Part shown: piece after piece, positions 1 through 64,000 of the stretch | Position numbering within the stretch: position 1 is the first letter of the stretch | Layout of the letters: the number at the start of each line of letters is the position of its first letter | NCBI RefSeq assembly: GCF_030013595.1 | Contig: NZ_CP122768.1 | DNA from: Escherichia coli | GTDB lineage: Bacteria > Pseudomonadota > Gammaproteobacteria > Enterobacterales > Enterobacteriaceae | Strand: one strand, 5' to 3' | Length of the DNA: 64,000 nucleotides | The notes under the pieces: generated by a model | Seen by the model: the letters and a program-made list of their open reading frames with translations, nothing else | Told to the model about the DNA's origin: nothing | Databases searched by the model: none | Translations under genes and position numbers: made by a program

Positions 1-736
<736 letters not shown>

Positions 737-762
737 AACTTAGTTCGTTTTAAAGATTCTGC

Positions 763-787
763 AGACACTGTCTGCAGAATTCGAAAT
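763..787. repeat. Near-perfect 25-bp palindrome (ATTCTGCAGACA C TGTCTGCAGAAT) in the convergent nanQ/yhcG gap
   Basis: Read directly: 11-bp arms around a single central base; core CAGAC-N-GTCTG shared with the three palindromes inside yhcG; no flanking T-run. Confidence 0.6.
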
Positions 788-795
788 TGCTGAAA

Positions 796-1923
796 TTATC
801 GGCGTCTATAGCCTTCCTCTAGCACCGCCTGTGTTCGAACGAGTTCATCCGCGAGTCGTTTTTCATCAGGTAGTTGCATCTTATATTCACTCGCCAGAAC
901 GGTGTTAGGCAAACCAGCCAGTGCATAATGCGCTTCTCCGACTCCTTTCTCTGCACAGAGAATCAGACCGATGGGCGGATTTTCATCCGGTAGCGTCCAG
1001 TGCTCTTTGGCGTAGTTGAGATACATATTCATCTGTCCGGCATCGCTATAGCTAAATTTGCCCACTTTTAGATCGACGATTAGCAGGCAGCGTAAACGGC
1101 GGTGGAAAAACAGCAGATCGACCCGAAACCAGTTGTCATCAATGCGTAACCTTCGCTGCCGACCAACAAAGGCAAAATCATCCCCAAGTTCCAGCATGAA
1201 ATCCATCAGGTGGTTGATCAGCGCCTCCTCAAAATCGGATTCTGAGTATTCATCTTTCAATTCCAGAAATTCGAGCACAAAGGGATCGCGTATCGCCTGC
1301 TGCGGAAGAATATGCATCTCGGCAGGAGCGTGTTGTTGCAGCATGGCTGATTTATCATGTGACAGTAGTGTTCGCTCATAAAATTGGGTCGCAATTTGCC
1401 GCTCTAGCTGGCGGACAGACCAACCACAGCGGAGCGTCTCTTTTTCATAAAAGCTGCGGGCGTCAGCGTTTTTAACGGAAAGTAGACGGACGTAGGTGGA
1501 CCAGGGCAGGGGGAAAGATTTGGCAGACAGCGTCTGCCAAATCTTTGCCGATGGGAATTCTGCAGACGGTGTCTGCGGCATTCCCAATGGTGTTAATTCG
1601 CCAGACACTGTCTGGCGAATTTCAACATGTTGAAAAAAGAGGTAAAAAAGCCTCATTTGGCGTAAGTTTTTTGCAGAGAACCCACGCTTATACCTTAGAC
1701 TTAAATCCTTTGATAGTCGCTTGATTAGCTGCGCACCATACGCAGCCCTGGCCTCACCGCCTTGTTCAAATTCGACAATTCGTCGGCCAATTTCCCTGTA
1801 CGTCGCGGTCATTAACGCGTTAACGCTACGTACCGTTTCCGTTCGGGCGCTATCGACCAGATGAATAATGCCGTCGTGGATTTGCTGGTAGCCTGCTGTG
1901 GTTCTCTCTGAGAGCGATTCCAT
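796..1923 (-). CDS. yhcG: DUF1016 / PDDEXK nuclease-like protein YhcG
   Basis: 375-aa ORF; matches YhcG in length and sequence; C-terminal half contains a PD-(D/E)xK-like motif (…LLIVDLKVGKF…). Confidence 0.85.
   Translation of the reverse strand: MESLSERTTAGYQQIHDGIIHLVDSARTETVRSVNALMTATYREIGRRIVEFEQGGEARAAYGAQLIKRLSKDLSLRYKRGFSAKNLRQMRLFYLFFQHVEIRQTVSGELTPLGMPQTPSAEFPSAKIWQTLSAKSFPLPWSTYVRLLSVKNADARSFYEKETLRCGWSVRQLERQIATQFYERTLLSHDKSAMLQQHAPAEMHILPQQAIRDPFVLEFLELKDEYSESDFEEALINHLMDFMLELGDDFAFVGRQRRLRIDDNWFRVDLLFFHRRLRCLLIVDLKVGKFSYSDAGQMNMYLNYAKEHWTLPDENPPIGLILCAEKGVGEAHYALAGLPNTVLASEYKMQLPDEKRLADELVRTQAVLEEGYRRR
1517..1621. repeat. Three tandem hairpin palindromes inside the yhcG coding sequence (12-15-bp arms, 3-nt loops, shared CAGAC-NNN-GTCTG core)
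   Basis: Read directly: 1517-1543 GATTTGGCAGAC-AGC-GTCTGCCAAATC (perfect); 1553-1585 GGGAATTCTGCAGAC-GGT-GTCTGCGGCATTCCC (2 mismatches); 1595-1621 AATTCGCCAGAC-ACT-GTCTGGCGAATT (perfect). In frame, encoding a low-complexity segment (…TPLGMPQTPSAEFPSAKIWQTLSAK…). Confidence 0.7.
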
Positions 1924-2106
1924 TATCTGTCCCTTTTTATGGCGCTGTGTTGAATAATGGAATCAGCTATACGCCGGGCATCTGCCGGTAACAATCCAGA
2001 TGAGCGTATTACATTGGTTTTCTTCAGATTATGCGAGGCGCTTTCCAGAAAGAAAGGAGAATTTCAGCGCCGACTCTTTTCTGAGGAGGCGGCGCTGGGA
2101 CAGAGC

Positions 2107-3537
<1,431 letters not shown>

Positions 3538-6500
3538 TTACTGCGCCTGCACGCGCAACTCTGCTGCGCTACGACTACGGTGACCCAGCAGTGCTTTTAC
3601 ATCACTGGACTTCGGTTTAACCAGCGCAAATTTAGTGGCGAAGGTTGACCAGTTCGCCAGAATCTCTTCACCACGCTGAGAACCGGTATGCTGCACATGC
3701 TCGGTGATAAGTCCACGCAGATGCTCTTCATGGATCGCCAAATCGTCAACGCTTAAGACCTCGACCAGTTCCGGGTTAACGCGTTTGCGGAAATCGCCGC
3801 TTTCATCGAGAACGTAAGCGAAGCCGCCAGTCATGCCCGCGCCGAAGTTAACGCCGGTTTTACCCAGAATACAGACAATACCGCCCGTCATATATTCACA
3901 GCCGTTGTCGCCAATGCCTTCTACCACGGTGATAGCACCGGAGTTACGCACGCCGAAACGTTCACCCGCGCGGCCTGCGGCATACAGACGACCACCGGTC
4001 GCGCCATACAGGCAGGTGTTGCCGATAATACTTGCTTCATGGCTGCGGAAGGCTGAGCCAACCGGAGGGCGAATGGCGATTAAGCCGCCCGCCATGCCTT
4101 TACCGACATAGTCGTTGGCATCACCGGTCAGGTACAGTTCCACGCCGCCCGCGTTCCACACACCGAAGCTCTGGCCTGCGGTGCCGTTGAAGTACGCTTT
4201 GATCGGATCGGCTGCCAGACCCTGATCGCCGTGCGTCTGGGCGATATAGCCTGAAAGCGACGCGCCGACAGAACGGTCGGTGTTGCGAATATCGAACCAG
4301 AAGGTTTTGCTCTGACGCTCATCGACAAACGGTTTTGCCTGTTGCAGCAACTGTGCGTTCAGCAGGCCGTTATCAAACGGCGGGTTGTTTTCGGTACAGT
4401 AGAGCGCCTTACCTGGATGCGGCTCAGCGGTCTCCAGCAGTTTCGACAGCGCCAGTTTCTGCTGTTTGGCGGTGAAACCGTCCAGCTCTTTCAGCAGGTC
4501 GGTGCGACCAATCAGATCCACCAGACGCGTTACCCCCAGCTGTGCCATCAGCTCGCGGGTTTCACGGGCGATAAACTCAAAGTAATTAGTCACCTTGAAC
4601 GGCAGGCCGTGATAGTGATTCTTACGCAGTTTGTCATCCTGAGTTGCTACACCCGTCGCGCAGTTGTTCAGGTGGCAAATACGCAGATATTTACAGCCGA
4701 GCGCCACCATCGGACCGGTGCCGAAGCCGAAGCTTTCTGCGCCGAGAATCGCCGCTTTGATGATATCGACACCCGTTTTCAGGCCGCCATCGACCTGCAA
4801 ACGAATTTTATGACGCAAGCCGTTGGCAACCAGCGCCTGCTGGGTTTCCACCAGACCGAGTTCCCACGGACAGCCTGCGTATTTCACCGATGAAAGCGGG
4901 CTTGCGCCGGTGCCGCCGTCATAGCCTGCGATGGTGATTAAATCGGCATAAGCTTTCGCCACACCGGTCGCGATGGTGCCTACTCCCGGTTCGGACACCA
5001 GCTTCACGGAGATCATCGCTTTCGGGTTAACCTGCTTGAGGTCGAAAATCAGCTGCGCTAAGTCCTCGATAGAGTAGATATCGTGGTGCGGCGGCGGGGA
5101 GATCAGCGTCACGCCTGGCACGGAATAACGCAGTTTGGCGATGTACGGCGTGACTTTATCACCTGGCAACTGACCGCCTTCGCCCGGTTTCGCGCCCTGG
5201 GCGACTTTAATCTGAATGACGTCGGCATTGACCAGATACGCCGGAGTAACCCCAAAGCGACCGGAAGCCACCTGCTTGATGCGCGACACTTTGTTGGTGC
5301 CGTAGCGTGCCGGATCTTCGCCGCCTTCACCGGAGTTAGAGTTGCCGCCGATGCTGTTCATCGCTTCAGCCAGCGCCTCGTGGGCTTCCGGGCTTAACGC
5401 GCCGATAGACATCGCAGCGGTATCGAAGCGTTTAAACAGTTCGCTTGCCGGTTCAACATCAGCAATGTTGACCGCGTTTTCACCCGGCGTAATTGCCAGC
5501 AGATCGCGCAGCGTGGTTGCCGGACGCTCATTAACCAGCTTCGCGTATTCCTGATAGTCGCTGTACTCGCCGCTCTGTACCGCCTGCTGCAGTGTGCGCA
5601 CCACGTCCGGGTTGTAGGCGTGGTATTCGCCGCCGTGCACATATTTCAGCAGGCCGCCCTGGCTGATGGGCTTACGCGCCAGCCAGGCACGTTTCGACAG
5701 ATTCAGCAGATCCTGCTGGAAGTCTTCAAAGCTCGCCCCGCCAATGCGGCTAACAGCGCCCTGGAAGCACAGGCCTACGACATCATCGTGCAGACCGACC
5801 GCTTCAAACAGTTTCGAGCAGCGGTAAGAGGCGATGGTGGAGATGCCCATTTTGGACATGATTTTGTACAAGCCTTTGTTGATGCCGTTACGGTAGTTGA
5901 GCATCACGGTACGATAATCTTTGGCAATCGCGTGGGTGTCTACCAGGCGGCCCAGCGTTTCATAGGCAAGGTACGGATAAATAGCCGTCGCACCGAAGCC
6001 CAGCAACACGGCGAAATGGTGCGGATCGCGGGCGCTGGCGGTTTCGACGATGATGTTGGCATCGCAACGCAAGCTTTGATCGACCAGACGGGTCTGGATC
6101 GCGCCAACCGCCATCGGAGCCGGAACCGGCAGGCGATCTTTAGCGATATTCCGGTCGGAGAGCACCAGCAGCACGGTGCCGCTACGTACCATTTTTTCGG
6201 CTTTGTCGCACAGCTCTTTGACCGTCGCTTCGAGCGTGGTTTTGGTGACGTCAAAGGTTATATCCAGTGTATCTGCGCGGTAGTGCTCCTCTTTCATCGT
6301 CGTGAGCTGTTTGAAATCGGAGTAGAGCAGAATCGGCGATTTAAAACTTAAACGGTGCGCCTGGCCCTCTGCTTCACAGAAGACGTTCATTTCACGCCCG
6401 ATGCTGGTGGCGAGCGACATAACATGCGCTTCACGCAGTGGGTCGATTGGCGGGTTAGTCACCTGGGCAAATTGCTGGCGGAAGTAGTCGTAAATAATGC

Positions 6501-7998
6501 GCGGCTGACTGGAGAGCACGGCGAATGGGGTGTCGTCGCCCATCGAACCGACCGCTTCCTGACCGTTTTCGCCCAGTACGCGAATTACGGAGTCCAGCTC
6601 TTCCGCGCTGTAGTTAAACTGTTTCTGGTAGCTGGCAAGTGTGTCGTCGTCCAGTTCGCGGCTACCCACTTCTTCATCGGGCAGATCTTCAAACGGTACC
6701 AGTCGGCGGACGTTTTTCTCCATCCACTCTTTATATGGATGGCGGCTTTTCAGATCGTCATCAGTTTCTGCCGAGTGCAGAATGCGCCCACTGCGAGTGT
6801 CGATCACCATCAGTTCGCCTGGCCCGACGCGGCCTTTTTCGACCACTTCGTCAGGCTGATAATCCCAGATGCCGACTTCAGAGGCGCAGGTGATGAGCTT
6901 ATCTTTGGTGATGACGTAGCGCGCCGGACGCAGACCGTTACGGTCGAGGTTACAGGCGGCAAAACGACCGTCAGACATCACGATGCCTGCCGGGCCATCC
7001 CACGGCTCCATATGCATGGAGTTAAAGTCAAAGAAGGCACGCAGTTCCGGGTCCATATCCGGGTTGTTCTGCCAGGCGGGTGGTACTAACAGACGCATGG
7101 CGCGGATGATATCCATCCCGCCTGCCAGCAGCAGTTCCAGCATGTTATCCATGGAACTGGAGTCAGAACCGGTTTCGTTGACGAACGGCGCGGCGTCGTG
7201 CAGGTCAGGGATCAGCGGCGTCTGGAATTTATAGGTACGCGCACGCGCCCATTGGCGGTTACCGGTGATGGTGTTGATTTCACCGTTATGCGCCAGGTAG
7301 CGGAACGGCTGCGCCAGCGGCCAGCGCGGTACGGTGTTAGTGGAGAAGCGCTGGTGGAACAGGCAAATGGCCGATTCCAGACGCAGGTCCGCAAGATCCA
7401 GATAAAAGCGCGGCAGATCCGCCGGCATACACAGACCTTTATAGATGTTCACCAGATTCGACAGGCTACAGACGTAGAAGTCTTTGTCGGCTTCGAGACG
7501 CTTTTCAATGCGGCGGCGGGCGATAAACAGACGGCGCTCCATATCGCGCGGACGCCAGCCTGCCGGGGCGTTCACAAAAATTTGCTCAATGCGTGGCAGA
7601 GAGGAGAGGGCGATTTCACCCAGCACGCCTTCGTTGGTGGGGACATCACGCCAGCCCACAATCGATAAGGTTTCGCGTTGCAGCTCTTCTTCAACGATGC
7701 GGCGTGCGGCAGCGGCGAGTTCAGGATCTTTATTCAGGAAGAGCATCCCGACGGCGTAGTTTTTCGCTAAACGCCAACCGCGCTCCTGCGCAACGATGCG
7801 AAAAAAGCGATCCGGTTTTTGTAACAGCAAGCCGCAACCGTCACCGGTTTTACCATCGGCGAGAATCGCGCCACGGTGCTGCATGCGGGCCAGTGCGTGT
7901 ATTGCAGTACGCACTACCTTGTGGCTAGGTTCGCCTTCTATGTGGGCGATCAGGCCGAAACCACAGTTATCCCTCTCAAGGGATTTATCGTACAACAT
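3538..7998 (-). CDS. gltB: Glutamate synthase (NADPH) large subunit
   Basis: Long ORF (track start 8106); canonical 1486-aa protein begins at [15 protein letters not shown] (ATG at 7998), amidotransferase Cys follows; the ORF track over-extends upstream. Confidence 0.95.
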
Positions 7999-8672
7999 AT
8001 CGTGAACCTCCCCCAGGCTCTGCGGGAACCCCACTTCCGAACCGCTGCGCACGGGCACAGAAAGAGCGTGGCGACGGGGTTTGCGTGTCATACGCGCGCC
8101 TCGCATTCGCCCCCTTGTTGTCCTTTTCGCATCGGTTAATACGGTGAAGAGGGGATCTCAATTACTGCATAAATATGATGAGCAGGCTGCTCATCCAGAA
8201 AGCTTCCAGCGGATTTCCAACTTATCGGGAAAGCTGATACAGGTCAAATGGCAAGCTTATTGGTACAGAAATGTGCTTTAGCGCAAAATTCTTTATTAAA
8301 TGGCTGAAATTAAAGTGGATTTTATCTTTAAGGCTAAAAGGGAAGTCGTTAGAGAAACAGTCAATTCCTGACTGTCATAAAGGCGTGTTAACCCTTATCC
8401 TGCCTTGAACTGACGAGAAAACCAGCATTTTATACTGCCTTAATTGGTAATGACGTTTCATGCTACTGTTTTTGCCTAAAATCCATAAGGAGATAAAAAA
8501 ATCTGACACAAGATAAGCAAAAGTGATTTATGTGATTATGCATGAAATTTCGGTAATTTTGATTGATTATGCAGTTGATAAAAGCAGGCCGGGACGATTG
8601 ATCCAGGTCATCGCCGAATTGAGCTAAAAATGGCAGGCTTTGGCCTCTTTTCAAGGCGCGGTCTATCAGATT
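7999..8672. promoter_or_regulatory. Divergent gltB / yhcC control region: long AT-rich leader and promoter region
   Basis: About 670 bp of AT-rich non-coding DNA between divergent starts; gltBD is known to have a long leader with Lrp/IHF/CRP sites, but individual sites were not mapped here. Confidence 0.4.
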
Positions 8673-9602
8673 ATGCAGTTACAGAAATTAGTCAATATGT
8701 TTGGTGGTGATCTCACCCGTCGTTATGGGCAAAAGGTGCATAAGCTGACGCTGCACGGCGGTTTTAGCTGCCCTAACCGTGACGGTACCATCGGGCGTGG
8801 TGGCTGCACATTCTGTAATGTGGCCTCGTTTGCCGATGAAGCGCAGCAACATCGTTCCATTGCCGAACAACTGGCGCACCAGGCGAATTTAGTTAACCGC
8901 GCTAAACGCTATCTGGCCTACTTTCAGGCGTATACCAGCACCTTTGCGGAAGTTCAGGTGCTGCGTTCTATGTATCAGCAGGCGGTGAGCCAGGCCAATA
9001 TTGTCGGTTTGTGTGTTGGTACCCGCCCGGACTGCGTGCCGGATGCGGTGCTGGATCTGCTTTGCGAATATAAGGACCAGGGTTACGAAGTGTGGCTGGA
9101 GCTGGGGCTACAAACCGCCCACGACAAAACGCTGCATCGCATCAATCGCGGTCATGATTTTGCCTGTTATCAGCGCACGACGCAGCTGGCGCGTGAGCGT
9201 GGGCTGAAGGTGTGTTCTCACTTAATTGTCGGCCTGCCTGGCGAAGGGCAGGCTGAATGTTTGCAAACGCTGGAGCGAGTGGTTGAAACTGGCGTGGACG
9301 GCATAAAGCTGCATCCGCTGCATATTGTGAAAGGCAGCATTATGGCGAAAGCCTGGGAAGCGGGGCGTTTGAACGGTATTGAACTGGAGGATTACACGCT
9401 CACTGCCGGAGAAATGATTCGCCATACGCCACCGGAAGTGATCTACCACCGCATTTCCGCCAGCGCCCGTCGCCCGACGCTGCTTGCTCCTCTGTGGTGC
9501 GAAAATCGATGGACGGGAATGGTCGAGCTGGATCGCTATCTGAATGAACATGGCGTACAGGGATCGGCGCTGGGACGTCCGTGGCTACCTCCAACTGAGT
9601 AG
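8673..9602 (+). CDS. yhcC: Radical SAM family protein YhcC (TIGR01212-like)
   Basis: ORF track start 8640; canonical 309-aa protein starts at MQLQKLVNMFGG (ATG 8673); radical SAM Cys motif CPNRDGTIGRGGCTFC. Confidence 0.85.
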   Translation: MQLQKLVNMFGGDLTRRYGQKVHKLTLHGGFSCPNRDGTIGRGGCTFCNVASFADEAQQHRSIAEQLAHQANLVNRAKRYLAYFQAYTSTFAEVQVLRSMYQQAVSQANIVGLCVGTRPDCVPDAVLDLLCEYKDQGYEVWLELGLQTAHDKTLHRINRGHDFACYQRTTQLARERGLKVCSHLIVGLPGEGQAECLQTLERVVETGVDGIKLHPLHIVKGSIMAKAWEAGRLNGIELEDYTLTAGEMIRHTPPEVIYHRISASARRPTLLAPLWCENRWTGMVELDRYLNEHGVQGSALGRPWLPPTE

Positions 9603-9697
9603 GTCGTTGAGGGGAATTCCGCATTTCTCACACAATTTATAACGTAACTGTCAGAATTGGGTATTATTGGGGCAGGTTGTCGTGAAGGAATTCCCTA

Positions 9698-12034
9698 ATG
9701 AAGCAAATTCGTCTGCTGGCGCAGTATTATGTTGACCTGATGATGAAGTTAGGTCTGGTGCGCTTCTCAATGTTGCTGGCGCTGGCCCTCGTCGTTCTTG
9801 CCATTGTGGTACAAATGGCGGTAACCATGGTGCTGCATGGTCAGGTCGAAAGCATTGATGTTATTCGTTCTATCTTCTTTGGTTTGCTGATTACGCCGTG
9901 GGCGGTCTACTTTCTATCGGTGGTCGTCGAGCAACTGGAGGAGTCACGGCAACGTCTGTCACGGCTGGTGCAAAAACTGGAGGAGATGCGCGAGCGCGAT
10001 TTGAGCCTCAACGTTCAGTTAAAAGATAATATTGCCCAGCTAAATCAGGAAATCGCCGTTCGTGAAAAAGCGGAAGCAGAACTGCAGGAAACCTTCGGCC
10101 AACTGAAAATTGAAATCAAAGAGCGCGAAGAGACACAAATTCAGCTCGAGCAGCAATCCTCATTCTTACGTTCCTTCCTTGATGCTTCACCCGACCTGGT
10201 TTTTTATCGTAACGAAGATAAAGAGTTTTCCGGCTGTAACCGCGCGATGGAGCTGCTGACCGGAAAAAGCGAAAAACAACTGGTTCACCTGAAACCTGCT
10301 GATGTTTACTCACCGGAAGCCGCTGCGAAAGTCATTGAAACCGATGAAAAAGTGTTCCGTCATAATGTGTCACTGACCTATGAGCAGTGGCTGGATTATC
10401 CCGACGGACGCAAAGCCTGCTTTGAAATCCGTAAAGTGCCGTACTACGACCGCGTGGGTAAACGTCACGGTTTGATGGGCTTTGGTCGCGACATTACCGA
10501 GCGTAAGCGGTATCAGGATGCACTTGAACGCGCCAGCCGCGACAAAACGACGTTTATTTCCACCATCAGTCACGAATTGCGTACACCGCTGAACGGTATC
10601 GTCGGCCTGAGCCGCATTCTGCTGGATACCGAACTCACCGCCGAGCAGGAAAAATATCTCAAAACCATCCATGTTTCGGCCGTCACGCTGGGGAATATCT
10701 TCAACGATATTATCGACATGGATAAGATGGAACGGCGTAAGGTCCAGCTTGATAATCAGCCGGTTGATTTCACCAGCTTCCTTGCCGATCTGGAAAATCT
10801 CTCCGCCTTGCAGGCGCAACAAAAAGGATTGCGCTTTAACCTGGAGCCTACGCTGCCATTACCGCATCAGGTCATTACCGACGGGACGCGTTTACGGCAG
10901 ATCCTGTGGAATCTCATCAGTAACGCCGTCAAATTCACCCAGCAAGGCCAGGTTACCGTGCGCGTGCGCTACGATGAAGGCGATATGCTGCATTTTGAAG
11001 TGGAAGACTCTGGTATCGGCATTCCGCAAGATGAGCTGGATAAAATCTTCGCCATGTATTACCAGGTGAAAGACAGTCATGGCGGTAAACCTGCCACTGG
11101 CACCGGTATTGGTCTGGCCGTTTCTCGTCGTCTGGCGAAAAATATGGGCGGCGATATTACGGTTACCAGCGAACAGGGCAAAGGTTCAACCTTTACGTTG
11201 ACGATCCACGCACCGTCGGTAGCAGAAGAGGTCGATGATGCGTTTGATGAAGACGATATGCCTTTACCGGCGCTGAATGTGCTGCTGGTGGAAGACATTG
11301 AACTGAACGTGATTGTTGCGCGTTCTGTGCTGGAAAAATTAGGTAACAGCGTTGATGTCGCCATGACCGGCAAGGCGGCGCTGGAGATGTTTAAACCGGG
11401 CGAATACGACCTGGTATTGCTGGATATTCAGTTGCCAGATATGACCGGGCTGGATATCTCTCGTGAACTGACGAAGCGTTATCCGCGCGAGGATTTACCG
11501 CCGCTGGTGGCCTTAACCGCTAACGTGCTGAAAGACAAACAAGAGTACCTCAATGCTGGAATGGATGATGTGCTGAGTAAGCCGCTTTCTGTTCCGGCGC
11601 TAACCGCGATGATCAAGAAATTCTGGGATACCCAGGATGATGAGGAAAGTACGGTGACGACAGAAGAGAACAGTAAATCAGAAGCATTGCTCGATATTCC
11701 CATGCTGGAACAGTATCTCGAACTTGTAGGACCGAAGCTGATCACCGACGGGTTAGCGGTGTTTGAGAAGATGATGCCGGGCTATGTCAGCGTGCTGGAG
11801 TCGAATCTGACGGCGCAGGATAAAAAAGGCATTGTTGAGGAAGGACATAAAATTAAAGGTGCGGCGGGGTCAGTGGGGTTACGCCATCTGCAACAGCTGG
11901 GTCAGCAAATTCAGTCTCCTGACCTTCCCGCCTGGGAAGATAACGTCGGTGAATGGATTGAAGAGATGAAAGAAGAGTGGCGTCACGACGTAGAAGTACT
12001 GAAAGCGTGGGTGGCAAAAGCCACTAAAAAATGA
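9698..12034 (+). CDS. arcB: Aerobic respiration control hybrid sensor histidine kinase ArcB
   Basis: 778-aa ORF with transmembrane N-terminus, PAS domain, H-box (SHELRTPLNG), receiver and HPt domains. Confidence 0.95.
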   Translation: MKQIRLLAQYYVDLMMKLGLVRFSMLLALALVVLAIVVQMAVTMVLHGQVESIDVIRSIFFGLLITPWAVYFLSVVVEQLEESRQRLSRLVQKLEEMRERDLSLNVQLKDNIAQLNQEIAVREKAEAELQETFGQLKIEIKEREETQIQLEQQSSFLRSFLDASPDLVFYRNEDKEFSGCNRAMELLTGKSEKQLVHLKPADVYSPEAAAKVIETDEKVFRHNVSLTYEQWLDYPDGRKACFEIRKVPYYDRVGKRHGLMGFGRDITERKRYQDALERASRDKTTFISTISHELRTPLNGIVGLSRILLDTELTAEQEKYLKTIHVSAVTLGNIFNDIIDMDKMERRKVQLDNQPVDFTSFLADLENLSALQAQQKGLRFNLEPTLPLPHQVITDGTRLRQILWNLISNAVKFTQQGQVTVRVRYDEGDMLHFEVEDSGIGIPQDELDKIFAMYYQVKDSHGGKPATGTGIGLAVSRRLAKNMGGDITVTSEQGKGSTFTLTIHAPSVAEEVDDAFDEDDMPLPALNVLLVEDIELNVIVARSVLEKLGNSVDVAMTGKAALEMFKPGEYDLVLLDIQLPDMTGLDISRELTKRYPREDLPPLVALTANVLKDKQEYLNAGMDDVLSKPLSVPALTAMIKKFWDTQDDEESTVTTEENSKSEALLDIPMLEQYLELVGPKLITDGLAVFEKMMPGYVSVLESNLTAQDKKGIVEEGHKIKGAAGSVGLRHLQQLGQQIQSPDLPAWEDNVGEWIEEMKEEWRHDVEVLKAWVAKATKK

Positions 12035-12146
12035 CCCCGGCTAGACCGGGGTGCGCGAATACTGCGCCAACACCAGGGAAATCTTGGCTGCGCCGTAAAT
12101 TATTATGATGAGTTACAAGGGCACAGCACTGTTTTTCAGGCCGCAC
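12026..12146 (-). ncRNA. arcZ: ArcZ small RNA (RyhA/SraH), convergent with arcB and overlapping its stop codon
   Basis: Minus-strand sequence from 12146 reads GTGCGGCCTGAAAAACAG…GGTGTTGGCGCAGTATTCGCGCACCCCGGTCTAGCCGGGGTCATTTTTT, matching the ArcZ sequence as I recall it, including the seed region and intrinsic terminator. Confidence 0.85.
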
Positions 12147-12263
12147 GCAGTTAAGATAGCAAAACTTAAATGATTTGTTACATGAATCAGTTAAATGTGT
12201 GATGCGTAGCATTTTTATTAAAAAAATTAATGTGTTTCAGTCAATTGCGAAAGGATGATCACA

Positions 12264-12917
12264 ATGAAGAAAATTGGCGTAATTCTGAGCGGATGCGGCG
12301 TCTATGACGGTTCTGAAATTCATGAAGCGGTGTTGACGTTGTTAGCTATTTCACGCAGCGGTGCGCAGGCGGTCTGCTTTGCACCGGATAAGCAGCAGGT
12401 TGATGTTATCAACCATTTAACGGGCGAAGCGATGACGGAAACGCGCAATGTGCTGATTGAAGCGGCACGAATAACGCGCGGTGAAATCCGTCCTCTGGCC
12501 CAGGCCGATGCCGCTGAACTGGATGCGTTGATTGTGCCGGGGGGTTTTGGCGCGGCGAAGAATTTAAGCAATTTTGCCAGTCTTGGTAGCGAATGCACCG
12601 TTGACCGTGAATTAAAGGCGCTGGCACAAGCGATGCATCAGGCCGGAAAACCGCTTGGTTTTATGTGTATTGCCCCGGCGATGCTGCCGAAAATTTTCGA
12701 TTTCCCGCTGCGTTTGTCCATCGGTACTGATATCGATACCGCAGAAGTGCTGGAAGAGATGGGCGCGGAGCATGTGCCGTGTCCTGTCGATGATATCGTG
12801 GTTGATGAAGACAATAAGATTGTCACCACCCCGGCATATATGCTGGCGCAGAACATTGCAGAAGCGGCGAGCGGCATTGATAAGCTGGTTTCCCGCGTGC
12901 TGGTCCTGGCGGAATGA
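12264..12917 (+). CDS. elbB: DJ-1/ThiJ-family glyoxalase ElbB
   Basis: Track ORF starts 12255; canonical 217-aa protein starts [16 protein letters not shown] (ATG 12264). Confidence 0.9.
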
Positions 12918-13642
12918 GTAAAAGCCGCTTAACGGTGTTTAGTTTCATTCGCCGTTTTCTTCTGCGGTTAATGGTTGTCCTCGCCGTTTTCTGGGGCGGG
13001 GGCATTGCGTTGTTTAGCGTTGCGCCTGTTCCTTTCTCTGCGGTAATGGTCGAGCGGCAAGTCAGCGCTTGGCTGCATGGCAATTTTCGTTACGTGGCAC
13101 ATTCTGACTGGGTCAACATGGATCAAATCTCGCCGTGGATGGGACTGGCGGTGATTGCCGCAGAAGATCAGAAGTTTCCTGAGCACTGGGGCTTTGATGT
13201 CGCTTCCATTGAGCAAGCCCTGGCGCACAACGAACGCAATGAAAACCGTATTCGCGGTGCGTCGACGATTTCTCAGCAGACAGCCAAAAATCTCTTTTTA
13301 TGGGATGGGCGCAGCTGGGTTCGAAAAGGGCTGGAAGCCGGATTAACGCTGGGGATAGAAACTGTCTGGAGCAAAAAGCGTATCCTGACGGTTTACCTGA
13401 ATATCGCCGAATTTGGCGACGGTGTGTTTGGCGTCGAAGCTGCGGCACAACGTTATTTCCACAAACCCGCGAGCAAACTTACCCGCTCGGAAGCTGCATT
13501 ACTGGCTGCTGTATTACCTAATCCACTTCGTTTCAAAGTCTCCGCGCCATCGGGCTACGTGCGTAGCCGTCAGGCGTGGATTTTACGGCAGATGTATCAG
13601 TTAGGCGGTGAGTCGTTTATGCAACAACACCAGCTGGATTAA
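12914..13642 (+). CDS. mtgA: Monofunctional biosynthetic peptidoglycan transglycosylase
   Basis: 242-aa ORF, GT51 transglycosylase motifs ([14 protein letters not shown]); start overlaps elbB stop (ATGA). Confidence 0.95.
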
Positions 13643-14271
13643 GCTTCGCGCGAAGTGAGGGTCAGCGTTTTGCTTTCACGAGGTTGCAGATCTTTCTGCA
13701 GGGCAATAGTCAGCGCCGGTTGGGCGATAAATCGTTTCCATAACCGCTCTTGCTTACGCAGACAACACCACTTCGACCAGGTCGCCAGTGGAATCAATGT
13801 GCTTTCACCAATGTTGTCGCAGACGACGGGGATAACCTCTGACTCACTGATGCGGTGACAGAGGATATTCTGCGGCTTCAGCGACATCGTCACGATACGG
13901 TTATCCTGCAAATAACGCTTCAGCTGTTTCAGTAGCTGGCGCAGTTGTGCAATGTCTTCTTCGTAACGGCATTGTTCAGCAAATTCGGTCAGCGTAATGG
14001 AGGGTTTGCCGTCAAAATCTGCAATCACATCGTAGACATAACCGGTTCCGCAATCCGTCTCAACGGTACCGTGATAGCGCGGTATTCCACTCCAGTCTTT
14101 TAACCGGCGACCAAGATGCGCGTAGTACTTTAACTCACGGCGGATCTCTTTATCGCCACCATCGCCACGATGGTAGACAATCTTGATACAGCGTTGGGCA
14201 TCTTCCGGATGCGCATAACATTTCCGATGTCTTCCGGTGCCCAGGGGACTTTGTTCAGATAAGCGAATCAT
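13639..14271 (-). CDS. yrbL: PhoP-regulon protein YrbL
   Basis: Track ORF 229 aa; canonical 210-aa protein begins [19 protein letters not shown] (ATG at 14271); convergent 4-nt overlap with mtgA. Confidence 0.85.
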
Positions 14272-14321
14272 GCCATCTCCTGGAAATATTTTCTGACGAT
14301 CTCCAGTATGGTCGATTAACT

Positions 14322-14338
14322 TAAACAAAACCTAAACA
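14322..14338 (-). promoter_or_regulatory. PhoP box (TGTTTA-N5-TGTTTA direct repeat) upstream of yrbL
   Basis: Minus strand reads TGTTTAGGTTTTGTTTA, 51-67 bp upstream of the yrbL ATG; yrbL is a known PhoP-activated gene. Confidence 0.65.
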
Positions 14339-14484
14339 ATGCCTCTTAAGGTTTTCTTAAGGTTCTTCTGAAAGTGAAAAGCGCACAAAATGTACAAATG
14401 ACGTTGATTGAGAACGATTTCAGTACGTGATTTTCTTATTGTCGGGGGGAGTTTGAAGGGAGTTGTATGTCAAAGTGATGAAGA

Positions 14485-14757
14485 TTAATCTTCATCAAAA
14501 CCAGAATTAAAGAGGGCGATAACGGCGGCCAGTGCTTCCTCTTCCTGTGGACCGGTCGCTTCAACTTCAATCTGCCGTCCTTTGGCAGAATCCAACATCA
14601 GCAGCGCAATAACGCTGTTGGCTTCAGCCTCGGTGCCTTCGTCATTACGTAACAGCACTTCAGCGTCAAAACCCTGCATTAATTCAAACAGCTTCATTGC
14701 AGGCCGGGCATGCATGCCCAGCTTGTTTGTGATTTCAACAGTTTGCTTGACGGTCAT
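14485..14757 (-). CDS. ptsO: Nitrogen-related phosphocarrier protein NPr
   Basis: 90-aa ORF, HPr-like fold with active-site His (…MHARPA…). Confidence 0.95.
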
Positions 14758-15608
14758 GGTTTACGTTTTTCCAGCGTACGATGGCGTGACTGGACGTTTT
14801 TACCGCGCGAGCGGAAGTAGTCTGCCAGTTGCTCTGCAATATACACCGAACGGTGCTTCCCGCCGGTACAACCAATGGCGACCGTCAAGTAGCTACGGTT
14901 GTTGGTTTCCAGCATAGGTAACCATAGCTCAAGATAGCTTCGCGTCTGGTAGATAAAATTGTGTACTTCTGTGTGGCGGTCGAGGAACGCGGCGACAGGT
15001 TTATCAAGACCTGTCATTGGACGCAGTTTCGGATCCCAGTGCGGGTTCGGCAAGAAGCGCACGTCAAAGACGTAATCTGCATCGATAGGGATACCGTGTT
15101 TGAAGCCGAAAGACTCAAAGACCATGGTCAGTTCGCGTTCACGTTTACCCAGCAGACGGGTACGCAGCATTTCAGCCAGCTCGTGAACGGACATTTCTGA
15201 GGTATCGACAATCAGATCCGCTCGCGAACGCAGAGGCTCCAGCAAATCGCTTTCTTTGTCGATAGCACTTTCCAGCGACAGGTTTTTGCTGGAAAGCGGA
15301 TGCAGTCGGCGCGTGTCACTGTAACGACGAATTAAGGTATTACGGTCGGCATCCAGGAACAGGAGTTGCGGTGAGAAAGCGTCAGGCAGGTTACTCATCG
15401 CCTGTTCGAATATTTCTGGTGACTCCGGCATATTACGAACATCAATGCTGACGGCGGCAGAAATCTCGCGATCGGCCAGGGTTCGAGCCAGATCGGGTAA
15501 CAACACTACGGGAAGGTTATCCACGCAGTAAAAACCCATATCTTCCAGCGCACGCAGGGCGACAGATTTACCTGAACCTGAACGTCCGCTGACGATCATC
15601 AGTACCAT
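14754..15608 (-). CDS. rapZ: RNase adaptor protein RapZ (YhbJ)
   Basis: 284-aa ORF with P-loop GRSGSGKS; conserved rpoN-operon position. Confidence 0.95.
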
Positions 15609-15653
15609 GTACTGTTTCTCCTCACAACGTCTAAAAGAGACATTACCGAATAA

Positions 15654-16145
15654 CTACGCTTCATCCGGAGTACCTTCGGTATCCGTAATGATTTGATACA
15701 GCTCTTCATCGCTCTGGGCTGCGCGTAAACGGCGGCAGATGGTTTTGTCCGCCAGACGTTTCGCCACCAGCGACAGAGTATGCAGGTGCGTTTTGGTTTG
15801 GTCAGCCGGAACCAGCAACGCAAATAGTAAATCTACCGGTTGGTTGTCAATGGCATCGAAAGCTATAGGCGTTTCGAGCTGAACGAAAACGCCAACGGCG
15901 CGCAGAGTATCTTCTTCCAGTTTACCATGCGGAATGGCAATACCATTGCCGATACCGGTACTGCCCATTTTTTCCCGCGTCAGGATAGCTTCAAAAACCA
16001 CCTGAGGCGGCAGGCTAAGTTGTTTCGCCGCCAGCTCGCTGATGATTTCCAGGGCGCGTTTTTTGCTCTGACAGTGGACGCGGCTTCGCGTACATTCCCT
16101 GTTAAGAACACTGCTAAGCTGTAGAGTTGTATCATTATTTGTCAT
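15654..16145 (-). CDS. ptsN: PTS IIA-Ntr
   Basis: Track ORF 171 aa; canonical 163-aa protein starts MTNNDTTLQLSSVLNREC (ATG 16145). Confidence 0.9.
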   Translation of the reverse strand: MTNNDTTLQLSSVLNRECTRSRVHCQSKKRALEIISELAAKQLSLPPQVVFEAILTREKMGSTGIGNGIAIPHGKLEEDTLRAVGVFVQLETPIAFDAIDNQPVDLLFALLVPADQTKTHLHTLSLVAKRLADKTICRRLRAAQSDEELYQIITDTEGTPDEA

Positions 16146-16262
16146 AATTTCACCTAAGAACCTGCCCACTCAAACAGTGGAACAGGCTCGGAGCATTAAC
16201 CGTACAAATGGCCCGTTGTGCCGCACAACAGGCCGCCATGCACATGCTAATTGCCCGGACAA

Positions 16263-16550
16263 TTAGTGTTGTTTCAGTTTATCTTTATGTTTGGTCAACT
16301 GGCGTGCCAGCTTATCAATTAAGCCATCAATGGCAGCGTACATGTCCTGACCTTCCGCGCTGGCATGAATTTCACCACCGTTTACATGCAGTGTTGCATC
16401 TGAGGTGTGGGTGACTTTCTCCACTTTCAGAACAACATAGACCTGGTTGATTCGGTCAAAATATTGCTCAAGTTTGGCAAATTTGGCTGTAACAAATTCG
16501 CGCAGTGCCTCGGTGATCTCGACGTTATTTCCGGTAATGTTGAGCTGCAT
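16263..16550 (-). CDS. hpf: Ribosome hibernation promoting factor
   Basis: Track ORF 123 aa; canonical 95-aa protein starts MQLNITGNNVEITEALREF (ATG 16550). Confidence 0.9.
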   Translation of the reverse strand: MQLNITGNNVEITEALREFVTAKFAKLEQYFDRINQVYVVLKVEKVTHTSDATLHVNGGEIHASAEGQDMYAAIDGLIDKLARQLTKHKDKLKQH

Positions 16551-16572
16551 AGTGTCTTCCTTATCGGTTGGG

Positions 16573-18006
16573 TCAAACGAGCTGTTTACGCTGGTTTGAC
16601 GGCGGAATGGATAAAGACTCTCGGTACTTCGCAACAGTGCGGCGTGCCACCATGATACCTTGTTCCGACAGCAAAGAGGTTAACTTGCTGTCGCTCAACG
16701 GTTTCGCTGGGTTTTCCGCCGCGATTAATTTCTTCACCAGCGCACGAATCGCCGTGGAGGAAGCTTCGCCGCCGCCCTCGGTATTGACGTGACTGGAAAA
16801 GAAATACTTCAGTTCAAAAATGCCTCGTGGACTATGCAGGTATTTTTGCGTGGTCACGCGAGATATCGTCGATTCATGCATTTCGACAGCCTGGGCGATA
16901 TCGGCCAGTACCATCGGTTTCATATATTCTTCACCTTGCTCAAAGAAGGCTTGCTGCTGTTCAACGATACAGCGACTCACGCGCAGTAGCGTATCGTTAC
17001 GGCTTTCCAGACTCTTGATCAACCATTTGGCATCCTGCAGATTGCTGCGGATAAACTGGCTATCACCATCGTTGCGCGCGTTATTGCACATCGAGGCGTA
17101 GTGCTGGTTGATTTGCAGACGCGGAATGCTGTCACTGTTGAGTTCTACCGTCCAGTGACCGTTATGCTTACGCACCAGCACATCTGGAATGACATACTCA
17201 GGTTCGCCAGTCTGGATCGACTGCCCGGGGCGCGGATCGAGCGACTGGATCAGATTGACGGCTTCTTTCAGCACATCTTCTTTCAGACGCGTGACGCGCA
17301 TTAAAGTGCGGAAGTCGTGATTGGCTAACAGATCGAGATGATCGCTAATGATCAGTCTGGCCTCTTCCAGCCACGGCGTGGTCTTATCGAATTGGGAGAG
17401 TTGGATCAGCAGACAGTCACGCAGATCTTTTGCCGCCACACCGACCGGATCAAACCGTTGGATCCGCTTAAGGACGGCTTCAACTTCGTCGATGTCGATC
17501 TCTTCATCGCCCATACTTTCGAGAATATCTTCCAGCGGGACAGTCAGATAACCGGTGTCATCAACGGCATCGACGATAGAGGTAGCAATAGCGCGGTCAG
17601 TGTCGGAAAACGGTGTCAGCTCGACCTGCCACATCAGGTAATCCTGCAAGGTCTGCGTCGTTTCGCCCTGATAGACCGGCAGCTCGTCGTCAATGTAGTC
17701 ACCGCTGGTGCCGGATGGTGTACCAGCGGTGTAAATGGTGTCCCAACTGGCATCGAGCGGCAGCTCTTCCGGCATCTCTTTTTGTTCGAGCGCGTCGGCG
17801 GTGTCCAGTGTTTCACTGTCTTGCGTTTCGCGGGTGTCGATTTCTTCATGAGTGTCGATTTGCTCAAGCAGCGGATTACTCTCCAGCGCCTGCTGTAGCT
17901 CCTGCTGAAGTTCCAGCGTCGACAACTGCAACAGACGAATTGCCTGTTGGAGCTGTGGCGTCATCGCCAGTTGTTGGCTAAGCCTGAGTTGCAAACCTTG
18001 CTTCAT
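16573..18006 (-). CDS. rpoN: RNA polymerase sigma-54 factor
   Basis: 477-aa ORF; Gln-rich N-terminus and C-terminal RpoN box ([10 protein letters not shown]). Confidence 0.97.
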
Positions 18007-18053
18007 GTTCAGAATCGTACTCTCCTGCTAAAACGTCGCAAACTTCTACCCTA

Positions 18054-18779
18054 TCAGAGTCTGAAGTCTTCCCCAAGGTATACACGCTTAACGTGTTCGT
18101 CTTGTAAGATTTCTGTAGGCGTGCCGTGGGCGATCAAATGCCCCTGACTGACGATATAAGCGCGTTCACAAACCGCCAGTGTTTCACGCACGTTGTGGTC
18201 AGTGATCAGTACGCCCAGGCCGCTGTCGCGCAGGTGTTCAATGATGCGTTTAATGTCGATAACCGAGATCGGGTCAACCCCGGCAAACGGTTCGTCGAGC
18301 AGAATAAATTTCGGATTCGCAGCCAGTGCGCGGGCAATTTCTACACGGCGACGTTCACCCCCGGAGAGTGACTGCCCCATGCTGTCACGCAGGTGCTCAA
18401 TGTGAAACTCTTCCATCAGCTCGTTCGCGCGGTCTTCACGTTGTTCAGCAGACAAGTCGTCACGAATTTGCAGTACCGCCATCAGGTTATCGTAAACGCT
18501 GAGGCGACGGAAAATGGAGGCTTCCTGTGGCAGATAGCCGATACCGCGGCGCGCGCGTGCATGCAGAGGCAGCAGACTGATATCGTCATCATCAATAATG
18601 ATGTTGCCCGCATCGCGCGGCACAATGCCAACAACCATGTAGAAAGTGGTGGTCTTACCGGCACCGTTTGGCCCCAGCAGACCGACAATTTCCCCGGAGT
18701 TGACGGTCAGGCTGACGTCTTCTACCACGCGACGGCCTTTATAGGCTTTTGCAAGGTTCTTTGCAGTTAATGTTGCCAT
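18054..18779 (-). CDS. lptB: LPS export ABC transporter ATP-binding protein
   Basis: 241-aa ORF; Walker [10 protein letters not shown], signature LSGGERRR. Confidence 0.97.
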
Positions 18780-18785
18780 AACGAA

Positions 18786-19343
18786 TTAATTACCCTTCTT
18801 CTGTGCCGGGGTCTGGCCTTTGTTGTTTTTGTCCTGCAGTTGCGACGGCACCAGAACGGTGGTTACGCGCTTGCCTTTGTCGCTGAAAGCCTGCATTTTC
18901 TGCTCTTTCACCAGGTAAGTGATCTTATCGCCCTTAATGTTGCTATCGACCTGCTGCAGATAAGCATTACCCGTCAGAACGACAAAATCTTTTGCCAGTT
19001 CGTAGTGCATCTGGGAAGCGTGACCTTCAACCGGTTTACCGTTGTCCTGCATCTGGTAGAACGTTGCCGGTTTACCGTAGCCGTCAATCACCTCTTTACC
19101 TTGTTCGCCGCCCGGACGGGTAACGACCACTTTGTCGGCATTAATTTTGATGGTGCCCTGGGTGACGATGACATTACCGGTAAAGGTAACCACGTTGCCT
19201 TGCATATCAAGAGATTGCTGGTCCGATTCAATGTGGATCGGCTGATCAGTGTCTCCGGTTACGGCAAATGCCGGAATGCTGGCGGCCAGAAGTGAGCTGG
19301 CAAGCACAAGATTAAGGCTGAGTTTGTTTGTTTTGAATTTCAT
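18786..19343 (-). CDS. lptA: LPS transport periplasmic protein LptA
   Basis: Track ORF 192 aa; canonical 185-aa protein starts MKFKTNKLSLNLVLASSLLAAS (ATG 19343); signal peptide. Confidence 0.9.
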   Translation of the reverse strand: MKFKTNKLSLNLVLASSLLAASIPAFAVTGDTDQPIHIESDQQSLDMQGNVVTFTGNVIVTQGTIKINADKVVVTRPGGEQGKEVIDGYGKPATFYQMQDNGKPVEGHASQMHYELAKDFVVLTGNAYLQQVDSNIKGDKITYLVKEQKMQAFSDKGKRVTTVLVPSQLQDKNNKGQTPAQKKGN

Positions 19344-19887
19344 AGGATGTTCTAACCTTTTCAATCAGCTCGGCGTTCTTGCTGCGTAAGTTGCCGCGCA
19401 TTTTCAGACCGCTGGAGTTAAATGTTGTTCCGTATAACGTGACGAGGTCTTCAGAGGTAACATCCTGCGTCACCAGATTGATCTGCGCGTTATCCGTCGT
19501 GATTCTGCGAAGTTGAGAGTCCGGCACAAGTGCGTTGACTTCAACGTGTCCATATAAATAGAGCATCCGGTCATTGGTCAGCTTGGCTTTATCTGCTTTT
19601 ACGGACCATGTCGGGATTTTATCCTTATCAAACGTGGTAAGTACCGGCTGCGTAAACCACGAAACGGCCTGATCGGAATAATATTCAACGTGTTGAGCAA
19701 TCAATCGATAGCTTAGTGCCCCTTCTGGGTTATAGACGAGCGTGTCCGTATGCTCGCTTTTATAGGTGGGATCATTGTTGTTGACGACCACCTGGGCGGT
19801 ATCGTCTTTTTCGGCCATATTAATGCCGATCATCACCAGAACCGCCAGTGATAGCACAATGATAACCCAACGTCTGGCTTTACTCAT
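19312..19887 (-). CDS. lptC: LPS export inner-membrane anchor protein LptC
   Basis: 191-aa ORF with N-terminal TM helix; overlaps the lptA start as in the canonical operon. Confidence 0.95.
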   Translation of the reverse strand: MSKARRWVIIVLSLAVLVMIGINMAEKDDTAQVVVNNNDPTYKSEHTDTLVYNPEGALSYRLIAQHVEYYSDQAVSWFTQPVLTTFDKDKIPTWSVKADKAKLTNDRMLYLYGHVEVNALVPDSQLRRITTDNAQINLVTQDVTSEDLVTLYGTTFNSSGLKMRGNLRSKNAELIEKVRTSYEIQNKQTQP

Positions 19888-20450
19888 ATCGATTGCCCTT
19901 TGGCTTCATCCAGTTTGCCCTGCGCCAGGAGTAATAAGTCGCAAACTTCGCGCACTGCGCCACGACCGCCAGCAATGCGCGTCACGTAATCGGCGCGCGG
20001 GATCAACAGTGGATGCGCATCGGCCACGGCGACGCTTAAACCCACTTTTTCCATTACCGGCCAGTCGATGAGATCATCGCCGACATAGGCCACATTTTCC
20101 GGGGCAATCGCCAGTTTTTCCAGCAGATCGCTAAAGGCGATCAGTTTGTTTGACTGCCCCTGATACAAGTGAGTGATCCCCAATGTGGCACAACGATCTT
20201 CTACCAGTTTAGCCTTTCGCCCGGTAATGATAGCGACTTCAATATCAGAGGTGAGCGCACAACGAATGCCATAACCGTCACGAACATTGAACGCTTTCAG
20301 CTCTTCGCCATTATTGCCCATATAAATCAGGCCATCTGACAGTACGCCATCGACATCGAGGATCAGCAGACGAATGTTCTCTGCTTTTGCTATAACGTCG
20401 GCGCTGACAGGGCCGTAACAGGTCGCAAGCGACGCACCTGCTTTGCTCAT
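19884..20450 (-). CDS. kdsC: 3-deoxy-D-manno-octulosonate 8-phosphate phosphatase
   Basis: 188-aa ORF, HAD motif DVDGVLSDG. Confidence 0.95.
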   Translation of the reverse strand: MSKAGASLATCYGPVSADVIAKAENIRLLILDVDGVLSDGLIYMGNNGEELKAFNVRDGYGIRCALTSDIEVAIITGRKAKLVEDRCATLGITHLYQGQSNKLIAFSDLLEKLAIAPENVAYVGDDLIDWPVMEKVGLSVAVADAHPLLIPRADYVTRIAGGRGAVREVCDLLLLAQGKLDEAKGQSI

Positions 20451-20470
20451 TGTTGTTTATCCTTGAATCT

Positions 20471-21457
20471 TTACACTACGCCTGCACGCAGTAAATCATG
20501 CATATGTAACACACCGAGTAAATGGTCGCCATCGGCAACCATCACGGAGGTGATATGGCGGGACTGCATTAAGTTCAGTGCCTCAACGGCCAGAATGCCA
20601 GGGCGCACGCGTATTCCCCCCGGCGTCATAACATCGGCAATACTTAACTGACGAACATCCACGCCCATATCGAAGACACGGCGTAAATCACCGTCGGTAA
20701 AGATGCCTTCAATCATCATATTGTCATCGCAAATGACAGTCATACCAAGATTTTTGCGGGTAACTTCCAGCAATGCGTCACGCAGACTGGCCGTTTTCTT
20801 AACATGCGGGATCTCATCGCCCGTATGCATAATATCGTTTACGCGCAGCAGAAGTTTACGACCCAGTGCGCCGCCTGGATGTGAGAGCGCAAAATCTTCG
20901 GCAGTAAAGCCGCGTGCTTTTAACAGCGCGACAGCGAGGGCATCGCCCATAACCAGCGTGGCGGTGGTGCTGCTGGTCGGTGCCAGCCCTAACGGACAGG
21001 CTTCTTTCGCTACTTTAACACACAGATGAACATCTGCGGCGCGCGCCATGCTGCTCTCCGGGCGACCGGTGATGCAGATTAACGGTACGTGAAGACGCTT
21101 AAGCACTGGAATTAAGGCCGTGATTTCGCTGGATTCACCTGAGTTAGAGATAGCAATCACCACATCCTGTGGGGTGACCATGCCTAAATCACCATGCGCG
21201 GCTTCACCAGGATGGACGAAAAATGAAGGTGTACCGGTGCTGGCAAACGTTGCCGCCATTTTGCGCCCAATATGCCCCGATTTCCCCATCCCCATGACGA
21301 CAACTTTCCCTTTACACCAGAACATCTTTTCACAGGCAAGCGTGAAATTCTGATTGATGTATTGATCAAGCTCCGCCAGGCATTCACGTTCAATCGCCAG
21401 GACTTCTTTACCTGCTTGCTGAAAGTCAAAACCCGGTTGTAACTCTACGTGCGACAT
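20471..21457 (-). CDS. kdsD: D-arabinose 5-phosphate isomerase
   Basis: Track ORF 335 aa; canonical 328-aa protein starts MSHVELQPGFDFQQAG; SIS plus tandem CBS domains. Confidence 0.92.
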   Translation of the reverse strand: MSHVELQPGFDFQQAGKEVLAIERECLAELDQYINQNFTLACEKMFWCKGKVVVMGMGKSGHIGRKMAATFASTGTPSFFVHPGEAAHGDLGMVTPQDVVIAISNSGESSEITALIPVLKRLHVPLICITGRPESSMARAADVHLCVKVAKEACPLGLAPTSSTTATLVMGDALAVALLKARGFTAEDFALSHPGGALGRKLLLRVNDIMHTGDEIPHVKKTASLRDALLEVTRKNLGMTVICDDNMMIEGIFTDGDLRRVFDMGVDVRQLSIADVMTPGGIRVRPGILAVEALNLMQSRHITSVMVADGDHLLGVLHMHDLLRAGVV

Positions 21458-21470
21458 AATGCGTTTCCAG

Positions 21471-22448
21471 TTATTCAACGAGTATTGGCGATAACCAGTA
21501 CAACATCGCCAGCCATACGATAAATCCGCCAGTTAATAATACCCCTACACCACGGCCCGGTTGCGGGGAGCGCCGCCAGCATAGCAACGCAAAAATAATG
21601 CTCACCAGCAACATCACGCTGTAGTCACGACTGTACGCCAGTGGATCAATCTCTCCTGGCGTTATCAGCGCGGGTAAACCCAACACGATGACAATATTAA
21701 AAATGTTTGCGCCAATGATATTTCCGACAGCAATGTCGTTTTCACCTTTGCGAACCCCCGCTATTGCGGTTGCCAGTTCCGGCAGGCTGGTTCCGATAGC
21801 AATTGCCGTCAGACCCATCGTCAACTCGCTGATGGCAAAGTAATTCGCCAGCACCGTGGCGTTATCAACCACCATCCGCGTGGCCACTGGCATGATGATA
21901 AGCGCAATGCCGAGCCATAAAAACGCGACGGGCAATCCACCGTCACGCGGCAACTCTGCAAGCTGCTCTCTGGTCAGGCTGTCAGTCCCCTGACGTTCAG
22001 CCTGACGTGCAAGTTTAACAATGAACAGCAGCCATAGCACAGCCAGAAAGAGGAGAAAGATACCATCGCTGCGACTAAGTTGTCCGTCATAGAGTACGGA
22101 ACCGGCCACCACGCTGACCAACAACATTAAGGGTAATTCACGGCGTAGAACATCAGAATGGACGGTAAAAGGACGAACCAGCGCAGCCAGACCGAGGATC
22201 AGCAATATATTGATAATGTTTGAGCCGAGGGCTGTACCAACGGCTAAATCGCGTTGTTCGTGCAAAGACGCGGCAAGCGAGACGATGATTTCTGGTAACG
22301 ATGTACCAATACTGACCACCGTCATGCCGATGATCAGCGGCGGGATGCCAAAGGTTCGGCAAAGAATAGACGCGGCAAAAACCAGGCGGTCGGCACTGTA
22401 AACGACCAAAAGTAAACCAACAATTAACAGTGCCGTAGCTAAAAGCAT
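21471..22448 (-). CDS. yrbG: CaCA-family cation exchanger YrbG
   Basis: 325-aa polytopic membrane ORF with two GTSLPE alpha-repeat motifs. Confidence 0.9.
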   Translation of the reverse strand: MLLATALLIVGLLLVVYSADRLVFAASILCRTFGIPPLIIGMTVVSIGTSLPEIIVSLAASLHEQRDLAVGTALGSNIINILLILGLAALVRPFTVHSDVLRRELPLMLLVSVVAGSVLYDGQLSRSDGIFLLFLAVLWLLFIVKLARQAERQGTDSLTREQLAELPRDGGLPVAFLWLGIALIIMPVATRMVVDNATVLANYFAISELTMGLTAIAIGTSLPELATAIAGVRKGENDIAVGNIIGANIFNIVIVLGLPALITPGEIDPLAYSRDYSVMLLVSIIFALLCWRRSPQPGRGVGVLLTGGFIVWLAMLYWLSPILVE

Positions 22449-22657
22449 CTAACGTCCTTTCTTCAGGTATACTCGCCGGTCCGCTGAAGATTTTCAGAAA
22501 GCCGTAACGGATTCTTAATTTTGACTTTATGCGGCTAAAAAGTAAAACAAATGCCAGCTTTCGCTAACCACGGCGGGTAATATTCTGTAAATATGTTGGG
22601 TTCAAGGTTAAATTGAGCGCCATGCTTAGAAAATCAACGCAAGACGAAGGGTGAATT

Positions 22658-24257
<1,600 letters not shown>

Positions 24258-24261
24258 GTTC

Positions 24262-24813
24262 ATGCAAACGAAAAAAAATGAAATTTGGGTGGGTATCTTT
24301 TTATTAGCAGCACTACTGGCGGCGCTGTTTGTTTGCCTGAAGGCGGCGAACGTGACGTCCATACGTACTGAACCGACCTACACGCTTTATGCGACGTTCG
24401 ATAACATTGGCGGCCTGAAAGCGCGCTCTCCGGTCAGCATTGGTGGTGTTGTTGTGGGCCGGGTGGCGGATATTACGCTGGACCCGAAAACATATCTGCC
24501 GCGCGTAACGCTGGAAATTGAACAACGTTATAACCACATTCCTGATACCAGTTCGCTGAGCATTCGTACTTCCGGCCTGCTGGGGGAACAATATCTGGCA
24601 TTAAACGTCGGTTTTGAAGACCCGGAACTGGGGACTGCTATCCTGAAGGATGGCGATACAATTCAGGACACCAAGTCTGCGATGGTGCTGGAAGATCTTA
24701 TTGGTCAGTTCCTTTACGGTAGTAAAGGCGATGACAATAAGAATAGTGGCGATGCGCCAGCTGCTGCGCCAGGTAATAATGAAACCACTGAACCTGTGGG
24801 TACAACGAAATAA
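24262..24813 (+). CDS. mlaD: MCE-domain phospholipid-binding protein MlaD
   Basis: Track ORF 188 aa; canonical 183-aa protein starts MQTKKNEIWVG (ATG 24262). Confidence 0.92.
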   Translation: MQTKKNEIWVGIFLLAALLAALFVCLKAANVTSIRTEPTYTLYATFDNIGGLKARSPVSIGGVVVGRVADITLDPKTYLPRVTLEIEQRYNHIPDTSSLSIRTSGLLGEQYLALNVGFEDPELGTAILKDGDTIQDTKSAMVLEDLIGQFLYGSKGDDNKNSGDAPAAAPGNNETTEPVGTTK

Positions 24814-25466
<653 letters not shown>

Positions 25467-25467
<1 letters not shown>

Positions 25468-25760
25468 TGAGCGAGTCACTGAGCTGGATGCAGACGGGTG
25501 ACACGCTGGCGCTATCCGGAGAGCTGGATCAGGACGTTCTGCTACCGCTTTGGGAAATGCGTGAGGAAGCGGTGAAGGGGATTACCTGCATCGATCTTAG
25601 CCGTGTGTCCCGCGTGGATACGGGTGGACTGGCACTGCTGCTCCATCTTATCGATCTGGCGAAAAAGCAGGGCAACAACGTGACGCTTCAGGGGGTAAAC
25701 GATAAAGTGTATACCCTGGCGAAATTGTATAATTTGCCTGCTGATGTTCTGCCTCGTTAA
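25467..25760 (+). CDS. mlaB: STAS-domain protein MlaB
   Basis: Track ORF 129 aa overlaps mlaC in another frame; canonical 97-aa protein starts MSESLSWMQTGDTLAL at the TAATG overlap with the mlaC stop. Confidence 0.88.
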
Positions 25761-25919
25761 ATTTTTTCAGGCCGGATATGGCGTTAACCGCCTGTCCGGC
25801 AAACCTGCCTGCAAGTCGAGCCTTGTCTGATTTATCAGCGAGGCTTTTTGCTTATTTATGCCAGCGCAACTTTGCTCTAAGATGTTTCGCTGGTTTATTA
25901 ACTGATGATTGAAGATCCC

Positions 25920-26174
25920 ATGGAAAATAATGAAATTCAGAGCGTGTTGATGAACGCTCTCTCCCTCCAGGAAGTCCACGTTTCCGGCGATGGCAGCCAC
26001 TTTCAGGTTATTGCCGTGGGTGAGTTGTTTGACGGCATGAGTCGGGTTAAAAAACAGCAGACGGTCTATGGCCCGCTGATGGAATATATTGCGGATAACC
26101 GCATTCATGCTGTGTCGATCAAAGCGTATACCCCTGCGGAGTGGGCGCGCGATCGCAAACTGAACGGCTTTTGA
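25920..26174 (+). CDS. ibaG: BolA-family acid-stress protein IbaG (YrbA)
   Basis: Track ORF 89 aa; canonical 84-aa protein starts [14 protein letters not shown]. Confidence 0.9.
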
Positions 26175-26228
26175 GCTATGGGCGATTCGCCGGTAGCGGA
26201 TATGAATTGTTAACTGAGAACAAACTAA

Positions 26229-27488
<1,260 letters not shown>

Positions 27489-27535
27489 TTGTCTGAGAGC
27501 TGGCAGCCCCGTTCGCGGGGCTACCGCCAGACCAC

Positions 27536-27815
27536 TCATTTTTTCGGTTTAGTGTAGCTACGCATCAACTGCGTTCTGTCGATAAACTCATGGGTCTGCG
27601 GATCATGGTAGCGAGATGGCCAGATAATCCAGGGGTCAGTTCCCAGGGCTTTCGCAATAATCATCTCTCCTTTCGGCCAGGGGCGCGATAATGCGTTCGC
27701 CAGCGTTGAGGAACTCAAACCATTTCTGCGAGATTCCGCCGCCATTGACGTTCCCTTTTTTGCGCAAACCCGCAATGATGTCAGCGGGATGCCAGTCAAT
27801 GAAATTACTTTCCAT
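27536..27815 (-). pseudogene. sfsB: Ner-like DNA-binding regulator SfsB/Nlp, frameshifted by one extra base in an A6G3 homopolymer
   Basis: ATG at 27815 encodes MESNFIDWHPADIIAGLRKKG, then the frame runs to a stop at 27636-27638 (about 59 aa); the rest of the protein (…TSMAAESRRNGLSS…YTKPKK) is in the adjacent frame (track ORF 27536..27847). The interval is 280 nt, one more than the 279 expected for 92 codons plus stop. Confidence 0.6.
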
Positions 27816-28043
27816 CTTTCCTCACTCCTTAAGTTAGTCGCTTTCATTCAGAACATTTCTTCTGTCGGGCATCACTATACTCCTGATGGCGTATTGTTCT
27901 AAAAAGTTCCTGTAAAGAGTGTGAATATTCAGAATATATAAAGATACATACACTGGTTTTTCAGGCGTTATTGCGCTGAATAAGTGTTTTTATGGAATTT
28001 ACTGGAATCATCCCGCGCACTGCGCGGGATGAGGGGGAGGGGA

Positions 28044-29015
28044 TTAACGATCGCGTTGAACAGCGATGTGCGCGAGGCCGATGAGTGCTTCTCGCCACGG
28101 GGTGTCCGGGAGCACCTGTAACGCTGCGATGGCTTTGTCTGCTTCTTCCTCGGCACGCTGACGCGTCCATTCAAGAGATCCACAAGCGTTCATTGCTTCC
28201 AGAACCGGTTCCAGAAGATGGCGACCGTTACCCTGTTCGATGGCGGTACGAATCATCTGTGCCTGTTCTGGTGTGCCATGATGCATTGCATGCAGCAGCG
28301 GCAGCGTCGGTTTACCTTCGTTCAGATCGTCGCCGACGTTTTTACCTAACTGTTCGCCATCGGCATTGTAATCGAGTAAATCGTCGATCAACTGGAAAGC
28401 AGTGCCGAGATAGCGCCCATAATCCTGCAGGCCTTTCTCCTCCTCCGGCGTACAGCCAGCCAGAATACCGGAACACTGCGCGGCAGCCTCAAACAGACGC
28501 GCGGTTTTGCTATAGATAACGCGCATGTAGTTTTCTTCAGTGATGTCCGGATCGTTAACGTTCATCAGTTGCAGAACTTCACCTTCTGCGATGACGTTTA
28601 CGGCTTCTGACATGACTTCCAGCACTTTGAGCGAGCCGAGGCTGGTCATCATCTGGAACGCGCGGGTATAAATAAAATCGCCTACCAGCACGCTGGCGGC
28701 ATTGCCAAATGCGGCGTTGGCGGTAGCTTTACCCCTGCGCATATCTGATTCATCCACAACGTCGTCGTGCAGCAGAGTCGCCGTGTGGATAAACTCGATC
28801 AGGGCAGCAATGGTGACATGCGCATTTCCCTCATAGCCAACAGCTCGTGCAGCCAGTACAGCAATCATCGGACGAATACGTTTACCGCCGCCGCTGACGA
28901 TGTAATAGCCTAACTGATTGATCAGTTGGACGTCGGAATTAAGCTGCTCAAGGATTGCCGCATTAACACCCGCCATATCTTGCGCGGTTAACTCATTGAT
29001 TTTTTCTAAATTCAT
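28044..29015 (-). CDS. ispB: Octaprenyl diphosphate synthase
   Basis: 323-aa ORF with two trans-prenyltransferase Asp-rich motifs (DDVVD, DDLLD). Confidence 0.95.
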   Translation of the reverse strand: MNLEKINELTAQDMAGVNAAILEQLNSDVQLINQLGYYIVSGGGKRIRPMIAVLAARAVGYEGNAHVTIAALIEFIHTATLLHDDVVDESDMRRGKATANAAFGNAASVLVGDFIYTRAFQMMTSLGSLKVLEVMSEAVNVIAEGEVLQLMNVNDPDITEENYMRVIYSKTARLFEAAAQCSGILAGCTPEEEKGLQDYGRYLGTAFQLIDDLLDYNADGEQLGKNVGDDLNEGKPTLPLLHAMHHGTPEQAQMIRTAIEQGNGRHLLEPVLEAMNACGSLEWTRQRAEEEADKAIAALQVLPDTPWREALIGLAHIAVQRDR

Positions 29016-29171
29016 CGCAAAAGCCGGGCTTTTCGCCCCGATTACCTTACTGTGAACAAAGGCAACTTAGGGTTTATGGTTAGGAATATAGGGTGATTGT
29101 ACTGAAAAAATGGCACAGATAAACGTTACCGTACAAGTTGTGTTTTTTTCTTCGTGTATTGACTGTAGCAC

Positions 29172-29200
29172 TTGTCAAAGGCGTGCGTTTTGCGTAATAT
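29172..29200 (+). promoter_or_regulatory. Candidate sigma70 promoter for rplU-rpmA (-35 TTGTCA, 17-bp spacer, -10 TAATAT)
   Basis: Hexamers read directly with a 17-bp spacer, about 70 bp upstream of rplU. Confidence 0.45.
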
Positions 29201-29236
29201 TCGCGCCCTATTGTGAATATTTATAGCGCACTCTGA

Positions 29237-29862
<626 letters not shown>

Positions 29863-29887
29863 GTTTTTCGCGTCCCGGTAACGGATG

Positions 29888-29917
29888 AAAGCCCCGCAAC
29901 ACGTTGCGGGGCTTTTT
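29888..29917 (+). terminator. Intrinsic terminator after rpmA
   Basis: GC stem GCCCCGCAAC/GTTGCGGGGC followed by TTTTT. Confidence 0.8.
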
Positions 29918-29988
29918 ACATTCGATAACCGGTAAAAATGCGCATGGTGCGACGTTAATTCGCAAATGCGCTTTGCAGGGAATACGGT

Positions 29989-30954
29989 ATGAAGCAGCAG
30001 GCAGGCATTGGCATTCTTTTGGCGCTCACCACAGCAATTTGCTGGGGGGCGTTGCCAATCGCAATGAAGCAGGTGCTGGAGGTGATGGAACCTCCGACAA
30101 TCGTGTTTTACCGTTTCTTGATGGCGAGTATTGGCCTTGGTGCCATTCTTGCGGTGAAGAAGAGGTTGCCGCCATTACGCGTGTTTCGTAAGCCACGCTG
30201 GTTGATTTTGTTGGCAGTGGCGACCGCCGGGCTGTTTGGTAACTTCATCCTGTTCAGCTCATCCTTGCAATACCTGAGTCCGACCGCTTCGCAGGTGATT
30301 GGGCAACTCTCGCCAGTTGGCATGATGGTTGCCAGCGTATTTATCCTGAAAGAGAAAATGCGCAGCACTCAGGTTGTAGGGGCATTGATGCTCCTGAGCG
30401 GCCTGGTGATGTTTTTTAACACCAGTCTGGTCGAGATATTTACAAAGCTCACCGATTACACCTGGGGAGTTATCTTTGGGGTCGGTGCGGCGACGGTTTG
30501 GGTGAGTTATGGCGTGGCGCAAAAGGTTTTATTGCGTCGGCTGGCCTCACCGCAGATCCTGTTTTTACTGTACACTTTATGTACAATTGCGCTCTTCCCT
30601 CTGGCAAAGCCAGGAGTGATAGCGCAGCTTAGCCACTGGCAGCTCGCATGTTTAATTTTTTGCGGACTGAATACATTGGTAGGATATGGCGCCCTGGCGG
30701 AAGCGATGGCTCGCTGGCAGGCAGCGCAGGTGAGCGCGATCATCACGCTCACCCCACTGTTTACGCTGTTTTTTTCAGATCTTTTATCACTGGCCTGGCC
30801 CGATTTCTTCGCCAGACCGATGTTAAACCTTTTAGGTTATCTCGGTGCGTTTGTCGTGGTTGCGGGCGCGATGTATTCCGCCATTGGTCATCGTATTTGG
30901 GGCGGATTACGTAAGCATACAACGGTGGTATCGCAACCCCGCGCAGGCGAATGA
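29989..30954 (+). CDS. yhbE: EamA/DMT-family inner-membrane transporter YhbE
   Basis: 321-aa polytopic membrane ORF matching YhbE. Confidence 0.88.
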   Translation: MKQQAGIGILLALTTAICWGALPIAMKQVLEVMEPPTIVFYRFLMASIGLGAILAVKKRLPPLRVFRKPRWLILLAVATAGLFGNFILFSSSLQYLSPTASQVIGQLSPVGMMVASVFILKEKMRSTQVVGALMLLSGLVMFFNTSLVEIFTKLTDYTWGVIFGVGAATVWVSYGVAQKVLLRRLASPQILFLLYTLCTIALFPLAKPGVIAQLSHWQLACLIFCGLNTLVGYGALAEAMARWQAAQVSAIITLTPLFTLFFSDLLSLAWPDFFARPMLNLLGYLGAFVVVAGAMYSAIGHRIWGGLRKHTTVVSQPRAGE

Positions 30955-32142
<1,188 letters not shown>

Positions 32143-32182
32143 TCAGCAAAACCCCGGCCATGTGCCGGGGTTTCTCTTTAGA

Positions 32183-33616
32183 CTAATTATTCTGATAAAT
32201 ATCTTTATACAAACGGCTTTCAAAACGCACTAACGGAATACGGCGATTACGCTGATCCGCCGGTTCTACTGCATAGCCAGAAAGATATTGCACAAACGCC
32301 ATTCGTTGCCCGCTCGCTGTGGTAATGAATCCCGCCAGGTTATATACCCCCTGCAACGAACCGGTTTTCGCTGATACTTTTCCATCCACGCCCGCCTGAT
32401 GCAGACCTGCACGGTACTGCAAAGAGCCGTCATAGCCCGCCAGCGGCAGCATAGAGATAAAGTTAAGTTCATTGTCGTGTTGGGCTATGTATTGCAGCAC
32501 CTGCATCATGGTGGCGGGGGCAATCAGGTTATGCCGCGAAAGCCCTGAACCATCGGCAATAATGGTGTTACCAATATCGACAACGGCTTGCTGGCGCAGG
32601 ATCTGACGCACGGCGTCCGACCCGGCCCGCCATGTTCCAGGCACATTGAAGCGCGCATGGCCGATCATGCGGAAAACCGTATCGGCAATCATGTTGTCCG
32701 ACTTTTTCAGCATAATCTTAAGCAGATCGTGCAGCGGGGCCGACTGTTTACTGGCAACTACCGTTCCAGGTTCGTTAACCTGAGTCTGGCGCAGCAGTGT
32801 TCCACTCCAGGTGATACCCGCCTGTTTTAACTCATCTTTCAGAATTGCCCCGGCATAGCTGGCTCCATCCTGCACGGCAAAAGCCAACGGGAGCGGCTCA
32901 GAACGTTGCGGCAGGCATCCCGTCAGCGTAAAGCGGTTCAGGTCGCCTGGTACGACATCCAGTTCGCAGTATTGCGCTTCGGCAGAACCACGGGGGAGGG
33001 TGCGTACCTGGCTGAACATCGTAACGGGGTAATAAGATGCCACGCGTATAAAAGCCATATCACCAGGTTTTGGGGCACTGTAGAGCGAGACGGAGAAACA
33101 GTTGCGGTCAACTATGGCGGCGGCAGGCGGAGCGCTAAAGCATTGTGTCATGTCATTCCATGGCCAGCCGGGGGCTTTATCGTGGCTGGCGAAAATGGAG
33201 GTATCTATCAACACATTGCCATCGATTTGGTTGACGCCAGATTTTTTCAAAGTCGCGACCATATTGCGAATATCCTGACGTTTTAACGTCGGATCGGCAC
33301 CAAATCGCGCCACTAAGTCACCCTTAAGTACGCCGTTTTCCACATTACCTTTGGTTTCAAGCGTCGTGGTAAAACGAAAATCGGGGCCGAGTTGAATCAA
33401 CGCCGCTAGCGCTGTAATCACTTTCTGCGTACTGGCGGGCAGCGCCATCTGCTGACTGTGGTAATCAATAGCGGGGGCCGACGCGCCGACTTTTTGCACC
33501 ATCAGGGCAAGGTTGGCACCAGCGGGGAGTTGAGTAATATACTCATCAACATTTGCGGCCTGAACACTGAACGCTATACAGCTGGTCAATCCGATGATAA
33601 ATCTGGAAAATCGCAT
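32183..33616 (-). CDS. dacB: D-alanyl-D-alanine carboxypeptidase/endopeptidase PBP4
   Basis: 477-aa ORF with signal peptide and STQK active-site motif. Confidence 0.95.
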   Translation of the reverse strand: MRFSRFIIGLTSCIAFSVQAANVDEYITQLPAGANLALMVQKVGASAPAIDYHSQQMALPASTQKVITALAALIQLGPDFRFTTTLETKGNVENGVLKGDLVARFGADPTLKRQDIRNMVATLKKSGVNQIDGNVLIDTSIFASHDKAPGWPWNDMTQCFSAPPAAAIVDRNCFSVSLYSAPKPGDMAFIRVASYYPVTMFSQVRTLPRGSAEAQYCELDVVPGDLNRFTLTGCLPQRSEPLPLAFAVQDGASYAGAILKDELKQAGITWSGTLLRQTQVNEPGTVVASKQSAPLHDLLKIMLKKSDNMIADTVFRMIGHARFNVPGTWRAGSDAVRQILRQQAVVDIGNTIIADGSGLSRHNLIAPATMMQVLQYIAQHDNELNFISMLPLAGYDGSLQYRAGLHQAGVDGKVSAKTGSLQGVYNLAGFITTASGQRMAFVQYLSGYAVEPADQRNRRIPLVRFESRLYKDIYQNN

Positions 33617-33735
33617 AATCTCGCGCTAACAACCTGGAATCGAGCCGTCATACTACGGCGCAACGCCCTATAAAGTAAACGATGACCCTTCGGGAACTTC
33701 AGGGTAAAATGACTATCAAAATGTGAATTGTAGCT

Positions 33736-33769
33736 GACCTGGGACCTGTACCCGGGTCGGTATTTTTTT
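33736..33769 (+). terminator. Intrinsic terminator in the greA leader (GraL-type attenuator)
   Basis: 8-bp stem GACCTGGG/CCCGGGTC (one U-G pair) followed by T7, about 95 bp upstream of greA; the greA leader is known to produce terminated GraL RNAs. Confidence 0.55.
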
Positions 33770-33863
33770 GCTTCTGGTCCCGGTGAGGAGTTATGCCGGG
33801 CAGGCCGAACAGCCGGGGTGGGTGAAGACTTGCCCCATCAGGAATATTCAAGAGGTATAACAA

Positions 33864-34340
<477 letters not shown>

Positions 34341-34495
34341 GAATTACCCAATACTCAAGATGTTGATGTATTGTAAAGAAAGGAAAAAGGCCGCTATGCG
34401 GCCTTTTATCAACGAACAGAGCGTGGCATTTTGCTCTCCTGCCTGCGGAAAACCCCTCGTTTTACACAGCAAATGTGTGTAACTTTAGGATAATC

Positions 34496-34789
34496 TTAGC
34501 GTGGCAGCGAGATTTTACGTTCTTTAGTTGGGCGATAAAGCACCAGCGTTTTACCGATGACCTGTACATTACAGGCGCCGGTTTCGCGCACGATAGCTTC
34601 CACGATCAAGGTTTTAGTTTCGCGATCTTCGGTGGCGATTTTCACCTTGATGAGTTCATGGTGCTCTAACGCTTGTTCAATCTCGGCCAGCACCCCTTCG
34701 GTCAAACCATTACTGCCAAGCAGAACAACTGGCTTGAGCGGATGTGCCAGACCTTTCAGGTGCTGTTTTTGTTTAGTACTCAGATTCAT
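34496..34789 (-). CDS. yhbY: RNA-binding protein YhbY (CRS1 domain)
   Basis: 97-aa ORF matching YhbY. Confidence 0.93.
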   Translation of the reverse strand: MNLSTKQKQHLKGLAHPLKPVVLLGSNGLTEGVLAEIEQALEHHELIKVKIATEDRETKTLIVEAIVRETGACNVQVIGKTLVLYRPTKERKISLPR

Positions 34790-34914
34790 CGTATTTTTTG
34801 CTTACGTTGGGATTGAAAACGGGTCATTCTACCGCCATCTCCCATATATCACCAAATAGGCGCGTAAAAATTTACGCAATTGGTTACGATGAGTTATCCC
34901 CATGGGAAAGTTAA

Positions 34915-35544
34915 ATGACAGGTAAGAAGCGTTCTGCCAGCTCCAGCCGCTGGCTTCAGGAACACTTTAGCGATAAATATGTTCAACAGGCACAGAAAAA
35001 GGGGTTACGTTCCCGTGCCTGGTTTAAACTTGATGAAATACAGCAAAGTGACAAACTCTTTAAACCGGGAATGACGGTTGTCGACCTTGGTGCTGCTCCG
35101 GGTGGTTGGTCACAATATGTGGTCACCCAAATTGGCGGCAAAGGCCGCATCATCGCTTGCGATCTTTTACCTATGGATCCTATCGTTGGTGTGGACTTTC
35201 TTCAGGGCGATTTTCGTGATGAACTGGTGATGAAAGCACTGCTGGAGCGCGTTGGCGACAGCAAAGTCCAGGTTGTCATGTCCGATATGGCACCAAACAT
35301 GAGTGGAACACCGGCGGTGGATATCCCCCGTGCCATGTATCTGGTGGAACTGGCGCTAGAAATGTGTCGTGATGTATTAGCGCCAGGTGGCAGTTTTGTA
35401 GTGAAGGTGTTCCAGGGCGAAGGTTTCGATGAGTATCTAAGGGAAATTCGCTCCCTGTTTACGAAGGTCAAAGTTCGTAAGCCGGACTCTTCTCGTGCAC
35501 GTTCGCGGGAAGTGTATATTGTAGCGACCGGGCGTAAACCCTAA
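34915..35544 (+). CDS. rlmE: 23S rRNA U2552 2'-O-methyltransferase
   Basis: 209-aa ORF with SAM-binding motif [11 protein letters not shown]. Confidence 0.97.
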
Positions 35545-35643
35545 CCGGGAGATTTCAGACGAAAGTTTGAAAGATGCTGGATATAGAGTATCCTGACGCT
35601 GTTTTTAACACAGTTGTAATAAGAGGTTAATCCCTTGAGTGAC

Positions 35644-37578
35644 ATGGCGAAAAACCTAATACTCTGGCTGGTCATTGCCGTTGTGCTGATGTCAGTATTC
35701 CAGAGCTTTGGGCCCAGCGAGTCTAATGGCCGTAAGGTGGATTACTCTACCTTCCTACAAGAGGTCAATAACGACCAGGTTCGTGAAGCGCGTATCAACG
35801 GACGTGAAATCAACGTTACCAAGAAAGATAGTAACCGTTATACCACTTACATTCCGGTTCAGGATCCGAAATTACTGGATAACCTGTTGACCAAGAACGT
35901 CAAGGTTGTCGGTGAACCGCCTGAAGAACCAAGCCTGCTGGCTTCTATCTTCATCTCCTGGTTCCCGATGCTGTTGCTGATTGGTGTCTGGATCTTCTTC
36001 ATGCGTCAAATGCAGGGCGGCGGTGGCAAAGGTGCCATGTCGTTTGGTAAGAGCAAAGCGCGCATGCTGACGGAAGATCAGATCAAAACGACCTTTGCTG
36101 ACGTTGCGGGCTGCGACGAAGCAAAAGAAGAAGTTGCTGAACTGGTTGAGTATCTGCGCGAGCCGAGCCGCTTCCAGAAACTCGGCGGTAAGATCCCGAA
36201 AGGCGTCCTGATGGTCGGTCCTCCGGGTACCGGTAAAACGCTGCTGGCGAAAGCGATTGCAGGCGAAGCAAAAGTTCCGTTCTTTACTATCTCCGGTTCT
36301 GACTTCGTCGAAATGTTCGTCGGTGTGGGTGCATCCCGTGTTCGTGATATGTTCGAACAGGCGAAGAAAGCGGCACCGTGTATCATCTTTATCGATGAAA
36401 TCGACGCCGTAGGCCGCCAGCGTGGCGCAGGCCTGGGCGGTGGTCACGATGAACGTGAACAGACTCTGAACCAGATGCTGGTTGAGATGGATGGCTTCGA
36501 AGGTAACGAAGGTATCATCGTTATCGCCGCGACTAACCGTCCGGACGTTCTTGACCCGGCGCTGCTGCGTCCTGGCCGTTTCGACCGTCAGGTTGTGGTT
36601 GGCTTGCCAGATGTTCGCGGTCGTGAGCAGATCCTGAAAGTTCACATGCGTCGCGTACCATTGGCACCCGATATCGACGCGGCAATCATTGCCCGTGGTA
36701 CTCCTGGTTTCTCCGGTGCTGACCTGGCGAACCTGGTGAACGAAGCGGCACTGTTCGCTGCTCGTGGCAACAAACGCGTTGTGTCGATGGTTGAGTTCGA
36801 GAAAGCGAAAGACAAAATCATGATGGGTGCGGAACGTCGCTCCATGGTGATGACGGAAGCGCAGAAAGAATCGACGGCTTACCACGAAGCGGGTCACGCG
36901 ATTATCGGTCGCCTGGTGCCGGAACACGATCCGGTGCACAAAGTGACGATTATCCCACGCGGTCGTGCGCTGGGTGTAACTTTCTTCTTGCCTGAGGGCG
37001 ACGCAATCAGCGCCAGCCGTCAGAAACTGGAAAGCCAGATTTCTACGCTGTACGGTGGTCGTCTGGCAGAAGAGATCATCTACGGGCCGGAACATGTTTC
37101 TACCGGTGCGTCCAACGATATTAAAGTTGCGACCAACCTGGCACGTAACATGGTGACTCAGTGGGGCTTCTCTGAGAAATTGGGTCCACTGCTGTACGCG
37201 GAAGAAGAAGGTGAAGTGTTCCTCGGCCGTAGCGTAGCGAAAGCGAAACATATGTCTGATGAAACTGCACGTATCATCGACCAGGAAGTGAAAGCACTGA
37301 TTGAGCGTAACTATAATCGTGCGCGTCAGCTTCTGACCGACAATATGGATATTCTGCATGCGATGAAAGATGCTCTCATGAAATATGAGACTATCGACGC
37401 ACCGCAGATTGATGACCTGATGGCACGTCGCGATGTACGTCCGCCAGCGGGCTGGGAAGAACCAGGCGCTTCTAACAATTCTGGCGACAATGGTAGTCCA
37501 AAGGCTCCACGTCCGGTTGATGAACCGCGTACGCCGAACCCGGGTAACACCATGTCAGAGCAGTTAGGCGACAAGTAA
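35644..37578 (+). CDS. ftsH: ATP-dependent zinc metalloprotease FtsH
   Basis: AAA+ Walker A GPPGTGKT and zinc motif HEAGHA; ATG at 35644 gives the 644-aa form (MAKNLILWL); the track starts at an upstream in-frame TTG (35635). Confidence 0.95.
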
Positions 37579-37667
37579 GTTACCGCATCAGATGACTGTA
37601 TTTGTACCGAAAACCCCGGGGCGTGCTCCGGGGTTTTTTCTTATCAATTCATACCAGGGATAACACC

Positions 37668-38516
37668 ATGAAACTCTTTGCCCAGGGCACTTCACTGGAC
37701 CTTAGCCATCCTCACGTAATGGGGATCCTCAACGTCACGCCTGATTCCTTTTCGGATGGTGGCACGCATAACTCGCTGATAGATGCGGTGAAACATGCGA
37801 ATCTGATGATCAACGCTGGCGCGACGATCATTGACGTTGGTGGCGAGTCCACGCGCCCAGGAGCGGCGGAAGTTAGCGTTGAAGAAGAGTTGCAACGTGT
37901 TATTCCTGTGATTGAGGCAATTGCTCAACGCTTCGAAGTCTGGATCTCGGTCGATACATCCAAACCAGAAGTCATCCGTGAGTCAGCGAAAGTTGGCGCT
38001 CACATTATTAACGATATCCGCTCCCTTTCCGAACCAGGGGCTCTGGAGGCAGCTGCAGAAACCGGTTTACCGGTTTGTCTGATGCATATGCAGGGAAATC
38101 CAAAGACCATGCAGGAAGCCCCGAAGTATGACGATGTCTTTGCGGAAGTGAATCGCTATTTTATTGAGCAAATAGCACGTTGCGAGCAGGCGGGTATCGC
38201 AAAAGAGAAATTGTTGCTCGACCCCGGATTCGGTTTCGGTAAAAATCTCTCCCATAACTATTCATTACTGGCGCGCCTGGCTGAATTTCACCATTTCAAC
38301 CTGCCGCTGTTGGTGGGTATGTCACGAAAATCGATGATTGGGCAGCTGCTGAACGTGGGGCCGTCCGAGCGTCTGAGCGGTAGTCTGGCTTGTGCGGTCA
38401 TTGCCGCTATGCAAGGCGCGCATATCATTCGTGTTCATGACGTCAAAGAAACCGTAGAAGCGATGCGGGTGGTGGAAGCCACTCTGTCTGCAAAGGAAAA
38501 CAAACGCTATGAGTAA
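37668..38516 (+). CDS. folP: Dihydropteroate synthase
   Basis: Track ORF 304 aa; canonical 282-aa protein starts [32 protein letters not shown]. Confidence 0.93.
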
Positions 38517-39846
38517 TCGTAAATATTTCGGTACCGATGGGATTCGTGGTCGTGTAGGGGATGCGCCGATCACCCCTGATTTTGTGCTTAAGCTGGGTTG
38601 GGCCGCGGGTAAAGTGCTGGCGCGCCACGGCTCCCGTAAGATCATCATTGGTAAAGACACGCGTATTTCTGGCTATATGCTGGAGTCAGCACTGGAAGCT
38701 GGTCTAGCGGCTGCGGGCCTTTCCGCACTCTTCACTGGTCCGATGCCAACACCGGCCGTGGCTTATCTGACGCGTACCTTCCGCGCAGAGGCCGGCATTG
38801 TGATTTCTGCATCGCATAACCCGTTCTATGATAACGGCATTAAATTCTTCTCTATCGACGGCACCAAACTGCCGGATGCAGTTGAAGAAGCCATCGAAGC
38901 GGAAATGGAAAAAGAGATCAGCTGCGTTGATTCGGCAGAACTGGGTAAAGCCAGCCGTATCGTTGATGCTGCGGGTCGCTATATCGAGTTTTGCAAAGCC
39001 ACGTTCCCAAACGAACTTAGCCTTAGTGAACTGAAGATTGTGGTGGATTGTGCAAACGGTGCGACTTATCACATCGCGCCGAACGTGCTGCGTGAACTGG
39101 GAGCGAACGTTATCGCTATCGGTTGTGAGCCGAACGGTGTAAACATCAATGCCGAAGTGGGGGCTACCGACGTTCGCGCTCTCCAGGCTCGTGTGCTGGC
39201 TGAAAAAGCGGATCTCGGTATTGCCTTCGACGGCGACGGCGATCGCGTGATTATGGTTGACCATGAAGGCAATAAAGTCGATGGCGATCAGATCATGTAT
39301 ATCATCGCGCGTGAAGGTCTTCGTCAGGGCCAGCTGCGTGGTGGCGCTGTGGGAACATTGATGAGCAACATGGGGCTTGAGCTGGCGCTGAAACAGTTAG
39401 GAATTCCATTTGCGCGCGCGAAAGTGGGTGACCGCTACGTACTGGAAAAAATGCAGGAGAAAGGCTGGCGTATCGGTGCAGAGAATTCCGGTCATGTGAT
39501 CCTGCTGGATAAAACCACTACCGGTGACGGCATCGTTGCTGGCTTGCAGGTGCTGGCGGCGATGGCACGTAACCATATGAGCCTGCACGACCTTTGCAGC
39601 GGCATGAAAATGTTCCCGCAGATTCTGGTTAACGTGCGTTACACCGCAGGTAGCGGCGATCCGCTTGAGCATGAGTCAGTTAAAGCCGTGACCGCAGAGG
39701 TTGAAGCTGCGCTGGGCAACCGTGGACGCGTTTTGCTGCGTAAATCTGGCACCGAGCCGTTAATTCGCGTGATGGTAGAAGGTGAAGACGAAGCGCAGGT
39801 AACTGAATTTGCACACCGTATCGCCGATGCAGTAAAAGCCGTTTAA
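38509..39846 (+). CDS. glmM: Phosphoglucosamine mutase
   Basis: 445-aa ORF with active-site Ser motif SASHNP; 8-nt overlap with folP. Confidence 0.97.
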
Positions 39847-39865
39847 AGCGTTAGATAACTGGCTA

Positions 39866-39892
39866 AAAAGGCGGCGATTGTCGCCTTTTTTC
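39866..39892 (+). terminator. Intrinsic terminator after glmM
   Basis: AAAAAGGCGGCGATTGTCGCCTTTTTT hairpin plus T-run. Confidence 0.7.
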
Positions 39893-40073
39893 TCGGCGAA
39901 CACATCGGTTTTGCTGTTTTTTTCCGCAGTTGATACAATGCGATAAAATTGCCCTTGCGAAGGTCATTCGCTTTGGTTAGTATTCACACCCGCTTCAGTG
40001 GGAAAGATTAAAAACTCCCGCTTTATTGGTTGAAGCATTGGTACGCGGCAACTCCGCAAGGAACAGGTTGATT

Positions 40074-40406
40074 ATGTACGAAGCTCTTTTAGTAGTTTTC
40101 CTTATTGTGGCAATTGGCCTTGTTGGTCTGATCATGCTGCAGCAAGGTAAAGGCGCTGATATGGGAGCCTCCTTCGGAGCAGGCGCTTCCGCTACGCTGT
40201 TTGGTTCAAGTGGTTCTGGTAACTTCATGACCCGCATGACGGCGCTGCTGGCAACGTTATTCTTCATCATCAGTCTGGTGCTGGGTAACATCAATAGCAA
40301 TAAAACCAATAAAGGTAGCGAATGGGAAAACCTGAGTGCGCCGGCGAAAACCGAACAAACTCAGCCAGCTGCTCCGGCTAAGCCGACCAGCGATATCCCG
40401 AACTAA
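40074..40406 (+). CDS. secG: Protein translocase subunit SecG
   Basis: Track ORF 126 aa; canonical 110-aa protein starts MYEALLVVFLIVAIGLVGLIMLQQGKG. Confidence 0.93.
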   Translation: MYEALLVVFLIVAIGLVGLIMLQQGKGADMGASFGAGASATLFGSSGSGNFMTRMTALLATLFFIISLVLGNINSNKTNKGSEWENLSAPAKTEQTQPAAPAKPTSDIPN

Positions 40407-40420
40407 AAAGTAGTATCCGT

Positions 40421-40507
40421 GCCGAGGTGGTGGAATTGGTAGACACGCTACCTTGAGGTGGTAGTGCCCAATAGGGCTTACGGGTTCAAGTCCCGTCCTC
40501 GGTACCA
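40421..40507 (+). tRNA. leuU: tRNA-Leu (anticodon GAG)
   Basis: 87-nt sequence GCCGAGGTGGTGGAATTGGTAGACACGCTACCTTGAGGTGGTAG…GTCCTCGGTACCA with class-II long variable arm and encoded CCA. Confidence 0.95.
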
Positions 40508-40513
40508 AATTCC

Positions 40514-40546
40514 AGAAAAGAGACGCTGAAAAGCGTCTTTTTTCGT
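40514..40546 (+). terminator. Intrinsic terminator after leuU
   Basis: AGACGCT-GAAA-AGCGTCT stem-loop followed by TTTTTT. Confidence 0.8.
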
Positions 40547-40965
40547 TTTGGTCCTGGTCTGAGGAATGGTTGTCAGGTATCTGTATCTCGTCCAGTTGCT
40601 TTACTCGTAGCTGGTACTTTGAAACGATGGTGCCGGTACGCCTTAGTTATAAACTTTTCCCTTCTGCTGACATAATTGGCACTTTATTGTGTCAACTCCA
40701 GTTCCGGTACGAATACGGATATGTTTACTTCTCGATAAACCATCCTGCTCCTGTCAGTATAACTACTGATGGCTACGTTCTGCGTAATGTTTAGAGACGC
40801 ATTGATAATGTTATTTAATTACTGAGAACGCAATGGCCGCATCATTTAAAAAGAAAAAACTAACAGTGTTTCGTTCTGATATGGATCAGAGTTGAAAAAC
40901 ATGTCTGATATAAAATTGAACATTGTTGATAATTGTTTATATTGGTTGTGAACTTGGATTTCTGG

Positions 40966-42591
40966 ATGACAGTATTCAACAAATTTGTTAGAAGTTTTAA
41001 ATCTCATTGGTTGTTGTATCTTTGTGTTATTGTTTTTGGTATTACGAACTTAGTCGCCTCTTCCGGAGCGCATATGGTTCAGCGATTGCTGTTCTTCGTT
41101 CTGACCATCCTGGTTGTTAAACGTATATCATCCCTTCCGCTTCGCCTGCTTGTTGCCGCACCATTTGTGTTACTGACAGCGGCAGACATGAGTATTAGCC
41201 TCTATTCATGGTGTACCTTTGGTACAACTTTCAATGATGGATTTGCGATTAGCGTGCTGCAGAGTGATCCGGATGAAGTTGTCAAAATGCTGGGGATGTA
41301 TATCCCTTATCTATGTGCTTTTGCCTTTTTATCCCTTCTTTTTTTGGCAGTAATAATAAAATATGATGTTTCCTTGCCGACGAAAAAAGTGACAGGAATA
41401 TTATTGCTGATTGTCATTTCGGGCAGTTTATTTTCCGCTTGTCAATTTGCTTATAAAGATGCAAAAAATAAAAAAGCGTTCAGTCCATATATACTAGCGT
41501 CGCGATTTGCTACCTATACGCCGTTTTTCAATCTCAATTATTTTGCTTTAGCAGCGAAAGAGCATCAAAGATTACTCTCAATTGCAAACACGGTGCCATA
41601 TTTTCAATTATCAGTCAGGGATACAGGTATTGATACCTACGTGTTGATTGTGGGGGAGTCTGTACGTGTCGACAATATGTCTTTGTATGGATACACACGC
41701 TCTACGACACCGCAAGTCGAAGCACAAAGAAAACAGATCAAACTGTTTAATCAAGCAATAAGCGGTGCACCTTACACTGCGCTGTCGGTTCCCCTTTCTT
41801 TAACTGCTGATTCTGTTTTGAGTCATGACATTCATAATTACCCGGACAACATTATTAATATGGCTAATCAAGCAGGATTTCAGACTTTCTGGCTAAGCTC
41901 GCAATCCGCTTTTCGGCAGAATGGTACAGCAGTTACCAGTATCGCCATGCGCGCCATGGAAACAGTCTATGTCAGAGGATTTGATGAATTGTTGTTGCCG
42001 CATTTATCGCAAGCGTTACAGCAAAAGACGCAGCAAAAGAAACTGATTGTTCTTCATTTAAATGGAAGCCATGAACCGGCTTGTAGCGCCTATCCGCAAT
42101 CCAGCGCCGTGTTTCAACCGCAGGACGATCAGGATGCCTGCTATGACAACTCCATTCATTACACAGATAGTTTGCTAGGTCAGATTTTTGAATTATTAAA
42201 AGATCGCCGCGCCTCGGTCATGTATTTTGCCGACCACGGCCTGGAACGCGACCCTACGAAGAAGAACGTCTATTTTCATGGAGGCAGGGAGGCCAGCCAG
42301 CAGGCATATCATGTCCCGATGTTTATCTGGTATAGCCCCGTTCTTGGGGATGGCGTTGATCGTACAACGGAAAACGATATCTTTTCCACTGCGTACAATA
42401 ATTACCTTATTAATGCGTGGATGGGGGTAACAAAGCCGGAACAGCCGAAAACGCTGGAGGAAGTGATTGCACACTATAAAGGAGACTCACGGGTTGTGGA
42501 TGCAAACCATGATGTTTTCGATTATGTGATGCTCAGAAAGGAGTTTACAGAGGATAAGCAAGGTAACCCCACCCCTGAAGGGCAGGGTTGA
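40966..42591 (+). CDS. yhbX: Putative phosphoethanolamine transferase (EptA/sulfatase-like inner-membrane protein) YhbX
   Basis: Track ORF 552 aa; canonical 541-aa protein starts MTVFNKFVRSFKSHW; N-terminal TM helices plus sulfatase-type domain; gene and upstream 400 bp look markedly AT-rich by eye. Confidence 0.88.
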   Translation: MTVFNKFVRSFKSHWLLYLCVIVFGITNLVASSGAHMVQRLLFFVLTILVVKRISSLPLRLLVAAPFVLLTAADMSISLYSWCTFGTTFNDGFAISVLQSDPDEVVKMLGMYIPYLCAFAFLSLLFLAVIIKYDVSLPTKKVTGILLLIVISGSLFSACQFAYKDAKNKKAFSPYILASRFATYTPFFNLNYFALAAKEHQRLLSIANTVPYFQLSVRDTGIDTYVLIVGESVRVDNMSLYGYTRSTTPQVEAQRKQIKLFNQAISGAPYTALSVPLSLTADSVLSHDIHNYPDNIINMANQAGFQTFWLSSQSAFRQNGTAVTSIAMRAMETVYVRGFDELLLPHLSQALQQKTQQKKLIVLHLNGSHEPACSAYPQSSAVFQPQDDQDACYDNSIHYTDSLLGQIFELLKDRRASVMYFADHGLERDPTKKNVYFHGGREASQQAYHVPMFIWYSPVLGDGVDRTTENDIFSTAYNNYLINAWMGVTKPEQPKTLEEVIAHYKGDSRVVDANHDVFDYVMLRKEFTEDKQGNPTPEGQG

Positions 42592-42598
42592 TGTCGAA

Positions 42599-43957
<1,359 letters not shown>

Positions 43958-43993
43958 TTAATTAACTGATGATGAGCCTGGATTTCCGCTCTC

Positions 43994-44031
43994 ACTGAAT
44001 TTTTATGCAAAATAAATGAGTTTTCATTTAA
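43994..44031. promoter_or_regulatory. Tandem ARG-box-like operators in the argG promoter region
   Basis: ACTGAATTTTTATGCAAA and AAATGAGTTTTCATTTAA resemble the ArgR box (TGAAT-N4-ATTCA), 50-90 bp upstream of the argG ATG. Confidence 0.45.
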
Positions 44032-44167
44032 TCATCTTTTATCGGAGACAGGAAGAGTTTAGTGTGTTTTTTGTAAAATAATGCGCTTAAGGGAGAGCAG
44101 GAGAAGGCAAAAGTATTCAACAAATGAAAGTGAACCGGATATTCATTCACGTGATTAGCAATAAACG

Positions 44168-44198
44168 TTGACAAAATGTGGCATGGATCACTATAATG
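44168..44198 (+). promoter_or_regulatory. Candidate upstream metY promoter (-35 TTGACA, -10 TATAAT; spacer about 19 bp)
   Basis: Consensus hexamers read directly; spacer is longer than optimal. Confidence 0.35.
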
Positions 44199-44245
44199 CC
44201 TGCAGATTTTACGTCCCGTCTCGGTACACCAAATCCCAGCAGTAT

Positions 44246-44274
44246 TTGCATTTTTTACCCAAAACGAGTAGAAT
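44246..44274 (+). promoter_or_regulatory. metY proximal promoter (-35 TTGCAT, 17-bp spacer, -10 TAGAAT)
   Basis: Hexamers with a 17-bp spacer; -10 ends about 15 bp before the tRNA 5' end. Confidence 0.6.
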
Positions 44275-44289
44275 TTGCCACGTTTCAGG

Positions 44290-44366
<77 letters not shown>

Positions 44367-44487
44367 CTTTCCCTTAGAGTCCTTTTTCAAATATACTGTG
44401 AAGACTTCGGCCTTCGTAGTGGGATTTGAAAAAATCCTTCTGGAAAGTGCTCCAGACCGCAGTTGCGGTTATAGGGTTCAGTTATAT

Positions 44488-44513
44488 AAAGCCCCGATTT
44501 ATCGGGGTTTTTT
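44488..44513 (+). terminator. Intrinsic terminator/attenuator between metY and rimP
   Basis: AAAGCCCCGATTTATCGGGGTTTTTT; a second weaker hairpin plus T-run follows at 44535-44557. Confidence 0.7.
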
Positions 44514-44572
44514 GTTATCTGACTACAGAATAACTGGGCTTTAGGCCCTTTTTTTATGTCTTGGGGGTGGGC

Positions 44573-45025
44573 TTGTCCACATTAGAGCAAAAATTAACAG
44601 AGATGATTACTGCGCCAGTTGAGGCCCTGGGTTTTGAACTGGTTGGCATCGAATTTATTCGCGGTCGCACATCCACACTGCGCATCTATATTGATAGTGA
44701 AGATGGCATCAATGTTGATGATTGTGCTGATGTGAGCCACCAGGTAAGTGCTGTGCTGGATGTTGAAGATCCCATCACCGTTGCTTATAACCTGGAAGTC
44801 TCCTCACCGGGTCTCGATCGCCCACTGTTCACGGCTGAACACTACGCCCGTTTCGTCGGAGAAGAGGTGACTCTGGTTCTCCGCATGGCGGTACAAAACC
44901 GTCGTAAATGGCAGGGCGTTATCAAAGCGGTAGACGGTGAAATGATCACAGTTACCGTCGAAGGTAAAGATGAAGTGTTCGCGCTGAGTAATATCCAGAA
45001 GGCGAACCTGGTTCCCCACTTTTAA
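44573..45025 (+). CDS. rimP: Ribosome maturation factor RimP
   Basis: Canonical 150-aa protein ([12 protein letters not shown]…) starts at TTG 44573; the track begins at an upstream TTG (44561). Confidence 0.88.
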
Positions 45026-45052
45026 TAGTCTGGATGAGGTGAAAAGCCCGCG

Positions 45053-46540
<1,488 letters not shown>

Positions 46541-46564
46541 TAAACTGTAGCAGGAAGGAACAGC

Positions 46565-49237
46565 ATGACAGATGTAACGATTAAAACGCTGGCCGCAGAG
46601 CGACAGACCTCCGTGGAACGCCTGGTACAGCAATTTGCTGATGCAGGTATCCGGAAGTCTGCTGACGACTCTGTGTCCGCACAAGAGAAACAGACTTTGA
46701 TTGACCACCTGAATCAGAAAAATTCAGGCCCGGACAAATTGACGCTGCAACGTAAAACACGCAGCACCCTTAACATTCCTGGTACCGGTGGAAAAAGCAA
46801 ATCGGTACAAATCGAAGTCCGCAAGAAACGCACCTTTGTGAAACGCGATCCGCAAGAGGCTGAACGCCTTGCTGCGGAAGAGCAAGCGCAGCGTGAAGCG
46901 GAAGAGCAAGCCCGTCGTGAGGCAGAAGAATCGGCCAAACGTGAGGCGCAACAAAAAGCTGAACGTGAGGCCGCAGAACAAGCTAAGCGTGAAGCTGCTG
47001 AACAAGCGAAACGTGAAGCTGCGGAAAAAGACAAAGTGAGCAATCAACAAGACGATATGACTAAAAACGCCCAGGCTGAAAAAGCCCGCCGTGAGCAGGA
47101 AGCTGCAGAGCTCAAGCGTAAAGCCGAAGAAGAAGCGCGTCGTAAACTCGAAGAAGAAGCACGTCGCGTTGCTGAAGAAGCACGTCGTATGGCGGAAGAA
47201 AACAAATGGACTGATAACGCGGAACCGACTGAAGATTCCAGCGATTATCACGTCACTACTTCTCAACATGCTCGCCAGGCAGAAGACGAAAGCGATCGTG
47301 AAGTCGAAGGCGGCCGTGGCCGTGGTCGTAACGCGAAAGCTGCGCGTCCGAAGAAAGGCAACAAACACGCTGAATCAAAAGCTGATCGTGAAGAAGCACG
47401 CGCAGCAGTACGTGGCGGTAAAGGCGGAAAACGTAAAGGTTCTTCGCTGCAGCAAGGCTTCCAGAAGCCTGTTCAGGCCGTTAACCGTGACGTTGTGATC
47501 GGCGAAACCATCACCGTTGGCGAACTGGCGAACAAGATGGCGGTTAAAGGCTCTCAGGTCATCAAAGCGATGATGAAACTGGGCGCAATGGCAACCATCA
47601 ACCAGGTTATCGATCAGGAAACCGCACAGCTGGTTGCCGAAGAGATGGGCCACAAAGTTATCCTGCGTCGTGAAAACGAGCTGGAAGAAGCGGTAATGAG
47701 CGACCGTGACACGGGTGCAGCGGCTGAACCGCGCGCGCCGGTTGTGACCATCATGGGTCACGTTGACCACGGTAAAACCTCTCTGCTGGACTACATTCGT
47801 TCAACGAAAGTGGCCTCTGGCGAAGCGGGCGGCATTACCCAGCACATTGGTGCATACCACGTTGAAACTGAAAACGGCATGATCACCTTCCTGGACACCC
47901 CGGGGCACGCCGCGTTTACTTCAATGCGTGCTCGTGGTGCGCAGGCAACGGACATCGTAGTCCTGGTTGTTGCTGCCGACGACGGCGTCATGCCGCAGAC
48001 CATCGAAGCAATCCAGCACGCGAAAGCGGCGCAGGTTCCGGTGGTCGTTGCAGTGAACAAGATCGATAAACCAGAAGCCGATCCGGATCGCGTTAAGAAC
48101 GAACTCTCCCAGTACGGCATCCTGCCGGAAGAGTGGGGCGGTGAAAGCCAGTTCGTACATGTGTCTGCGAAAGCGGGTACTGGTATCGATGAGCTGCTGG
48201 ACGCTATCCTGCTGCAGGCGGAAGTTCTGGAACTGAAAGCGGTACGTAAAGGCATGGCGAGCGGTGCGGTTATCGAATCCTTCCTCGATAAAGGTCGTGG
48301 TCCGGTTGCTACCGTTCTGGTACGTGAAGGTACTCTGCACAAGGGCGATATCGTTTTGTGTGGCTTCGAATACGGTCGTGTTCGTGCGATGCGTAACGAA
48401 CTGGGTCAGGAAGTGCTGGAAGCGGGTCCGTCCATTCCGGTGGAAATCCTCGGCCTGTCCGGCGTTCCGGCTGCGGGTGATGAAGTTACCGTTGTACGTG
48501 ACGAGAAGAAAGCGCGTGAAGTTGCACTCTATCGTCAGGGTAAATTCCGCGAAGTTAAACTGGCGCGTCAGCAGAAATCTAAACTCGAGAACATGTTCGC
48601 CAACATGACCGAAGGCGAAGTTCACGAAGTGAATATCGTCCTGAAGGCAGACGTACAGGGTTCTGTGGAAGCTATCTCCGACTCCTTGCTGAAACTGTCT
48701 ACTGACGAAGTTAAAGTGAAGATCATCGGTTCTGGCGTAGGTGGCATCACCGAAACCGACGCTACCCTGGCTGCGGCGTCCAACGCCATCCTGGTTGGCT
48801 TCAACGTACGTGCTGATGCCTCTGCACGTAAAGTGATTGAAGCGGAAAGCCTGGATCTGCGTTACTACTCCGTCATCTATAACCTGATCGACGAAGTGAA
48901 AGCGGCAATGAGCGGTATGCTGTCTCCGGAACTGAAACAGCAGATTATCGGTCTGGCGGAAGTTCGTGACGTGTTCAAATCGCCGAAATTTGGTGCCATC
49001 GCAGGCTGTATGGTTACCGAAGGTGTGGTTAAACGTCACAACCCGATCCGCGTTCTGCGCGACAACGTGGTTATCTACGAAGGCGAGCTGGAGTCCCTGC
49101 GCCGCTTCAAAGATGACGTTAACGAAGTCCGTAACGGTATGGAATGTGGTATCGGCGTTAAGAACTACAACGACGTCCGCACTGGCGATGTGATCGAAGT
49201 ATTCGAAATCATCGAAATCCAACGTACCATCGCTTAA
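46565..49237 (+). CDS. infB: Translation initiation factor IF-2
   Basis: 890-aa ORF; G-domain GHVDHGKTS; repetitive Glu/Ala/Lys-rich N-terminal region. Confidence 0.97.
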
Positions 49238-49252
49238 GGTTTTTAGGGTTCC

Positions 49253-49326
49253 ATGCGGGATAAGGCGTTTACGCCGCATCCGGCATGGATTGCCTGATGC
49301 GACGCTGGCGCGTCTTATCAGGCCAA
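49253..49326. repeat. Pair of REP elements (BIME) between infB and rbfA
   Basis: GCGGGATAAGGCGTTTACGCCGCATCCGGCA and GCCTGATGCGACGCTGGCGCGTCTTATCAGGCC fit the enterobacterial REP palindromic unit. Confidence 0.8.
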
Positions 49327-49358
49327 CGTGAACAGCCCTTCCACCTGAAATTAATTTT

Positions 49359-49386
49359 AAAAAGGGGCTAACAGCCCCTTTTTTGT
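49359..49386 (+). terminator. A-tract/GC-hairpin/T-tract element just upstream of rbfA (candidate partial terminator)
   Basis: AAAAAGGGGCTAACAGCCCCTTTTTT with symmetric A and T runs, ending about 15 bp before the rbfA ATG. Confidence 0.5.
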
Positions 49387-49400
49387 CAGGAGAATTTATT

Positions 49401-49802
49401 ATGGCGAAAGAATTTGGTCGCCCGCAGCGTGTAGCGCAGGAAATGCAAAAAGAGATCGCTCTCATCCTGCAGCGTGAAATTAAAGATCCTCGTCTGGGCA
49501 TGATGACCACCGTTTCCGGTGTCGAAATGTCTCGCGACCTGGCGTATGCCAAAGTATATGTAACGTTCCTCAACGACAAAGATGAAGATGCGGTTAAAGC
49601 GGGCATCAAAGCGTTGCAGGAAGCTTCTGGTTTCATCCGCAGCCTGCTGGGTAAAGCGATGCGCTTGCGTATCGTGCCGGAACTGACCTTCTTCTACGAC
49701 AACTCGCTGGTTGAAGGGATGCGTATGTCAAACCTGGTGACCAGCGTGGTCAAACATGACGAAGAACGTCGTGTTAACCCGGACGACAGCAAGGAGGACT
49801 AA
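49401..49802 (+). CDS. rbfA: Ribosome-binding factor A
   Basis: Track ORF 139 aa; canonical 133-aa protein starts [20 protein letters not shown]. Confidence 0.93.
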
Positions 49803-50746
49803 TGAGTCGTCCTCGTCGTCGCGGTCGCGACATTAACGGCGTTTTGTTGCTGGATAAACCGCAGGGTATGTCCAGCAACGATGCGCTGCAAAAAGTGAAA
49901 CGGATTTATAACGCCAACCGTGCCGGGCATACCGGTGCGCTGGACCCGCTGGCAACTGGCATGTTGCCAATTTGCCTCGGGGAAGCGACGAAGTTTTCCC
50001 AGTATCTGCTGGACTCCGACAAACGCTATCGGGTGATTGCGCGTCTTGGACAGCGTACCGATACGTCTGACGCCGATGGACAAATCGTTGAAGAACGTCC
50101 GGTAACCTTTAGCGCAGAGCAACTGGCGGCGGCGCTGGATACTTTCCGTGGCGATATCGAACAGATCCCTTCGATGTATTCAGCACTGAAATACCAGGGC
50201 AAAAAACTGTACGAATATGCGCGTCAGGGCATTGAAGTACCGCGTGAAGCGCGCCCGATTACCGTTTATGAATTGCTGTTTATTCGCCACGAAGGCAATG
50301 AGCTGGAGCTGGAAATTCACTGCTCAAAAGGCACTTATATCCGCACCATCATTGATGACCTGGGTGAAAAACTCGGTTGTGGCGCGCATGTTATTTACCT
50401 GCGTCGTCTGGCGGTAAGTAAATATCCGGTTGAACGGATGGTGACCCTGGAACATCTGCGTGAACTGGTTGAACAAGCCGAACAGCAGGATATTCCAGCC
50501 GCGGAGTTACTTGATCCATTACTGATGCCAATGGACAGTCCAGCTTCGGACTACCCGGTGGTGAATCTTCCGTTAACGTCTTCTGTTTACTTCAAAAATG
50601 GTAACCCGGTTCGTACATCCGGTGCGCCGCTGGAAGGACTGGTTCGCGTTACAGAAGGTGAGAACGGCAAGTTTATCGGTATGGGCGAAATTGACGATGA
50701 AGGCCGCGTCGCGCCTCGTCGCCTGGTGGTTGAATACCCGGCGTAA
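49802..50746 (+). CDS. truB: tRNA pseudouridine-55 synthase
   Basis: 314-aa ORF; catalytic Asp motif [12 protein letters not shown]. Confidence 0.97.
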
Positions 50747-50798
50747 TGTTAACCGTCTTGCGATAACAGGTCGCTACGAGTAGAATACTGCCGCTTAA

Positions 50799-51164
<366 letters not shown>

Positions 51165-51180
51165 TTCTTGCGAGTTTCAG

Positions 51181-51209
51181 AAAAGGGGGCCTGAGTGGCC
51201 CCTTTTTTC
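51181..51209 (+). terminator. rpsO intrinsic terminator
   Basis: GGGGGCC-TGAGT-GGCCCC hairpin followed by TTTTTT. Confidence 0.8.
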
Positions 51210-51410
51210 AAGCTGACGGCAGCAATTCACTGGAAACTAATGTATTGTTGCTATGAATGATCTTCCGTTGCAGAGGTTCGCGCGGCTAATGAGAGGCTTT
51301 ACCCACATTGGGCTGGGTTAGGGTTGTCATTAGTCGCGAGGATGCGCAGAAGATCGGGTATTAACACCAGTGCCGTAAGGTACTGTCTAAGAAAGAGAAA
51401 GGATATTACA

Positions 51411-53546
51411 TTGCTTAATCCGATCGTTCGTAAATTCCAGTACGGCCAACACACCGTGACTCTGGAAACCGGCATGATGGCTCGTCAGGCTACTGCCGCT
51501 GTTATGGTTAGCATGGATGACACCGCGGTATTCGTTACCGTTGTTGGCCAGAAAAAAGCCAAACCAGGTCAGGACTTCTTCCCACTGACCGTTAACTATC
51601 AGGAGCGTACCTACGCTGCTGGTCGTATCCCGGGTAGCTTCTTCCGTCGTGAAGGCCGCCCAAGCGAAGGCGAAACCCTGATCGCGCGTCTGATTGACCG
51701 CCCGATTCGCCCGCTGTTCCCGGAAGGCTTCGTCAACGAAGTTCAGGTTATCGCCACCGTGGTTTCTGTTAACCCGCAGGTTAACCCGGATATCGTCGCG
51801 ATGATTGGTGCTTCCGCAGCACTGTCTCTGTCTGGTATTCCGTTCAATGGTCCGATTGGTGCTGCCCGCGTAGGTTACATCAATGACCAGTATGTACTGA
51901 ACCCGACTCAGGACGAGCTGAAAGAGAGCAAACTGGATCTGGTTGTTGCGGGTACTGAAGCCGCTGTACTGATGGTTGAATCTGAAGCTGAACTGCTGAG
52001 CGAAGACCAGATGCTGGGCGCAGTAGTGTTCGGTCATGAACAACAGCAGGTTGTTATTCAGAACATCAATGAACTGGTGAAAGAAGCCGGTAAACCGCGT
52101 TGGGACTGGCAGCCGGAGCCGGTAAACGAAGCGCTGAACGCGCGCGTTGCTGCACTGGCTGAAGCTCGTCTGAGCGATGCTTACCGCATCACCGACAAAC
52201 AAGACCGTTATGCGCAGGTTGATGTCATCAAATCTGAAACCATCGCGACGCTGCTTGCTGAAGATGAAACCCTGGACGAAAACGAACTGGGTGAAATTCT
52301 GCACGCTATCGAGAAAAACGTTGTTCGTAGCCGCGTACTGGCAGGCGAACCGCGTATCGACGGTCGTGAAAAAGATATGATTCGTGGTCTGGATGTGCGT
52401 ACTGGCGTGCTGCCGCGTACTCACGGTTCTGCGCTGTTCACCCGTGGTGAAACGCAGGCACTGGTTACTGCAACGCTGGGTACCGCTCGTGACGCACAGG
52501 TTCTTGATGAACTGATGGGCGAACGTACCGACACCTTCCTGTTCCACTACAACTTCCCTCCGTACTCCGTAGGCGAAACCGGCATGGTCGGTTCTCCGAA
52601 ACGTCGTGAAATTGGCCACGGTCGTCTGGCGAAGCGCGGCGTGCTGGCAGTCATGCCGGATATGGACAAATTCCCGTACACCGTACGTGTGGTGTCTGAA
52701 ATCACCGAATCCAACGGTTCCTCTTCTATGGCTTCCGTGTGCGGCGCGTCTCTGGCGCTGATGGACGCAGGTGTGCCAATCAAAGCTGCCGTTGCGGGTA
52801 TCGCAATGGGTCTGGTGAAAGAAGGCGACAACTACGTTGTACTGTCTGACATTTTGGGCGACGAAGATCACCTGGGCGATATGGACTTCAAAGTTGCAGG
52901 TTCCCGCGACGGTATCTCTGCACTGCAGATGGATATCAAAATTGAAGGTATCACCAAAGAGATCATGCAGGTTGCGCTGAACCAGGCTAAAGGTGCGCGT
53001 CTGCATATCCTGGGCGTAATGGAACAGGCGATCAACGCGCCGCGTGGCGATATCTCTGAGTTCGCACCGCGTATCCATACCATCAAGATCAACCCGGACA
53101 AGATCAAAGACGTTATCGGTAAAGGCGGTTCTGTTATCCGTGCTCTGACCGAAGAAACTGGCACCACCATCGAAATCGAAGATGACGGTACTGTGAAAAT
53201 CGCAGCGACCGACGGCGAGAAAGCGAAACATGCTATTCGTCGTATCGAAGAGATCACTGCAGAAATCGAAGTGGGCCGCGTCTACAATGGTAAAGTGACC
53301 CGTATCGTTGACTTTGGCGCATTTGTTGCCATCGGCGGCGGTAAAGAAGGTCTGGTACACATCTCTCAGATCGCTGACAAACGCGTTGAGAAAGTGACCG
53401 ATTACCTGCAGATGGGTCAGGAAGTACCGGTGAAAGTTCTGGAAGTTGATCGCCAGGGCCGTATCCGTCTGAGCATTAAAGAAGCGACTGAGCAGTCTCA
53501 ACCTGCTGCAGCACCGGAAGCTCCGGCTGCTGAACAGGGCGAGTAA
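51411..53546 (+). CDS. pnp: Polynucleotide phosphorylase
   Basis: Canonical 711-aa protein starts at TTG 51411 ([16 protein letters not shown]); the track extends 29 codons upstream to an ATG; two RNase PH domains, KH and S1. Confidence 0.95.
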
Positions 53547-53556
53547 GGTTGCCATT

Positions 53557-53584
53557 TGCCCTCCGCTGCGGCGGGGGGCTTTTA
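53557..53584 (+). terminator. Candidate intrinsic terminator after pnp
   Basis: GCCCTCCGC…GCGGGGGGC stem followed by TTTT. Confidence 0.55.
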
Positions 53585-53654
53585 ACCGGGCAGGACGCCT
53601 TGTTAGCAACCGGGAACAGGACGTTCATTCAACCGTGGTCTTCGGGAGTGGGAA

Positions 53655-54539
53655 ATGAAGCCTTTTTTGCGCTGGTGTTTCGTTGCGACAGCACTTACGC
53701 TTGCAGGATGCAGTAATACTTCCTTGCGTAAAAGTGAAGTCCTCGCGGTACCATTGCAACCGACTTTACAGCAGGAAGTGATTCTGGCACGTATGGAACA
53801 AATCCTTGCCAGTCGGGCTTTAACCGATGACGAACGCGCACAGCTTTTATATGAGCGCGGAGTGTTGTATGATAGTCTCGGTCTGAGGGCATTAGCGCGT
53901 AACGATTTTTCGCAAGCGCTGGCAATCCGACCGGATATGCCTGAAGTATTCAATTACTTAGGCATATATTTAACGCAGGCAGGCAATTTTGATGCTGCCT
54001 ATGAAGCGTTTGATTCTGTACTTGAGCTTGATCCAACTTACAACTACGCGCACTTGAATCGCGGGATCGCATTATATTACGGCGGTCGTGACAAGTTAGC
54101 GCAAGATGATCTGCTGGCGTTTTATCAAGACGATCCCAATGATCCTTTCCGTAGTCTGTGGCTTTATCTCGCCGAGCAGAAGCTCGATGAGAAGCAGGCT
54201 AAAGAAGTGTTGAAACAGCACTTCGAAAAATCGGATAAGGAACAGTGGGGATGGAACATTGTCGAGTTCTACCTGGGCAACATTAGCGAACAAACGTTAA
54301 TGGAAAGGCTCAAGGCGGACGCAACGGATAACACCTCGCTCGCTGAGCATCTCAGTGAAACCAACTTCTATTTAGGTAAGTACTACCTAAGTCTGGGGGA
54401 TTTGGACAGCGCCACGGCACTGTTCAAACTGGCGGTTGCCAACAACGTTCATAACTTTGTTGAGCACCGATACGCATTGTTGGAATTATCGCTCCTGGGC
54501 CAGGACCAAGATGACCTGGCAGAATCGGACCAGCAATAG
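53655..54539 (+). CDS. nlpI: TPR-repeat outer-membrane lipoprotein NlpI
   Basis: 294-aa ORF; lipobox LAGC; TPR repeats. Confidence 0.97.
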
Positions 54540-54718
54540 CTGACGTACACATCAGCCCGTAATCTTTTTTGATTGCCATCACCTTAACGGGTGAGGGCGT
54601 TGTTGTTCGTTAATACACCTACTTTGAGCCGGTTCACACTTTTCAATGAAAATTGCTGATCAATTTCATGATGAGTTATGTAGACTGGCCGCCATTAATT
54701 TTGAGGCACACGTACTAC

Positions 54719-64000: not shown

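Follow-up and report, generated by a model that had tools for sequence, protein, structure and literature searches.

An ancient palindrome in the reading frame of YhcG/DUF1016 nuclease genes is kept at the nucleotide level

Genes of the YhcG/DUF1016 nuclease family carry an ancient palindrome within their reading frame. One unit is ancestral to the family and has been kept at the nucleotide level, and tandem amplification has taken place in several lineages, E. coli included. We take the palindrome to be what is conserved, and the peptide encoded by it (IxQTxSxE) to be mostly its translation and largely a passenger. Taking the evidence as a whole, we think it probable that this ancient nucleotide-level palindrome of YhcG genes is a putatively DNA-acting cis site in the form of a hairpin or cruciform. 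The direction of constraint is unusual, in that DNA shapes a protein. Conserved protein motifs are usually read as protein function; QTxS, which appears in the majority consensus of our family alignments, seems to be the shadow of a palindrome that bacteria, archaea and viral contigs have all kept in their DNA.

The stretch of DNA analysed here, referred to as the window, comprises 64,000 nucleotides of E. coli sequence and covers the nan-glt junction, with the end of nanK followed by yhcH/nanQ, yhcG, gltD and gltB (Table 1). YhcG matches DUF1016_N over residues 19-184 (Pfam PF17761, 1.8e-39) and the YhcG_C PD-(D/E)XK nuclease domain over residues 208-360 (Pfam PF06250, 1.8e-56); both domains that define the YhcG/DUF1016 PD-(D/E)XK nuclease family are present, in order. 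The protein also matches the candidate defence family PDC-S02 of PADLOC at 1e-133, and phmmer retrieved 22,183 representative clusters of relatives. A search of the PDB by sequence returned no relative of YhcG, and NCBIfam returned nothing for YhcG and nothing for a 101-aa 'transposase'. The nearest fold to the predicted nuclease domain is that of the archaeal NucS/EndoMS nuclease domain. In the AlphaFold model, residues 97-125 are predicted as low-confidence coil (pLDDT <50 at 103-118), and residues 126-136, encoded by unit 3 and lying beside LSWSHY, as a helix of moderate confidence.

Table 1. Features of the window discussed in the text, in order of position; palindromic units are numbered in gene order.
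Feature	Position	Strand	Description
yhcH/nanQ	272-736	+	
Relic of yhcG-like coding sequence with fourth palindrome	752-798	-	Identity to Citrobacter yhcG
Fourth palindrome	756-780	-	ATTCTGCAGACA-c-TGTCTGCAGAAT; perfect 25-nt palindrome, non-coding
yhcG CDS, 375 aa	796-1923	-	DUF1016_N and YhcG_C PD-(D/E)XK nuclease domain
Allele-class divergent patch, centred on palindromes	1390-1686		92 differing positions vs 27 in the rest of a ~1.4-kb alignment
Palindromic unit 3, adjoins LPWS codons	1517-1543	-	GATTTGGCAGAC-agc-GTCTGCCAAATC; 12-nt arms, 3-nt centre
Palindromic unit 2	1553-1585	-	GGGAATTCTGCAGAC-ggt-GTCTGCGGCATTCCC; 15-nt arms, two mismatches
Palindromic unit 1	1595-1621	-	AATTCGCCAGACA-c-TGTCTGGCGAATT; perfect 13-nt arms, 1-nt centre
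gltD	2107-3525	-	

An earlier note on this DNA had reported three tandem palindromes in yhcG at 1517-1621, and both the sequence and a repeat search bear this out. Measured start-to-start, they lie exactly 39 bp, or 13 codons, apart. The whole stretch encodes EIRQTVSGELTPLGMPQTPSAEFPSAKIWQTLSAKS, a peptide for which the description 'Pro/Ser/Thr-rich linker', given in the same note, is moderately true at most. Unit 1 is translated as (E)IRQTVSGE(L), unit 2 as GMPQTPSAEF and unit 3 as KIWQTLSAKS. The arms of unit 3 extend to 1511-1549 at 94%, and unit 2 has one mismatch fewer in K-12 than in the window. Four copies of the core CAGACNNNGTCTG are present in the 64-kb window, against 0.05 expected, and none of 100 shuffles reached four. 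Folding of the single-stranded 161-nt stretch predicts three stable hairpins (z = -8.0 as RNA, -9.9 as DNA). Folding was a check proposed in the earlier note. In a terminator and promoter scan none of the four palindromes was called as terminator-like, and no U-tract is present. An intrinsic terminator was rejected on this ground and from the consensus 3' flank, AAATC/T. Tandem Repeats Finder reported nothing on 1400-1750, because the units are just 72-79% alike.

A covariance model of the family palindrome, R1, found four copies in the window at 31.9-41.7 bits (E 1e-7 to 5e-11). Unit 1 scored 41.7 bits (E 5e-11), unit 2 31.9 bits, unit 3 37.4 bits and the fourth palindrome 38.6 bits; R1 was built from 93 units that include the three internal ones of E. 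coli, and only the relic is an independent match. The E. coli internal units had been set into codon register by hand, as 33-nt windows. The next best score in the 64 kb was 17.8 bits and nothing else was convincing; a weak match at 54881-54923 was judged to be chance. Rfam, searched at E<=1 over window positions 1-4000, gave no match.

The fourth palindrome, previously placed at 763-787, belongs at 756-780 (core 762-774). It does lie just past the end of yhcG, as the earlier note had it, starting 16 nt beyond the stop codon at 796-798. Directly after the stop and in the sense of yhcG, the relic reads FQQFRILQTVSAES. It is a scrap of yhcG-like coding sequence, because 40 of 46 nt are identical to nt 288-333 of Citrobacter yhcG. 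Salmonella and Citrobacter have the order gltD-yhcG-codB with one unit, and the scrap is absent there. In E. coli strains that lack yhcG, a 67-bp nanQ-gltD spacer holds a single perfect palindrome, of which the nanQ-side flank is orthologous to the scrap and the arms are those of unit 1. One relic shows a flip of its C/G centre between E. coli strains. We discarded the idea that a second, flanking palindrome is a feature of the family: it was seen just in E. coli and at one Lachnospiraceae locus, and is absent in Salmonella and Citrobacter. Integron attC sites, found 3' in cassettes, are imperfect palindromes of 57-141 bp that contain extrahelical bases and end in RYYYAAC...GTTRRRY motifs; the relic, a perfect 25-nt palindrome without these end motifs and homologous to yhcG coding sequence, was rejected as such a site.

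To place the E. coli units in the family as a whole, we used two sets of loci. The genome set, found via a 12-sequence alignment, holds 80 loci from Proteobacteria, Acidobacteria, Bacteroidota, Firmicutes, Cyanobacteria, Planctomycetes and archaea; the second holds 80 loci from viral contigs, down to 29% amino acid identity. A palindrome with 7-21 paired positions precedes LSWSHY in 73 of the 78 genome loci with a located anchor, and of the 237 perfect hairpins (at least 7 bp) counted over these 3-4-kb loci, 88 lie within the 200 nt that precede the anchor. The viral-contig loci likewise have a palindrome at that place. Over all 136 distinct loci (bacteria, archaea and viral contigs), a palindrome with a score of at least 8 lies just before the LSWSHY codons in 113. 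Units per gene in these 136 numbered none in 13, one in 95, two in 26 and three in 2; since 13 loci are without a clear palindrome, it is not indispensable. Spacings between units are most commonly multiples of three, 39 and 36 being the most frequent, and in multi-unit genes the second-best unit is weaker (7.8 vs 11.5). The proteins tell the same story: phmmer relatives contain one to several IxQTxSxE-like peptides just before LSWSHY. Where palindrome sites lie outside YhcG genes, they are either relics of YhcG or rare solo copies. The reading of the E. coli stretch as a miniature palindromic-unit array inserted in frame, one of the two that the earlier note had offered, is not supported, because one unit is ancestral to the YhcG/DUF1016 family across phyla. 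The extra units of E. coli are local tandem duplications.

The family consensus is R-A-W-W-NNN-CAGAC-R-S-Y-GTCTG-N'N'N'-W-W-T-Y, and in 92 of 94 units the axis of the palindrome coincides with the first position of a codon. The profile of information is symmetric: A is conserved at -12 and -5, and C at -2; positions -9 to -7 are nearly free but complementary. A purine stands before the centre (Thr is encoded by ACA in 59 cases and by ACG in 13, never by ACC or ACT) and a pyrimidine after it. C and G are about equally frequent as the centre base, and the loop triplets occur in reverse-complement pairs.

That the sequence is not constrained by the protein alone, as had been surmised from its appearance, is borne out by synonymous-codon tests, by compensatory changes and by the same palindrome read in another frame. 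For the first of these, synonymous codons were resampled according to each gene's own usage and the shuffles were searched identically, which avoids selection bias. The best-hairpin score of 78 genome loci, taken over the 171 nt that precede the anchor, was 10.4, against 5.3 in the synonymous shuffles, and in 46 of them no shuffle out of 200 scored as high. For a control region within these genes the scores were 5.07 and 5.04, with 0 of 75 loci significant. At 57 viral loci (down to 29% amino acid identity) the scores were 10.2 and 5.2, with 31 of the 57 at 0 of 200 shuffles.

Compensatory change is seen on both arms. Of the 13 pairs in 93 aligned units, 12 show changes on both sides. Compensated cells number 244 (92.6±9.2 in shuffles), and GC, CG, UA and AU all occur at the NNN pairs; these 93 units were picked for being palindromic and their pair counts are illustrative, a bias of which the synonymous-shuffle tests are free. 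Fully compensated alternative cores include GAGAC/GTCTC (ETxSR), CGAATC/GATTCG (SESLIRK), CACGC/GCGTG (HAxRD), GTATC/GATAC (VVSLIRQ) and CTACAC/GTGTAG (YTVCR), and peptides as different as SESLIRK, VVSLIRQ, HALRD and YTLCS are encoded on palindromes. At loci L151-L153 the same palindrome is read in another frame and encodes EFARQCLTN. Amino acids appear to covary, W with AK, R with GE, V with AQ, G with DQ and F with GK, as a direct consequence of codon complementarity. Given the complementarity of silent sites and the changes on both arms, the peptide I-x-Q-T-[LVPA]-S-[GAD]-[EKQ] is therefore largely a translation product. Some protein-level constraint coexists, to judge from the predicted helix nearest LSWSHY and the fairly conserved Q, T and S. 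The earlier note had taken palindromes invariant across all yhcG homologues, distant genera included, with conserved amino acids and no other genomic copies, as the mark of a purely protein-level constraint. This criterion does not serve as a test: the motif is indeed found in distant genera and other genomic copies are lacking, yet the constraint is not purely protein-level.

Within E. coli, the 105-bp segment is an indel polymorphism among strains, a possibility that the earlier note had proposed checking. The yhcG region was matched in 5078 of 5426 complete E. coli genomes. Each genome holds 1-4 copies of the palindrome, and all matches listed are at the yhcG locus or in the nanQ-gltD spacer; the palindrome is therefore not a dispersed repeat, and among the matches listed the search for copies elsewhere, also suggested in the note, turned up none beyond these. 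YhcG proteins of 349, 362 and 375 aa (from protein clusters) correspond to one, two and three units, and a parallel series of alleles at 357/358, 370 and 382 aa likewise to one, two and three. O157 strains lack 78 bp, equal to two units; in one lineage 80 bp are missing and the frame is shifted, and this 80-bp deletion is widespread in O157. A divergent E. coli allele class has two clear units and one degenerate one, and between allele classes the arms of unit 1 change from CGC..GCG to GTG..CAC, with compensation. The array has the character of a coding tandem repeat (VNTR), its units running head-to-tail at an in-frame spacing of 39 bp with a copy number that varies between strains.

Length variation of yhcG is already in use as the LSPA-6 typing marker of E. 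coli O157:H7, in a series that includes a 392-bp allele with an AT deletion (PMC3514354, PMC8733641). The marker is the same sequence as the palindromic units and has the same length differences: its 78-bp difference is the gain or loss of two 39-bp units, and its 2-bp difference the AT deletion at the junction. The typing papers treat the locus as a length marker only, and in them nothing is said of palindromes or of family-wide conservation (PMC3514354, PMC8733641). The length polymorphism is known as a typing marker, and what is unusual is the family-wide reach and a palindrome that dictates a family motif. The palindrome explains the variation of the O157 yhcG typing locus in steps of 39 bp, and also the clustering of rearrangements described below.

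Several independent rearrangements in E. coli have their endpoints at the palindromes and cluster there. The patch at 1390-1686, in which the allele classes diverge, is, judging by the sequence comparison, a recombinant patch centred on the units. In the BL21-type arrangement, found in 726 genomes, a 473-bp foreign segment joins exactly at the outer palindrome edge, at 1517; an active IS was rejected as its source, the segment being single-copy in those 726 genomes. IS1 was found inside a palindrome arm, the loss of yhcG leaves one palindrome behind, and the gain and loss of units among strains also end at palindromes. The E. coli palindromes thus appear to behave as fragile, recombination-prone points.

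The mismatches within the palindromes bear on whether DNA or RNA is the acting form. In a sense-strand RNA stem under selection, one would expect G·U to be tolerated much more readily than A·C. Across 156 distinct hairpins with 1742 Watson-Crick pairs, the interior mismatches comprise 20 G·T, 37 A·C and 41 others; the contrast between G·T and A·C comes from a small sample of 57 mismatches (p = 0.03), and codon constraints could have biased it. Since pairing is strictly Watson-Crick and G·T is not favoured, the element would act as DNA rather than as an mRNA stem. The mismatch spectrum, the symmetric profile and the lack of a U-tract or an Rfam match all favour a DNA-acting or strand-symmetric element.

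The three copies in E. coli arose by tandem duplication of a 39-bp (13-codon) unit, now present one to three times per strain. In the mechanism that we propose, the arms are probably kept matched in part by template-switch copying within the palindrome, and the palindrome would persist as a putative cis-acting hairpin or cruciform site in its gene. It is possible, as a guess, that the encoded nuclease, or the machinery that controls it, recognises this site or is regulated through it. The fuller version of this idea, an in-frame DNA hairpin or cruciform recognised by the gene's own product or its control machinery, serving as a putative self-control or trigger site that is co-inherited and co-evolves with it, we consider unlikely.

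The main rival, which we hold to be somewhat unlikely, dispenses with function: an ancestral quasi-palindrome would perpetuate itself in a tolerant linker, with template switching copying arm onto arm and the peptide following. Homogenisation of inverted-repeat arms by template switching is an established mechanism (PMC7202029, PMC8604942). Such copying would account for strictly Watson-Crick pairing with no preference for G·T, for tandem units that are each self-complementary with an arm sequence of their own, and for non-coding relics that are still perfect; the C or G centres, the reverse-complement loop triplets and the C/G flip of the relic fit spacer inversion, and the region is predicted by AlphaFold to be disordered. 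Against this, the palindrome has been retained at one position in ~83% of very divergent bacterial and archaeal genes, and the core and outer bases are conserved in sequence even where the frame differs. Second units decay and one stays strong, which suggests selection on at least one copy.

We regard as improbable a hairpin in the coding region of the mRNA that pauses ribosomes or sets mRNA stability or processing (for example by RNase III) and thereby tunes a potentially toxic nuclease. The predicted RNA hairpins are very stable (z = -8.0), covariation is present, as a structured cis-regulatory RNA would show, and its location, at the boundary between domains, would be favourable to co-translational folding. 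However, G·U on the sense strand is no better tolerated than A·C, G·T being the rarer (20 vs 37 among 1742 pairs), and there is no U-tract, no terminator-like call and no Rfam match at E<=1. The A-T pair beside the centre is in excess (60 vs 27.6 expected), but ACA is preferred even where it cannot pair, which points to a sequence preference, not stem stability. Archaea have the element too, and to our knowledge most of them lack the bacterial RNase III.

A mutational contingency or recombination site, kept because it allows easy variation, switching off and exchange through unit gain and loss, frameshifts and patchy recombination, is quite improbable. It would agree with the one to three units per E. 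coli strain, with the 80-bp frameshifting deletion widespread in O157, with the recombinant patch centred on the units and with the several independent rearrangements that end at palindromes. DUF1016 genes are enriched beside phase-variable restriction-modification loci (PMC9881135), which also counts in its favour, but the position of the gene within Type I R-M operons accounts for this enrichment near inversions. Most genes of the family have only one unit, second-order selection is weak, and the instability may be a mere side effect of palindromic DNA.

Very improbable, finally, are a purely protein-level constraint, in which IxQTxSxE is needed and the palindrome incidental, and a mobile REP- or RPE-like insertion in frame: the former can point to a motif conserved family-wide and in the majority consensus, but silent sites are chosen for complementarity, quite different peptides still lie on palindromes and the frame can differ, while the latter, proposed earlier from the appearance of the sequence, is at odds with listed E. 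coli matches that are all at the yhcG locus, with the absence of anything else convincing to R1 in the window and with a unit that is ancestral to the family and not polymorphic in its presence. A target of the homing-endonuclease type was also rejected, the site being intact inside the gene.

In the literature searched, we found no description of the palindrome or of its family-wide conservation, only papers on typing and on neighbourhood statistics. Several known systems resemble it in part. Rickettsia palindromic elements (RPE) lie in frame in protein-coding genes, as Ogata et al. reportedly described in 2000. The YhcG unit is like them in being translated palindromic DNA, in forming a tolerated peptide segment and in that the peptide is of nucleotide-level origin. 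RPE are mobile, measure 100-150 bp and are scattered in many unrelated genes of one genus, whereas the YhcG unit measures 25-33 bp and occupies one fixed position in one gene family, across bacterial phyla, archaea and viral contigs. We rejected an RPE-like mobile insertion because 113 of the 136 distant homologues have one unit or more at the same site.

Intragenic operators such as lac O2 inside lacZ and the purB roadblock operator are likewise palindromic DNA in a reading frame that constrains codons and acts at the DNA level, an action that in our case is inferred. In such operators, however, specific half-site bases are conserved, positions that are not contacted need not be complementary, and there are no duplicates with different arms. 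The palindromes also recall the quasi-palindrome hot spots of template switching in E. coli and yeast, where arms are made identical and spacers inverted, which fits the strict complementarity and the C/G flips; those hot spots are described for individual genes and not as conserved at one site of a family over deep time. Template-switch copying alone might maintain a palindrome without any function.

REP and BIME elements share with the YhcG units a short (20-40 bp), sometimes tandem hairpin palindrome and a possible role as hot spots for IS insertion and rearrangement. REPs are extragenic, high-copy, marked by GTAG/CGTC end tags and linked to RAYT transposases (PMC3733652). The YhcG units, unlike these, are coding, number 1-4 per genome with the listed ones at yhcG, and have no GTAG/CGTC tag. 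An assignment to REP/BIME was rejected, as the four copies in the window are all at yhcG and none of the four units has a tag.

The palindrome gives a way into an uncharacterised family of nucleases, often found in restriction-modification and defence islands. The MLVA locus CVN001 may be the yhcG repeat. Palindromes of this kind may also break metagenome assemblies and so yield apparent gene fragments.

The two yhcG allele classes of E. coli, represented by the window strain and the comparison locus L002, differ at 92 positions within a patch of roughly 300 bp (1390-1686), and at 27 positions over the remaining 1.1 kb of the alignment. From the sequence comparison, this stretch appears to have been imported by recombination, with the palindromes at its centre. 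The peptide that it encodes is similar to Pseudocitrobacter-type alleles.

The relic, a fourth palindrome just past the yhcG stop, varies at its centre base (768), which is C in the window, K-12, ETEC4079 and 2013C-3342, and G in O157 strain 272 (L001:269). Both bases are common at this position across the palindrome family (C, 69; G, 53). Such C/G flips would be the expected outcome of spacer inversion through template switching.

Gene order around yhcG also varies. The end of gltD and the start of yhcG are separated by 184 bp in the window strain (1924-2106, compared with L003). In K-12, unlike the window strain, yhcG is adjoined by yhcF; the block on the K-12 map is gltF-yhcA-F. The order in Salmonella and Citrobacter is gltD-yhcG-codB-codA.

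An E. coli locus without yhcG (L005) has a nanQ-gltD spacer of 67 bp that retains one perfect palindrome, AAATTCGCCAGACACTGTCTGGCGAATTC. The arms of this solo palindrome are identical to those of internal unit 1 of yhcG (1595-1621), and on the nanQ side its flanking sequence is the orthologue of the relic (756-780). In E. coli 214-4, and likewise in BL21, a 473-bp foreign segment takes the place of all sequence between the nanQ stop and the outer edge of a palindrome, with its junction at the equivalent of window position 1517; only the N-terminal third of yhcG remains beside it. The segment is found in single copy in 726 E. coli genomes and carries a 101-residue ORF annotated as 'transposase', for which an NCBIfam search returned no match. 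In E. coli LR-71-1, IS1 interrupts the right arm of the 1517-1543 palindrome at the equivalent of about position 1539, and the 5' part of yhcG, as far as gltD, is absent.

Coordinates of palindromes and associated features in the compared loci and the window
Feature	Locus	Position
Spacer with solo palindrome	L005 (E. coli without yhcG)	2485-2551
473-bp foreign segment	L088 (E. coli 214-4)	1538-2010
IS1-interrupted palindrome arm	L086 (E. coli LR-71-1)	3820-3900
179-nt direct repeats	L117 (viral contig)	4686-4864, 6008-6186
ATTnnnCAGACAnTGTCTGnnnAAT-type palindrome	L089 (viral contig)	5813
ATTnnnCAGACAnTGTCTGnnnAAT-type palindrome	L095 (viral contig)	3424
ATTnnnCAGACAnTGTCTGnnnAAT-type palindrome	L110 (viral contig)	1342
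ATTnnnCAGACAnTGTCTGnnnAAT-type palindrome	L114 (viral contig)	3207
ATTnnnCAGACAnTGTCTGnnnAAT-type palindrome	L099 (viral contig)	8089
Weak covariance-model match	window	54881-54923

Palindromes of this type also occur in viral contigs. Three of these (L151, L152 and L153) contain ATTCGCCAGACAGTGTCTGACGAAT about 25-36 nt upstream of the LSWSHY codons that anchor the family alignment. ATTCGCCAGACAGTGTCTGACGAAT is identical to E. coli unit 1 at 24 of 25 positions and is translated in another frame, giving EFARQCLTN; the host proteins share only about 36% identity with YhcG. Contig L117 carries a pair of direct repeats, 179 nt long and 94% alike; both are degenerate DUF1016 fragments containing two palindromes apiece. 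The repeats enclose a two-gene module, with a tyrosine integrase adjoining, and the palindrome region may have been inserted into or duplicated. Perfect palindromes of the family consensus, ATTnnnCAGACAnTGTCTGnnnAAT with complementary nnn, are present in five further viral contigs, where no YhcG homology is detectable nearby. These are either very old relics or the same element used independently.

Elsewhere in the window, the covariance model built from the family palindromes gave a weak match of 17.8 bits, apparently within a DEAD-box helicase ORF as judged by translation by eye. We rejected it as a true family member, as it has the appearance of a chance imperfect inverted repeat.

The palindrome of viral contig L091 (8,918 nt) lies about 15 nt from the contig's own end. 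Four other viral contigs (L092, L094, L108 and L116) have a palindrome close to one end of the fetched stretch, which is not necessarily the end of the contig. Many profiles and representative proteins of the PADLOC candidate defence family PDC-S02 are N- or C-terminal fragments, with breakpoints near residue 100-150. Palindromes may break assemblies or gene calls.

Follow-up and report, generated by a model that had tools for sequence, protein, structure and literature searches.

The nanQ-gltD site of Escherichia coli: a yhcG-gltD junction without the gltF-yhcADEF fimbrial block

Genes and features between nanQ and gltD

We analyzed a 64-kb stretch of an Escherichia coli genome (contig NZ_CP122768.1), referred to here as the window. 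The open reading frame list and the sequence give the gene order nanK' (to position 275, plus strand), nanQ, yhcG, gltD, and gltB. The features of the site are as follows.

272-736, plus strand: nanQ (yhcH), N-acetylneuraminate anomerase (NF040884, E 2e-70), conserved gene anchoring the variable site on the left
755-781, no strand: the palindrome PAL', a perfect 12+12 inverted repeat between the convergent nanQ and yhcG, centre 768
796-1923, minus strand: yhcG, intact, 375 aa
1517-1543, 1556-1582, and 1595-1621, minus strand: three tandem palindromes (PAL) within the yhcG reading frame, centres 1530, 1569, and 1608, period 39 nt
1924-2051, minus strand: yhcG upstream region (promoter and 5' UTR), 128 bp held in common with the K-12 yhcF-yhcG spacer; K-12 homology stops at 2051
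2052-2106, minus strand: segment next to gltD, unique to the fimbria-less allele; K-12 has 7,079 bp instead
2065-2097, minus strand: hairpin right after the gltD stop, arms 2065-2076 and 2086-2097
2107-3525, minus strand: gltD, 472 aa (TIGR01318, E 7e-271), conserved gene anchoring the variable site on the right
3538-8106, minus strand: gltB

The initial annotation had placed gltD about 180 bp from yhcG, with the gltF-yhcADEF block absent, and this was borne out. The spacer between the yhcG start (1923) and the gltD stop (2107) covers 1924-2106, or 183 bp, and holds no coding remnant according to the reading frame list and comparison with fimbrial loci. The sole open reading frame of at least 40 aa touching it (1957-2274, plus strand) runs antisense into gltD. 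Searches by tblastn with K-12 GltF, YhcA, YhcD, and YhcF gave no match anywhere in the 64-kb window. The usher gene yhcD and the chaperone gene yhcA of the K-12 yhc beta-class chaperone-usher locus are both missing from the window, and the DUF1120 subunit genes gltF and yhcF do not lie between gltD and yhcG. The same result led us to reject a move of the K-12 block to elsewhere within the window. Compared with the window as DNA, the 7,079 bp specific to K-12 gave a single match, at a palindrome of 29 bp within yhcG.

The stable hairpin at 2065-2097 is conserved, and in E. whittamii its stem is kept through a compensatory C-G to T-A change. A minus-strand fold of 2035-2112 had an energy of -23.6 kcal/mol (z -2.09). 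The loop exceeds 8 nt and the U-tract tail, AAAUUCUCCUUUCUUUC, is interrupted; a simple terminator scan made no call. We predict that this hairpin is probably the gltBD terminator. The gltBD operon of the yhcG-only allele would then end at its own hairpin, and the remaining 128 bp of the spacer would be the upstream region of yhcG. That region carries the motifs AGCTATACGC, CGTATTACAT, and TGCGAGGCGCTTTCCAGAA, which are kept across genera in the spacer alignment. Consensus promoter and terminator scans of the spacer returned nothing useful, and no Rfam family was found in 600-2400 at E values up to 1.

A perfect 11-bp inverted repeat, 1916-1926 and 1954-1964 (GATTCCATTAT and ATAATGGAATC), spans the yhcG start codon, with a Shine-Dalgarno-like AAGGGA in its 27-nt loop. 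Types A and B of the locus (defined below) both retain this repeat, which could occlude translation initiation of yhcG. A candidate antisense RNA, G0-10703, is reported to overlap the K-12 yhcG 5' UTR by 128 bp and to occur in only some E. coli (PMC7967276). This restriction fits the K-12-specific version of the 128-bp segment; the window has the other version.

YhcG is 97.3% identical to its K-12 counterpart and combines PF17761 (DUF1016_N, residues 19-184, E 1.8e-39) with PF06250 (YhcG_C, PD-(D/E)XK, residues 208-360, E 1.8e-56). It has no NCBIfam family and matches the PADLOC model PDC-S02 (PDLC04807) at E 1.2e-133. Based on these profile matches, YhcG is a candidate defence nuclease, and PDC-S02 is itself only a candidate system in PADLOC.

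The junction in K-12, in E. coli, and in related genera

In the annotated K-12 record the order is gltB-gltD-gltF-yhcA-yhcD-yhcE::IS5-yhcF-yhcG-nanQ. The gene order given in the initial annotation was therefore right, and the observation named there as able to overturn it, a K-12 gltD directly adjoining yhcG, was not made, since the block lies between the two genes. Aligned with blastn, window positions 600-2051 correspond to K-12 locus positions 9899-11351 at 94.5% identity. Homology ends at 2051 and resumes at 2105, and 2105-2300 is 97.4% identical, with gltD matching up to its stop codon. The intervening 53 bp (2052-2104) have no K-12 counterpart by blastn; at that position K-12 has 7,079 bp, or 5,883 bp without IS5.

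The K-12 block has a GC content of 43-45%, versus 57% for gltBD. Read from yhcG to gltD, it comprises a small hairpin with yhcF, then yhcE, yhcD, yhcA, and gltF, a 560-bp AT-rich leader, a 27-bp palindrome, and finally 14 bp abutting the gltD stop. Its borders, GCTTTCCTGAAAC|ATTAACC and CCTCGC|TTAAAC, share no direct repeat, and neither target-site duplication nor terminal repeats, integrase, or tRNA are present there. Its sole transposase is that of the IS5 in yhcE, which some genomes with an otherwise complete block lack. Lacking border repeats, an integrase, a tRNA, and a transposase other than that of IS5, the block does not fit an origin as a transposon, insertion sequence, or integrase-borne island. 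The short direct repeats that had been proposed at the junction were likewise not found, either flanking the K-12-specific DNA or across the junction in the window spacer.

We then sorted 5426 complete E. coli genomes, a biased collection, by the state of the site. The contiguous junction of the window, type A, was called from a match across the junction at no less than 80% coverage and was found in 3141 of the 5426, among them O157:H7, E. coli B, and IAI39. The window itself has the corresponding contiguous yhcG-gltD spacer of ~183 bp with the 53-bp hairpin segment. Type B, with 80% or more of the K-12 block present, accounted for 1106 of the 5426, some of them without IS5, and nanQ lay directly beside gltD without yhcG (type C) in 947 of the 5426. 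Within this biased collection, type A is thus the commonest E. coli arrangement and K-12 represents a minority state. A whole-yhcG query found full-length yhcG in 3347 genomes of types A and B, so that by subtraction about 900 type A genomes, such as E. coli B, BL21, and O104:H4, have a truncated yhcG.

In E. coli B, BL21, O104:H4, and ~900 others, the 3' 730 bp of yhcG together with PAL' are replaced by an insert of ~470 bp (8348-8819 of locus L070 in E. coli B, corresponding to window positions 737-1518). The insert encodes a 101-aa reading frame that is annotated as a transposase and has no NCBIfam match. The breakpoint coincides exactly with one edge of PAL copy 1 within the gene.

For other species, one genome per species was fetched through the NanQ anchor and the neighbouring genes were mapped. 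In Enterobacter, Lelliottia, Huaxiibacter, Trabulsiella, Siccibacter, and some Citrobacter, nanQ and gltD are convergent across a spacer of ~45 bp. yhcG lies between them in Escherichia sp. E1V33, E. whittamii, further genomes labelled E. coli, Pseudocitrobacter vendiensis, and Citrobacter amalonaticus, and also, with extra genes, in Salmonella arizonae and C. gillenii. None of these NanQ-anchored representatives has the fimbrial genes.

The 183-bp spacer itself extends beyond E. coli. Including its 53 bp and hairpin, it is colinear throughout in the E. albertii type strain, E. whittamii, Escherichia sp. E1V33, and P. vendiensis. It aligns end to end with loci L005-L009 and L016, in which the 53-bp segment is conserved. 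Positions 796-2238 of the window align with P. vendiensis in a single colinear match at 78%, and in the E. albertii type strain a yhcG remnant is followed by an intact type A spacer. Searched for a counterpart of the 53 bp, the fimbrial loci of K-12, E. marmotae, E. albertii-like genomes, Citrobacter, and Kluyvera yielded only chance 10- to 12-mers, and so did the type C locus.

A search with YhcD located the fimbrial allele outside E. coli. Ushers were 82% identical in some E. albertii, 67% in E. marmotae, and 56-57% in Citrobacter and Kluyvera. The operons of E. albertii and E. marmotae are oriented as in K-12 and sit between gltD and nanQ; yhcG is absent from the E. albertii-like loci and degraded in E. 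marmotae. In Citrobacter (L078, 8465-13619) and Kluyvera (L080, 6486-13601) the operon abuts gltD in inverted orientation, convergent with it. In Kluyvera the operon includes three DUF1120 subunit genes in tandem, and the nan operon is not next to it.

In gltBD, K-12 and E. coli B share 99.7% identity, but across the 5' end of yhcG and the adjoining 128 bp they diverge by 13-25%. For these 128 bp and their junction with the yhcF hairpin, K-12 groups with E. marmotae. The divergence and this grouping show that the two alleles have long been separate. The fimbrial allele, with its diverged copies in other species, is old at the site as well.

When K-12 is set against E. coli B more widely, nanR-nanT and gltBD are near-identical, and nanE to nanQ (L001, 8500-10035, versus L070; from just left of the window start to 736) differs by ~3%. 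From this level, divergence rises to 13-25% at the yhcG 5' end. The divergent stretch from nanE to yhcG has the appearance of a recombined tract that goes with the type B allele. The sspB-nanR interval, outside the window and ~6 kb from the site, has a second presence/absence polymorphism. A C4-dicarboxylate transporter gene annotated dcuC is present there in K-12 (L001, 2813-4180) and E. coli B. It is absent from type C strain 09-02E (L002, 6352-6460) and from E. marmotae and the E. albertii-like contig (together L074 and L075).

Palindromes in and beside yhcG

The four palindrome copies in the window belong to a 27- to 29-bp family of the form AATTC-NNN-CAGAC-NNN-GTCTG-N'N'N'-GAATT. The three internal copies encode a 13-aa repeat (IWQTLSAKS / GMPQTPSAEF / EIRQTVSGEL). 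The 137 positions of the Pfam DUF1016_N model are stretched over YhcG residues 19-184. The number of copies within yhcG is one in Citrobacter and Salmonella and two or three in Escherichia and Pseudocitrobacter. The family is confined to this locus. We rejected a genome-wide repeat comparable to REP or ERIC, as the median genome has PAL at 2 places and the maximum is 5. Among the matches listed, all those with annotation lie in yhcG, and within the window only the yhcG copies match.

Across 27 distinct copies from 16 loci, preselected for at least 9 of 13 palindromic matches, 97.5% of cells pair, and the three middle base pairs covary. Cells changed on both sides numbered 33, against 12.4 ± 2.3 in shuffles of these preselected copies, and 0 of 500 shuffles reached the observed value. 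Template-switch correction of quasi-palindromes could mimic selection in producing this covariation.

Palindrome copies also coincide with the ends of several rearrangements. In the E. albertii type strain, the deletion in yhcG has its left breakpoint at PAL'. A PAL copy stands at the breakpoint where the 3' part of yhcG is replaced by the 470-bp insert in E. coli B, BL21, and O104:H4, and another at the breakpoint of the yhcG remnant of E. marmotae. The single-PAL arrangements of Pseudocitrobacter faecalis and of E. coli type C are possible deletion scars. PAL copies mark the breakpoints of several independent rearrangements.

One reading of these positions, which combine 13-codon tandem repeats inside yhcG with cassette borders, is that the palindromes are functional hairpin or cruciform elements of a mobile or self-rearranging yhcG defence cassette, perhaps recognised by the YhcG nuclease, and that they drive repeated insertion, deletion, and replacement events from which the alleles of the nanQ-gltD site arise. 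We consider this speculative and unlikely. The PAL family is the sole unusual thing at the locus. It could usefully serve as a small model of how palindromes accompany rearrangement within a coding gene.

Origin of the arrangement and relation to known systems

We interpret the window as the yhcG-only, type A allele of a multi-state nanQ-gltD site, one that very probably never held the operon between yhcG and gltD. The argument rests on the 53 bp at 2052-2104. Being conserved across species and absent from the fimbrial alleles, this segment could not have been produced by deletion from a K-12-like allele. The initial annotation had left a choice between a clean deletion and an ancestral uninserted state, and for this reason the uninserted state is supported and the clean deletion rejected. 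"Ancestral" applies to the allele and not to the whole site, because the fimbrial allele is also old and the deeper outgroups have neither yhcG nor fimbriae.

In type B, a low-GC beta-class chaperone-usher operon (gltF-yhcA-yhcD-yhcE-yhcF), together with its leader, palindrome, and 14 bp, stands in place of the 53-55 bp. This allele may have been assembled by entry of the operon into an A-like allele or by entry of a yhcG cassette into a fimbria-only allele. Type C shares its 14-bp gltD-adjacent end with type B, and a simple PAL-mediated deletion from type A, which does not fit these 14 bp, was rejected. We infer that whole alleles are swapped through homologous recombination in the core genes on either side, nan and gltBD; this would account for the patchy distribution.

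Such exchange could also have happened in the window's own ancestry. An ancestor with type B or the empty type C might have taken up the whole yhcG-only allele through recombination in nan and gltBD, with another E. coli or Escherichia lineage as donor. The various states are all spread across Escherichia species: a type A remnant and the fimbria-only allele both occur in E. albertii, type C occurs in E. coli and in Escherichia sp. MOD1-EC7003, and type B occurs in E. coli and E. marmotae. The tract of raised divergence between K-12 and B, from nanE to yhcG within otherwise near-identical DNA, also points this way, and an ancestor once of type B would agree with the fimbrial operon being an old resident of the site. 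However, from nanK to gltB the window is 95-97% identical to both K-12 and B and shows no obvious jump in divergence at the junction, and we regard a replacement in this lineage as improbable. It is in any case compatible with the yhcG-only interpretation, as the DNA present would still be the allele that never received the operon.

That a K-12-like lineage lost gltF-yhcADEF in a single excision leaving the 183-bp spacer is very hard to sustain: the K-12 order is real and the site does lose DNA, as the yhcG remnants of the E. albertii type strain and E. marmotae attest, but excision cannot create the 53 bp at 2052-2104 that other species and Pseudocitrobacter conserve, K-12 has 14 bp and a palindrome beside gltD instead, the common 128 bp differs by 13-25% between alleles even in strains as related as K-12 and B, and no flanking repeats could mediate excision to this product.

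The arrangement is real but ordinary and matters little for the window itself, and the sporadic distribution of yhc has already been published. K-12 is an atypical reference at the nanQ-gltD site. gltF does not belong to the core of the glutamate synthase operon, and in most E. coli the gltBD genes run up to a hairpin of their own, the predicted terminator. Neither recent gain alone nor loss alone describes Yhc; it is better seen as an old allele, kept patchily, at a hotspot with several states.

Compared with K-12 MG1655 (type B), the window is colinear through nanK, nanQ, PAL', yhcG, the 128 bp upstream of yhcG, gltD, and gltB. It differs in having 53-55 bp with a hairpin where K-12 has 7,079 bp, and the common 128 bp is a separate, diverged version. 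The direct nanQ-gltD adjacency of type C, which is the general state in Enterobacter, Lelliottia, Trabulsiella, Siccibacter, and others, has the same convergent anchors as the window and no yhcG. In the deep outgroups the spacer is 45 bp with a plain GCCGGATGG hairpin and neither yhcG nor fimbriae, whereas E. coli type C and Escherichia sp. MOD1-EC7003 have a single PAL and the same 14 bp beside gltD as K-12. YhcG shares its domain architecture and a strong profile match with the DUF1016 PD-(D/E)XK proteins of PDC-S02, and differs from them by two extra copies of the palindrome-encoded 13-aa repeat.

Yhc has been described as sporadic in E. coli, with ancient loss by most strains versus recent gain left open (Wurpel et al. 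2013, PMC3559732). All yhc carriers in the enterotoxigenic E. coli (ETEC) set examined belonged to phylogroup A (PMC5216030). Most E. coli are without yhc, and in the ETEC set IS5 is missing from yhc outside K-12 (PMC3559732; PMC5216030). Our counts agree with the sporadic type of Wurpel et al. 2013, with the block in 1106 of 5426 genomes of our collection and some copies without IS5. Beyond that work, we find diverged same-site copies in E. albertii, E. marmotae, Citrobacter, and Kluyvera. Our modest addition to the question posed there is that, alongside the Yhc allele, the comparisons show an equally old allele without Yhc, one that very probably never held the operon between yhcG and gltD.

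Follow-up and report, generated by a model that had tools for sequence, protein, structure and literature searches.

The small RNA gene arcZ and its nine-nucleotide overlap with the 3' end of arcB in Escherichia coli: anatomy, conservation and possible bearing on reciprocal regulation

Within the window analysed here (the whole stretch of 64,000 nucleotides from Escherichia coli contig NZ_CP122768.1, RefSeq assembly GCF_030013595.1), the small RNA gene arcZ lies between arcB and elbB (Table 1). It is convergent with arcB and divergent from elbB, which begins with a start codon at 12264 and is co-directional with arcB. The convergence of arcZ and arcB had been proposed in a preliminary description of this DNA, made from the sequence alone, and the opposite strands of the two genes bear it out. 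The arcB reading frame ends AAA AAA TGA, the reverse complement of the ArcZ tail UCAUUUUUU, with the TGA occupying 12032-12034. Nearby, the genes mtgA and yrbL overlap by 4 nt. The preliminary description had also warned that the overlap is easily missed in a protein-only annotation, and rightly so, as the PGAP records of identical sequence list only arcB and elbB, unlike the MG1655 record, where an ncRNA feature for arcZ is annotated. This omission from the automated RefSeq annotation of E. coli is of practical importance, for edits or deletions at the arcB 3' end or within arcZ disturb both genes; one published study sidestepped this double disturbance by mutating the -10 box of arcZ only.

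Table 1. Features of the arcB-arcZ-elbB region, in window positions.
Feature	Position	Strand	Basis
arcB coding sequence, 778-aa sensor kinase	9698..12034	+	ORF list; RefSeq annotation of identical DNA
Nine-nucleotide overlap: ArcZ tail UCAUUUUUU (-) = arcB AAA AAA TGA, Lys-Lys-stop (+)	12026..12034	both	sequence
arcZ, primary 121-nt ArcZ / SraH / RyhA sRNA	12026..12146	-	MG1655 identity and RF00081
RNase E-processed 56-nt ArcZ, active form	12026..12081	-	position from literature; last 56 nt start at UUUCCCUGG
ArcZ intrinsic terminator stem-loop ACCCCGGU-CUA-GCCGGGGU	12034..12052	-	terminator scan and MFE fold
Invariant ArcZ core GGUGUUGGCGCAGUAUUCGCGCAC, seed and small hairpin	12051..12074	-	exact 24-mer scan
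arcZ extended -10 element TGCTATCTT, -15 to -7	12153..12161	-	by eye; near-invariant across 26 genera
Conserved upstream block TCACACATTTAACTGATTCATGTAACAA, -56 to -29, candidate regulator site	12175..12202	-	conservation
elbB coding sequence	12264..12917	+	RefSeq annotation mapped onto window; ORF list

That the minus strand at 12026-12146 encodes ArcZ, as the preliminary description had it, is borne out. The whole-window Rfam scan, set beforehand as the test of this assignment, returned a minus-strand match of 12039..12146 to the ArcZ family (RF00081) (120.8 bits; gathering score 66; E = 4e-27), spanning the full model from 1 to 106; since the model ends in the terminator loop, positions 12026-12038 fall outside it and the match leaves out the tail together with the terminator's 3' arm. 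In addition, 12146..12026 is identical end for end, at 121 of 121 positions, to the MG1655 ncRNA arcZ (b4450, NC_000913.3 3350577..3350697), and the annotated MG1655 arcB (3350689..3353025) overlaps that gene by the same 9 nt as in the window. Of the features by which ArcZ is recognised, the model score and strand, the synteny, the invariant core and a Rho-independent terminator with its U-tail are all present. The window copy and b4450 agree in sequence, position, strand, terminator and the neighbours arcB and elbB, with no substantive difference between them, and the 3' overlap with arcB agrees with the published description of ArcZ, which gives it as 'about ten bases'. The site is ArcZ itself and not a relative. 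Among 5426 complete E. coli genomes, 5416 contain the 801 nt around the arcZ site and 5416 contain arcZ (5395 of them at 99% identity or more). The gene, its position, the overlap of about ten bases and the feedback loop with arcB are all already known from the literature, and what is added here is minor: a survey of the overlap and of the Lys-Lys-stop ending of ArcB, the placement of the terminator stem outside the coding sequence, the trivial pairing energy of the overlap, and an arcB gene that appears to have no canonical terminator.

ArcZ has been described as an Hfq-dependent sRNA of 121 nt that is cut by RNase E to a 56-nt 3' form (2024 review), figures with which the species of roughly 120 and 55 nt named in the preliminary description agree. 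Its conserved core is reported to regulate many mRNAs in trans, rpoS and flhDC among them. The 24-nt core was found exactly in at least 120 species from four families of the Enterobacterales, where the 24-mer itself is invariant by construction, being the search pattern; in the alignment, the invariant block reaches past it to take in TTCCCTGGTG... and the four stem C's. The extended -10 element and the upstream block from -56 to -29 are likewise conserved, from Escherichia to Proteus and Erwinia, and much more strongly than the 5' half of ArcZ, which provides independent evidence for a separate, selected arcZ transcription unit. A scan for strict sigma-70 consensus sequences found no arcZ promoter, because its -35 element is poor. 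With regard to the upstream block as a candidate regulator site, mutation of the TCACA motif in Klebsiella pneumoniae, proposed there as a CRP site, has been reported to lower ArcZ. By eye, no canonical ArcA box (GTTA repeats 11 bp apart) was seen upstream of arcZ, the only GTTA repeats there being 13 bp apart, and published ArcA ChIP data give no site upstream of arcZ.

The ArcZ terminator found by the terminator scan is a stem from 12052 to 12034 on the minus strand with 8 pairs, 6 of them G-C, a loop of 3 and the tail CATTTTTTAG, and the same hairpin is present in the MFE fold; the minus strand at 12040..12026 reads CCGGGGTCATTTTTT. Across 83 distinct sequences, 99.5% of the cells in the stem are paired, compensatory changes occur at 3 inner stem pairs, and the observed pairing or covariation score was reached by none of 500 shuffles. 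In a published Term-seq data set the dominant 3' end is at MG1655 3350696 on the plus strand, corresponding to 12027 on the minus strand of the window and lying 8 nt inside arcB; the tables of that study class it both as arcZ-internal and as antisense with respect to arcB. The preliminary description had stated that the terminator covers the last codons and the TGA of arcB. This holds for the tail but not for the G/C stem (12035..12051), which is situated entirely past the stop codon; the overlap consists of the U-tail and the outermost closing A-U pair of the hairpin, so that of the stem only position 12034, the A of TGA, is inside arcB.

The distribution of this arrangement was surveyed by an exact scan with the 24-nt core, taking one genome per species, which yielded at least 120 loci in a sample that is biased to genomes with an exact core. 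The matches listed belong to the Enterobacteriaceae, the Yersiniaceae (Yersinia, Rahnella, Rouxiella), the Morganellaceae (Photorhabdus, Xenorhabdus, Proteus, Providencia, Morganella) and the Erwiniaceae (Erwinia, Pantoea, Mixta). Wherever there was enough flanking sequence, arcB converges directly on the ArcZ terminator (119 of 119 listed loci, by tblastn with the ArcB C-terminus). When the overlap is counted between the end of the first T-run and the stop codon's first base, its length is 9, 10 or 11 nt in 100 of the 119 listed species (about 84%), spanning the four families. In 17 of the 119 the overlap has been lost or reduced, with the ArcZ core identical, and among the matches listed these are mainly Pantoea, Mixta, Morganella, Pluralibacter and Chimaeribacter: eight listed species have 0-2 nt (2 nt in six, including Morganella and Pluralibacter, and 0-1 nt in two Pantoea), eight others, mostly Pantoea and Mixta, have gaps of 4 to 10 nt in place of an overlap, and in Chimaeribacter arcB and arcZ are 58 nt apart. 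In two further listed genomes (L027 and L102) the A-run is one base shorter and the arcB frame continues through the hairpin, which reflects either a homopolymer indel or a sequencing error. These figures agree with the 2024 review, according to which the overlap is usually about 10 bases and is absent in Pectobacterium carotovorum. The overlapping layout of arcB and arcZ is probably ancestral in the Enterobacterales.

The survey also bears on the C-terminus of ArcB. All 100 species with an overlap of 9-11 nt end ArcB in Lys-Lys-stop (AAA AAA TGA or TAA), codons that are the reverse complement of U(C/U)AUUUUUU. In species where the genes do not overlap the endings of ArcB vary while the tail of ArcZ is constant; the Lys-Lys-stop ending therefore looks like an imprint of the ArcZ terminator on the protein and not the other way round.

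A more difficult question is whether the overlap underlies the regulation that has been reported between the two genes. Secondary sources on the work of Mandin and Gottesman (2010) state that ArcB/ArcA represses arcZ under low oxygen, that arcB transcription or arcB mRNA lowers ArcZ, and that ArcZ in turn lowers arcB mRNA; the 2024 review describes the antisense role of the arcB mRNA as 'speculated'. The preliminary description had called the overlap the basis of this reciprocal regulation. A reciprocal effect has indeed been reported, but the overlap is not established as its basis, the mechanism being 'speculated' and the 9 nt contributing only some -5.0 kcal/mol. For comparison with the A/U-rich 9-nt duplex, to which that computed value belongs, a duplex of 27 nt extending through the hairpin would be worth about -27 kcal/mol net of opening both hairpins, and one of 55 nt extending through the core about -79 kcal/mol net (both computed). 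As the 9-nt duplex is weak, any mechanism based on RNA-RNA pairing would need an arcB 3' untranslated region that runs past the annotated gene. Taken by itself, the overlap of 9 nt probably does not account for the cis regulation that has been reported. In K. pneumoniae, moreover, ArcZ has been found to act in trans and independently of arcB, and is reported to be activated by CRP and not to be regulated by arcA/arcB.

Past the hairpin the arcB strand reads TGCGCGAATACTGCGCC, the complement of the invariant ArcZ core and not a U-tract, so that arcB itself would be without a canonical terminator. In the terminator scan no terminator-like site appeared on the plus strand between 11500 and 12700, and the only plus-strand T-runs between the arcB stop codon and elbB are at 12132-12136 and 12212-12216. 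A candidate formed by the mirror image of the ArcZ 5' stem-loop and the TTTTT at 12132-12136 was set aside as speculation, having a long loop and having failed the scan. The Term-seq tables list no 3' end on the arcB strand near the stop codon. From the sequence it is likely that the arcB transcript extends past the annotated gene. On the opposite strand, the Term-seq study places a region of Rho-dependent termination antisense to arcB at MG1655 3351461 (about 11262 in the window), where bicyclomycin raises the reads downstream of that position from 20 to 418 (p about 1e-68). A Rho region antisense to arcB indicates that transcripts on the arcZ strand reach into arcB, although the coordinate itself may be pulled by ArcZ reads within the 800-nt upstream counting window. 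With respect to pairing elsewhere, the ArcZ seed matches the 5' region of arcB no better than background, 81% of background windows doing as well, and the same holds for the body of the gene; in an Erwinia study a translational fusion to the 5' part of arcB did not respond to ArcZ. Together these two negative results fit an effect at the 3' end or in cis. Any real antisense effect, in turn, requires either read-through past the annotated ends or the collision of polymerases.

On this basis the following account is given. Transcription of arcZ starts at 12146 from the conserved extended -10 promoter and stops at the hairpin 12052-12034, with the U-tail reaching 12027 or 12026; according to the literature, RNase E then trims the transcript to the 56-nt 3' fragment, the invariant core of which engages in trans pairing with mRNAs that include rpoS and flhDC. 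The arcB frame runs into the tail of the ArcZ terminator, which would fix the Lys-Lys-stop ending of ArcB. Of the mutual repression, the trans part would consist of ArcB and phosphorylated ArcA acting on the arcZ promoter, for which the overlap is not needed, and the cis part would probably not arise from the 9 annotated nucleotides. Instead, polymerases arriving from arcB would have to pause or collide at the hairpin, or to continue through arcZ and make RNA complementary to ArcZ, and read-through on the arcZ strand would proceed antisense into arcB until stopped by Rho. We consider this account the best explanation overall, with a probability of roughly 0.9 for an arcZ whose identity, anatomy and conservation are as observed above and a cis mechanism that we infer. 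A more far-reaching reading is held to be less likely than not. According to this tentative picture, arcB would lack its own terminator in every species with ArcZ, the place of the U-tract being occupied by the core; every arcB transcript would either stall at the hairpin or read antisense through the seed, and transcripts from the arcZ strand would enter arcB until halted by Rho. The cis loop would then rest on unannotated read-through RNAs and not on the 9 nt, and Lys-Lys-stop would be an imprint of the U-tail.

It has to be considered whether the overlap is simply a by-product of tight gene packing without a regulatory role, in which case the loop would operate wholly in trans, with phosphorylated ArcA (and CRP) acting on the arcZ promoter and ArcZ affecting arcB mRNA indirectly. 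Such an origin would accommodate the small size of the overlap (just 9 A/U-rich nucleotides, -5 kcal/mol), its loss or reduction in 17 of the 119 listed species with an identical core and its reported absence in Pectobacterium carotovorum, as well as the arcB-independent, trans-acting ArcZ of K. pneumoniae that is not regulated by ArcAB; the 4-nt overlap of mtgA and yrbL, close by, suggests that convergent overlaps are common here. However, the secondary sources have arcB transcription or arcB mRNA itself lowering ArcZ, and ArcZ destabilising an 'antisense arcB mRNA', the ArcZ seed is without a notable match to the arcB 5' region, the arcB 5' translational fusion of the Erwinia study was unresponsive to ArcZ, and the overlap has been kept across four families. 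Gene packing as the entire explanation is thus regarded as unlikely. The conservation pattern also speaks to a different suggestion, namely that the site encodes a small protein instead of, or besides, the sRNA, in the form of a 62-aa ORF (12024..12212 on the minus strand) or a 40-codon frame starting from a GUG at ArcZ +1. The ORF is in the mechanically generated list, and the frame is open through all of ArcZ, but its ATG is 66 nt ahead of the point where transcription starts, the UAG stop would be completed only past the mapped 3' end, and an open frame of 40 codons would arise by chance in about 15% of cases; furthermore, it is the 5' half of ArcZ that is full of indels and substitutions between genera, whereas the non-coding core is invariant. 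The 62-aa ORF was rejected as a small protein on the ORF list and this conservation pattern, and a coding function of any such kind appears very improbable.

A closer competitor accepts an effect in cis but attributes it to transcriptional interference and not to RNA-RNA pairing: converging polymerases would pause at the common hairpin and collide, so that each promoter would cut the number of completed transcripts from the other. The hairpin is indeed common to both strands and is without a U-tract for arcB, and according to a published model hairpins at the ends of convergent genes trap polymerases, with head-on and trailing collisions driving termination (bioRxiv 10.1101/2022.10.23.513370); the literature, moreover, describes ArcZ as repressing 'arcB transcription'. 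Set against this, arcZ and arcB are unmentioned in that single-molecule and SEnd-seq study, and ArcZ is far more abundant than arcB mRNA, which means that an effect of collisions would be asymmetric. Interference as the whole of the cis effect is accordingly held to be doubtful, and the account preferred here includes pausing and collision at the hairpin as one fate of the arcB polymerases.

Two known systems invite comparison with the arrangement of arcZ and arcB. GadY is an Hfq-binding sRNA that lies opposite the 3' end of the mRNA for the regulator GadX, with proposed duplex-dependent effects on the stability of that mRNA. ArcZ resembles it in binding Hfq and in lying opposite the 3' end of a regulator mRNA, but whereas the overlap of GadY with the 3' untranslated region amounts to tens of nucleotides, that of ArcZ with the annotated arcB gene is just 9 nt long, and the main well-proven activity of ArcZ is exerted in trans by way of a seed situated away from the overlap. 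By itself, an annotated overlap of this length is too short for ArcZ and arcB to be classed as a cis-encoded 3'-end antisense pair. The second likeness is to the bidirectional terminators of convergent genes as mapped by SEnd-seq (bioRxiv 10.1101/2022.10.23.513370), where there is likewise one G/C hairpin at the junction of the converging units. In the canonical form of such a terminator the hairpin is set between an A-tract and a U-tract, whereas here the side that would serve the arcB strand is taken up by the G/C-rich ArcZ core; the plus strand continues beyond the hairpin with TGCGCGAATACTGCGCC, and no plus-strand site was found in the scan, which departs from the definition of a bidirectional intrinsic terminator. 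By sequence criteria, the ArcZ hairpin is a one-way terminator that serves arcZ.

Transcription antisense to arcB is suggested by published bicyclomycin data, which place a Rho-termination region on the arcZ strand within arcB, at MG1655 position 3351461 (+), corresponding to about 11262 (-) in the window, where the read count on the downstream side goes up from 20 to 418 when bicyclomycin is present. Read-through of the ArcZ terminator is possibly the source of this antisense RNA.

The extended -10 element of arcZ and the promoter block that lies upstream of it are conserved across the Enterobacterales to a degree much above that of the 5' half of ArcZ. The upstream block includes the motif TCACA, for which a CRP site has been proposed in K. 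pneumoniae, and E. coli ArcA ChIP has recorded no site in this promoter region. An ORF of 62 aa covers all of arcZ, in the same frame as the GUG at the ArcZ +1 position, and the first base of its UAG stop codon is the last U of ArcZ. It was rejected as a protein-coding gene, and the indels that the 5' half of ArcZ carries between genera speak for a chance ORF.

Positions of arcZ-associated features and of further Rfam matches in the window
Feature	Window position	Strand	Source
arcZ extended -10, TGCTATCTT	12153-12161	-	
arcZ upstream promoter block	12175-12202	-	
62-aa ORF	12024-12212	-	
SraG	51181-51352	-	Rfam
STnc490	56691-56814	+	Rfam
greA leader	33647-33768	+	Rfam
S15 leader	50837-50951	+	Rfam
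rimP leader	44455-44555	+	Rfam
naRNA4	49254-49324	+	Rfam
tRNA	44290-44363	+	Rfam
tRNA	40421-40504	+	Rfam

In two genomes, Pantoea sp. 1.19 (L027) and Serratia sp. M24T3 (L102), the A-run encoding Lys-Lys at the 3' end of arcB is one base shorter than in their relatives, and the arcB frame therefore stays open across the ArcZ hairpin, 23 nt further in the former and at least 65 nt further in the latter. The shorter run either reflects genuine slippage in the homopolymer or arose as an error in sequencing. On the other side of arcZ, the mechanical ORF of elbB begins at an ATG at 12255 (+) and encodes 220 aa, and the RefSeq annotation begins at the ATG at 12264 (+) and gives 217 aa; the Shine-Dalgarno sequence AAAGGA is better placed for the RefSeq start.

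A second convergent overlap adjoins arcB/arcZ, as the coding sequences of mtgA (+) and yrbL (-) share 4 nt (13639-13642). A published Term-seq 3' end lying antisense within mtgA, at MG1655 3349181 (+) or about 13542 (-) in the window, could be the end of the yrbL transcript.

The further Rfam matches, counted where they scored above the gathering score, fit the arcB-to-pnp region of the E. coli chromosome in reverse orientation.

Follow-up and report, generated by a model that had tools for sequence, protein, structure and literature searches.

PhoP and PmrA/BasR boxes in the control region upstream of yrbL in Escherichia coli

Which regulators act at the yrbL promoter of Escherichia coli, and what is the short direct repeat that lies beside a PhoP box upstream of this gene? 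The DNA considered here is a stretch of 64,000 nucleotides (64 kb), called the window below. The original prediction for it held that yrbL is preceded by a perfect PhoP box and that the adjoining repeat might be the site of a second regulator. As a PhoP-regulon gene yrbL is a textbook case, and control by both PhoP and PmrA has been in the literature since 2005. Both short repeats upstream of the gene are the published PhoP and PmrA/BasR sites, and the finding is correct but ordinary. yrbL also figures in work on transcription: a 'yrbL consensus elemental pause sequence' is used as a model RNA polymerase pause site (PMC11260103), and a 2025 study of nascent RNA gives profiles 'near the yrbL TSS' (PMC12709180).

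The yrbL locus and its PhoP box

In the open reading frame list, the genes around the site encode ArcB, ElbB, MtgA, YrbL, NPr (PtsO), RapZ, PtsN, Hpf and RpoN. A 1.2-kb query was 100% identical to E. coli chromosomes and was matched in 5,425 of 5,426 complete genomes. The 213-bp spacer between npr and yrbL is identical to that of K-12 MG1655, whose annotation has no feature inside it. The two flanking genes are as follows.

13639 to 14271, minus strand: yrbL coding sequence, 210 aa, beginning MIRLSEQ, with its ATG at 14271 (open reading frame list; RefSeq annotation of the identical record and of K-12).
14485 to 14757, minus strand: npr (ptsO) coding sequence, with its stop codon at 14485-14487 (open reading frame list and RefSeq annotation).

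A 100%-identical E. coli record annotates their products as 'PhoP regulatory network protein YrbL' and 'PTS phosphocarrier protein NPr', and with the open reading frame list it bears out the earlier placement of the site between yrbL and ptsO. YrbL is a kinase-like protein of the PF10707 YrbL-PhoP_reg family (Pfam, E = 2e-67). Its upstream neighbour on the same strand, npr, is the last gene of the rpoN operon. A perfect 22-nt palindrome, TGATGAAGATTAATCTTCATCA, spans the npr stop codon (14476-14497) and is not followed by a T-run, and a scan of 14150-14600 gave no canonical terminator in the npr-yrbL spacer of E. coli, so that transcription of the rpoN operon could conceivably continue into yrbL. 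Farther off, the ArcZ small RNA is annotated in K-12 between elbB and arcB; by offset from the K-12 coordinates, it is expected in the window at about 12026-12146 on the minus strand.

Nearest to yrbL are the following elements.

14322 to 14338, minus strand: PhoP box, TGTTTA-GGTTT-TGTTTA (TGTTTAGGTTTTGTTTA), in direct orientation; 11 nt separate it from the -10 hexamer downstream.
14305 to 14310, minus strand: -10 hexamer CATACT, invariant in 12 of 12 aligned loci and assigned as the same hexamer in Salmonella (PMC3335776).
14272 to 14302, minus strand: putative yrbL 5' leader, with its start placed at about 14302-14303 by homology to Salmonella.

The PhoP consensus is quoted as (T/G)GTTTA-N5-(T/G)GTTTA (PMC3335776, PMC5775216), and the yrbL box fits it at 12 of the 12 specified bases, at exactly the minus-strand coordinates first proposed for it. 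No other zero-mismatch match occurs in the window, for which shuffles expect 0.07; 6 of 100 shuffled windows contained any such match. A one-mismatch match, TGTTAATTGTTGGTTTA, lies at 22413-22429 on the minus strand, and about 0.7 of that kind are expected by chance in the window.

Between the end of the box at 14322 and the start of CATACT at 14310 lie 11 nt (AGTTAATCGAC). This is the class II ('architecture I') arrangement, in which a single direct box, 11-12 nt upstream of the -10, replaces the -35. The Salmonella yrbL PhoP site has been footprinted and is of the single-box 'architecture I' type, with an exceptional distance to the -10 of 11 nt in place of 12; its overlap with the -35 led to the prediction of a class II promoter (PMC3335776). 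A consensus scan of 14150-14600 found no sigma-70 -35/-10 pair on either strand of the E. coli locus, as expected where an activator site replaces the -35. S1 mapping of Salmonella yrbL gave a single, PhoP-dependent start, 2 nt after CATACT, and a 32-nt leader (PMC3335776). By this homology the E. coli start would lie at about 14302-14303, where A14302 is invariant in 12 loci. In Shigella flexneri, an identical box (tTGTTTAggtttTGTTTAa) was shifted by PhoP-P in EMSA, and yrbL expression fell to 0.02x in a phoPQ deletion (PMC5775216). An exact box in the activating position, together with binding and a roughly 50-fold PhoPQ dependence in Shigella, upholds the claim that yrbL is activated by PhoP.

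The direct repeat beside the PhoP box

The repeat lies immediately upstream of the PhoP box with respect to yrbL.

14344 to 14364, plus strand: PmrA/BasR box, TCTTAAGGTT-T-TCTTAAGGTT, with CTTAAG at 14345-14350 and at 14356-14361, 5 bp apart.

The repeat had been described as a 9-nt word present twice, 11 bp apart, in an interval ending at 14363. The repeat is real and the spacing of 11 stands, but the unit found by the repeat finder is the 10-mer TCTTAAGGTT, at 14344-14353 and 14355-14364 (start to start, 11). Because this unit reaches 14364, the earlier interval ends one base short. The 9-mer, CTTAAGGTT, occupies 14345-14353 and 14356-14364.

In the definition of the PmrA box, a 5-bp gap separates a CTTAAG from an xTTAAT hexamer, and a PmrA dimer binds the pair head to tail (PMC3973317). 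The yrbL repeat, CTTAAG-GTTTT-CTTAAG at 14345-14361, is such a pair of hexamers with a 5-bp gap and an 11-bp period. The pattern YTTAAK-N5-YTTAAK has one site in the window, which is counted on both strands because CTTAAG is palindromic; shuffles expect 0.06 matches, and two matches were reached in 0 of 100 shuffles. For comparison we used the boxes of K-12 eptA, arnB and pmrR, three promoters in the lipid A modification regulon of BasSR, whose genes appear together as BasSR-regulated (PMC13405929). They read TCTTAAGGTTAAGTTAAT (arnB), TCTTAAGGTTCACTTAAT (pmrR) and ACTTAAGGTTGGCTTAAT (eptA). The yrbL unit is the first-half 10-mer of the arnB and pmrR boxes, present twice, and it matches the eptA first half at 9 of 10 bases, the first flanking base being the one that differs. 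All three promoters share with yrbL the sequence (T/A)CTTAAGGTT, followed 11 bp later by a second hexamer containing TTAA. The suspected second regulator site can thus be named a PmrA/BasR box, by consensus, by the K-12 boxes and by the literature.

In K-12 both hexamers are palindromic, and the orientation of the box was read from the flanks. Against the arnB, pmrR and eptA boxes the yrbL site matches at 16 of 21 positions on the plus strand and at 11-12 of 21 on the minus strand, which argues that the box is oriented away from yrbL, although two distant genera, described below, have the spacer in the reverse sense. It would thus point along the plus strand, back to back with the PhoP box. 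The PmrA box lies 6 bp upstream of the PhoP box, the start-to-start distance being 23 bp; the distance published for Salmonella yrbL is about 24 bp (PMC2681069). The two boxes also resemble each other. The segments 14318-14336 (the PhoP box and its flank) and 14346-14364 (in the PmrA box) form a 19-nt inverted pair with 79% complementarity, the boxes share the spacer GGTTT(T), and the region of the PhoP box fits the PmrA pattern with one mismatch (TTTAGGTTTTGTTTAAG).

In the activating arrangement, seen at arnB, eptA and pmrR, the box has the direct orientation and 10-13 nt separate its end from the -10 downstream. The yrbL box differs from these in being inverted, in lying upstream of another activator's site, with no plus-strand -10 after it, and in having two strong CTTAAG halves. 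This geometry fits the published repressor role of PmrA at yrbL and is no argument against PmrA binding.

The likeness of the boxes raises the question of whether the repeat could be a second, upstream PhoP site, as at the two-box 'architecture II' promoters. PhoP and PmrA half-sites are alike, the two boxes form the inverted pair described above, and, read on its opposite strand, the repeat of some species fits the PhoP pattern with two mismatches (GGTTTTCTTAAGGTTTT). In the window, however, no PhoP match with two or fewer mismatches overlaps the repeat, whereas the PmrA pattern fits with none; the 10-mer is the BasR half-site of arnB and pmrR; and the footprinted Salmonella yrbL promoter was classed as having a single PhoP box (PMC3335776). 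We consider a second PhoP site extremely unlikely. We consider equally unlikely the assignment of the repeat to some other regulator, or a functionless chance duplication. TAAGAAAACCTTA is loosely like an RcsAB box, of the RcsB type TAAGAA...TCCTA. ugd combines PhoP, PmrA and RcsB inputs (PMC3335776). The spacing and the second half of an RcsAB box misfit, however, whereas the PmrA consensus fits exactly, and the literature assigns the site to PmrA. A chance origin is excluded by the repeat's uniqueness in the window and by its near-invariance in seven genera, in a spacer that otherwise evolves fast.

The orientation of the box invites a further reading, that PmrA/BasR activates a plus-strand transcript antisense to npr, instead of or besides repressing yrbL. 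The flanks, and the CTTAAT distal hexamer of other genera, put the box on the plus strand, the orientation used at the activated arnB, eptA and pmrR promoters. Activated promoters have a -10-like hexamer 10-13 nt after the box, however, and the corresponding stretch here, 14365-14377 on the plus strand, has no plausible -10 and is unconserved (mean identity 0.55, 0 of 13 positions invariant), which makes a BasR-driven anti-npr transcript unlikely. Further, no promoter-like site was detected on either strand of 14150-14600, and the K-12 annotation has no such transcript. On balance we regard the antisense reading as very improbable.

Conservation of the promoter elements and a model for their joint use

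To these arguments can be added the conservation of the elements. The alignment comprised 12 loci, namely the window and 11 usable loci from a YrbL scan of species-representative genomes: Escherichia (six lineages), Citrobacter (four) and Salmonella arizonae. Mean identity and invariant positions over the 12 loci were as follows.

14305-14310, -10 hexamer CATACT: mean identity 1.00, 6 of 6 invariant.
14322-14338, PhoP box: mean identity 0.89, 9 of 17 invariant.
14339-14343, gap between the boxes: mean identity 0.55, 0 of 5 invariant.
14344-14364, PmrA repeat: mean identity 0.94, 16 of 21 invariant.
14365-14377, stretch beyond the repeat: mean identity 0.55, 0 of 13 invariant.
14378-14399, a third block, Block A: mean identity 0.95, 19 of 22 invariant.
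14400-14484, distal spacer: mean identity 0.51, 1 of 85 invariant.

Across Escherichia, Citrobacter and Salmonella the -10, the PhoP box and the PmrA box are thus conserved islands against a background of 0.51-0.55. The distal PmrA hexamer reads CTTAAT on the plus strand of the window in E. albertii, Citrobacter and Salmonella, giving the canonical CTTAAG-N5-CTTAAT, and CCTAAT, with one mismatch, in C. amalonaticus; the CTTAAT form lends independent support to the plus-strand orientation. Nine further loci were added through exact-protein look-ups. The PmrA box lies equally far from the ATG in Escherichia, Citrobacter, Salmonella (S. enterica included), Siccibacter and Superficieibacter. In Pluralibacter it adjoins a PhoP-like box with the spacing kept, and in more distant genera the PhoP box degenerates. 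Erwinia sp. CPCC 100877 (about 1400-1417) and Cedecea colo (about 1376-1392) have a PmrA-type 17-mer with an inverted spacer (CTTAAGGTTTT..., in the yrbL sense). Block A is absent from both loci, and neither a PhoP box nor CATACT was found at the Cedecea locus; yrbL regulation may be wired differently in these two species.

The spacer also varies within E. coli, where 1,424 genomes are 90-95% identical to it. In the four intact divergent alleles that were aligned, the PhoP and PmrA boxes persist. A common variant changes the proximal PhoP hexamer from TGTTTA to CGTTTA (14327), and one strain has CTTAAT in place of CTTAAG (14361). In E. coli Ecol_AZ161 (NZ_CP019012.1) similarity to the other alleles ends within the yrbL -10, after CATAC, beside an annotated IS66-family tnpA; the strain looks like a natural yrbL promoter knockout in which yrbL has apparently been displaced. 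A 420-bp contig labelled 'Tannerella forsythia ATCC 43037' (NZ_JUET01000135.1) codes for part of E. coli YrbL (residues 1-129, 99% identity) and is almost certainly E. coli contamination of a Bacteroidota assembly.

We conclude that the yrbL promoter of E. coli is, with high probability, under dual-input control from this region, activated through PhoP and repressed through PmrA/BasR. The primary source for the PmrA footprint at yrbL is reportedly Zwir et al. 2005 (PNAS 102:2862). Three papers give the E. coli promoter PhoP and PmrA sites and describe it as PmrA-repressed (PMC3335776, PMC2681069, PMC4196223), and a regulator table lists yrbL under 'BasR, PhoP' (PMC4145685); all four cite Zwir et al. 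for PmrA binding or repression, and the footprint and the direction of regulation therefore rest on these later papers of the same group. In iron-adapted E. coli B, yrbL was repeatedly among the most down-regulated genes while basR, eptA and arn were strongly up (PMC13405929), an anticorrelation with the BasR regulon that is consistent with PmrA repression. We consider it established, here by sequence (the boxes themselves, the way they are placed, their likeness to known sites of the same genome and their conservation) and elsewhere by experiment, that PhoP-P activates from a box in the place of the -35 and that the effect of PmrA/BasR through the CTTAAG repeat is negative.

In the model that we propose, phosphorylated PhoP, produced in low Mg2+ or in response to some antimicrobial peptides, would bind TGTTTA-N5-TGTTTA in the place of the -35, 11 nt from CATACT, and would act as a class II activator. 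Phosphorylated BasR/PmrA would bind the two strong half-sites TCTTAAGGTT and lower yrbL expression, its signals being Fe3+, Al3+ and mild acid through BasS, and PhoP-induced PmrD where that link operates. The net logic would be a gene that is on in low Mg2+ and damped during the PmrA/BasR response, as at pmrD. In the simplest model of repression, BasR-P would hinder PhoP-P binding, or the contacts of the RNA polymerase alpha-CTD or other upstream polymerase contacts. We infer such steric interference from the gap of only 6 bp between the two 17-bp boxes.

Two known promoters offer close comparisons. Salmonella enterica yrbL is orthologous and has the same order of elements as E. coli yrbL, and PmrA repression is predicted for it (PMC3335776, PMC2681069). 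The two share a single direct PhoP box 11 nt from CATACT, a PmrA box about 23-24 bp upstream and a short leader. They differ in that the Salmonella PhoP box begins CGTTTA, its second hexamer reading ATTTA in one strain compared, and in that the Salmonella PmrA box (on the plus strand of the window) is TTTAAG-N5-CTTAAT rather than the CTTAAG-N5-CTTAAG of K-12. The second comparison is Salmonella pmrD, whose promoter was reportedly found to be PhoP-activated and PmrA-repressed by Kato et al. in 2003. Like yrbL, pmrD has a class II PhoP box and, upstream of it, a PmrA box through which PmrA represses. Later papers likewise describe pmrD as PhoP-activated and PmrA-repressed, as yrbL is, in a 'bi-fan' motif (PMC3335776, PMC2681069, PMC4196223). 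The box-to-box distance is about 38 bp at pmrD (PMC2681069) and about 23 bp at yrbL. Through pmrD the circuit feeds back on PmrA itself; YrbL is not known to take part in it.

Beyond confirmation, the yrbL site matters little; yrbL and pmrD are examples of the 'bi-fan' motif. Three points can be added. The K-12 yrbL box is two copies of the strong BasR half-site, it stands back to back with the PhoP box, 6 bp away, and this back-to-back arrangement is conserved across at least six genera. The doubled half-site, the placement and the conservation all fit an anti-activation mechanism.

Block A and the distant yrbL homologues

The third conserved block of the spacer has the following position.

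14378 to 14399, minus strand: Block A, ATTTGTACATTTTGTGCGCTTT (TTGTACATTTnGTGCnCTTT), a conserved element 13 bp upstream of the PmrA repeat.

Read from 14399 to 14378 on the minus strand, Block A is ATTTGTACATTTnGTGC(G/T)CTTT. It is as conserved as both boxes and is the most conserved stretch of the spacer. In motif form it is TGTAC-N5-GTGCNCTT, and its core, TGTAC-N5-GTGC-N-CTT, is kept in Pluralibacter, with another 5-nt spacer, and in Superficieibacter. Among the DNA compared, which included the K-12 arn and eptA regions, the core occurs at yrbL loci only; a shorter core is matched at two further places in the window, possibly by chance. A looser Block A is found upstream of a non-syntenic yrbL copy of Enterobacter hormaechei, a copy bordered by fragments of transposase genes and with no npr beside it, which argues that Block A belongs to yrbL and not to npr.

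Several explanations of Block A were tried. As an RNA hairpin or terminator (GUAC...GUGC and a U-run) it folds at -3.5 kcal/mol (z = +0.14), a stability that 107 of 200 shuffles also reach; the stem is broken without compensation in Siccibacter, and the hairpin was rejected. Its variable positions are not 3-periodic, and a coding sequence was likewise rejected. A promoter within the block is unsupported: the candidate -10 TACATT has no conserved -35 region before it, and no conserved -10 occurs 16-18 nt after TTGTAC. In an informal comparison with the motifs of sigma-54 and CRP, the marbox, the Ada and RstA boxes and the MlrA and OmpR half-sites, none appeared to fit the full length of Block A or its spacing. 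An Rfam scan of 14100-14700 returned only a eukaryotic snoRNA, at 20.3 bits against a 45-bit cutoff, which was taken as noise. Between npr and Block A, C. amalonaticus and Pluralibacter have what reads by eye as a canonical terminator hairpin with a T-run.

No mention of Block A was found in the part of the yrbL literature that was searched. Most simply, Block A would be the site of a further regulator. Binding there of a third regulator, so far not described at yrbL, or a role of the block as the core of an additional promoter farther upstream, is in our view a real possibility that falls somewhat short of probable. In that case yrbL would be a three-input promoter, and Block A is the one item at this locus that could justify bench work.

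The Enterobacter hormaechei copy (1200-1500) belongs to a second type of yrbL, with 60% identity, in an island-like setting with IS256-like transposase fragments and, upstream, a tRNA-like 3' end (GGTTCGAACC...CCA). It keeps a PhoP-like box (TGTTTAATGTCCATTTA), a -10 reading CATAAT and the Block A-like sequence, and its PmrA box is degenerate. More distant YrbL homologues, with about 50% identity, lie directly after dnaE on two metagenome contigs, L026 (1501-3621) and L027 (1501-3597), beside genes for Wzy_C (O-antigen ligase-like), Glyco_transf_25 and GT2 proteins, and L027 has a second PF10707 gene nearby. E. coli YrbL itself has a weak Pkinase match in Pfam. Together, the LPS/LOS-type gene context, this weak match and the PhoP/PmrA control hint at a kinase-like role for YrbL acting on envelope sugars.

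Follow-up and report, generated by a model that had tools for sequence, protein, structure and literature searches.

The small regulator gene sfsB (nlp) is interrupted in the window, the 64-kb stretch of Escherichia coli DNA analysed here, by a single extra adenine, which probably reflects a miscounted homopolymer in the source assembly's consensus and is absent from the organism itself. The organism would then carry the intact 92-codon sfsB of its clade, reading CGC AAA AAG GGA and encoding SfsB/Nlp, a small Ner-like helix-turn-helix regulator, and the extra A would have arisen as a consensus homopolymer-length error in the assembly. Three observations speak for this reading: the run of six A (A6) is a singleton, the clade carries five (A5), and the terminal branch leading to the window holds homopolymer changes only. 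As to the cause, we infer that an error in base-calling or consensus is more likely than slippage during replication in the organism. An earlier note on this DNA had offered sequencing error and pseudogenisation as the two explanations; both still stand, with the evidence leaning towards error.

One added base divides the SfsB domain between two frames

Measured from the ATG at 27815 to the end of the stop codon (TGA) at 27536, sfsB spans 280 nt as against 279 in the intact gene, bearing out the earlier note's count of one nucleotide over 92 codons plus stop (Table 1). The same note had placed the N terminus of SfsB in one frame, starting from ATG 27815, and the remaining helix-turn-helix portion in the adjacent frame, and the open reading frames agree. 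The 59-aa ORF begins MESNFIDWHPADIIAGLRKKG before losing the frame (NVNGGGISQ...); its first 20 residues are native, G21 is likewise encoded unaltered, and the 38 residues beyond it are out of frame. A 103-aa ORF at 27536..27847 on the minus strand contains ...KKGTSMAAESRRNGLSS...YTKPKK. Removing one T at 27756 yields a 279-nt ORF encoding the full 92-aa SfsB, so that five A do restore the 92-codon frame, as had been predicted.

At least 1000 public contigs carry a protein named SfsB that is exactly the repaired 92-aa translation, a case of homology and not of chance. The repaired protein contains a complete HTH_35 domain (PF13693, Ner-type) at residues 7-81, scoring 117 bits against Pfam. As written, no single polypeptide carries the complete domain, which is divided between two fragments: the 59-aa product matches HTH_35 profile positions 1-16 only, at 22.6 bits and thus under the Pfam cut-off of 25 bits, and the fragment starting at Met24 matches profile positions 18-74 at 79 bits. 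Because neither fragment has the whole of HTH_35, the extra A, if real, would inactivate the gene.

The gene order murA (26229-27488, plus strand), sfsB (minus strand) and ispB (28044-29015, minus strand), with murA convergent with sfsB, recurs in the RefSeq annotation of four E. coli genomes, and by both position and sequence we assign the locus as the sfsB/nlp orthologue. SfsB/Nlp of E. coli K-12 (92 aa; WP_000445413.1; the clade allele is WP_000445407.1) occupies the same locus between murA and ispB, whereas in the window one added A splits the ORF after codon 20. An SfsB/Nlp orthologue would be expected to bind DNA and, at high copy number, to stimulate sugar fermentation. In the literature, SfsB/Nlp is a 92-aa transcriptional regulator of the Ner-like type, and BglJ-RcsB activates its promoter (PMC3950696). 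Terminator and promoter scans around sfsB in the window gave nothing above chance: the one sigma-70-like match compares with 0.9 expected by chance and is by itself no evidence of function, and the terminator scan did not call the GC-rich hairpin, which is without a T-tract. This hairpin may nonetheless act as a terminator common to murA and sfsB.

Table 1. Features at and around sfsB in the window
Feature	Position	Strand	Remarks
sfsB (nlp) coding region as written	27536..27815	-	280 nt; reading frame shifts by +1 past codon 20
59-aa truncated product from the native start	27636..27815	-	From the ORF list
Downstream frame from Met24, 69 aa (MAAESRR...YTKPKK)	27536..27745	-	Rest of the domain without helix 1; putative product
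A6 run with the extra base (T6 on the plus strand)	27756..27761	-	From alignments and difference lists; GGG (CCC 27753-27755) unchanged
Shine-Dalgarno AAGGAG	27825..27830	-	9 nt upstream of the native ATG; kept in all aligned relatives
Sigma-70-like promoter match TTTAGA-18-TATAGT	27874..27903	-	Upstream of sfsB; 9/12 positions
GC-rich hairpin AGCCCCG-CGAA-CGGGGCT	27505..27522	.	Between convergent murA and sfsB; seen in the sequence
T7 run, ispB-rplU spacer	29143..29149	.	Second of the window's two private differences; relatives have T8

The extra base falls in an A run specific to the clade

Alignment with HCP5S3_I2 (the closest complete genome), K-12 and strain A34 placed a single gap in the A run of codons 19-20. 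The earlier note had mapped the frame switch to an A6G3 homopolymer, and the corresponding plus-strand motif CCCTTTTTT does lie at 27753-27761, but only its A part has changed, from A5 to A6, and the G3 part is unaltered. At this site K-12 and 2012C-4221 read AAGAAGGG (CGC AAG AAG GGA ACG); HCP5S3_I2, LCP30S3_I5 and the window's clade read AAAAAGGG (CGC AAA AAG GGA ACG; A5); and the window reads AAAAAAGGG (CGC AAA AAA GGG AAC; A6). The A5 run of the clade is the product of a synonymous AAG>AAA change at Lys19 in the ancestral CGC AAG AAG GGA, and it is recent and clade-specific. The tract reads AAGAAG in both of the other lineages sequenced, has five A throughout the clade members examined and reaches A6 in the window only; too short, and constant among those members, it does not have the character of a phase-variable contingency locus.

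The A6 allele is a singleton among the genomes searched

Comparison of the homopolymer length with other sfsB alleles, which the earlier note had proposed as a check, gave A5 for the nearest relatives and for each of the four clade assemblies, AAGAAG in K-12 and 2012C-4221, and six A in 0 of 5,425 complete genomes. The locus itself was recovered with a 401-nt query from 5,425 of 5,426 complete E. coli genomes, none at 100% identity. (The one other genome gave no match of any kind to a 25-kb core-gene query, an unusual result in E. coli.) A 71-nt query placed over the run had no exact match in the 5,425 complete genomes; its best matches, at 98.6%, were two A5 pig isolates, and the next tier, at 97.2%, included K-12 MG1655 (AAGAAG), a result consistent with AAGAAG being the common E. 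coli allele. In exact-pattern scans, the A6 35-mer was absent both from metagenome contigs and from the species-representative genomes of GTDB.

The exact 59-aa product is recorded once, as STJ09127.1 on the NCTC contig UGCU01000001.1, and an exact-product look-up found no short-read assembly that gives it. This contig comes from another lineage (~99% identity), reads AAGAAAGGG at the site and contains ~25 indels in 6 kb, leaving murA, yhbE and ibaG in pieces; being both of another lineage and error-rich, it is therefore uninformative about the window. A6 was also absent from the contigs that have the 69-aa C-terminal fragment with the window's allele, in which the causes were a W8* nonsense change, other indels in error-rich assemblies, and an N-gap or contig end.

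Near-identical relatives leave only homopolymer changes on the window's branch

Over 64 kb, the window differs from HCP5S3_I2 by 16 substitutions, two one-base homopolymer indels (T5>T6 at 27756 and T8>T7 at 29143-29149) and a window-only insertion of ~705-711 bp, and the two sfsB genes are the same except for the extra A. Each of the two indels, the former being A5>A6 at 27756-27761 on the coding strand, is a one-base change confined to a homopolymer. When the differences were polarised with 2012C-4221 and K-12, nine substitutions fell on the HCP5S3 branch, and six substitutions together with both indels fell on the window branch. At the resolution of this one relative, the data would fit an artefact and a real mutation alike.

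Closer relatives were retrieved by using the window's exact protein variants as look-up keys, the window-side substitutions including MurA D283E, DacB G345V and YhcG W43R. The exact variants are listed in many index blocks (39 for MurA-E283, 128 for DacB-V345 and 129 for YhcG-R43), so the six window-side substitutions are clade markers and not private to the window. All four independent clade assemblies that span sfsB, recovered through MurA-E283 and DacB-V345, carry A5 and an intact 92-aa HTH_35 gene: Logan SRR30668406 (L021), GCA_020301305.1 (L027) and the short-read Logan SRR30668371 (L028), each with T8 at the second run, and the long-read GCA_030347985.1 (L029), with T7 there and, within 21 kb, four more homopolymer deletions when set against the window. 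Across window positions 16229-37488, L021 differs by one substitution private to itself, at a site where the window equals HCP5S3_I2, and by exactly the two homopolymer lengths. Window positions 1-11923 are identical to clade member L026, and L022-L025 differ only by their own private changes. The clade comparison covered ~39 kb of the window, all within its first 43.6 kb, and over this length the window's terminal branch has 0 private substitutions and 2 one-base homopolymer indels, 1.4 kb apart.

The second of these indels, in the ispB-rplU spacer, is T8 in HCP5S3_I2, 2012C-4221, K-12, L021, L027 and L028, and T7 in the deletion-prone L029. T7 also occurs in 44 of 5,422 complete E. coli genomes from scattered lineages, with ST648, UM146, RM9872-C1 and turkey, chicken and pig ETEC strains among the carriers, T8 being the state of nearly all E. 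coli; the run is either hypermutable or a site of recurrent assembly error. The window contains 232 homopolymers of at least 5 nt, 230 of which agree with HCP5S3_I2, and no gene other than sfsB is broken in it.

Two further lesions were seen among the clade members. L028 and L029 have in common two SNPs (window 41408 and 41447) and a G6>G5 frameshift in yhbE (EamA-family transporter), at a position homologous to window ~30044; the yhbE change looks like a genuine homopolymer frameshift marking a sub-clade. In L023 (Logan SRR5470991), a 14-bp insertion homologous to window ~9110 splits mnmL/yhcC (radical SAM) into products of 130 and 182 aa.

Consensus error, recent mutation and recoding as possible causes

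Two indels without a substitution are a combination that real mutation rarely leaves and long-read consensus error typically does. Real mutation yields many more substitutions than small indels, and in coding sequence of E. coli defective for mismatch repair the ratio is still ~7 to 1 (6.02 substitutions versus 0.85 small indels per CDS; PMC8510543). Treated as independent draws at ~7-10 substitutions per indel (ratio from PMC8510543), the probability that both private changes are indels is ~1-2%. Long-read errors, by comparison, are mostly homopolymer indels and pseudogenise genes (PMC12007338). Artefacts of this kind can be seen at this locus in public assemblies, among them L029 with its homopolymer deletions and T7, and they speak for the consensus-error reading. 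The interruption resembles the 'gene-fragmenting errors' of long-read assemblies (PMC12007338) in that a one-base homopolymer change breaks a conserved gene, is absent from near-identical short-read strains and is accompanied by a second homopolymer difference and 0 substitutions. It departs from that class in its low density, the implied error rate being a modest 2 in about 39-64 kb, and in that one of the two changes, the one in sfsB, is an insertion, whereas deletions predominate among nanopore homopolymer errors (PMC12007338). Also counting against an artefact, both changes lie where real mutations are tolerated, in a non-essential gene and an intergenic run, and a genuine frameshift, yhbE G6>G5, segregates in the same clade. 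A rough Bayesian tally, the inputs of which were assumed and not measured (one complete assembly in about four prone to errors at this density, and typical within-clade divergence), gave ~0.7 for an artefact at the sfsB base.

The alternative that the base is genuine, a very recent loss-of-function mutation private to the isolate in which slippage on A5 added one A, is possible but the less likely of the two. A two-step path to it is visible (AAGAAG > AAAAAG > AAAAAA), the indel rate is known to climb with homopolymer length (PMC8510543), sfsB is dispensable and has independent natural lesions in clean short-read assemblies, the segregating yhbE frameshift sets a precedent within the clade, and the window is otherwise of good quality. 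This reading has to accommodate, however, the unexpected pairing of two private homopolymer indels with 0 substitutions in ~39 kb, and an A6 allele found in no other genome, clade member or metagenome searched. If the mutation is real, the isolate would make a 59-aa peptide with the first 16 HTH_35 positions, and, with SfsB function gone, the gene would count as a young pseudogene.

Two other ways of reading the differences were rejected. A mutator strain had been considered on account of the seemingly transversion-rich differences from HCP5S3_I2, most of which lie on the other branch or are common to a clade of more than 100 assemblies; the terminal branch, with 0 substitutions, therefore offers no mutation spectrum to interpret. 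The proportion of synonymous to nonsynonymous changes was likewise of no use as a test for error: both branches are mixed, as expected for very recent divergence, and the SNPs are clade markers.

It is very improbable that leaky frameshifting, whether tRNA-Lys slips by +1 on AAA AAA G or RNA polymerase slips on A6, restores part of the wild-type SfsB. A runs are slippery for E. coli tRNA-Lys (as in dnaX, A AAA AAG) and, where A/T runs are long, for RNA polymerase; the GGG that follows the run here is among the less used glycine codons of E. coli; and if one base is passed over after CGC AAA AAA and reading resumes at GGA ACG TCA ATG, the result is exactly RKKGTSM. Efficient transcriptional slippage in E. 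coli, however, involves runs of ~8-9 or more, for which A6 is short, and by inspection the shift site has no in-frame stop codon, no clear Shine-Dalgarno-like element 3-6 nt upstream and no strong upstream Shine-Dalgarno of the prfB type. The frameshifted arrangement occurs in 0 of 5,425 genomes and at no clade locus, and because A6 is conserved nowhere, it cannot be a selected recoding site. In the manner of programmed frameshift sites (prfB, +1; dnaX, -1), the site in the window has a lysine-codon A run at which a one-base slip would restore the full protein; unlike these, it is not conserved in relatives and has no stop codon or evident stimulator, and, unlike in dnaX, the direction needed is +1 and not the -1 of A AAA AAG. 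That A6 is real and that sfsB is a leaky pseudogene, regenerating wild-type SfsB by a +1 or transcriptional slip on CGC AAA AAA GGG, has a negligible place in our assessment; were it true, AAG>AAA followed by the insertion would have turned a constitutive small regulator into one with few-per-cent expression, an incipient switch.

Consensus error is the preferred reading, and the interruption belongs in any case to the well-known class of homopolymer frameshifts, artefactual or mutational, with nothing new about it. It carries little biological weight and matters for annotation hygiene: sfsB should not be scored here as a lineage pseudogene without read-level confirmation. If real, it would add one more private loss of a dispensable, poorly defined regulator for which several losses are already public. 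Using private amino-acid variants as look-up keys and then counting substitutions and homopolymer indels on the terminal branch provides a cheap, read-free triage of 'frameshifted' genes.

Natural sfsB lesions and error-rich assemblies at the locus

The W8* change (codon 8, TGG>TGA) is found in Logan ERR10176756 (L008) and 19 similar places, ~20 contigs with the neighbourhood otherwise intact, and is a genuine sfsB loss inherited within a different E. coli lineage. Other lesions comprise an added A giving AAGAAAGGG (L007), 2-bp deletions (L017 and L018) and a 2-bp deletion of GC (L019). These natural loss alleles resemble that of the window in truncating the gene near the N terminus, but they belong to other lineages and are different events, none of them A6. 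An indel hotspot at codons 17-21 was considered and rejected, because the search for the lesions, based on a cluster at 90% identity around the 59-aa product, recovers only frameshifts near codon 20 into the same frame, and the clustering follows from it. The 69-aa fragment is called as a gene in other assemblies in which the N terminus is disrupted.

In RefSeq strain A34 (L003, NZ_CP028741.1), the essential genes ispB and murA are both flagged 'frameshifted', and murA, ispB or yhbE is fragmented in the NCTC assemblies UGCU01 and UGAW01 as well as in JBQXDC01, indicating that frameshift artefacts are common at this locus in deposited genomes. The records L006 (the UGCU01000001.1 contig), L009 and L010 have murA/ispB either 'frameshifted' or split into several ORFs.

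Other differences between the window and its relatives

The window-only insertion lies between deaD and mtr at 56681-57385 (~705-711 bp) and is IS200-like, with an ORF at 56773..57282 that matches an IS200-type Y1 transposase (PF01797, 126 bits). HCP5S3_I2, 2012C-4221 and K-12 lack the insertion and have a deaD-mtr spacer of 153 nt. In 2012C-4221 (L014, positions 8406-9359, homologous to window ~41-43 kb), a helix-turn-helix gene replaces yhbX (phosphoethanolamine transferase), and this replacement is a small island between tRNA-Leu and argG, adjoining the tRNA.

Follow-up and report, generated by a model that had tools for sequence, protein, structure and literature searches.

How can GreA enhance termination at a terminator that has no antiterminator? 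This is the real question raised by the greA locus, and it was already posed by the authors who first described the element. As a factor that acts globally on transcription fidelity and against backtracking, GreA is kept at a level largely set by read-through of the GraL terminator in the leader of its own gene. Here we analyse a window of 64,000 nucleotides (by which we mean the whole stretch of DNA under study) from an E. coli chromosome with the gene order obgE-dacB-greA-yhbY-rlmE-ftsH. Our analysis indicates that the hairpin and U-tract at 33733-33773 are almost certainly the Rho-independent GraL terminator inside the greA 5' leader, and the source of the short GraL RNAs. As such the GraL terminator is an already known element, the K-12 system found in another E. 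coli strain. The sequence identity, the fold, the covariation, the bias towards one strand and the finding that no structure competes with the terminator come out of the present analysis; how GreA acts on it we infer.

The hairpin and its surroundings

On the plus strand, which is the coding strand of greA, positions 33736-33769 read GACCTGGGACCTGTACCCGGGTCGGTATTTTTTT, a GC-rich hairpin followed by an A and seven T. The initial annotation had placed a strong hairpin and T7 about 95 bp upstream of the greA ATG on this strand, and this is what the sequence reads, the T-run ending at 33769, exactly 95 nt before the ATG at 33864. Of the span that it gave for the terminator, 33736-33769, the end was right, while the start came 3 bp late: the stem begins at 33733, with three pairs below 33736 (G33733.U33761, C33734-G33760 and U33735.G33759) that had been omitted. 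The full element on the greA strand is GCTGACCTGGG-ACCTGTA-CCCGGGTCGGT-A-TTTTTTT-GCTT (Table 1).

Table 1. Coordinates of the greA leader, its promoters and its neighbouring genes in the window
Feature	Position	Strand	Basis or remark
obgE		+	neighbour; ORF list
dacB	32183..33616	-	divergent from greA; ORF list and RefSeq annotation
greA P1 (sigma-70): -35 ATGACC 33682-33687, 17-nt spacer, -10 TAAAAT 33705-33710	33682..33710	+	consensus scan; exact hexamers are our own assignment
greA P2 (sigma-E): -35 GGAACTT 33693-33699, 16-nt spacer, -10 TCAAA 33716-33720	33693..33720	+	sequence; hexamers are our own assignment
P1 +1 (A33715, then U)	33715	+	from AUG = +150 and hairpin +19 to +48 (PMC6829880)
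GraL RNA, longest P1 form	33715..33773	+	lengths from PMC6829880 mapped onto the window
P2 +1 (A33726, then A)	33726	+	11 bp downstream of P1
Terminator stem I, GCTGACCTGGG	33733..33743	+	scan, fold, covariation
Terminator loop ACCTGTA, 7 nt	33744..33750	+	C33746 is T in K-12
Terminator stem II, CCCGGGTCGGT	33751..33761	+	scan, fold, covariation
A33762, U7 (33763-33769) and GCUU (33770-33773)	33762..33773	+	3' ends spread here; AU7GCU2 in PMC2836576
Read-through part of greA leader	33774..33863	+	about one-third of transcripts in K-12
greA CDS, 158 aa	33864..34340	+	ORF list; RefSeq annotation of identical DNA
yhbY		-	convergent with greA
rlmE		+	
ftsH		+	

The stem has 11 pairs, 7 of them G-C, and is the top-ranked terminator-like site in a local consensus scan; as in any intrinsic terminator, a GC-rich stem-loop stands directly before a U-rich tract on the transcribed strand. 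RNAfold gives the hairpin an energy of -19.6 kcal/mol (z = -4.05), and none of 200 dinucleotide shuffles was as stable. When both strands of the 64-kb window are searched for hairpins followed by at least six T, this one is the most stable, at -18.6 kcal/mol against -14.7 for the runner-up. Of eight block-shuffled windows, one gave a hairpin of -15 kcal/mol or better with at least six T after it; composition by itself is suggestive of a terminator, not decisive.

On the coding strand, the hairpin has the start sites of P1 and P2 before it and the greA AUG after it, and the upstream gene, dacB, is divergent. We could therefore reject the idea that it terminates an upstream gene, since there is no co-directional upstream gene needing a terminator. 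A bidirectional terminator was rejected as well, because the minus strand has no T-run after the hairpin. Many complete E. coli chromosomes share the surrounding 341 bases with 100% identity, and this region is present in 5425 of 5426 genomes, where it is annotated as dacB and greA. The 247-bp dacB-greA intergenic region matches that of MG1655 at 244 positions, the differences being 33746 in the loop, and 33785 and 33836, both downstream of the terminator. No GraL feature was present in the RefSeq record of MG1655 or in the other RefSeq records that we inspected; the window should carry a GraL/greA-leader feature.

The loop base 33746, C in the window and T/U in K-12, is thus the only GraL difference from K-12, stem and tail being identical. 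The predicted hairpin energy is the same for both alleles, -18.6 kcal/mol. A 61-nt GraL region identical to the present one, with this allele, was found in only 84 of 5399 E. coli genomes, and C at this position also occurs in E. albertii and Citrobacter. On this sequence comparison, the minority C33746 allele may be ancestral.

Two further observations concern DNA upstream of the leader. A sigma-70-like match, TTGGCA-16-TAATAT, lies at 33513-33540 on the plus strand, inside dacB in antisense orientation; it is probably meaningless, since the region holds just as many matches of this kind as expected by chance. The NDM-5 plasmid pAMR2684_NDM-5 (NZ_AP050513.1, 32198-40543) carries a chromosomal rplU-rpmA-yhbE-obgE-dacB' segment in which dacB is truncated by IS26; the greA leader is not included, and this copy is irrelevant to the GraL finding.

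Correspondence with K-12 GraL and conservation across species

The Rfam model RF01769, 'Enterobacteria greA leader', matches 33647-33768 over its full length (model positions 1-124 of 124) with 125.8 bits and E = 4.5e-24, the gathering threshold being 60 bits. Potrykus et al. 2010 described the K-12 element as an intrinsic terminator in which an 11-bp stem is followed by AU7GCU2 (PMC2836576), and the window has the same 11-bp stem, GCUGACCUGGG / CCCGGGUCGGU, then A, U7 and GCUU. The identification with GraL leader RNA that had initially been made from the sequence is thereby borne out. Locus, promoters, stem, A-U7-GCUU tail and distance to the greA AUG all agree with K-12 GraL as reported (PMC2836576, PMC6829880); what differs is the U at the K-12 loop base and the substitutions at 33785 and 33836 downstream.

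In K-12, transcription of greA comes from two promoters, which overlap and lie 11 bp apart, P1, mapped as dependent on sigma-70, and P2, which in vitro depends on sigma-E (PMC2836576). In numbering from P1, the greA AUG lies at +150 and the hairpin at +19 to +48 (PMC6829880). Carried onto the window, this numbering places the hairpin at 33733-33762 and the ends of the P1 RNAs, reported to be 49-59 nt long (PMC6829880), at 33763-33773, which is exactly the U7-GCUU tract. The initiating dinucleotides found in vitro, ApU for P1 and ApA for P2 (PMC2836576), agree with the window, where 33715-33716 is AT and 33726-33727 is AA. The P1 and P2 elements are present and identical to those of MG1655, the evidence of their activity being K-12 data. 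The elements that we assign to P2 fit the sigma-E consensus. Across 23 Enterobacterales, TAAAAT, GATGACC, GAACT and TCAAA are nearly invariant.

GraL has been seen in K-12 both by Northern blots and by in vitro transcription, though from a single copy it was barely detectable on a Northern blot in 2010 (PMC2836576). The RNAs have 3' ends that cover a range of about 10 nt, and in vitro they do not respond to Gre factors (PMC2836576). Termination in vivo was 66% by lacZ fusions, and in vitro it was about 60% (PMC2836576); for K-12, the expectation that most transcripts stop before the gene is therefore right. Termination efficiency was reported to be constant over growth. The spread of 3' ends is set by the bottom three pairs of the stem, through both their pairing and their sequence, and swapping them gave one dominant band and 3.6-fold less read-through (PMC2836576). 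Could the length array arise by transcriptional slippage in U7? We rejected this, since the pAswap mutant keeps U7 and yields one main band (PMC2836576).

The initial annotation had also expected a short leader RNA ending near 33769. Term-seq data from K-12 bear on this: the 3' ends listed by Adams et al. 2021 include one at MG1655 3328811(-), -96 from the greA start (PMC7815308, supplementary file 3), with 65,239 mean reads in the LB OD 0.4 sheet and 61,204 in a second condition. Mapped through the MG1655 locus, this end corresponds to window position 33768, the sixth T of T7 and P1 +54. Term-seq thus reports one dominant 3' end, against the array of 10 in the description of GraL, a discrepancy whose source may be peak calling. 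We found no paper linking 'GraL' with 'Term-seq'; the evidence sat in the supplement of Adams et al. under greA. From the near-identity of the two leaders we infer that the K-12 behaviour, both termination and GraL production, would carry over to the present strain.

How does GraL compare with canonical intrinsic terminators such as lambda tR2? The likeness lies in the GC-rich hairpin, the U-tract and release by RNA polymerase alone. However, the length of the GraL stem is unusual (in a survey of 148 terminators, 12% had 11-bp stems; PMC2836576), an A stands between stem and U7, the 3' ends extend over about 10 nt rather than 2-3, and the terminator is located in a 5' leader rather than at the end of a gene.

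Conservation was assessed by a species scan, taking one genome per species with GreA, which yielded 80 gammaproteobacterial loci. In 22 other Enterobacterales loci, RF01769 has a match upstream of greA. We aligned the sequences with MAFFT, blind to structure, in two sets of 22 (A2) and 23 (A4) sequences. In A2, 87% of stem cells are paired, and pairs with changes on both sides number 9 of 11 in A2 and 10 of 11 in A4. None of 500 shuffles of A2 reached the observed covariation measures, and when the stem partners are slid against each other pairing falls to 24-59%. Covariation across species settles the reality of the hairpin. Its orientation is conserved too: among gammaproteobacterial greA loci with a divergent upstream gene, a hairpin of -10 kcal/mol or better with a T-run occurs within 250 nt upstream on the coding strand in 28 of 34, and on the opposite strand in none of the 34.

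Beyond the pairing, part of the stem is kept in sequence. The internal wobble U33740.G33754 remains U.G in 19 of 23 Enterobacterales and has not drifted to C-G or U-A, and in the CCUGG/CCGGG core of the stem both the pairing and the sequence itself are conserved. Such a kept stem sequence would fit recognition of sequence, and both observations agree with the report that an arm swap abolishes GreA feedback while termination persists.

The Pasteurellaceae present a comparable arrangement at greA. In these loci (L031 557-668; also L026, L029, L033, L035 and L045) the upstream gene is divergent and a promoter-like TTGCTA-17-AATAAT is conserved; a coding-strand hairpin with a T-run lies about 30 nt before the greA ATG, its arms differing between genera while staying complementary. 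Four of the loci have a match to Rfam RF02904 (AaHKsRNA69) a short way upstream, on the strand of the hairpin. RF01769 gave no match at the Pasteurellaceae greA leaders, and our literature search found no experimental data on their hairpin. As at GraL, then, a terminator-like hairpin stands on the coding strand downstream of a divergent gene, but its sequence is unrelated and its distance from the AUG is about 30 nt instead of about 100 nt. It may be a sequence-unrelated GraL analogue.

GreA feedback and the question of a competing fold

What would happen at this terminator during transcription? In the explanation that we favour, transcription would begin at the overlapping P1 (sigma-70, A33715) and P2 (sigma-E, A33726), the 11-bp hairpin would form after only 18 nt (P1) or 7 nt (P2), and RNA polymerase would release the RNA within the A-U7-GCUU tract, as has been shown in K-12. 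There, about two-thirds of the RNAs end as GraL, 49-59 nt long from P1 or roughly 37-50 nt from P2, and one-third go on through the 90 nt that remain before greA, this read-through setting greA expression. The terminator works without an antiterminator fold. GreA enters as negative feedback, more catalytically active GreA giving more GraL and less read-through, and the feedback depends on GraL in cis, with the stretch from +1 to +18 and both arms of the hairpin, and probably on a further factor too.

The feedback part of this scheme draws on Dylewski et al. 2019, who reported that GreA lowers the activity of fusions to its own leader about 3-fold, whatever the promoter, and that GraL abundance increases with GreA (PMC6829880). 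Catalytically active GreA is needed, the D41A mutant failing, and so is GraL in cis, namely the stretch +1 to +18 together with the sequence identity of both hairpin arms, whereas the downstream leader, Hfq, Nus factors and sigma-E are dispensable (PMC6829880). In particular, a deletion downstream of +59 left GreA autoregulation unaffected (PMC6829880); in the window, the read-through leader (33770-33875) folds no better than shuffled sequence, with z = -0.67. GreA feedback was not reproduced in vitro (PMC2836576, PMC6829880), and it is for this reason that a further factor is suspected.

One way in which GreA could enhance termination is that GraL is an attenuator without an antiterminator, one that reads the state of RNA polymerase directly. 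Here the long stem, the wobble pairs at its bottom and the A-U7-GCUU tract would allow polymerase to shift to and fro across about 10 positions, and GreA-stimulated cleavage, together with a partner, would return complexes to a termination-competent register. If this were true, termination efficiency would report GreA activity, and the positional analogues in Pasteurellaceae would point to repeated evolution of this logic. However, GreA has no such effect in vitro, and we hold this reading to be a tentative and rather unlikely one.

A classical attenuator, in which an antiterminator formed by the upstream leader competes with the terminator, is far less probable still, and we would be very surprised to see it established. 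In its favour, RF01769 contains five helices upstream of the terminator and matches the window over its full length, Naville and Gautheret 2010 credited the greA leader of enterobacteria with 'a clear antiterminator structure' (PMC2965389), and the region upstream of the terminator is very strongly conserved. For both Rfam and Naville and Gautheret, the leader RNA takes in as much as about 120-200 nt of sequence before the T-run (PMC2965389). However, the candidates of Naville and Gautheret were delimited from the boundary of the upstream gene, with no start-site data (PMC2965389). The RF01769 model begins 68 nt upstream of the P1 start (33647-33714), and its five helices (33647-33717) lie almost wholly in untranscribed promoter DNA. 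The published antiterminator is not compatible with the mapped start sites.

Folding leads to the same result. Leaving out the 3' arm from the P1 and P2 transcripts, or keeping it unpaired during folding, brought up no competitor; the best fold that avoids the terminator has -0.2 kcal/mol, against -19.6 kcal/mol for the terminator itself. The terminator is also the preferred fold of hypothetical longer transcripts that would start at 33647 or 33617. For a mutually exclusive structure of the kind found in attenuators and riboswitches, only 18 or 7 nt precede the hairpin, and no such structure appeared in them. The same 18 nt (AUCAAAAUGUGAAUUGUA) are all that a leader peptide would have before the stem: they contain an AUG-UGA at 33721-33726 that has no room for a ribosome-binding site, and this start-stop is not conserved in other species. 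In the 23 Enterobacterales, the five upstream Rfam helices have no pair changed on both sides and break where the sequence is variable, while all 10 covarying pairs of the RF01769 structure sit in the terminator. Only the terminator helix of RF01769 is supported as RNA structure. Dylewski et al. likewise found that the leader does not behave as a classical attenuator or riboswitch (PMC6829880). The initial description of the locus as a GraL leader attenuator thus stands as far as the leader terminator is concerned and is not supported in the sense of a classical antiterminator; GraL is an 'attenuator' only in the loose sense.

What, then, is conserved upstream? The pattern consists of a nearly invariant ATACTA at 33650-33655, a variable 18-nt spacer and a fully invariant block, AAAGTAAACGATGA, at 33672-33685, which is as expected of promoter hexamers. 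Read on the minus strand, TTTACT-18-TAGTAT is a plausible candidate for the dacB promoter, back to back with the -35 of greA P1. The 5' two-thirds of the RF01769 model thus appears to be divergent-promoter DNA and not RNA structure. The 14-nt block AAAGTAAACGATGA is more conserved than the promoter hexamers, and a shared regulator site there is conceivable.

Leaders of this general kind are known elsewhere. The rimP leader (Naville and Gautheret 2010, PMC2965389) likewise has a conserved leader terminator stem and no alternative fold, and for both leaders regulation is presumed to act via a protein or the state of RNA polymerase. The gene and the sequence differ, however, and so does the presumed effector, NusA for rimP against GreA and a further factor for GraL. 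A second relation is to the SreA riboswitch of Listeria (cited in PMC6829880), whose terminated leader acts in cis and in trans. GraL has been reported to act in trans too, with nudE the likely target (PMC6829880); this trans action is the authors' report, and in contrast to SreA, GraL has no ligand-binding aptamer.

Other readings of the GraL RNAs, and a hairpin downstream of greA

Two further explanations accept the hairpin and deny that it terminates transcription by itself, and we consider both of them scarcely credible. According to the first, GraL RNAs are products of processing or decay, and the hairpin blocks 3' exonucleases or stabilises the mRNA. Ragged 3' ends over about 10 nt do resemble exonucleolytic nibbling. 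However, the same array appears in purified in vitro transcription, where the RNAs are released from immobilised templates (PMC2836576). Moreover, rnc or rne mutations have no effect on GraL RNAs, the 3-bp swap at the stem base collapses the array into one band, and adding the terminator to lacZ fusions costs them about two-thirds of their activity (PMC2836576).

According to the second, termination in the leader depends on Rho, with the hairpin only incidental. Rho termination typically leaves imprecise 3' ends, and Dylewski et al. still allow a conditional role for Rho in GreA feedback (PMC6829880). Against this, RNA polymerase alone terminates in vitro (PMC2836576), and the 18 nt of RNA before the hairpin are too short for a rut site. 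In the data of Adams et al. the K-12 3' end at 3328811(-) has a Rho score of 0.67 ('No'), that is, no significant Rho region, and it scores 5.2 as an intrinsic terminator, above the threshold of 3.0, the Rho score being based on Term-seq and DirectRNA-seq with and without bicyclomycin (PMC7815308). For basal termination, Rho is refuted.

That the hairpin and T-run are a chance occurrence with no function, as the one shuffled window in eight might suggest, can for practical purposes be dismissed in view of the covariation, the strand bias of 28 against 0, the Rfam match and the direct experiments in K-12.

A different hairpin lies at the other end of greA. Between the convergent greA and yhbY, at 34385-34407, the sequence AAAAGGCCGC-TAT-GCGGCCTTTT forms a perfect bidirectional hairpin, followed by only four T on the plus strand. 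In the K-12 Term-seq data, a 3' end on the yhbY strand is at the equivalent of 34382, and 3' ends on the greA strand are at the equivalents of 34511 and 34587, inside yhbY in antisense orientation. Transcripts of greA may thus read through this hairpin and overlap yhbY.

Follow-up and report, generated by a model that had tools for sequence, protein, structure and literature searches.

The yhbX locus and its base composition

The window analysed here, a 64-kb stretch that sequence and annotation identify as E. coli chromosome, includes an interval between leuU and argG in which yhbX is the sole annotated gene. Reading from the left, secG (40074–40406) is followed by leuU (40421–40507, plus strand), which encodes tRNA-Leu(GAG) and is recovered by ARAGORN, by the Rfam tRNA model (52.8 bits) and in the annotation, and then by the secG–leuU intrinsic terminator, a plus-strand hairpin with a T run (40515–40544) delineated by a terminator scan and an alignment of spacers. 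Beyond this, on the same strand, lies a variable segment, the yhbX cassette (40550–42606), comprising an AT-rich non-coding leader (40550–40965, 38% GC) and the yhbX coding sequence (40966–42591, 541 amino acids). The right neighbour, argG (42599–43942), is on the minus strand, and RNA folding places a GC-rich hairpin, not assigned to either strand, at the yhbX/argG junction (42565–42589).

A sequence-only reading of this DNA had set down yhbX as a gene abutting leuU, which it is, and as AT-rich together with its upstream region, which windowed GC analysis bears out. At 43.2% GC, against 52.1% (sd 2.6) in the other 59 genes of the window, yhbX has the lowest value of the 60 (z −3.44); its GC3 of 43.0%, against 55.5% (sd 5.1; z −2.47), is likewise the window minimum, level with rpmA to three decimals, while at the first codon position GC is low (GC1, z −2.4) and at the second normal (GC2, z −0.5). 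The GC minimum of the 64 kb falls at 40578–42203 (40.2%) for stretches of 1626 bp and at 40503–42547 for stretches of 2045 bp, nearly the interval 40547–42591 that had been picked out from the letters. The leuU–yhbX spacer has 38.4% GC, and other intergenic regions of the window reach 37.5–38%. Within yhbX, the thirds run from 39% through 42% to 48% GC in the 5′ to 3′ direction, the part coding for the membrane domain being the most AT-rich at 39%, and in dinucleotide signature the cassette is ordinary (δ* 54, the mean over tiles also being 54). Since both GC2 and this signature are normal, the low GC of the 5′ third could stem in part from a hydrophobic membrane domain.

The leader contains weak sigma-70-like hexamers at 40905–40943 and is well kept among E. 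coli (π 0.013); it matches no Rfam family, the two open reading frames tested in it match no Pfam family, and it has no true-plasmid homologue. A peak from in-vitro sigma-holoenzyme SELEX has been located in the yhbX–leuU spacer (PMC5493296).

Insertion polymorphism and the junctions of the cassette

The yhbX cassette is carried by 5178 of 5426 E. coli genomes (95.4%) and is missing from the other 248. In 237 of the genomes (4.4%), the same slot is occupied by an unrelated cassette with a helix-turn-helix (HTH) gene, whose product is matched only by N-terminal HTH models of Pfam, NCBIfam, PADLOC and PHROGs and by nothing among phage records, and in strain E7-1N7 leuU and argG are separated by a 273-bp spacer with no gene at all. 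Gene-free spacers of comparable length are seen in Salmonella diarizonae (201 bp) and two Citrobacter genomes (181 and 213 bp), and this lack of yhbX from the slot in the two related genera and in E7-1N7 agrees with the earlier view of the gene as horizontally acquired. This comparison covers Salmonella, Citrobacter and E. coli, and an exact-match scan for leuU in genome contigs is a thin sample of 22 loci, E. coli itself not among them. Other cargo fills the slot in Intestinirhabdus, Citrobacter amalonaticus and Rosenbergiella, and in Rosenbergiella gaditana a P4-type integrase gene directly follows leuU, about 190 bp downstream. Short divergent YhbX-like fragments (P0129, P0151, P0157 and others) proved to be frameshifted or error-laden assemblies and are unusable for dating in other Escherichia; L031, for instance, is 82.7% identical across 9.3 kb with zero gaps, and its divergence is therefore not natural.

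Both edges of the cassette can be placed closely. On the left, where leuU is the conserved neighbour of the slot, the hairpin at 40515–40544 is the final stretch common to all E. coli alleles, Salmonella and Citrobacter, and the BLAST breakpoints against the HTH allele put the junction at 40549/40550, almost exactly where the sequence-only reading began its interval (40547). A tRNA-associated insertion had been proposed, of which the adjacency stands; the edge itself is not inside the tRNA gene but 42 bp past it, beyond the terminator. On the right, an alignment of argG 3′ ends sets the junction within the final two codons of argG (42602–42607), with differences at 42604–42606: all yhbX alleles end ArgG in ..GQ*, as against ..VK* or ..AK* elsewhere. 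Salmonella, Citrobacter, E7-1N7 and the HTH allele have a homologous argG terminator (in the Salmonella and Citrobacter spacers, AAAAAAGGCCGC..GCGGCC) together with the C-terminal -K, and this ancestral pair is missing from the yhbX allele alone. The hairpin at 42565–42589 occupies the site of the lost argG terminator and has a T run on neither strand, and the terminator scan found no canonical terminator at the yhbX/argG junction. A published list of convergent transcripts that overlap includes the pair argG–yhbX (PMC12288877).

YhbX as a maintained member of the phosphoethanolamine transferase superfamily

By sequence profiles and its predicted structure, YhbX is assigned to the phosphoethanolamine transferase superfamily (EptA/EptB/EptC/MCR), with the alkaline-phosphatase fold. 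Residues 224–466 match the Pfam Sulfatase family (PF00884, 4e-56), and searches against PDB sequences return EptC (5e-24), NmEptA (4e-23) and also MCR-1. The AlphaFold model (pLDDT 91.9) retrieves with Foldseek NmEptA (5FGN), EcEptC (6A82; TM 0.75–0.78 on target) and MCR-1 (9NWW) as top matches, and full-length superposition on NmEptA and MCR-1 gives a TM of about 0.62. The best sequence and fold matches of YhbX are E. coli EptC (CptA/YijP), Neisseria EptA (LptA) and MCR-1, enzymes that transfer phosphoethanolamine to heptose of the LPS core or to lipid A. YhbX has in common with them both an architecture—a five-helix N-terminal membrane domain and a periplasmic domain of the alkaline-phosphatase/sulfatase fold—and a catalytic set of Glu, Thr nucleophile, His, Asp-His and His, whereas its identity to them is only 20–24% in structural alignments.

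The membrane domain is encoded by 40966–41580 (residues 1 to ~205), as delimited from hydropathy, model helices and GC by thirds, and has five predicted hydrophobic segments (residues 16–34, 41–59, 61–79, 113–131 and 144–162) that are long helices in the model; the Pfam N-terminal EptA/B domain finds no match in YhbX at E ≤ 0.01. The catalytic domain, delimited by alignment to NmEptA, is encoded by 41587–42525. Its residues E231, T271, H369, D423, H424 and H438 align with E240, T280, H383, D452, H453 and H465 of NmEptA; across 30 members of the subfamily none of these positions varies apart from H438, which is at least 90% conserved. From published EptA and MCR-1 structures, T271 is presumably the nucleophile and the others a Zn-binding Glu, the Asp-His pair and accessory His residues. 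By this analogy, Thr271 would take phosphoethanolamine from phosphatidylethanolamine at a Zn2+ site formed by E231, D423 and H424, and YhbX would pass it on to an acceptor in the periplasmic envelope. The gene had earlier been called a lipid A/LPS-modifying enzyme; the superfamily placement is upheld by Pfam, PDB and Foldseek, and the lipid A target is not, for YhbX falls far below the NCBIfam cut-offs of the relevant families: 123 against 561 and 94 against 660 for EptA, 103 against 493 for EptB and 142 against 404 for CptA, as well as 156 against 500 for P_eth_NH2_trans.

As to selection, yhbX shows a dN/dS of ~0.10, compared with 0.008–0.025 in neighbouring genes, and a within-species dS of 0.066, in the range of the core neighbours. 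With the fold, the five predicted helices and all catalytic residues intact at this dN/dS, yhbX is a maintained gene under purifying selection and not a decaying remnant. The description of the locus as a fixed remnant thus needs amending in both its words, the slot being divided among yhbX (95.4%), the other cassette (4.4%) and one gene-free strain.

The function of YhbX is not established in the literature, and yhbX stands outside the set conserved in Enterobacteriaceae, which in Salmonella and C. rodentium comprises EptA, EptB, CptA and YbiP (PMC4013655). A raised PpspA-lacZ activity reported for a yhbX knockout is probably an artefact, because yhbX, like greA and nanT, lies near rpoN, and the authors themselves discounted hits with a reconstituted native rpoN locus (PMC4551910).

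The question of silencing

The absence of phenotype or function reports, taken with the composition of the locus, might be read as the mark of a transcriptionally silent xenogene, coated by H-NS and without present function in E. coli, a reading to which we give some weight while thinking it unlikely. About 1 kb is at 36–40% GC with TpA steps enriched 1.7-fold, the promoter-like hexamers are weak, and convergent transcription from argG would enter yhbX because the argG terminator has been lost. The dN/dS, the intact catalytic residues and the 95% retention, however, argue for at least a conditional function. The density of the H-NS high-affinity motif, which we take to be TCGATAAATT, is unremarkable (rank 32 of 125 tiles), although this proxy does not discriminate; and the H-NS study tables that were covered make no mention of yhbX, b3173 or leuU, a point that carries little weight. 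Silencing by H-NS, which the sequence-only reading thought probable, may be regarded as one conceivable mode of regulation.

Homologues, the island paralogue and the integrase question

Outside the E. coli cluster itself, identity to YhbX does not exceed 48% in any representative of a 50%-identity cluster, and only 121 clusters are reached at E ≤ 1e-30 among 1.84 billion representatives; another homologue search gave near-identical E. coli variants only. The nearest homologues belong to Buttiauxella, Pectobacterium, Mixta, Microvirgula, Providencia and Proteus, all at loci other than leuU–argG, and those of Buttiauxella and Pectobacterium are richer in AT than the DNA around them. Of eight homologue neighbourhoods inspected, only two have a link to LPS: the Pectobacterium gene lies inside the waa cluster, immediately after a WaaP-family kinase gene, and that of Providencia 2.5 kb from hldD-waaF-waaC. 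These neighbourhoods hint at the LPS core as the best guess for the acceptor of YhbX. Matches at 28–30% identity filed under phages come for the most part from Salmonella whole-genome contigs and from short fragments that lack annotation, and no YhbX-clade gene in an annotated phage genome was found among the phage-set matches.

E. coli itself has a YjgX/YhbX-like paralogue with 64% amino-acid identity to YhbX over 521 residues. A pheV island and a circular element of island-like character both carry it; only 455 genomes (8%) have it at full length, and some 1,450 others keep a short remnant of it. The paralogue resembles yhbX in being AT-rich against its surroundings (43.7% GC) with the same 5′-to-3′ GC gradient. 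Unlike the single-gene yhbX cassette, it sits in mosaic surroundings: the pheV island also contains IS fragments, restriction-modification genes and, next to the tRNA, an integrase gene, and the circular element carries toxin-antitoxin genes, IS elements and an integrase gene of its own. The flanks of the paralogue have no homology to the cassette. Genes of the YjgX/YhbX type have been found in every pheU, pheV and selC island analysed (PMC6174562).

This regular occurrence as island cargo makes it natural to ask if yhbX is the last cargo gene of a classical integrase island that had its att site at the leuU 3′ end and whose integrase and att repeats have eroded. As in the selC, pheV, pheU and leuX islands, the cassette is tRNA-adjacent, of atypical base composition and variable between strains and species, with island-type cargo; the integrase downstream of leuU in Rosenbergiella gaditana and the differing cargo in Intestinirhabdus, C. 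amalonaticus and Rosenbergiella would also suit such an origin. The cassette differs from these islands, however, in having one gene only, no integrase and no att direct repeats. In the annotation, the window has no integrase gene or fragment, the 23-nt leuU 3′ end occurs just once in the 64 kb at up to 3 mismatches, and no relevant repeats were found, which confirms what the sequence-only reading had said of both. The edges, too, are at odds with site-specific integration, the left lying after the tRNA terminator and the right cutting into argG; furthermore, homology to the island paralogue is limited to the coding sequence, and that paralogue is oriented oppositely relative to its tRNA. A former integrase island hence appears rather improbable.

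Origin of the cassette

The proposal that yhbX occupied the slot before Escherichia, Salmonella and Citrobacter diverged and was later deleted from the other genera, with its AT-richness being that of a weakly expressed membrane protein, could appeal to the normal GC2, the ordinary dinucleotide signature, the 48% GC of the 3′ third and a dS like that of core neighbours, but it is largely refuted by the junctions, since the exact restoration by independent deletions of a terminator and a -K common to Salmonella, Citrobacter, E7-1N7 and the HTH allele is implausible, and with yhbX having the lowest GC3 of 60 genes, homologues at most 48% identical scattered over genera at different loci, and an island paralogue and Buttiauxella and Pectobacterium homologues that are likewise AT-rich, it must be deemed very improbable.

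We favour instead, with a probability of about 0.8, the interpretation that 40550–42606 is a cassette of one gene which the Escherichia lineage gained by horizontal transfer, and which codes for an intact, predicted inner-membrane enzyme of the EptA/EptC/MCR superfamily whose activity is inferred from that kinship. The old horizontal acquisition posited from the sequence gains support from the slots without yhbX in Salmonella, Citrobacter and one E. coli, from the argG terminator that these share and from the sporadic and distant homologues. Under this interpretation, the ancestral leuU–argG spacer would have been ~180–270 bp long and have contained both the leuU terminator and one for argG. 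The cassette would have taken the place of all sequence from the leuU terminator to the penultimate codons of argG, in the process removing the argG terminator and leaving ArgG to end in -GQ in place of -(A/V)K. Such an insertion would be later than the split from Salmonella and Citrobacter and earlier than the radiation of present-day E. coli, after which the cassette would have risen to a frequency of ~95%. No integrase or att repeat survives, and the cassette may have entered either with a tRNA-linked island that later decayed or through illegitimate or flank-homologous recombination.

Biological implications

yhbX is already annotated, and its history is an ordinary textbook case of old horizontal transfer that calls for no new kind of element. 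Nevertheless, it is an orphan gene in the best-studied bacterium, where it belongs to a group of five phosphoethanolamine-transferase paralogues, and no acceptor assignment for it was found in the literature. The analysis provides for it a clean, dated history as an insertion whose junctions are exact, at one of which argG had its end rewritten and lost its terminator. Its maintenance by selection, along with the occurrence of its relatives on genomic islands or in and beside LPS-core clusters, narrows the search for a substrate. As a tentative and somewhat doubtful extension, YhbX and the YjgX-like island paralogue might form a mobile phosphoethanolamine transferase clade whose acceptor differs from the known acceptors lipid A phosphate, Kdo II, heptose I phosphate and periplasmic glucans and may be another position of the LPS core or another surface glycan or protein. 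If this were true, E. coli would possess a surface modification, expressed under certain conditions and disseminated by islands, with effects on its sensitivity to phages, colicins or cationic peptides.

Base composition and surroundings of yhbX

Over the stretches compared, this part of the E. coli chromosome is identical to that of strain HCP5S3_I2. In the local gene order glmM precedes secG (40074-40406), which is followed by leuU, encoding tRNA-Leu(GAG) (40421-40507), an intrinsic terminator downstream of it (40515-40544) and, across a leuU-yhbX spacer of 458 bp, yhbX itself (40966-42591, plus strand, 541 aa). The convergent argG (42599-43942, minus strand) comes next, with 7 bp between the two stop codons. 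The argG-yhbX pair figures among convergent pairs with overlapping transcripts in an RNA-seq survey (PMC12288877), and by in vitro SELEX a minor-sigma RNA polymerase holoenzyme binds weakly in the yhbX-leuU spacer (PMC5493296). Beyond argG, a tRNA-Met (44290-44366) precedes the rimP leader RNA element (Rfam RF01770, 102 bits; 44455-44555) upstream of rimP. Further on, an IS200-family element (about 56700-57400; hairpin at 56749-56817) lies between deaD (ending at 56608) and mtr (starting at 57473); it encodes a 169-aa Y1 transposase (56773-57282; Pfam Y1_Tnp, 1e-36), and adds 711 bp that the otherwise identical HCP5S3_I2 genome lacks.

The AT-richness of yhbX, which a sequence-only reading had judged by eye, is borne out: of the window's 60 complete genes it has both the lowest GC (43.2% versus 52.1 ± 2.6%, z -3.4) and the lowest GC3 (43.0% versus 55.5 ± 5.1%, z -2.5), with an ordinary GC2. 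Across the entire 64 kb, GC also reaches its minimum here, for stretches of 1.6 kb as well as of 2.0 kb. Within the gene, GC rises from 39% in the third encoding the membrane domain to 48% in the last third; the GC of the leuU-yhbX spacer, 38.4%, is low yet inside the range of the other intergenic regions of the window. The dinucleotide signature is not unusual, as would fit a gene acquired long ago or taken from a related donor. H-NS favours a composition of the kind seen at yhbX, and the density of an H-NS motif does not set the locus apart; that the gene is H-NS-silenced, as the same reading proposed, is conjecture.

Three alleles in the leuU-argG spacer

The yhbX cassette (40550-42606 in the window) occurs at 95-100% identity in 5,178 of 5,426 complete E. 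coli genomes, K-12, B, CFT073, UTI89 and O157:H7 being among the carriers. In 237 others, which include many bovine or STEC strains, its place is taken by a 1.17-kb cassette of 37% GC (3651-4773 of locus L001, from E. coli OkiPb01700), which codes on the opposite strand for a 317-aa protein with an XRE-type helix-turn-helix at its N-terminus and an uncharacterised C-terminal region. A single complete genome, that of E7-1N7, an ordinary E. coli with an argG 97.5% identical to that of the window, was found with a gene-free spacer of 273 bp (1707-1979 of locus L040). Thus, the earlier description of yhbX as fixed has to give way to a presence in about 95% of E. coli genomes, alongside two alternative alleles.

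All three alleles diverge on the left at the same point, 40549/40550, directly past the leuU terminator. On the right, the helix-turn-helix cassette stops short of an intact ancestral argG terminator, which E7-1N7 likewise keeps, and in both ArgG ends in -VK, the outgroups having -AK; every yhbX allele lacks this terminator and has an ArgG ending in -GQ, with just a GC-rich hairpin devoid of a T run left at the yhbX/argG junction. As these features are confined to the yhbX alleles, the yhbX allele is the derived one, and the insertion of 40550-42606 deleted the argG terminator and replaced the last two argG codons.

An exact scan for leuU with one genome per species yielded 22 loci, which were then compared by tblastn. 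In Salmonella diarizonae and two Citrobacter genomes argG follows leuU after 181-213 bp without yhbX, and these spacers have in common the leuU terminator and the argG terminator (AAAAAAGGCCGC..GCGGCC). In Enterobacterales that are more distant, namely Edwardsiella, Hafnia, Phaseolibacter and Tenebrionibacter, as well as in a MAG (L006, L008, L014, L015, L016, L024, L026) rimP-nusA comes directly after leuU (about 330 bp) without argG; thus, argG occupies this position only in the sampled Escherichia, Salmonella and Citrobacter genomes. Elsewhere leuU is followed by a chaperone-usher fimbrial operon and a C39-peptidase ABC exporter (Intestinirhabdus alba, L022 1904-10792), a transporter and an enolase-family gene (one Citrobacter amalonaticus), the arnBCADT lipid A aminoarabinose operon (Rosenbergiella nectarea, L021 7153-13233), or a P4-type integrase about 190 bp past leuU and then a DUF2357/PD-(D/E)XK nuclease gene (Rosenbergiella gaditana, L005 5253-6518). 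The content of the slot after leuU accordingly varies across the order. A Logan contig (SRR3359616, L031) considered as a divergent species was set aside: collinear with 35000-44319 of the window and 82.7% identical to it with zero gaps over 9.3 kb, it has the look of an artefact of sequencing or chemical conversion.

This variability, with the Rosenbergiella gaditana integrase as part of it, leaves room for the cassette being an eroded island at leuU; such an origin is nevertheless improbable, as the window holds neither an integrase nor a second copy of the leuU 3' end even with three mismatches allowed, just as had been noticed by eye, and the edges of the cassette, which lie beyond the leuU terminator on the left and within argG on the right, are unlike those of site-specific integration. 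The exact junctions and the spacers without yhbX in Salmonella, Citrobacter and E7-1N7 give good support to an old horizontal acquisition of yhbX beside a tRNA gene, without an active island.

The YhbX protein

YhbX has a sulfatase-fold domain (Pfam), preceded by five predicted hydrophobic helices, and the closest solved structures are E. coli EptC, Neisseria EptA, Campylobacter EptC and MCR-1. A confident AlphaFold model built from 30 homologues (pLDDT 91.9, pTM 0.90) has its best superpositions with EptA and MCR-1 over their full lengths and with the periplasmic domain of EptC. E231, T271, H369, D423, H424 and H438 of YhbX match the catalytic residues of EptA and are conserved subfamily-wide. 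With NCBIfam scores that all fall well short of the respective cut-offs, YhbX is not the equivalent of EptA, EptB or CptA. Across six diverse strains dN/dS is 0.10, as against 0.008-0.025 for glmM, secG and argG, a purifying selection that is clear yet several-fold weaker than on these neighbors. Hence, of the "remnant" originally proposed, the lack of an active island stands, whereas the gene is intact and, judging by its substitutions, is maintained rather than decaying.

In the literature consulted no function is established either for YhbX or for PMI3040, a relative from Proteus. The closest homologue outside Escherichia (48% identity), from Pectobacterium sp. B1J-3, lies within a waa LPS-core cluster directly 3' of a WaaP/Kdo-family kinase gene (L030 5114-7599; 32% GC versus 42% for the locus), and the Providencia homologue adjoins hldD-waaF-waaC. 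These two neighborhoods hint at a link to the LPS core, the remaining six contexts being uninformative or islands; the proposed lipid A/LPS-modifying role is conjecture.

Mobile relatives

The E. coli YhbX cluster is isolated: among 1.84 billion cluster representatives just 121 clusters match at E<=1e-30, the next being 42-48% identical and coming from Buttiauxella, Pectobacterium, Mixta, Microvirgula (a betaproteobacterium), Providencia and Proteus. Each of these hits sits at a different locus, none beside leuU, and the search points to no donor of yhbX itself. A paralogue with 64% protein identity is carried by the 62-kb circular CP057032.1 (L037/L038), filed as an E. coli plasmid, which looks like an excised island with its tyrosine integrase, AlpA regulators, CP4-57-type genes, F4-like fimbriae, astA, toxin-antitoxin genes and an H-NS paralogue. 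A full-length copy of this paralogue is present in 455 E. coli chromosomes, as in the pheV island of strain ECE204 (L039 14001-15674), and about 1,450 more keep a 100-bp 3' remnant of it, which in E. coli B adjoins the selC integrase; YjgX/YhbX-type genes were present in all pheU, pheV and selC islands analysed (PMC6174562). AT-richness relative to the surrounding DNA, as seen for yhbX, recurs in the paralogue and in the homologues from Buttiauxella and Pectobacterium. yhbX is a known gene and its insertion an ordinary kind of event; in light of the island-borne paralogue, its remnants and the AT-rich homologues, the YhbX clade is mobile cargo.

What the first reader, a model, noticed from the sequence alone, without database searches (positions are those of the whole stretch)
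49253..49400. Two REP elements plus an A-tract/hairpin/T-tract structure upstream of rbfA within the nusA-infB operon
The infB-rbfA spacer carries two REP palindromes and then a symmetric AAAAA-GGGGC…GCCCC-TTTTTT hairpin ending about 15 bp before the rbfA start codon. The hairpin could act as a partial or bidirectional terminator or an RNA processing site separating infB from rbfA-truB expression.
Basis: seen in the sequence. Interest (0 to 1): 0.25.

Follow-up and report, generated by a model that had tools for sequence, protein, structure and literature searches.

The report
Known infB–rbfA terminator with REP pair
The gap between the E. coli genes infB and rbfA holds two copies of a common repeat plus a hairpin that partly stops transcription; the hairpin is already described and mapped in E. 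coli K-12, so the finding is real but ordinary.

Summary
The window is E. coli. The 163-nt infB–rbfA spacer (49238-49400) holds two inverted REP palindromes (49250-49289 and 49291-49324). As a pair they score above the curated threshold of the Rfam REP-pair family naRNA4. Downstream is a perfect AAAAAGGGGCT/AGCCCCTTTTT hairpin (49359-49383) with a T6 tract, ending 16 nt before the rbfA ATG.

The interpretation as a partial terminator is supported, and it is already published. The literature calls this site terminator t3 upstream of rbfA. Northern blots show transcripts that stop there and transcripts that read through. The K-12 terminator is identical to the window's.

New here: all 84 Enterobacterales spacers examined keep the hairpin next to the rbfA ribosome-binding site, with 34 different loops among the 80 tabulated and compensatory stem changes. 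The upstream half varies from empty to REP, a REP pair or ERIC-like inserts. The REPs are therefore lineage-specific passengers.

No evidence was found for bidirectional termination or for a processing site. Novelty: already known. Interest: low.

The parts
49235..49237 (+). infB stop codon (TAA)
   Evidence: ORF 46565..49237. Annotated as infB in E. coli genomes.
49250..49289 (-). REP1, a palindromic unit of the GCCGGATGCGGCG (Y-like) type. Its core is on the minus strand. As RNA it forms a 40-nt hairpin that starts 12 nt after the infB stop codon.
   Evidence: Inverted repeat I1. Core match at 49272-49284 on the minus strand. Fold -25.7 kcal/mol, z = -5.8.
49291..49324 (+). REP2, a palindromic unit of the GCCTGATGCGACGC (Z2-like) type, in the opposite orientation to REP1. 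Together they form a two-unit BIME-type cluster.
   Evidence: Inverted repeat I3. Core match at 49292-49304 on the plus strand. Fold -21.4 kcal/mol, z = -5.6. The pair 49254-49324 scores 77.2 bits against Rfam naRNA4, gathering score 59.5.
49359..49363 (+). A-tract (AAAAA) that can pair with the T-tract and extend the terminator stem
   Evidence: The extended hairpin folds at -14.8 kcal/mol, against -9.5 for the GC core alone.
49364..49378 (+). Terminator hairpin core: GGGGCT, loop AAC, AGCCCC
   Evidence: Identical in K-12. A hairpin at this position is present in all 84 Enterobacterales spacers examined.
49379..49384 (+). T6 tract (U-tract of the intrinsic terminator)
   Evidence: Tail score -5.24 with the TransTermHP-style formula.
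49386..49388 (+). Positions corresponding to the dominant RNA 3' ends mapped in K-12 (3313193-3313191; peak range 3313197-3313188 = window 49382-49391)
   Evidence: PMC10687069 Supplementary Data 2 and 3. The coordinates transfer through the gap-free alignment of the window and K-12 spacers.
49388..49392 (+). rbfA Shine-Dalgarno sequence (AGGAG), 8 nt before the ATG
   Evidence: GGAG is conserved in all 80 Enterobacteriaceae spacers.
49401..49802 (+). rbfA coding sequence (133 aa plus stop)

Best explanation
The spacer combines two unrelated things.

(1) An ancestral intrinsic (hairpin plus U-tract) terminator sits immediately 5' of the rbfA ribosome-binding site. It is the published terminator t3 of the metY-rimP-nusA-infB-rbfA-truB operon. 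A fraction of RNA polymerases release the transcript 7-10 nt past the GC stem, at window 49386-49388. These RNAs end just before or within the first base of the rbfA Shine-Dalgarno sequence and so encode rimP, nusA and infB only. The remaining polymerases read through, and this read-through is the only visible source of rbfA-truB mRNA. The site therefore works as an internal attenuator that sets rbfA-truB expression below that of infB.

(2) Upstream of the terminator lies a two-unit REP cluster of BIME type. It is a lineage-specific insertion into the variable half of the spacer, not part of the conserved terminator module. Its most likely effects are the generic ones known for REPs: protecting upstream mRNA from 3' exonucleases in read-through or processed transcripts, possibly damping infB translation termination because it starts within 16 nt of the stop codon, and binding DNA gyrase at the DNA level.

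Shown: the sequence anatomy, the conservation pattern, the published in vivo 3' end and the published northern pattern. Inferred: that the 3' end arises by factor-independent termination, the read-through fraction, and any role of the REPs.
For: Anatomy: a perfect 11-bp arm pair with a GGGGCT/AGCCCC core and a T6 tract. Hairpin score -11.4 and tail score -5.24 with the TransTermHP-style formulas.

In vivo 3' end: K-12 minus strand 3313188-3313197, dominant 3313191-3313193, signal 0.85-0.98, adjusted p-values down to 1e-218, in Supplementary Data 2 and 3 of PMC10687069. The fold sequence printed there is identical to the window's.

Northern blots: a ~4.8 kb RNA lacking rbfA and a ~6.7 kb RNA including it. 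mRNA levels run nusA > infB > rimP > rbfA, and infB mRNA is about twice rbfA mRNA (PMC6511841).

No promoter: no sigma-70-like promoter was found in 48800-49900, so rbfA depends on read-through.

Identity with K-12: K-12 has the identical terminator and a gap-free 163-nt spacer.

Conservation of the hairpin: 80 of 80 Enterobacteriaceae spacers and 4 of 4 Erwiniaceae-type spacers carry a hairpin at a fixed distance from the rbfA RBS. There are 34 different loop sequences among the 80. G-run and C-run lengths change together (4, 5 or 6). The Erwiniaceae-type loci show a compensatory G:C to A:T change (GGGAGGCC/GGCCTCCC).

REPs as passengers: spacer length runs from 62 to 289 nt. There are no repeats in Cedecea, Buttiauxella, Atlantibacter and Shimwellia. 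Klebsiella and Enterobacter carry one REP of another type. Salmonella diarizonae, Raoultella and Citrobacter carry ERIC-like inserts.

REP family membership: Rfam naRNA4 77.2 bits. The spacer matches a median of 14 places per E. coli genome.
Against: The curated Term-seq list of Adams et al. 2021 (PMC7815308) has no 3' end with a coordinate in 3313xxx in its three conditions. That list also lacks the rpsO terminator end at 3311367, which TRS reports with signal 0.95-0.98, so it appears insensitive here.

The session's own consensus terminator scan did not call the site. The probable reason is that A-T pairing absorbs the T-tail into the stem; this is my inference.

3'-end mapping cannot by itself separate termination from exonucleolytic trimming back to a stable hairpin.

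Termination efficiency has not been measured. The TRS 'signal' is a peak statistic, not an efficiency.

In Erwiniaceae-type and Atlantibacter spacers the T-tract is weak, with tail scores of -2.0 to -2.4. The conserved hairpin may therefore have a role beyond termination.
Confidence: 0.88

Rival explanations
1. The REP pair (BIME), not the downstream hairpin, is the element that attenuates transcription into rbfA. Naville & Gautheret 2010 proposed this for a BIME cluster upstream of rbfA, gatY and cvpA. Espeli et al. 2001 showed BIME-associated attenuation in a reporter.
For: PMC2965389 lists rbfA in its largest enterobacterial 'attenuator' cluster, identifies the cluster as BIMEs, and cites BIME-associated attenuation and bidirectional termination. 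The two REP hairpins are very stable, -25.7 and -21.4 kcal/mol.
Against: Neither REP is followed by a U-tract. In the TRS lists the only 3' terminus in the spacer is at the T-tract hairpin; nothing is listed between K-12 3313198 and 3315058. The REPs are absent or replaced by other repeats in most genera, while the terminator is kept. The claimed 'conservation in position' is therefore not general.
Confidence: 0.06
2. The hairpin is a bidirectional terminator that also stops antisense transcription coming from the rbfA-truB side.
For: The element is symmetric. On the minus strand it reads AAAAAAGGGGCTGTTAGCCCCTTTTTA and folds at -15.7 kcal/mol. Its hairpin score is -11.4 and its tail score -4.69. 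The A-tract (4 or more A in the 6 nt before the stem) is present in 65 of 80 Enterobacteriaceae spacers.
Against: infB, rbfA, truB, rpsO and pnp are all on the same strand. The nearest known antisense gene, sraG, lies about 1.8 kb downstream. No 3' terminus is listed at K-12 3313210-3313269 on either strand. No promoter-like site was found on either strand in 48800-49900. The A-tract is absent in the genera with the shortest spacers. It is explained equally well as a stem extension that may strengthen forward termination (my inference).
Confidence: 0.05
3. The 3' end is made by processing: longer transcripts are cut downstream and trimmed back by 3' exonucleases to the stable hairpin. In addition, or instead, the conserved hairpin mainly serves rbfA, as a 5'-proximal stabiliser or a fixed structural context for its ribosome-binding site.
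For: The hairpin keeps a nearly fixed distance to the rbfA ATG (21-23 or 27-30 nt) in 80 of 80 spacers. It is retained with compensatory changes in Erwiniaceae-type loci where the T-tract is too weak for the usual terminator tail threshold (about -2.5, recalled) (tail score -2.0). This suggests selection on the structure itself.
Against: In E. coli the ends lie 8-10 nt past the GC stem, after a U6 run, which is the typical geometry of intrinsic termination. A global RNase III mapping study lists its operon site at rimP-metY, not here. No 5' end has been reported in the spacer.
Confidence: 0.08

Closest known systems
Terminator t3 of the E. coli metY-rimP-nusA-infB-rbfA-truB operon (Plumbridge & Springer 1983, as cited by Brandi et al. 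2019, PMC6511841)
   Same: It is the same element. The K-12 sequence across the hairpin, T-tract and RBS is identical to the window, and the spacer is 163 nt in both with no gaps. The published northern pattern and the mapped 3' end fit the site.
   Different: There is no difference in the terminator. The window differs from K-12 at 3 positions inside the REPs (a fourth difference lies in the last infB codons).
BIME / REP (palindromic unit) repeats of E. coli; Rfam naRNA4 (RF02564), the REP325-derived REP-pair RNA
   Same: Two palindromic units lie in inverted orientation, extragenic, in the 3' region of a gene. The core sequences match the canonical GCCGGATGCGGCG and GCCTGATGCGACGC types. The covariance-model score is above the gathering threshold.
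   Different: There are only two units. The 1-nt linker between them leaves no room for an IHF site. Nothing shows that this copy yields a discrete nucleoid-associated RNA, and no 3' termini were called at the REPs.
rimP-leader attenuator (Rfam RF01770; Naville & Gautheret 2010)
   Same: It lies in the same operon. It is a G-run/C-run hairpin (GGGC-TTTAG-GCCC-T7, about window 44536-44555) directly upstream of the RBS of a 30S-maturation factor gene, and it is a partial terminator.
   Different: The rimP-leader model does not match the infB-rbfA spacer even at E <= 10. The t3 stem is longer and far more stable (hairpin score -11.4 against -6.2). No link to NusA feedback has been shown for t3 specifically.
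Bidirectional intrinsic terminators (A-tract, hairpin, T-tract)
   Same: The A5/T6 flanks are symmetric and both strands pass hairpin and tail scoring.
   Different: Such terminators typically sit between convergent genes (recalled). Here both neighbours are co-directional and no antisense 3' end is listed.

Membership tests
Intrinsic (Rho-independent) terminator | Short GC-rich hairpin | tested here: met
   GGGGCT/AGCCCC stem with loop AAC, -9.5 kcal/mol for the core and -14.8 with the A-U extension. Hairpin score -11.4.
Intrinsic (Rho-independent) terminator | U-rich tract immediately 3' of the stem | tested here: met
   T6 at 49379-49384, tail score -5.24.
Intrinsic (Rho-independent) terminator | RNA 3' ends in vivo a few nt into or past the U-tract | tested here: met
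   Published K-12 3' terminus at 3313191-3313193, equal to window 49386-49388 (PMC10687069). The sequence is identical in the window. The curated list of PMC7815308 lacks it.
Intrinsic (Rho-independent) terminator | Termination by RNA polymerase alone in vitro, independent of Rho | not testable with these tools
   This needs in vitro transcription or bicyclomycin data. None was found in the library searched.
Internal operon attenuator (partial terminator) | Both terminated and read-through transcripts exist, and the downstream genes lack their own promoter | tested here: met
   Northern bands at ~4.8 kb (no rbfA) and ~6.7 kb (with rbfA) (PMC6511841). No promoter-like site in 48800-49900. The promoter scan is only a consensus scan.
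REP / BIME repeats | Imperfect palindrome of about 35-40 nt with the conserved GCC(G/T)GATGCG(G/A)CG core | tested here: met
   Cores at 49272-49284 (-) and 49292-49304 (+).
REP / BIME repeats | Many dispersed extragenic copies per genome | tested here: met
   The spacer matches a median of 14 places per E. coli genome. The core occurs 4 times in the window against 0.63 expected.
REP / BIME repeats | BIME: adjacent units in alternating orientation | tested here: met
   The two units are on opposite strands and 1 nt apart (49289 and 49291). Assignment to BIME-2 (Y plus Z2 units) rests on consensus sequences recalled from memory.
Rfam naRNA4 (RF02564) | Covariance-model score at or above the gathering threshold | tested here: met
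   77.2 bits against 59.5.
Rfam naRNA4 (RF02564) | A discrete RNA that acts with HU on nucleoid structure | not testable with these tools
   No expression or binding data exist for this copy. No discrete 3' termini were called at the REPs.
Bidirectional terminator | Transcripts on both strands end at the element | tested here: not met
   No terminus is listed at K-12 3313210-3313269 on either strand in the TRS supplements. This holds only within the sensitivity of those data.
rimP-leader (RF01770) | Match to the family covariance model | tested here: not met
   RF01770 does not hit 48900-49700 at E <= 10. The genuine rimP leader at 44455-44555 scores 102 bits.

The most novel reading that the evidence does not exclude
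The hairpin upstream of rbfA may be more than a generic terminator. It may be a conserved, sequence-specific regulatory hairpin with a G-run 5' arm and a C-run 3' arm. It sits directly 5' of the RBS of a 30S-maturation factor gene, which parallels the rimP-leader hairpin at the head of the same operon. On this reading, read-through or rbfA translation responds to a trans-acting factor such as NusA feedback or cold-shock Csp antitermination. It would explain why the structure persists, with compensatory changes, in Erwiniaceae-type loci whose U-tract is too weak for efficient termination. The published claims about Csp-mediated antitermination in this operon conflict (Bae et al. 2000, as cited in PMC12562117, against Brandi et al. 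2019), and t3 has not been tested on its own.
Probability: 0.1. Interest if true: 0.4.

Novelty: already known. Interest (0 to 1): 0.1.

Why it matters
It matters little as a discovery. The terminator, its position and its partial read-through are in the literature, and REP/BIME elements are textbook E. coli repeats.

The comparative picture adds modest value. It separates an ancestral terminator-plus-RBS module, kept across Enterobacterales, from a repeat-insertion hot spot immediately upstream. It therefore argues against the published suggestion that the BIME itself is a positionally conserved attenuator before rbfA.

The case is also a useful caution for automated terminator scans. A/T-flanked hairpins can be missed when the stem is extended into the U-tract.

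Tried and rejected
(1) The consensus terminator scan found nothing in 48800-49900. I rejected this as a false negative, given the mapped 3' end.

(2) RNAalifold on a MAFFT alignment of 38 hairpin regions gave only 3 pairs and no covariation. MAFFT put stems of different length out of register. I replaced it with a per-sequence hairpin search.

(3) Supplement look-ups gave no entry or no held files for PMC7815308, PMC6061677, PMC9023263, PMC12207403 and PMC6131387. Only PMC10687069 held the datum.

(4) Three papers are not in the library and could not be read: Bae et al. 2000 (PMC16622), Ju et al. 2019 on SEnd-seq and Liang et al. 2015 (PMC4427526). Their content is cited only through other papers.

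(5) A possible outer helix CCUGA/UCAGG that would cover part of the rbfA Shine-Dalgarno sequence (MFE fold) is not conserved. Most genera have TCTGG with no complementary partner. I dropped it.

(6) Kinship of t3 with the rimP-leader was tested with the Rfam model and gave no hit.

(7) RNase III processing was considered. The global RNase III study lists its site in this operon at rimP-metY.

Full report
**What is in the sequence.** The window is Escherichia coli. A 651-nt query across the site is 100% identical to strain C4 and is present at 80% coverage or more in 5,422 of 5,426 complete E. coli genomes, always between infB and rbfA.
- infB ends at 49237 and the rbfA ATG is at 49401, so the spacer is 49238-49400, 163 nt. 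K-12 MG1655 has the same length (3313179-3313341).
- REP1 has arms 49250-49268 and 49271-49289.
- REP2 has arms 49292-49305 and 49310-49323.
- The third palindrome has perfectly complementary 11-nt arms, AAAAAGGGGCT (49359-49369) and AGCCCCTTTTT (49373-49383), around the loop AAC.
- The T-tract is 49379-49384, the AGGAG Shine-Dalgarno is 49388-49392, and 16 nt separate the T-tract from the ATG.

**Is it more than chance?** Yes.
- The spacer RNA folds at -73.2 kcal/mol, z = -6.6.
- The REP hairpins fold at -25.7 and -21.4 kcal/mol, z about -5.7.
- The degenerate REP core occurs 4 times in the window against 0.63 expected. Two of these lie here, on opposite strands.
- The pair 49254-49324 scores 77.2 bits against Rfam naRNA4, a family built on a REP pair, whose gathering score is 59.5.
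- The pattern GGGGC-N3-6-GCCCC-TTTT occurs nowhere else in the 64 kb and never in shuffles.
- The session's consensus terminator scan did not report the hairpin. I attribute this to the A-T pairs absorbing the T-tail into the stem. With TransTermHP-style formulas the element scores -11.4 (hairpin) and -5.24 (tail).

**What it is: published evidence.** K-12 has an identical hairpin, T-tract and RBS, and the spacer alignment is gap-free with 3 substitutions, all inside the REPs. K-12 literature therefore transfers directly.
- Brandi et al. [quoted passage not shown]
- Their northern blots show a ~6.7 kb RNA detected by rimP, nusA, infB and rbfA probes. [quoted passage not shown]
- Steady-state mRNA runs nusA > infB > rimP > rbfA, and infB mRNA is about twice rbfA mRNA.
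[quoted passage not shown] Its Supplementary Data 2 and 3 list a minus-strand 3' terminus with peak 3313188-3313197 and dominant position 3313191-3313193.
- That terminus has signal 0.85-0.98 and adjusted p-values down to 1e-218. It is annotated 'Alternative primary in TU, infB' and printed with the fold sequence CCUUCCACCUGAAAUUAAUUUUAAAAAGGGGCUAACAGCCCCUUUUUUGUCA.
- With window = 49401 + (3313178 - K-12 coordinate), the dominant ends fall at 49386-49388.
- In the same lists nothing else is called between 3313198 and 3315058. There is no end at the REPs and no antisense end.

**A negative data set.** The curated Term-seq list of Adams et al. 2021 (PMC7815308) has no 3' end in 3313xxx. It also lacks the rpsO terminator end at 3311367, which TRS reports with signal 0.95-0.98. 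I therefore read this as low sensitivity, not absence.

**Comparative analysis (new here).** An RbfA-guided scan returned 80 loci, each from a different species-level genome of Enterobacteriaceae. 79 spacers could be delimited. Four Erwiniaceae-type loci were added through protein look-ups.
- Spacer length ranges from 62 to 289 nt.
- Every spacer ends with the same module: a G-run/C-run hairpin, a T-rich tail, then GTC...GGAG and the ATG. The stem end lies 21-23 or 27-30 nt before the ATG.
- Stem types among 80 sequences: GGGGC/GCCCC 44, GGGGCT/AGCCCC 18, G6C/GC6 12, G5CC/GGC5 3, G5C/GC5 2, G5/C5 1. There are 34 distinct loop sequences.
- Three of the four Erwiniaceae-type loci have GGGAGGC(C)/(G)GCCTCC(C) or a close variant, a two-sided G:C to A:T replacement. 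The structure, not the loop sequence, is under constraint.
- The T-tract is strong in the Escherichia-Salmonella-Klebsiella-Enterobacter group (6-7 T of 8). It is weak in Atlantibacter (tail score -2.4) and in the Duffyella- and Tatumella-type loci scored (-2.0). The A-tract follows the same distribution.

**The upstream half of the spacer is not conserved.**
- Cedecea, Buttiauxella, Atlantibacter, Shimwellia and Franconibacter carry no repeat there.
- Klebsiella, Enterobacter, Yokenella and Leclercia carry a single REP of a different type (GCCGGGTGGCGC...).
- Escherichia, Pseudocitrobacter and one Citrobacter carry an E. coli-type REP pair.
- Salmonella diarizonae, Raoultella, Citrobacter youngae, Intestinirhabdus and Phytobacter carry a longer insert. 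It resembles the ERIC element: local alignment scores of 9-16 (out of 22) to the ERIC primer sequences, which I recalled from memory, against 5-8 in controls.
- Within E. coli there are two spacer haplotypes. They differ in REP1 and in the terminator loop (CTAACAG against CT(T)ATGG). The second is shared with E. albertii.
- The REPs are thus lineage-specific insertions into a repeat-prone site next to an ancestral terminator.
- This weakens the proposal of Naville & Gautheret 2010 (PMC2965389) that a BIME conserved 'in sequence and position' is the attenuator before rbfA.

**Mechanism.** The best-supported model is an intrinsic, partial terminator acting as an internal attenuator.
- Terminated RNAs end just before or within the first base of the rbfA Shine-Dalgarno sequence and so cannot express rbfA.
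- Read-through RNAs carry rbfA-truB.
- No promoter-like site lies in 48800-49900 on either strand.
- Steps shown: the anatomy, the conservation, the in vivo 3' end, and the coexistence of terminated and read-through RNAs.
- Steps inferred: factor independence, the efficiency of termination, and any regulation.
- Csp-mediated antitermination has been claimed for this operon (Bae et al. 2000, cited in PMC12562117). Brandi et al. dispute it. Neither tested t3 in isolation.
- For the REPs I infer only the generic roles. REP1 starts 12 nt after the infB stop codon. That is inside the fewer-than-16-nt distance at which REPs were reported to reduce translation of the upstream gene (Liang et al. 2015, as summarised in PMC12306157). 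This is untested for infB.

**Rivals.**
- BIME-mediated attenuation: no 3' ends at the REPs, no U-tract after them, and no conservation.
- Bidirectional termination: the element is symmetric and passes scoring on the minus strand (tail score -4.69). However, all neighbouring genes are co-directional and no antisense end is listed.
- Processing or an RBS-context role: this is suggested only by retention of the hairpin where the U-tract is weak.

**Comparison with the rimP-leader.** The rimP-leader hairpin at the head of the same operon (GGGC-TTTAG-GCCC-T7, about 44536-44555) has the same G-run/C-run design next to an RBS. The Rfam rimP-leader model does not match the infB-rbfA spacer. The resemblance is a lead, not a membership.

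**Verdict.** The element is already known (terminator t3 plus a BIME-type REP pair), and interest is low.

Noticed in passing
window 44290-44366: The initiator tRNA gene at the metY locus differs from K-12 metY at one base: position 47 of the 77-nt gene is G here and A in K-12. This strain therefore carries the tRNA-fMet1-type sequence at this locus. PMC6511841 says metY is absent from some strains and that MRE600 carries metZ.
   Followed up: partly
L006, L012, L047, L020, L038 (infB-rbfA spacers, locus coordinates about 1211-1500): In Salmonella diarizonae, Raoultella, Citrobacter youngae, Intestinirhabdus and Phytobacter the same spacer holds a 120-200 nt insert that resembles the ERIC repeat. 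Two of these carry a further internal insertion. The site is a hot spot for different intergenic repeats in different genera.
   Followed up: partly
L087-L089 (Erwiniaceae-type loci, about 530-600): The hairpin before rbfA is retained with a compensatory stem change (GGGAGGCC/GGCCTCCC). The T-tract is replaced by GAATTATTTG, with a tail score of about -2.0. This is too weak for a typical intrinsic terminator and hints at a second role for the structure.
   Followed up: partly
window 49230-49405 against L082, L083, L002, L003: E. coli has two haplotypes of this spacer. They differ in REP1 and in the terminator loop. The minority type is nearly identical to the E. albertii sequence. About 700 of 5,426 genomes have a best spacer match below 95% identity (in some of these the best match is a REP at another locus).
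   Followed up: partly
window 48800-49900: The consensus terminator scan reports no site, although an experimentally mapped terminator lies at 49359-49384. Hairpins flanked by an A-tract and a T-tract seem to be missed when the stem is extended through the T-tract.
   Followed up: no
window 49235-49250: The REP1 hairpin begins 12 nt after the infB stop codon. This is within the fewer-than-16-nt distance at which REPs have been reported to stall terminating ribosomes and lower expression of the upstream gene. It has not been tested for infB.
   Followed up: no
window 44488-44556 and K-12 3311363-3311374: The rimP-leader t2 hairpin (GGGC...GCCC-T7), t3 (GGGGC...GCCCC-T6) and the rpsO terminator (AAAAGGGGGCC...GGCCCCUUUUUU, from the TRS table) all have a G-run 5' arm and a C-run 3' arm. 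This may be coincidence or a shared property of terminators in this NusA-autoregulated region.
   Followed up: partly
window 51181-51352 (-), 50837-50951 (+), 44455-44555 (+), 12039-12146 (-), 33647-33768 (+), 56691-56814 (+): Other Rfam matches above the gathering score in the window are SraG, the S15 leader, the rimP leader, ArcZ, the greA leader and STnc490. All are expected for this E. coli region.
   Followed up: no

Follow-up and report, generated by a model that had tools for sequence, protein, structure and literature searches.

The rpsO-pnp control region of an Escherichia coli chromosome and its cis-antisense RNA SraG

The rpsO-pnp locus

The window analysed here is a stretch of 64,000 nucleotides from an Escherichia coli chromosome (NCBI RefSeq contig NZ_CP122768.1), in which the gene of ribosomal protein S15 (rpsO) is followed on the same strand by the gene of PNPase (pnp). 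According to the list of open reading frames and the comparison with E. coli K-12, the intergenic region between the two genes spans exactly positions 51165-51410, and the features in and around it are collected in Table 1. This region is among the best-studied post-transcriptional control regions of E. coli, and the small RNA SraG that belongs to it was discovered in 2001, with a functional characterisation following in 2016. Both the region and SraG are already known, and their identification in the window is correct but ordinary.

In an alignment with K-12 MG1655 that covers positions 51140-51440 there are no indels and only two substitutions, T at 51309 and G at 51311, both A in K-12, which correspond to nucleotides 88 and 86 of SraG; in the pnp leader hairpin, both positions belong to the apical loop. 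The flanks at 51140-51180 and 51397-51440 are identical to K-12. As indels are absent and the substitutions are confined to the apical loop, the promoter, the +1 and the terminator that have been mapped in K-12 are base for base the same in the window. The window allele at 51309/51311 is common to many complete E. coli genomes at 100% identity, and of 5426 complete E. coli genomes, 5425 contain a 381-nt query across the interval, many of them with 100% identity. The PNPase of the window differs from that of K-12 in three amino acids (residues 194, 265 and 626). Outside the interval, yet part of the control of the same operon, the autoregulatory S15 leader precedes rpsO.

For the comparison beyond E. 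coli, one genome per species was scanned with a degenerate pattern from pnp codons 8-17, which resulted in 120 loci; 96 distinct Enterobacterales intergenic regions, 201-398 nt in length, were obtained from these. As the pattern lies outside the intergenic region, the loci were not selected on intergenic sequence.

Table 1. Features of the rpsO-pnp locus, given in positions of the window
Feature	Position	Strand	Basis
S15 (rpsO) autoregulatory mRNA leader	50837..50951	+	Rfam RF00114, 117.6 bits (gathering 39.5), full model
rpsO CDS (ribosomal protein S15, 89 aa)	50895..51164	+	ORF; protein identical to K-12 b3165
Conserved block GAGTTTCAG, directly upstream of T1	51172..51180	+	Column identity 0.7-0.99 in 96 loci
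Bidirectional Rho-independent terminator (T1 for rpsO, T for SraG)	51180..51209	both	Folds, scan, conservation
SraG primary transcript, 216 nt	51181..51396	-	K-12 b4449 mapped without indels; cRT-PCR in PMC5029454
Older SraG annotation, 174 nt (SraG-S, Argaman 2001)	51181..51354	-	Rfam match covers 51352..51181
P2 promoter of pnp, with -10 region (TAATGT/TATTGT) and probable transcription start	51237..51256	+	Conserved block, 0.6-0.9 identity
pnp leader hairpin R, RNase III substrate of PNPase autoregulation	51259..51355	+	Fold and covariation; function from PMC5029454
Upstream GGA motif in 3' arm of hairpin R, candidate CsrA site	51340..51342	+	Motif search; pairs with 51277-51279
pnp Shine-Dalgarno (SD) AAGGA, with second GGA at 51401-51403	51399..51403	+	Sequence; 0.7-0.9 conserved in 96 loci
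PSraG -10 hexamer TAATAT	51403..51408	-	-12 to -7 relative to 51396; identical to K-12
pnp CDS (PNPase, 711 aa), TTG start	51411..53546	+	Frame and start as K-12 b3164

The terminator T1 and the rpsO 3' region

The initial annotation had placed the rpsO terminator in this region, and it is found there as a GGGGCC/GGCCCC stem at 51186-51202 with the loop TGAGT and the run TTTTTT at 51203-51208. With its A/U extensions, T1 folds on the plus strand with 12 pairs and -19.9 kcal/mol, and on the minus strand with 11 pairs and -15.7 kcal/mol. In the minus-strand reading, GGGGCC-ACUCA-GGCCCC is followed by CUUUU, with the U-tract at 51185-51181, and this is a usable Rho-independent terminator for SraG. 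A consensus terminator scan listed T1 on the minus strand only, and the plus-strand stem with its six T was found by folding and a stem search; the plus-strand T1 has what the scan is stated to look for, and the scan may merge overlapping sites of the two strands. In K-12, T1 and the SraG terminator have been described as one bidirectional terminator, to which the major 3' ends of SraG map (PMC5029454).

The T1 stem is present in 95 of the 96 Enterobacterales loci, with about six T downstream, and an upstream A-run of at least four A in 8 nt accompanies it in 78 of these 95; the window reads AGAAAAG-stem-TTTTTT. Eighteen loci have T1 about 65 nt further from the rpsO stop codon, at an offset of 71-88 nt as compared to about 20 nt elsewhere, with an extra segment between rpsO and the terminator. 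RNase E has been found to cleave upstream of T1 (PMC5029454), and the conserved block that directly precedes the terminator probably is the RNase E site at which the decay of the rpsO mRNA starts.

The pnp leader

The structured pnp leader that the initial annotation had also described is formed by hairpin R, an interrupted helix of 37 bp with five G.U pairs and a folding energy of -47.6 kcal/mol. The whole intergenic region folds with -99.7 kcal/mol (z = -4.7), and none of 200 dinucleotide shuffles was as stable. A sensitive Rfam scan for a sense-strand pnp-leader family found none, and returned only a chance-level MH_s15 match on the terminator.

A simple promoter scan with a threshold of 9/12 found neither the pnp promoter P2 nor the SraG promoter PSraG. 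As both are weak-consensus promoters, they were placed from the identity to K-12 and from published numbers. An in-vitro pnp RNA that comprises +1 to +234 ends at nucleotide 79 of the open reading frame (PMC5029454), which puts the +1 of P2 at 51256. RNase III cuts the P2 transcript at +39 and +77 (PMC5029454), and this spacing of 38 nt, together with the geometry of a 2-nt 3' overhang on the predicted helix, puts the +1 at 51253. The P2 start thus most likely lies at 51253-51256, and the RNase III cuts would fall near 51291-51295 and 51329-51333, with an uncertainty of about 4 nt.

Park et al. 2015, as referred to in PMC5029454, found that CsrA binds the leader at two sites after its processing, one of them over the SD. 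The two GGA motifs of the window fit this two-site account. The upstream motif, which is paired in hairpin R, would be the upstream CsrA site and would become single-stranded only once RNase III and PNPase have removed the 5' arm.

The start of pnp at a TTG, already given in the initial annotation, agrees with the K-12 annotation (pnp CDS 3309033-3311168, 711 codons), and initiation at the UUG has been mapped by toeprinting (PMC5029454). The TTG of the window is at 51411-51413, with the AAGGA upstream; an in-frame TTG at 51324 in the mechanical ORF list was rejected as pnp start. AAGGA and TTG are conserved across the Enterobacterales loci with a complete intergenic region, except for a GTG in two Providencia loci; a further Providencia locus has TTG.

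The antisense RNA SraG

In an Rfam scan of the whole window at the gathering threshold, SraG (RF00082) is matched on the minus strand at 51352..51181 over the full length of the model (1-177 of 177), with 162.2 bits at a gathering score of 50 (E 1.5e-29). The antisense RNA that had been expected here from earlier reports in E. coli is thus recognised at three times the gathering score. As the plus strand scores only 20 bits with this model, the minus-strand call is unambiguous. RefSeq annotates sraG of K-12 (b4449) as an ncRNA of 216 nt at 3311183-3311398, between pnp and rpsO, and the window copy at the homologous position is identical in 214 of 216 nucleotides, with differences at nucleotides 86 and 88. 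It folds with a minimum free energy of -62.3 kcal/mol (z = -3.5).

The initial annotation had held that the ends of SraG cannot be placed from the sequence alone. By way of K-12 they can now be given: the 5' end is the T at 51396 (51354 in the older annotation) and the 3' end is 51181, so that the entire RNA lies within 51165-51410, antisense to rpsO-pnp and convergent with rpsO. In K-12, SraG has been detected in Northern blots and the ends of the 216-nt primary transcript have been mapped by circular RT-PCR (Fontaine et al. 2016, PMC5029454), with the true start 42 nt upstream of that of the 174-nt form of 2001 (PMC5029454). The Rfam match stops 44 nt short of the 5' end at 51396. The Rfam model represents the superseded 174-nt ends, and automated annotation therefore misses the 5' 42-44 nt, which are the regulatory part.

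The -10 hexamer of PSraG sits in the spacer between the SD and the TTG of pnp and matches the consensus in 4 of 6 positions. The -35 region is poor (ACGAAC/TACGAA at 51426-51432, at most 2 of 6 positions) and lies inside pnp codons 5-8; the promoter of SraG thus straddles the right edge of the interval and extends into pnp. Mutation of the -10 abolishes the 216-nt SraG in K-12 (PMC5029454), and the identity to K-12 suggests that SraG is transcribed in the strain analysed here as well.

That the minus-strand transcript encodes a small protein is hardly credible. There is an ATG-initiated open reading frame of 58 aa at 51475..51299 on the minus strand, opposite the start region of pnp, and within SraG there are an AUG frame of 14 codons and a GUG frame of 22 codons. 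The 58-aa frame was rejected, as it begins upstream of the SraG +1 and is not on the 216-nt RNA, and the internal frames are very short. In addition, one of the two substitutions between K-12 and the window falls inside the frames, in the apical loop, which is variable; the region belongs to the least conserved ones, and translation has not been reported.

Conservation and the strand under selection

In the 96 loci, both hairpin arms and the P2 block are nearly invariant, and the least conserved stretch of the intergenic region is 51345-51398, where the 5' part of SraG is encoded; the portion required for repression corresponds to 51347-51396. In 96 of 97 sequences the fold of the sense strand is more stable than that of the antisense strand, with a mean difference of 28 kcal/mol and on average 13.0 G.U pairs in the sense fold as compared to 3.8 in the antisense fold. 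Pairs were counted directly on a MAFFT alignment, as the hairpin columns are mostly invariant. On the plus strand, 92.9% of the cells of the hairpin pairs are canonical, versus 81.3% on the minus strand, with 444 G.U versus 51 A.C cells, and as the 96 loci are phylogenetically related, these counts are not independent events, but their direction is uniform. Covariation or compensatory changes are found at five pairs (51270/51345, 51265/51349, 51295/51324, 51298/51321 and 51302/51317), and the G.U pairs 51278/51341 and 51285/51334, which would be C.A mismatches on the other strand, are kept in at least 90 of the 96 sequences. It is clearly the sense strand, and not SraG, on which the structure is under selection.

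These data bear on a reading in which SraG is transcribed but is a by-product of the sense strand: the A/T-rich spacer between SD and start codon would mimic a -10, the symmetric terminator would stop the resulting RNA, and the conserved features would serve the sense strand, with little of SraG under selection. The strand bias of fold and pairing favours such a reading, and so does the weak conservation of the SraG 5' part, but the complementarity of an antisense RNA to its target is automatic, so that weak conservation of this part is no argument against a function in cis.

The distribution of the SraG-model match can be taken to favour the by-product reading as well. Full-length antisense matches with 83-162 bits are found in all 20 genera tested, with 120-140 bits in Klebsiella, Enterobacter, Pantoea and Erwinia genomes, and they include genera without a homologous -10-like hexamer. 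At the homologous minus-strand site, such a hexamer is patchy among the genera: it is absent there from Klebsiella oxytoca, Raoultella, Enterobacter cloacae, Pantoea and Erwinia. Against the by-product reading, many genera have a better minus-strand promoter match than E. coli at the same place, namely AATAAT and TTTACG at a distance of 18 nt (9/12) in Photorhabdus, Xenorhabdus, Arsenophonus, Buttiauxella, Superficieibacter and some Citrobacter; in Yersinia, Brenneria and Pectobacterium, the match is AATAAT and CTTACG (8/12). In all, and with the K-12 experiments on pnp expression considered below, it is unlikely that SraG is a mere by-product.

What the SraG model recognises is largely a mirror of the pnp leader and T1, and its match does not prove a transcript independently. 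As it is mostly the conserved sense leader and the terminator that the model re-reads, the covariance-model match is weak evidence for an antisense transcript, and the real evidence for SraG is the published K-12 work with Northern blots, circular RT-PCR and promoter mutants (PMC5029454). In general, where a cis-antisense RNA overlaps a structured mRNA leader, a covariance-model match alone is no demonstration that this RNA exists, as the model re-reads a conserved sense element. It is conceivable, though somewhat doubtful, that beyond Escherichia and the lineages with a -10-like hexamer in the SD-TTG spacer, Rfam SraG is mostly a mirror annotation of the pnp leader and the rpsO terminator. 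In that case, genomes like those of Klebsiella, Enterobacter, Pantoea and Erwinia would make no homologous antisense RNA, or they would make another one from a different start.

One possible alternative start is a match at about +34 of pnp. In Enterobacter, Pantoea, Erwinia, Tatumella, Kosakonia and others that have no PSraG-like -10, the best minus-strand match is CATAYT and TTTCCA at 18 nt (8/12), which lies in pnp codons 10-20 and is the reverse complement of Q-Y-G and L-E-T codons. It is a consensus match only; a start from there would give an antisense RNA that covers the pnp start codon. A consensus promoter search in 51600-51900 of the window found none.

Some of the loci differ in the length of the spacer. 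Three intergenic regions of about 350 nt and one of 398 nt, all of Enterobacteriaceae, are 100-150 nt longer than the usual 240-250 nt, and in the longest one a T1-like terminator was not found in the first 110 nt. Insertions are possible in these four; an IS element has been described in the rpsO-pnp spacer of Yersinia pestis (PMC5029454). One locus titled Martelella alba, an alphaproteobacterial genus name, has an enterobacterial region with a TTG start, a GGGGCC terminator and a spacer of 239 nt, which suggests a mislabelled or contaminated assembly.

Regulation of pnp by SraG

The identities, coordinates, folds, strand bias and conservation described above stem from the present analysis. 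Published K-12 experiments are the source for transcription, the ends of the RNA, cleavage by RNase III, the toeprint and the 1.3-fold effect of mutating the promoter, and the exact P2 start, the exact RNase III positions and the assignment of the CsrA sites are inferred. In K-12, overexpression of SraG lowers the pnp mRNA and PNPase, and a mutant of the SraG promoter has 1.3-fold more pnp mRNA and protein (PMC5029454). Full-length SraG abolishes the 30S toeprint in vitro and the 174-nt form does not; likewise, this SraG-S does not repress pnp, and the 5' 42-44 nt are essential for the repression (PMC5029454). In the duplex of SraG and pnp, new RNase III sites are gained (PMC5029454). The promoter-mutant effect and the loss of the toeprint speak against SraG being a by-product, as does an older autoregulation-defective mutation that maps in the SraG -10 (PMC5029454). 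SraG is poorly expressed (PMC5029454). Its effects are small, 1.3- to 2-fold (PMC5029454), which, like the lack of trans targets, is more in line with a by-product.

It is very unlikely that SraG is mainly a trans-acting, Hfq-associated sRNA with unlinked targets, for which the overlap with pnp would be secondary. SraG binds Hfq with sub-nanomolar affinity in vitro and had earlier been co-immunoprecipitated with Hfq (PMC5029454), and in Yersinia pseudotuberculosis the operon YPK_1206-1205 is regulated by SraG, according to work cited in PMC5029454. However, an hfq deletion in E. coli altered neither the SraG level nor the effect of SraG on pnp-lacZ, no other E. coli target emerged from microarrays, RNAup predictions or Northern blots of ten candidates, and the target genes in Yersinia are without homologues in other genera (all PMC5029454).

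There can thus be very little doubt that the locus is the E. coli rpsO-pnp control region with the cis-antisense small RNA SraG, and as every mapped element is base-identical to K-12, the same mechanism can be expected in the window. In this mechanism, rpsO transcripts would either end at T1 or read through into pnp, and P2, directly downstream of T1, would provide a second start of the pnp mRNA. The long hairpin in the pnp 5' UTR would be cut by RNase III on both arms, whereupon PNPase would strip the short 5' strand that is still paired to the message. The mRNA exposed in this way would be open to CsrA at the two GGA sites, one of them over the SD, and to RNase E, and would lose translation from the weak UUG, and this is how PNPase autoregulates its synthesis. 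On the opposite strand, the weak antisense promoter (-10 TAATAT, 51408..51403) would fire at 51396 and give rise to the 216-nt RNA that ends at T1 in reverse, at 51181. Some 141-144 nt of the P2 pnp leader are fully complementary to this RNA, whose 5' end lies 3 nt short of the SD AAGGA, and by its pairing it would both block 30S loading and create new RNase III sites in the duplex, with a modest extra repression of PNPase as the likely outcome.

Relation to known systems

The SraG of the window has the same position and orientation as that of E. coli K-12 (b4449, RF00082), with identical -10, +1 and terminator and a full model match, and differs from it only by the two substitutions in the apical loop of the shared hairpin. 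Also the pnp leader is not substantively different from the one whose autoregulation has been described in E. coli (Portier, Regnier, Jarrige, Carzaniga; CsrA layer by Park et al. 2015), with the same hairpin, P2, SD, UUG and GGA motifs; the cleavage and start coordinates have been transferred from the numbers in PMC5029454.

GadY on gadX-gadW and SymR on symE are likewise chromosomal cis-antisense RNAs that form duplexes with the target mRNA which RNase III cuts. They are encoded opposite the UTR of their target, fully complementary to it and independent of Hfq in their action, and in the case of GadY, RNase III takes part in the processing of the paired mRNA (PMC5029454). SraG differs from these in that the 5' UTR which it overlaps is already a substrate of RNase III by its intramolecular pairing, in that one bidirectional terminator serves both SraG and the upstream gene, and in that its effect is only a modest fine-tuning. 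Further antisense RNAs at rpsO-pnpA or opposite pnpA are RliD of Listeria monocytogenes and ref41 of Enterococcus faecalis, as cited in PMC5029454, where they are said to have no notable sequence similarity to SraG.

Other RNA elements in the window

The rpsO-pnp genes belong to a longer operon whose beginning is also in the window. A tRNA-Met (CAT) at 44290-44366 (+) and the rimP leader at 44455-44555 (+; Rfam RF01770, 102 bits) mark the beginning of the metY-rimP-nusA-infB operon, which continues into rbfA-truB-rpsO-pnp, and just upstream of the rbfA open reading frame there is a nucleoid-associated noncoding RNA 4 (naRNA4) element at 49254-49324 (+; Rfam RF02564, 77 bits), which is also found in the E. 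albertii locus. A tRNA-Leu (GAG) is at 40421-40507.

Further elements are an ArcZ sRNA, matched in full length at 12039-12146 (-; Rfam RF00081, 121 bits), and the enterobacterial greA leader at 33647-33768 (+; Rfam RF01769, 126 bits), which has a terminator-like hairpin with a U-run at its end. Downstream of pnp, the Hfq-binding RNA STnc490 of Rfam is matched in full length at 56691-56814 (+; 146 bits), just downstream of a 651-aa, deaD-sized open reading frame (54653-56608) and overlapping the start of a mechanically listed frame of 169 aa (56773-57282).
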